A stretch of 290 nucleotides of DNA from a phage: sequence record AF056251.1; one strand, 5' to 3'. Shown one piece after another: positions 1-290 of this stretch (positions are counted from its first letter, which is position 1; each line of letters starts with the position of its first letter). The notes beneath the pieces were generated by a model. That model searched no databases, was not told the origin of the DNA, and was given only the letters and a program-made list of their open reading frames with translations. Both the position numbers and the translations under genes were made by a program.

Positions 1-12
1 AATGGACATACT

Positions 13-246
13 TTAAATAGTTATCTCACCAGGTTTGCTAACAGTAACAGCCGGAGTAGAGAAATTTTTATTAGTATATATTTCTACTTTGCCATTACGT
101 TCTTTAACATCACGCACTTTACCATATTCAGTAATGATGCCATTTTGTTGGACTTTAACATTACCGTTTTTCATAAAAACTTTGGTAGATGCTAGAGAAC
201 TGAAACTAACTGCCGAAACCATCAGTGCAATAATAAACTTATTCAT
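13..246 (-). CDS. Small secreted protein of unknown function: 77-aa precursor with an N-terminal Sec signal peptide and a basic mature domain of about 58 aa
   Basis: The minus-strand frame is open from 288 to the TAA stop at 15..13. I call the start at ATG 246..244 because GAGGAAG (253..259) sits 6 nt upstream and the encoded N-terminus MNKFIIALMVSAVSFSSLA has the n/h/c organisation of a Sec signal peptide. A 91-codon open frame is unlikely by chance in DNA this AT-rich, where stop codons are frequent (my rough estimate is about 1 in 1000). Third codon positions are A/T-biased, matching the overall composition. No homologue recognised from memory. Confidence 0.72.
   Translation of the reverse strand: MNKFIIALMVSAVSFSSLASTKVFMKNGNVKVQQNGIITEYGKVRDVKERNGKVEIYTNKNFSTPAVTVSKPGEITI
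190..246 (-). other. Sec-type signal peptide (residues 1-19, MNKFIIALMVSAVSFSSLA) with predicted signal peptidase I cleavage between Ala19 and Ser20
   Basis: It has a positively charged n-region (MNK), a hydrophobic core of about 12 residues (FIIALMVSAVSF) and a polar c-region ending S-L-A, which satisfies the -3/-1 small-residue (AXA) rule. There is no Cys at +1 and no lipobox, so signal peptidase II processing is not expected. Confidence 0.6.
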
Positions 247-252
247 CAGTAT

Positions 253-259
253 CTTCCTC
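253..259 (-). promoter_or_regulatory. Shine-Dalgarno ribosome-binding site (GAGGAAG) for the CDS starting at 246
   Basis: The reverse complement of 253..259 is GAGGAAG, complementary to the 3' end of 16S rRNA. It is followed by a 6-nt spacer (ATACTG) and then the ATG at 246..244. Confidence 0.6.
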
Positions 260-277
260 ACTACAGTCACGGCATAC

Positions 278-283
278 ATCATA
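278..283 (-). promoter_or_regulatory. Candidate -10 promoter hexamer (TATGAT) for the small secreted protein gene
   Basis: The minus strand reads TATGAT, a 5/6 match to TATAAT, 31 nt upstream of the ATG at 246. That would give a leader of roughly 24 nt. The matching -35 position lies beyond the window end, so this rests on the hexamer match alone, in AT-rich DNA where such matches are common. Confidence 0.2.
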
Positions 284-290
284 ATCATTG

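Follow-up and report, generated by a model that had tools for sequence, protein, structure and literature searches.

A truncated copy of the T5-like phage gene T5.052 and the predicted periplasmic role of its product

Background

Does the window analysed here, a stretch of 290 bases with a GC content of 33.8%, encode a new small secreted protein, or a form of something already on record? A preliminary description drawn from the letters of the window had reported a complete ORF of 77 codons with a good Shine-Dalgarno sequence, a cleavable signal peptide and a small basic mature domain, and had called its product unrecognised. We here ask which gene this is, whether the short form is natural, and what the product might do in an infected cell. 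The answer touches on T5, a classic model phage in which most early genes are without known function.

Results

Reading frame and start signals

The 77-codon ORF is indeed present and complete, and it lies on the minus strand, which had not been given (Table 1). It is the single long ORF of the window, and among shuffled windows an ORF of at least 77 codons occurs in only 0.6-1%. Its translation, read from position 246 down to 13, is MNKFIIALMVSAVSFSSLASTKVFMKNGNVKVQQNGIITEYGKVRDVKERNGKVEIYTNKNFSTPAVTVSKPGEITI. The ribosome-binding site rated as good has equivalents (GGGGAGGA or GAGGAAGA) in most of 28 IMG/VR relatives, and the relatives in the protein databases begin at the Met of MNKF or a few codons away from it. 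A 91-codon version of the frame, starting from an ATG at 288, was rejected: it crosses the upstream gene in another frame, is not preceded by a Shine-Dalgarno sequence, and the relatives start at approximately MNKF.

The composition reported for the mature part is correct for the window, where it comprises 8 K, 2 R and 5 D/E with neither Cys nor a second hydrophobic segment. It is, however, not representative of the family, as the relatives possess a tail with a CxxxC pair.

Table 1. Features of the window (feature, position, strand, remarks).
ORF, 77 codons + TAA	13-246	minus	ATG 246-244, TAA 15-13
Truncated copy of a T5.052 / BF23_00054 family gene	13-246	minus	phrog_4821, E 2e-42, profile positions 1-76 of 99
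Shine-Dalgarno sequence GAGGAAG	259-253	minus	6 nt before the ATG; inside the CDS of the upstream gene
Predicted signal peptide, codons 1-19 (MNKFIIALMVSAVSFSSLA)	190-246	minus	predicted signal peptidase I cut after S-L-A
Predicted mature part, 58 aa, basic and beta-rich core only	16-189	minus	relatives extend further: linker, CxxxC, acidic tail
Upstream gene, T5.053 / BF23_00055 homologue, last 16 codons + stop (...NDYDVCRDCSEEDTDE, stop)	239-289	minus	identical to Bf23
Divergent stretch	1-17		differs from all relatives; includes TAA 13-15

Identity of the gene

Judged by its nearest matches, the window is T5-like phage DNA and its gene is a copy of T5.052 / BF23_00054. Bf23 is the best of 441 matching T5-like phage records, with 98.2% identity over window 9-290, and window 65-290 matches Escherichia phage Bf23 at 100%. 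Identity of the window protein to 17 database proteins ranges from 78 to 99%; T5.052 is deposited as YP_006880.1 (phage T5, 98 aa, hypothetical) and BF23_00054 as WLW40663.1 (Bf23). The label "unrecognised" consequently has to be given up, because hundreds of T5-like phage genomes annotate the gene as T5.052 / BF23_00054, hypothetical protein. The window copy has the same start, Shine-Dalgarno sequence, signal peptide, core and upstream neighbour as T5.052 / BF23_00054, but differs from it by a private R72P substitution and by a stop after codon 77, and its linker, CxxxC pair and acidic tail are missing. An origin from the chromosome or a plasmid of E. coli was rejected, with 0 DNA matches in E. 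coli genomes and plasmids.

At the family level, PHROG 4821 (function unknown) is the sole match, and the picture of a small, secreted and poorly annotated protein is sustained by this match and by a layout kept in 25 members. No Pfam or NCBIfam model reached its cut-off, all matches being sub-threshold. Among the rejected candidates, BD_b_sandwich reached 15 bits where 26 were required in the Pfam/NCBIfam search. The BhsA / YdgH (DUF1471) periplasmic stress proteins (NF047859) reached 17.3 bits against 90, over residues 2-40 that are mostly signal peptide and with 0 Pfam matches, and the EF2685/EF0750 sortase-dependent surface proteins (NF053819) 20.1 bits against 47. An LPXTG motif is absent from the window protein and from its full-length relatives, and an Rfam search gave nothing beyond noise. 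T5.052 is unmentioned in the literature searched: the BF23 genome paper does not treat the gene, and essentiality data for T5-like phages are absent from the HIDEN-SEQ preprint.

The early stop codon and the missing C-terminal module

In its relatives the gene runs about 22 codons further and encodes a Ser-rich linker, a conserved CxxxC and an acidic tail; after ...GEIT their proteins continue as TQR-(Ser-rich)-F-T-C-R-Y-D-C-D-x-E-x-E(E/DE). This C-terminal module is missing from the window ORF, which ends at codon 77. The TAA of the window stands where 28 of 28 compared relatives have CAA, and it lies only 12 bases from the window edge. The surrounding codons read ACT ATT TAA AGT AT... in the window versus ACT ACT CAA CGT AC... 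in Bf23; at gene positions 230, 232, 235 and 239 all 28 relatives have C, the window T, T, A and T. Private differences occur at window positions 17, 15, 12, 8-4 and 2-1, and T5-like sequence cannot be aligned to bases 1-8. Outside these last 17 bases of the gene's strand, only positions 64 and 32 differ from Bf23.

Full-length forms prevail wherever relatives were found. In all 28 IMG/VR loci, a codon-by-codon reading gives 98-99 aa with the C-terminal tail present, and tblastn with a 99-aa query reaches the last residues in 8 of 8 metagenome loci and in 449 phage records. The database proteins likewise have 98-103 aa, the exceptions being P0009 (113 aa, owing to an internal duplication of 14 residues) and P0019 (a 49-aa partial sequence). 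The truncating allele gave 0 matches in INPHARED phages, IMG/VR, GTDB genomes, JGI metagenomes and the protein collection; the protein was looked up by exact match, window 1-60 was compared with phages by blastn, and IMG/VR, GTDB genomes and metagenomes were scanned for the exact pattern.

The length of 77 codons, the net charge of about +5 and the absence of Cys are all due to the private stop codon that truncates this copy. The full-length mature protein of Bf23, by comparison, has 80 aa with 2 Cys and 13 K/R versus 11 D/E (net charge about +2), and the 58-residue, basic, Cys-free protein would thus represent a truncation and not the natural product. We regard an artefact at the sequence end, or a junction in the source record, as the most likely cause of the short form. 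Alternatively, the 77 codons could be a true allele of a phage that makes a tail-less basic protein, either as a loss of function or as a functional short form. The given sequence does have a clean TAA, and in the model of the Bf23 orthologue the predicted core strands end at about residue 78, by which most of the core would be retained. Nevertheless, the stop replaces a codon that does not vary among 28 relatives, at least 7 private differences crowd into the last 17 bases after 226 identical ones, the tail is under purifying selection (see below) and present in every relative, and the allele is missing from every collection searched. We consider a natural allele improbable on these grounds.

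Selection and distribution

Over codons 1-76 of 29 distinct alleles, pN is 0.038 and pS 0.261, and the resulting dN/dS of 0.12 among relatives shows that the frame is truly coding. The ratio is 0.20 in the signal-peptide region and 0.11 in the mature core. For a stretch of 12 codons that surrounds the Cys pair and the beginning of the acidic tail, we obtain a pN of 0.07 versus a pS of 0.62, from which it follows that the part missing in the window is also constrained at the protein level. To judge from these values, the T5.052 family is under strong purifying selection. In the relatives the ORF is conserved together with its start and Shine-Dalgarno sequence.

An antisense ORF of 111 codons lies across both T5.052 and T5.053 in Bf23 (locus L001, 6027-6362, plus strand; over window 35-290). 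It is probably non-coding, the dN/dS pattern favouring the minus-strand frame.

Searches with tblastn located the gene in 531 phage records. Homologues in Tequintavirus and Epseptimavirus genomes have more than 76% identity, those of Erwinia phage KEY 38% and those of Klebsiella Sugarlandvirus phages (PHROG 30402) about 39%. Among 1.84 billion representatives, an exhaustive HMM search found only 13 matches, and relatives were found in 0 of 185,579 bacterial and archaeal species genomes. As far as found, the family is confined to T5-like (Demerecviridae) phages or phage-like contigs. One protein labelled as Enterococcus faecalis (P0017) is of T5 type in its sequence and probably reflects phage contamination of an assembly; in another (P0029) the C-terminus of T5.053 is fused to T5.052 and followed by a frameshift.

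The distant members (33-53% identity) have a signal peptide and always an acidic C-terminus, and most have a C-x-[YR]-x-C pair. Their common core motif is ...ENGI..YG.VR.V...G..IYTN.N...AVT..R.G.... The proteins of PHROG 30402 (e.g., IME260 APT41089.1) share with the T5.052 family the signal peptide, the beta core (39% identity) and the acidic C-terminus, as well as the flanking T5.053-like and BF23_00053-like genes. They differ in the absence of the Cys pair, the acidic tail following directly after the core.

An early operon with a mosaic slot

The flanking genes, taken from the relatives, form a conserved phage early operon of genes without known function, with HNH genes in one slot. In the window itself, the ORF is located immediately downstream of the T5.053 homologue, and the T5.053 stop and the T5.052 start overlap by 8 nt (ATGAATAA), a layout characteristic of translationally coupled genes. 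The order T5.054-T5.053-T5.052-(slot)-T5.050-T5.049-T5.048 is kept in all Tequintavirus and Epseptimavirus loci examined, and in Klebsiella phage IME260 a T5.053-like and a BF23_00053-like gene flank the 39%-identical homologue. A promoter-like TTGCTA-17-TGnTATAAT is situated upstream of T5.053 / BF23_00055, and early promoters are annotated, as is a terminator after T5.048. T5.052 is thereby shown as a predicted member of a transcript that it shares with its neighbours, read from a sigma-70-type early promoter upstream of T5.053. All neighbours of T5.052 are PHROGs of unknown function or DUFs (T5.049 is DUF7176, T5.054 is DUF7295), and the spanin, holin and endolysin genes belong to separate transcription units, 2-5 kb further downstream.

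The upstream gene, T5.053 / BF23_00055 (PHROG 2855; L001 6231-6512), encodes a Cys-rich product of 93 aa (CDSCSWWC...CRDC) with an acidic tail at its end, which looks like a zinc ribbon. Its acidic-tail codons GAG GAA GAT are the source of the Shine-Dalgarno sequence of T5.052.

The position right after T5.052 is a mosaic slot (loci L002 5639-6151; L027, L028, L029, L040, L042; L018-L020, L022). In the majority it holds a BF23_00053-type gene. Elsewhere it is taken by the HNH homing endonuclease hegE / F-TflV (in T5 and further phages), by another HNH gene or by an HNH remnant, or it is empty. The slot looks like an insertion hot spot of homing endonucleases, and the T5.052 tail is retained whatever its configuration.

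A similar overlap of coding and signal is seen at the other end of the gene. The tail codons GAA GGT GAA GAT GAA TAA (L001 5939-5970) contain an SD-like GAAGGTGA and an ATG; in BF23_00053 as annotated, this ATG is the second in-frame Met, and it again gives a ATGAATAA stop/start overlap. The alignment of PHROG 5486 to BF23_00053 begins only at this second Met. The annotated start of BF23_00053 may thus lie 8 codons too early, and the acidic tail of T5.052 is dual-coded with translation signals. The needs of the overlapping downstream gene, with its ribosome-binding site and its start codon, may partly account for the sequence of this tail, which would then not reflect protein function alone.

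Signal peptide and export

The N-terminus of the window protein has the signal-peptide layout reported for it: it consists of MNK with one Lys, FIIALMVSAVSF and SLA, followed by ST, and has a hydrophobic core of 12 residues (Kyte-Doolittle 2.5). The predicted cleavage between A19 and S20 yields the 58-residue mature part. A hydrophobic region of 10-15 residues and small residues at -3 and -1, without a lipobox Cys, are all present in the window protein, as signal peptidase I substrates have them. The same succession of a positive n-region, a hydrophobic h-region and a small-x-small c-region is kept in 25 of 25 members, down to 33% identity. We interpret this as a Sec-type signal peptide with a signal peptidase I site, and export is predicted from it. 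In two distant members (P0022 and P0025) a lipobox-like LLSC or ISSC replaces the signal peptidase I site; some lineages may make a lipoprotein version, and the motifs are an independent pointer to the cell envelope as the destination.

The T5 record describes the N-terminus of T5.052 differently, as one that "contains single transmembrane domain". Taken literally, this would make it an uncleaved signal anchor, and the product a bitopic inner-membrane protein, possibly in a complex with T5.049 and T5.048, which are annotated with two transmembrane domains each. Yet the hydrophobic core has only about 12 residues before polar Ser residues, fewer than a membrane span needs, in every member it is followed by a small-x-small motif, and the lipobox-like motifs of the two distant members likewise imply processing. 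Given the short core and the conserved cleavage motif, we regard a signal anchor as very unlikely.

Predicted fold

An AF2 model of the Bf23 orthologue, for which 25 sequences were aligned, reaches a mean pLDDT of 68. It predicts an all-beta core of seven short strands between residues 22 and 78, arranged as a meander with NG and G turns; block-mean pLDDT is 77-87 over residues 21-80 and below 50 in signal peptide and tail. Neither PDB sequence nor BFVD searches found fold relatives outside the own family, and no homology to Spackle, Llp, Cor or Rtp45 was found. The PDB sequence profile search gave one marginal match, to Rtp45 (E 0.9), which was rejected as a homologue with an hhalign probability of 9% over 22 columns. 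The 22-residue resemblance (G.V.V...GI....G.VRD) links residues 26-47 of the Bf23 protein with residues 49-70 of Rtp45 (L033 2688-2918, minus strand); we treat it as a chance local motif.

Discussion

The preliminary description had left the function between immunity or inhibitor proteins, periplasmic chaperone-like or stress proteins, and accessory subunits of adhesins or secretion systems. The phage context narrows these options: the protein would be made early by the phage and act in the periplasm of its host. We propose that the product of T5.052 is an exported early periplasmic binding protein that acts on the envelope of the infected cell, and give this reading, with identity, export and binding taken jointly, a probability of roughly 0.6. 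The protein would be exported by Sec early in infection, cut after Ala19 and released into the periplasm, where its two Cys would be oxidised, probably to one disulphide. It would work by binding rather than by catalysis, because it has only about 80 residues and no catalytic motif. The identity of more than 76% across Tequintavirus and Epseptimavirus genomes suggests as a target a component that is probably common to the envelopes of Enterobacterales or to T5-like virions. Such a target is unlikely to be the phage receptor, as the receptors differ (FhuA for T5, BtuB for BF23) and the known exclusion lipoproteins are receptor-specific and adjoin the receptor-binding gene. The conservation of T5.052 appears independent of the receptor used.

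What the protein would do at this target is a matter of several readings, none of which reaches the strength of the general proposal. Tentatively, T5.052 might stand for a new class of receptor-independent periplasmic effectors that have a basic beta-meander core and a disulphide-looped acidic tail, are made early by all T5-like phages, and are directed against a conserved envelope target. These effectors could, for example, block the periplasmic stage of the DNA injection of competitors or neutralise a host periplasmic enzyme, acting together with T5.053, T5.049 and T5.048 of the early operon. A role like that of Spackle, by which the infected cell would be shielded from envelope damage or from DNA injection by later phages, possibly jointly with the membrane proteins T5.049 and T5.048 from the same operon, is our preferred specific guess, suggested by analogy, and is in itself rather doubtful. 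About as likely as this, and accordingly unlikely in itself, is a periplasmic inhibitor of a host enzyme such as a peptidoglycan hydrolase, a protease or endonuclease I. Made early, such an inhibitor would keep the envelope or the phage DNA intact until programmed lysis, and the acidic tail would serve as a mimic of substrate or DNA.

For the window itself the outcome is sober: the gene was already sequenced and annotated, and its sole oddity, the short form, is most likely an artefact. The T5.052 family, being uncharacterised and without a fold relative, is a reasonable, though not an outstanding, candidate for a new effector of phages in the periplasm. All sampled T5-like phages keep the protein under strong purifying selection and are predicted to export it early to the periplasm, which makes it a candidate for a new envelope-directed takeover or exclusion factor. 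Such a factor would matter for competition between phages and for therapeutic cocktails with T5-like members.

Comparison with known exclusion proteins

Two types of known phage proteins invite comparison. Spackle (Sp, gp61.3) is a small protein that T4 makes early in infection; it has a cleavable signal peptide and works in the periplasm. Its fold is helical, and its membrane counterpart is Imm, a small protein with two transmembrane segments. Spackle and T5.052 have no sequence or profile similarity, and the helical fold of the former stands against the predicted all-beta core of the latter. The second type comprises Llp (T5), Cor and Rtp45, which are small phage proteins that are exported and attach to outer-membrane proteins of the host on their periplasmic side (PMC12685063, PMC9586334); Rtp45 is a superinfection-exclusion lipoprotein that binds LptDE (PDB 9RPS; PMC12685063, PMC9586334). 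The window protein and the Tequintavirus members lack the lipobox Cys of these three proteins, and the gene T5.052 is located far from the receptor-binding protein gene, unlike those of the known exclusion lipoproteins. The resemblance to the T4 pair, as a functional analogy only, lies in the arrangement: T4 pairs Spackle with a protein of two transmembrane segments, and T5.052 likewise shares its operon with T5.049 and T5.048.

Follow-up and report, generated by a model that had tools for sequence, protein, structure and literature searches.

T5-like phages are a classic model and are widely used in biocontrol, and to our knowledge most genes of the block around their tRNA genes have no known function. 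Two described groups of small exported proteins lie closest to the one reported here. The DUF903 (YgdI/YgdR) family consists of small SH3-like lipoproteins of the periplasm. T5 itself makes Llp, a lytic-conversion lipoprotein that acts from the periplasm to block the receptor FhuA (PMC9586334). The gene analysed here resembles the Llp gene in coding for a small T5-like protein that would be made soon after infection and exported periplasmically, a likeness of function by analogy only. Llp, unlike our protein, is a lipoprotein whose gene lies beside that of the receptor-binding protein and co-varies with receptor choice, whereas the T5.052 family, to which we assign our gene, is conserved across T5-like phages with different receptors. 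We saw no similarity to Llp in sequence, nor does it figure among the top Foldseek matches. The T5 counterpart, T5.052 (YP_006880.1), has 98 aa and is annotated “single transmembrane domain”; our literature search found no paper that mentions the gene. What the 290-nt stretch of phage DNA analysed here (the window) carries is a variant allele of this catalogued, uncharacterised T5-like phage family, and we consider it probable that we are dealing with a real T5-like gene whose product is an exported beta-meander with N-G hairpin turns and, by inference, a periplasmic role.

The program-made list of open reading frames gives one substantial frame in the window, at 288..13 on the minus strand. 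Read from ATG 246..244 to the stop TAA 15..13, it codes for a product of 77 aa, MNKFIIALMVSAVSFSSLA followed by STKVFMKNGNVKVQQNGIITEYGKVRDVKERNGKVEIYTNKNFSTPAVTVSKPGEITI. The start at ATG 246 is favoured over ATG 288 because M1 is kept in every aligned family member, and it is supported as well by the ribosome-binding site GAGGAAG and by an overlap with the upstream stop like that of BF23. The end of the upstream gene is identical to its BF23 counterpart and overlaps the start of the coding sequence by 8 nt (ATGAATAA), the same as in phage BF23; this 8-nt overlap of the T5.053 and T5.052 homologues suggests translational coupling. The interval 16..189 on the minus strand, in which the recurrent turn motifs had been noticed, corresponds exactly to residues 20-77, the stretch that remains once the predicted signal peptide is cut off. 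Beyond the coding sequence, scans of the window for Rfam families, promoters and terminators gave no feature. An ORF of 25 aa at 84..161 lies inside it in a different frame and was disregarded. The features are collected in Table 1.

Table 1. Features of the 290-nt window, with positions counted from its first base and residues from M1 of the 77-aa product.
Feature	Position	Strand	Remarks
Coding sequence, 77 aa + TAA	13..246	-	Shortened allele of the T5.052 / BF23_00054 family (phrog_4821)
Shine-Dalgarno-like GAGGAAG	253..259	-	Upstream of ATG 246..244, read directly from the sequence
3' end of upstream gene	239..290	-	T5.053 / BF23_00055 homologue (phrog_2855), ending in NDYDVCRDCSEEDTDE and a stop
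Predicted Sec signal peptide	190..246	-	Residues 1-19; rule-based n/h/c analysis
Mature domain, predicted all-beta hairpin meander	16..189	-	Residues 20-77; AlphaFold2 model
Motif KNGNVKV	171..151	-	Residues 26-32
Motif YGKVRDV	126..106	-	Residues 41-47
Motif RNGKVEIY	99..76	-	Residues 50-57
N27-G28 turn, strands 1/2	163..168	-	Gap between predicted strands 22-26 and 29-34; N27 24/24; position 28 is G in 18/24, else N/Q
N35-G36 turn, strands 2/3	139..144	-	Gap between predicted strands 29-34 and 37-43; N35 23/24, G36 24/24
G42-K-V-R45, predicted kink/bulge of the long central strand	112..123	-	G42 and R45 24/24
N51-G52 turn, strands 46-50 / 53-57	91..96	-	N51 19/24, G52 22/24
Conserved loop Y57-T-N-K-N-F-S-T-P-A-V67, candidate binding surface	46..78	-	58-66 modelled without regular secondary structure
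Aberrant 3' end of the allele	1..32	.	R72P, T77I, premature TAA; similarity lost left of about base 9

The closest match to the window protein is BF23_00054 (WLW40663.1), with 98.7% identity in amino acids (over residues 1-76) and 98.2% in nucleotides. Among the PHROGs, phrog_4821, whose annotated function is unknown, was matched with an E-value of 2e-42 and 144 bits, residues 1-76 aligning with profile positions 1-76 of 99; a weaker second match was to the related family phrog_30402. By these similarities we assign the window gene to the T5.052 / phrog_4821 family. It has the signal peptide, the hairpin core and the upstream neighbour with the 8-nt overlap in common with T5.052 and BF23_00054, and it differs from them in ending at residue 77, in its unique P72 and I77, and in the sequence that follows downstream. 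Typical members run to 98-99 aa and end in a conserved tail, TQRSNNSDSFTCRYDCDFEGEDE.

In tblastn searches 531 phage records carry the family; among the matches listed, the records are 84-125 kb long, and the close matches (at least 79% amino acid identity among those listed) span residues 1-76. Counted by organism, Escherichia, Salmonella and Klebsiella names predominate, and phages of Yersinia, Serratia and other T5-likes are present too; the family occurs in essentially all T5-like phages. The E. coli genomes and plasmids searched gave no match, which argues that this is neither a host nor a plasmid gene. Pairwise dN/dS values against BF23, T5, Eps7 and smaug range from 0.06 to 0.44, which marks it as a genuine gene subject to purifying selection. 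An exhaustive HMMER profile search through 1.84 billion representatives returned 13 proteins at E ≤ 0.001, P0001 among them at 9e-57, and the nine genuine representative clusters consist of proteins of 86-111 aa.

The window gene comes from a T5-like phage (Demerecviridae) and belongs to the block of early genes that adjoins the tRNA genes, a position that follows from the T5 annotation and the published description of the T5 gene clusters (PMC8624392). It stands directly after the T5.053 homologue, as in T5-like phages, and its neighbours in the same unit are small genes, all annotated without function; the unit groups small early proteins that are directed to the envelope. The slot just downstream is mosaic, being occupied by a homing endonuclease gene in T5 and smaug and by a 420-nt gene in BF23 and Eps7. 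The HNH homing endonuclease genes lie directly downstream in both phages (T5 hegE, L002 3639-4151; smaug, L006 1494-2006), and phage Tennessee carries an extra ORF of 204 nt (L007 1440-1643) between the T5.053 and T5.052 homologues. The sites immediately flanking the gene are insertion hot spots, and the BF23 genome paper ascribes such mosaicism to homing endonucleases (PMC10644984).

Two observations on the neighbours may be recorded here. In the T5 annotation, T5.049 and T5.048, small proteins with two transmembrane segments each, share the promoter-to-terminator unit of T5.052 (T5: L002 2593-3332; BF23 homologues: L001 5959-6243 and 6321-6698), and spanin genes lie about 2 kb beyond them. 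The upstream gene (window 239-290, minus strand; L001 4727-5008; T5.053 homologue, phrog_2855) ends in VCRDCSEEDTDE before its stop, and the full-length T5.052 family ends in TCRYDCDFEGEDE, so that both of these adjacent small genes code at their ends for a Cys pair and then an acidic tail.

The three turn motifs that an earlier note on this DNA had picked out are all present on the minus strand, in the mature part of the 77-aa ORF. Their spacing had been described as regular, which does not hold for the three by themselves (15 and 9 residues apart) and does hold once a fourth N-G, absent from that note, is counted: N35-G36 within Q33-Q-N-G-I-I, at 144..139 on the minus strand. Turn-type residues then stand at 27/28, 35/36, 42 and 51/52, with a spacing of 7-9 residues. 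The alternation of hydrophobic and charged residues said to follow each turn is clear in N29-VKV-Q and K53-VEIY and weaker in the other strands. Each motif had also been taken for an Asn/Gly turn; this fits N27-G28 and N51-G52 but not YGKV, which in the model lies within a strand or at its kink.

When the mature sequence was shuffled 100,000 times, three or more NG occurred with a probability of 0.006, two or more GKV with 0.003 and both together with 2e-5. The pattern thus goes beyond chance in a test that was devised post hoc; the conservation of the turn residues is stronger evidence. In an alignment of 24 family members, reaching down to 31% identity, N27, G36, G42 and R45 are invariant, N35 is kept in 23/24 and G52 and G73 are kept in 22/24; conservation is nowhere higher in the protein. 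The loop Y57-V67 is conserved as well: T58 and N59 are found in 22/24 members, A66 and V67 in 21/24, P65 in 20/24 and K60 likewise in 20/24, the others having R at this position.

To model the structure, AlphaFold2 was run with the 24-sequence alignment, which is shallow (Neff about 2.5). The mean pLDDT was 77 for the whole protein, 87-92 per 10-residue block of the mature domain and below 50 for residues 1-17. Strands were predicted at 22-26, 29-34, 37-43, 46-50, 53-57 and 67-70, and helix nowhere. In this model N27-G28, N35-G36 and N51-G52 fall exactly in the two-residue gaps between successive strands, the classic tight-hairpin position for Asn-Gly. With strands only, pLDDT of 87-92 in the mature part and the N-G pairs at turns, the prediction bears out the compact all-beta fold that had been put forward from the letters, and we take the view that the mature protein is a compact all-beta hairpin domain to be supported by the model. 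The mature part would fold as a small antiparallel beta-meander, in which each N-G pair would make a tight hairpin turn of two residues and each V/I-x-V/I stretch after it a strand; the N-G motifs would recur, and would be the most conserved, because they form the hairpin turns and strands of this meander. The model of full-length BF23_00054 has the same core, its central strand running continuously over 37-50 where that of the window model breaks at 44-45, and the BFVD models of three relatives, computed separately by the same method family, superpose with TM-scores of 0.69-0.81.

The class of the fold is another matter. Counting 74-78, five or six antiparallel strands are predicted in about 55-60 residues, in agreement with the strand count of a small barrel. 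The proposed SH3-, Sm- or OB-like class found no counterpart in Foldseek searches against the PDB, which returned no match at E ≤ 0.001; with the window and BF23 models the best E-values were 0.54 (IceA2) and 0.43 (Ctf4 propeller), the SH3-like Sac7d/affitin appeared only at 1.5-2.1 and the OB-like HypC only at 2.2. On these matches the domain is assigned to none of the three classes. Significant Foldseek matches, in the PDB with both models and in BFVD with the window model, were to family members only, and a sequence-profile search of the PDB returned nothing below E 0.3. Helicobacter pylori IceA2 (7xfp) and the propeller blades of BamB (3q54) and Ctf4 (4c8s) are antiparallel hairpin meanders of similar size, but at E 0.4-0.6, TM 0.2-0.3 and rmsd above 7 Å these matches are not evidence of relationship.

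The N-terminus has the parts of an export signal: a basic n-region (MNK), an h-region (FIIALMVSAVSF) and a c-region (SSLA), and cleavage is predicted to follow S-L-A. The h-region has about 12 residues, its best 10-residue Kyte-Doolittle mean is 2.87, and small residues at -3 and -1 (S/A and A) are kept in most members. From these rules we infer that the predicted signal peptide is cleaved. In two distant relatives a lipobox takes the place of the SPase-I type signal (LLSC in P0022 and ISSC in P0025), and UniRef gives the name “Lipoprotein” to the P0022-cluster proteins of Erwinia phage KEY and Pantoea phage vB_PagS_AAS21. The S/A-x-A site together with the lipobox variants speaks for an N-terminal export signal that is processed and for a periplasmic location of the domain; judging from the sequences, the same beta domain appears to occur in soluble and in lipid-anchored versions. 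The N-terminal 19 residues would thus be a Sec signal peptide, and the 58-residue mature part would be sent to the periplasmic side early in infection.

The window allele departs from its relatives at the 3' end. Codons 1-76 (228 nt) differ from BF23 at 2 positions and the 9 nt that follow at 3, after which the sequences diverge. Codon 78 is TAA in the window and CAA (Gln) in all relatives, and P72 and I77 are each unique (1/24). After G-E-I-T the relatives continue with T-Q-R, a Ser-rich stretch, C-x-x-x-C (21/23) and an acidic tail (23/23); with its stop after residue 77, the window allele has neither the Ser-rich linker nor the CxxxC pair nor the acidic tail. In the model the truncation costs little of the predicted core, only strand 74-78 being shortened. 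On the same strand, ATG 10..8 (ATG TCC ATT) is a possible start of a different downstream gene. The left-end junction was found in none of the viral, metagenome and genome contigs and phage records searched, and a short-query blastn and an exact-protein look-up were empty too. The shortened 3' end may mark a mosaic junction, and an artefact at the end of a contig would explain it equally well because the source stretch has only 290 bases. The copy may not be functional, since it is without the tail that other members keep at least in acidic form. The question of the allele leaves the inference on the fold unaffected.

Four other explanations bear on these observations. The earlier note had suggested a loose resemblance to DUF903, so that the protein might be a diverged member of that family (YgdI/YgdR, PF06004). 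Both are exported and of similar size, with about 50-55 mature residues rich in D/N-G hairpins, two distant members of the T5.052 family are lipoproteins, and hhalign of the full-length alignments gave a probability of 86%. The aligned region behind this value, however, spans only the signal peptide and the first hairpin, and when the signal peptides were left out the mature regions aligned with a probability of 0.3% and an E-value of 0.23; the DUF903 alignment consisted of YgdR relatives, all carrying PF06004, and one sequence that we take to be YgdI. PF06004 itself is absent at E ≤ 10 from the window protein and from all 24 members, and no structure of this family is among the top 50 Foldseek PDB matches of either model. 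Neither HMM nor profile similarity extends beyond the signal peptide, and the window protein has no lipobox; as the earlier note had said and the translation confirms, it has no cysteine at all. On these profile comparisons kinship with the DUF903 lipoproteins is rejected, and we give it hardly any credence. Improbable, too, is that the motifs are remnants of an internal duplication, that is, of tandem ancestral hairpin units of about 8 or 16 residues. Such an origin would account for the period of about 8 residues (N27, N35, G42, N51), for the mutual resemblance of NGNVKVQQ, NGIITEY and NGKVEIYT, and for the repeat proteins (IceA2, propeller blades) among the weak top Foldseek matches. But the resemblance is limited to turn and beta-pattern residues, which convergence explains equally well, and the units are too short for a statistical test of common descent; no repeat-family HMM was matched, and among the nine representative clusters no relative with a variable number of hairpin units was seen.

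The other two concern what becomes of the product. Were the N-terminus to stay uncut as a signal anchor, we would be dealing with a bitopic protein of the inner membrane that carries a small beta ectodomain, in keeping with the T5 annotation of a single transmembrane domain, with the strongly hydrophobic h-region (Kyte-Doolittle 2.9) and with P0020, whose hydrophobic segment is longer, about 20 residues. An h-region of only about 12 residues in our protein speaks against this, as does the small residue that nearly all members conserve at -1 and usually at -3, and the lipobox swap in P0022 and P0025 shows that, in some relatives at least, the N-terminus works as an export signal that is processed; we regard the anchor as quite unlikely. 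That the window copy is a dead or artefactual allele, either a recombination scar or the poor or chimeric end of a contig, and that the 77-aa product is not made, strikes us as unlikely but deserving of serious thought. The differences from BF23 are concentrated in the last 32 bases (R72P, T77I, CAA to TAA) and give way to total divergence, the source stretch is only 290 bases long, the junction is in no public record searched, the acidic tail is kept in 23/23 aligned relatives, and the slot just downstream is mosaic (homing endonucleases in T5 and smaug, another gene in BF23 and Eps7). Against it, little of the predicted core is removed, the natural relatives P0026 and P0027 are likewise without the CxxxC segment, and ATG 10..8 could open a new downstream gene, as at a genuine mosaic junction.

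Our preferred reading, a real gene for an exported beta-meander, leads to some suggestions on its role. The domain could be a small periplasmic binding module, with the loop Y-T-N-K-N-F-x-x-P-A-V and R45 as its putative surface, and it would bind a part of the envelope that the hosts of T5-like phages share, not the phage receptor. The family is present in T5, BF23, Eps7 and the Klebsiella and Serratia T5-likes, phages that use different receptors, and a shared envelope target is proposed because the family, unlike Llp, is conserved across them. Such a module, with loop Y57-TNKNF-x-x-PAV67 and R45 acting on a shared envelope component, is the best guess we can offer on function, tentative and with rather low confidence. 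Its role might be envelope conditioning, or exclusion or protection in the manner of Llp. Should this proposal hold, Llp is joined in T5-like phages by another exported early protein, one that is nearly universal. More doubtful still is the wider idea that the T5.052 family is an undescribed small periplasmic beta fold that lacks recognisable structural relatives in the PDB and is exported early to bind a conserved component of the host envelope, as a receptor-independent exclusion or envelope-protection factor beside the receptor-specific Llp. The gain so far is a fold-class prediction for a catalogued hypothetical protein and the removal of the wrong DUF903 lead, and a tiny, well-conserved and, as far as modelling goes, confidently predicted periplasmic domain would be an easy target for structural and functional experiments.

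Several weaker matches were set aside. Pfam and NCBIfam gave sub-threshold matches only, which we judged to be driven by the signal peptide and composition, among them BD_b_sandwich (E 0.014-0.023) and Tantalus; EF0750_LPXTG, which appeared in 16/24 members with E 7e-4 and 20 bits against a cut-off of 47; and BhsA and OmpV, which align only N-terminally, from residues 1-2 to 40-46. From the profile search, P0024, P0028 and P0031 were left out of the family as multi-repeat proteins with short-stretch matches and heterogeneous Pfam hits. P0024 (1481 aa, from a 65-kb contig of a JGI metagenome) is built of repeats of about 50 residues (containing PTGTITTRKLAPKNSSSCRYAIDL) and matches the C-terminal segment of the family (GEITTQRSNNSDSFTCRYDCD) in 10 stretches with an E-value of 3.7e-14, which may reflect homology of a tail module or a compositional effect; the segment that it matches is missing from the window allele. 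Two metagenome-derived members have unusual forms. P0009 has a 14-residue insertion (QQNGIIFLLYHYVP) that partially duplicates the second hairpin, and in P0029 the T5.053 and T5.052 homologues are fused by a frameshift; each has the look of an assembly or sequencing artefact.
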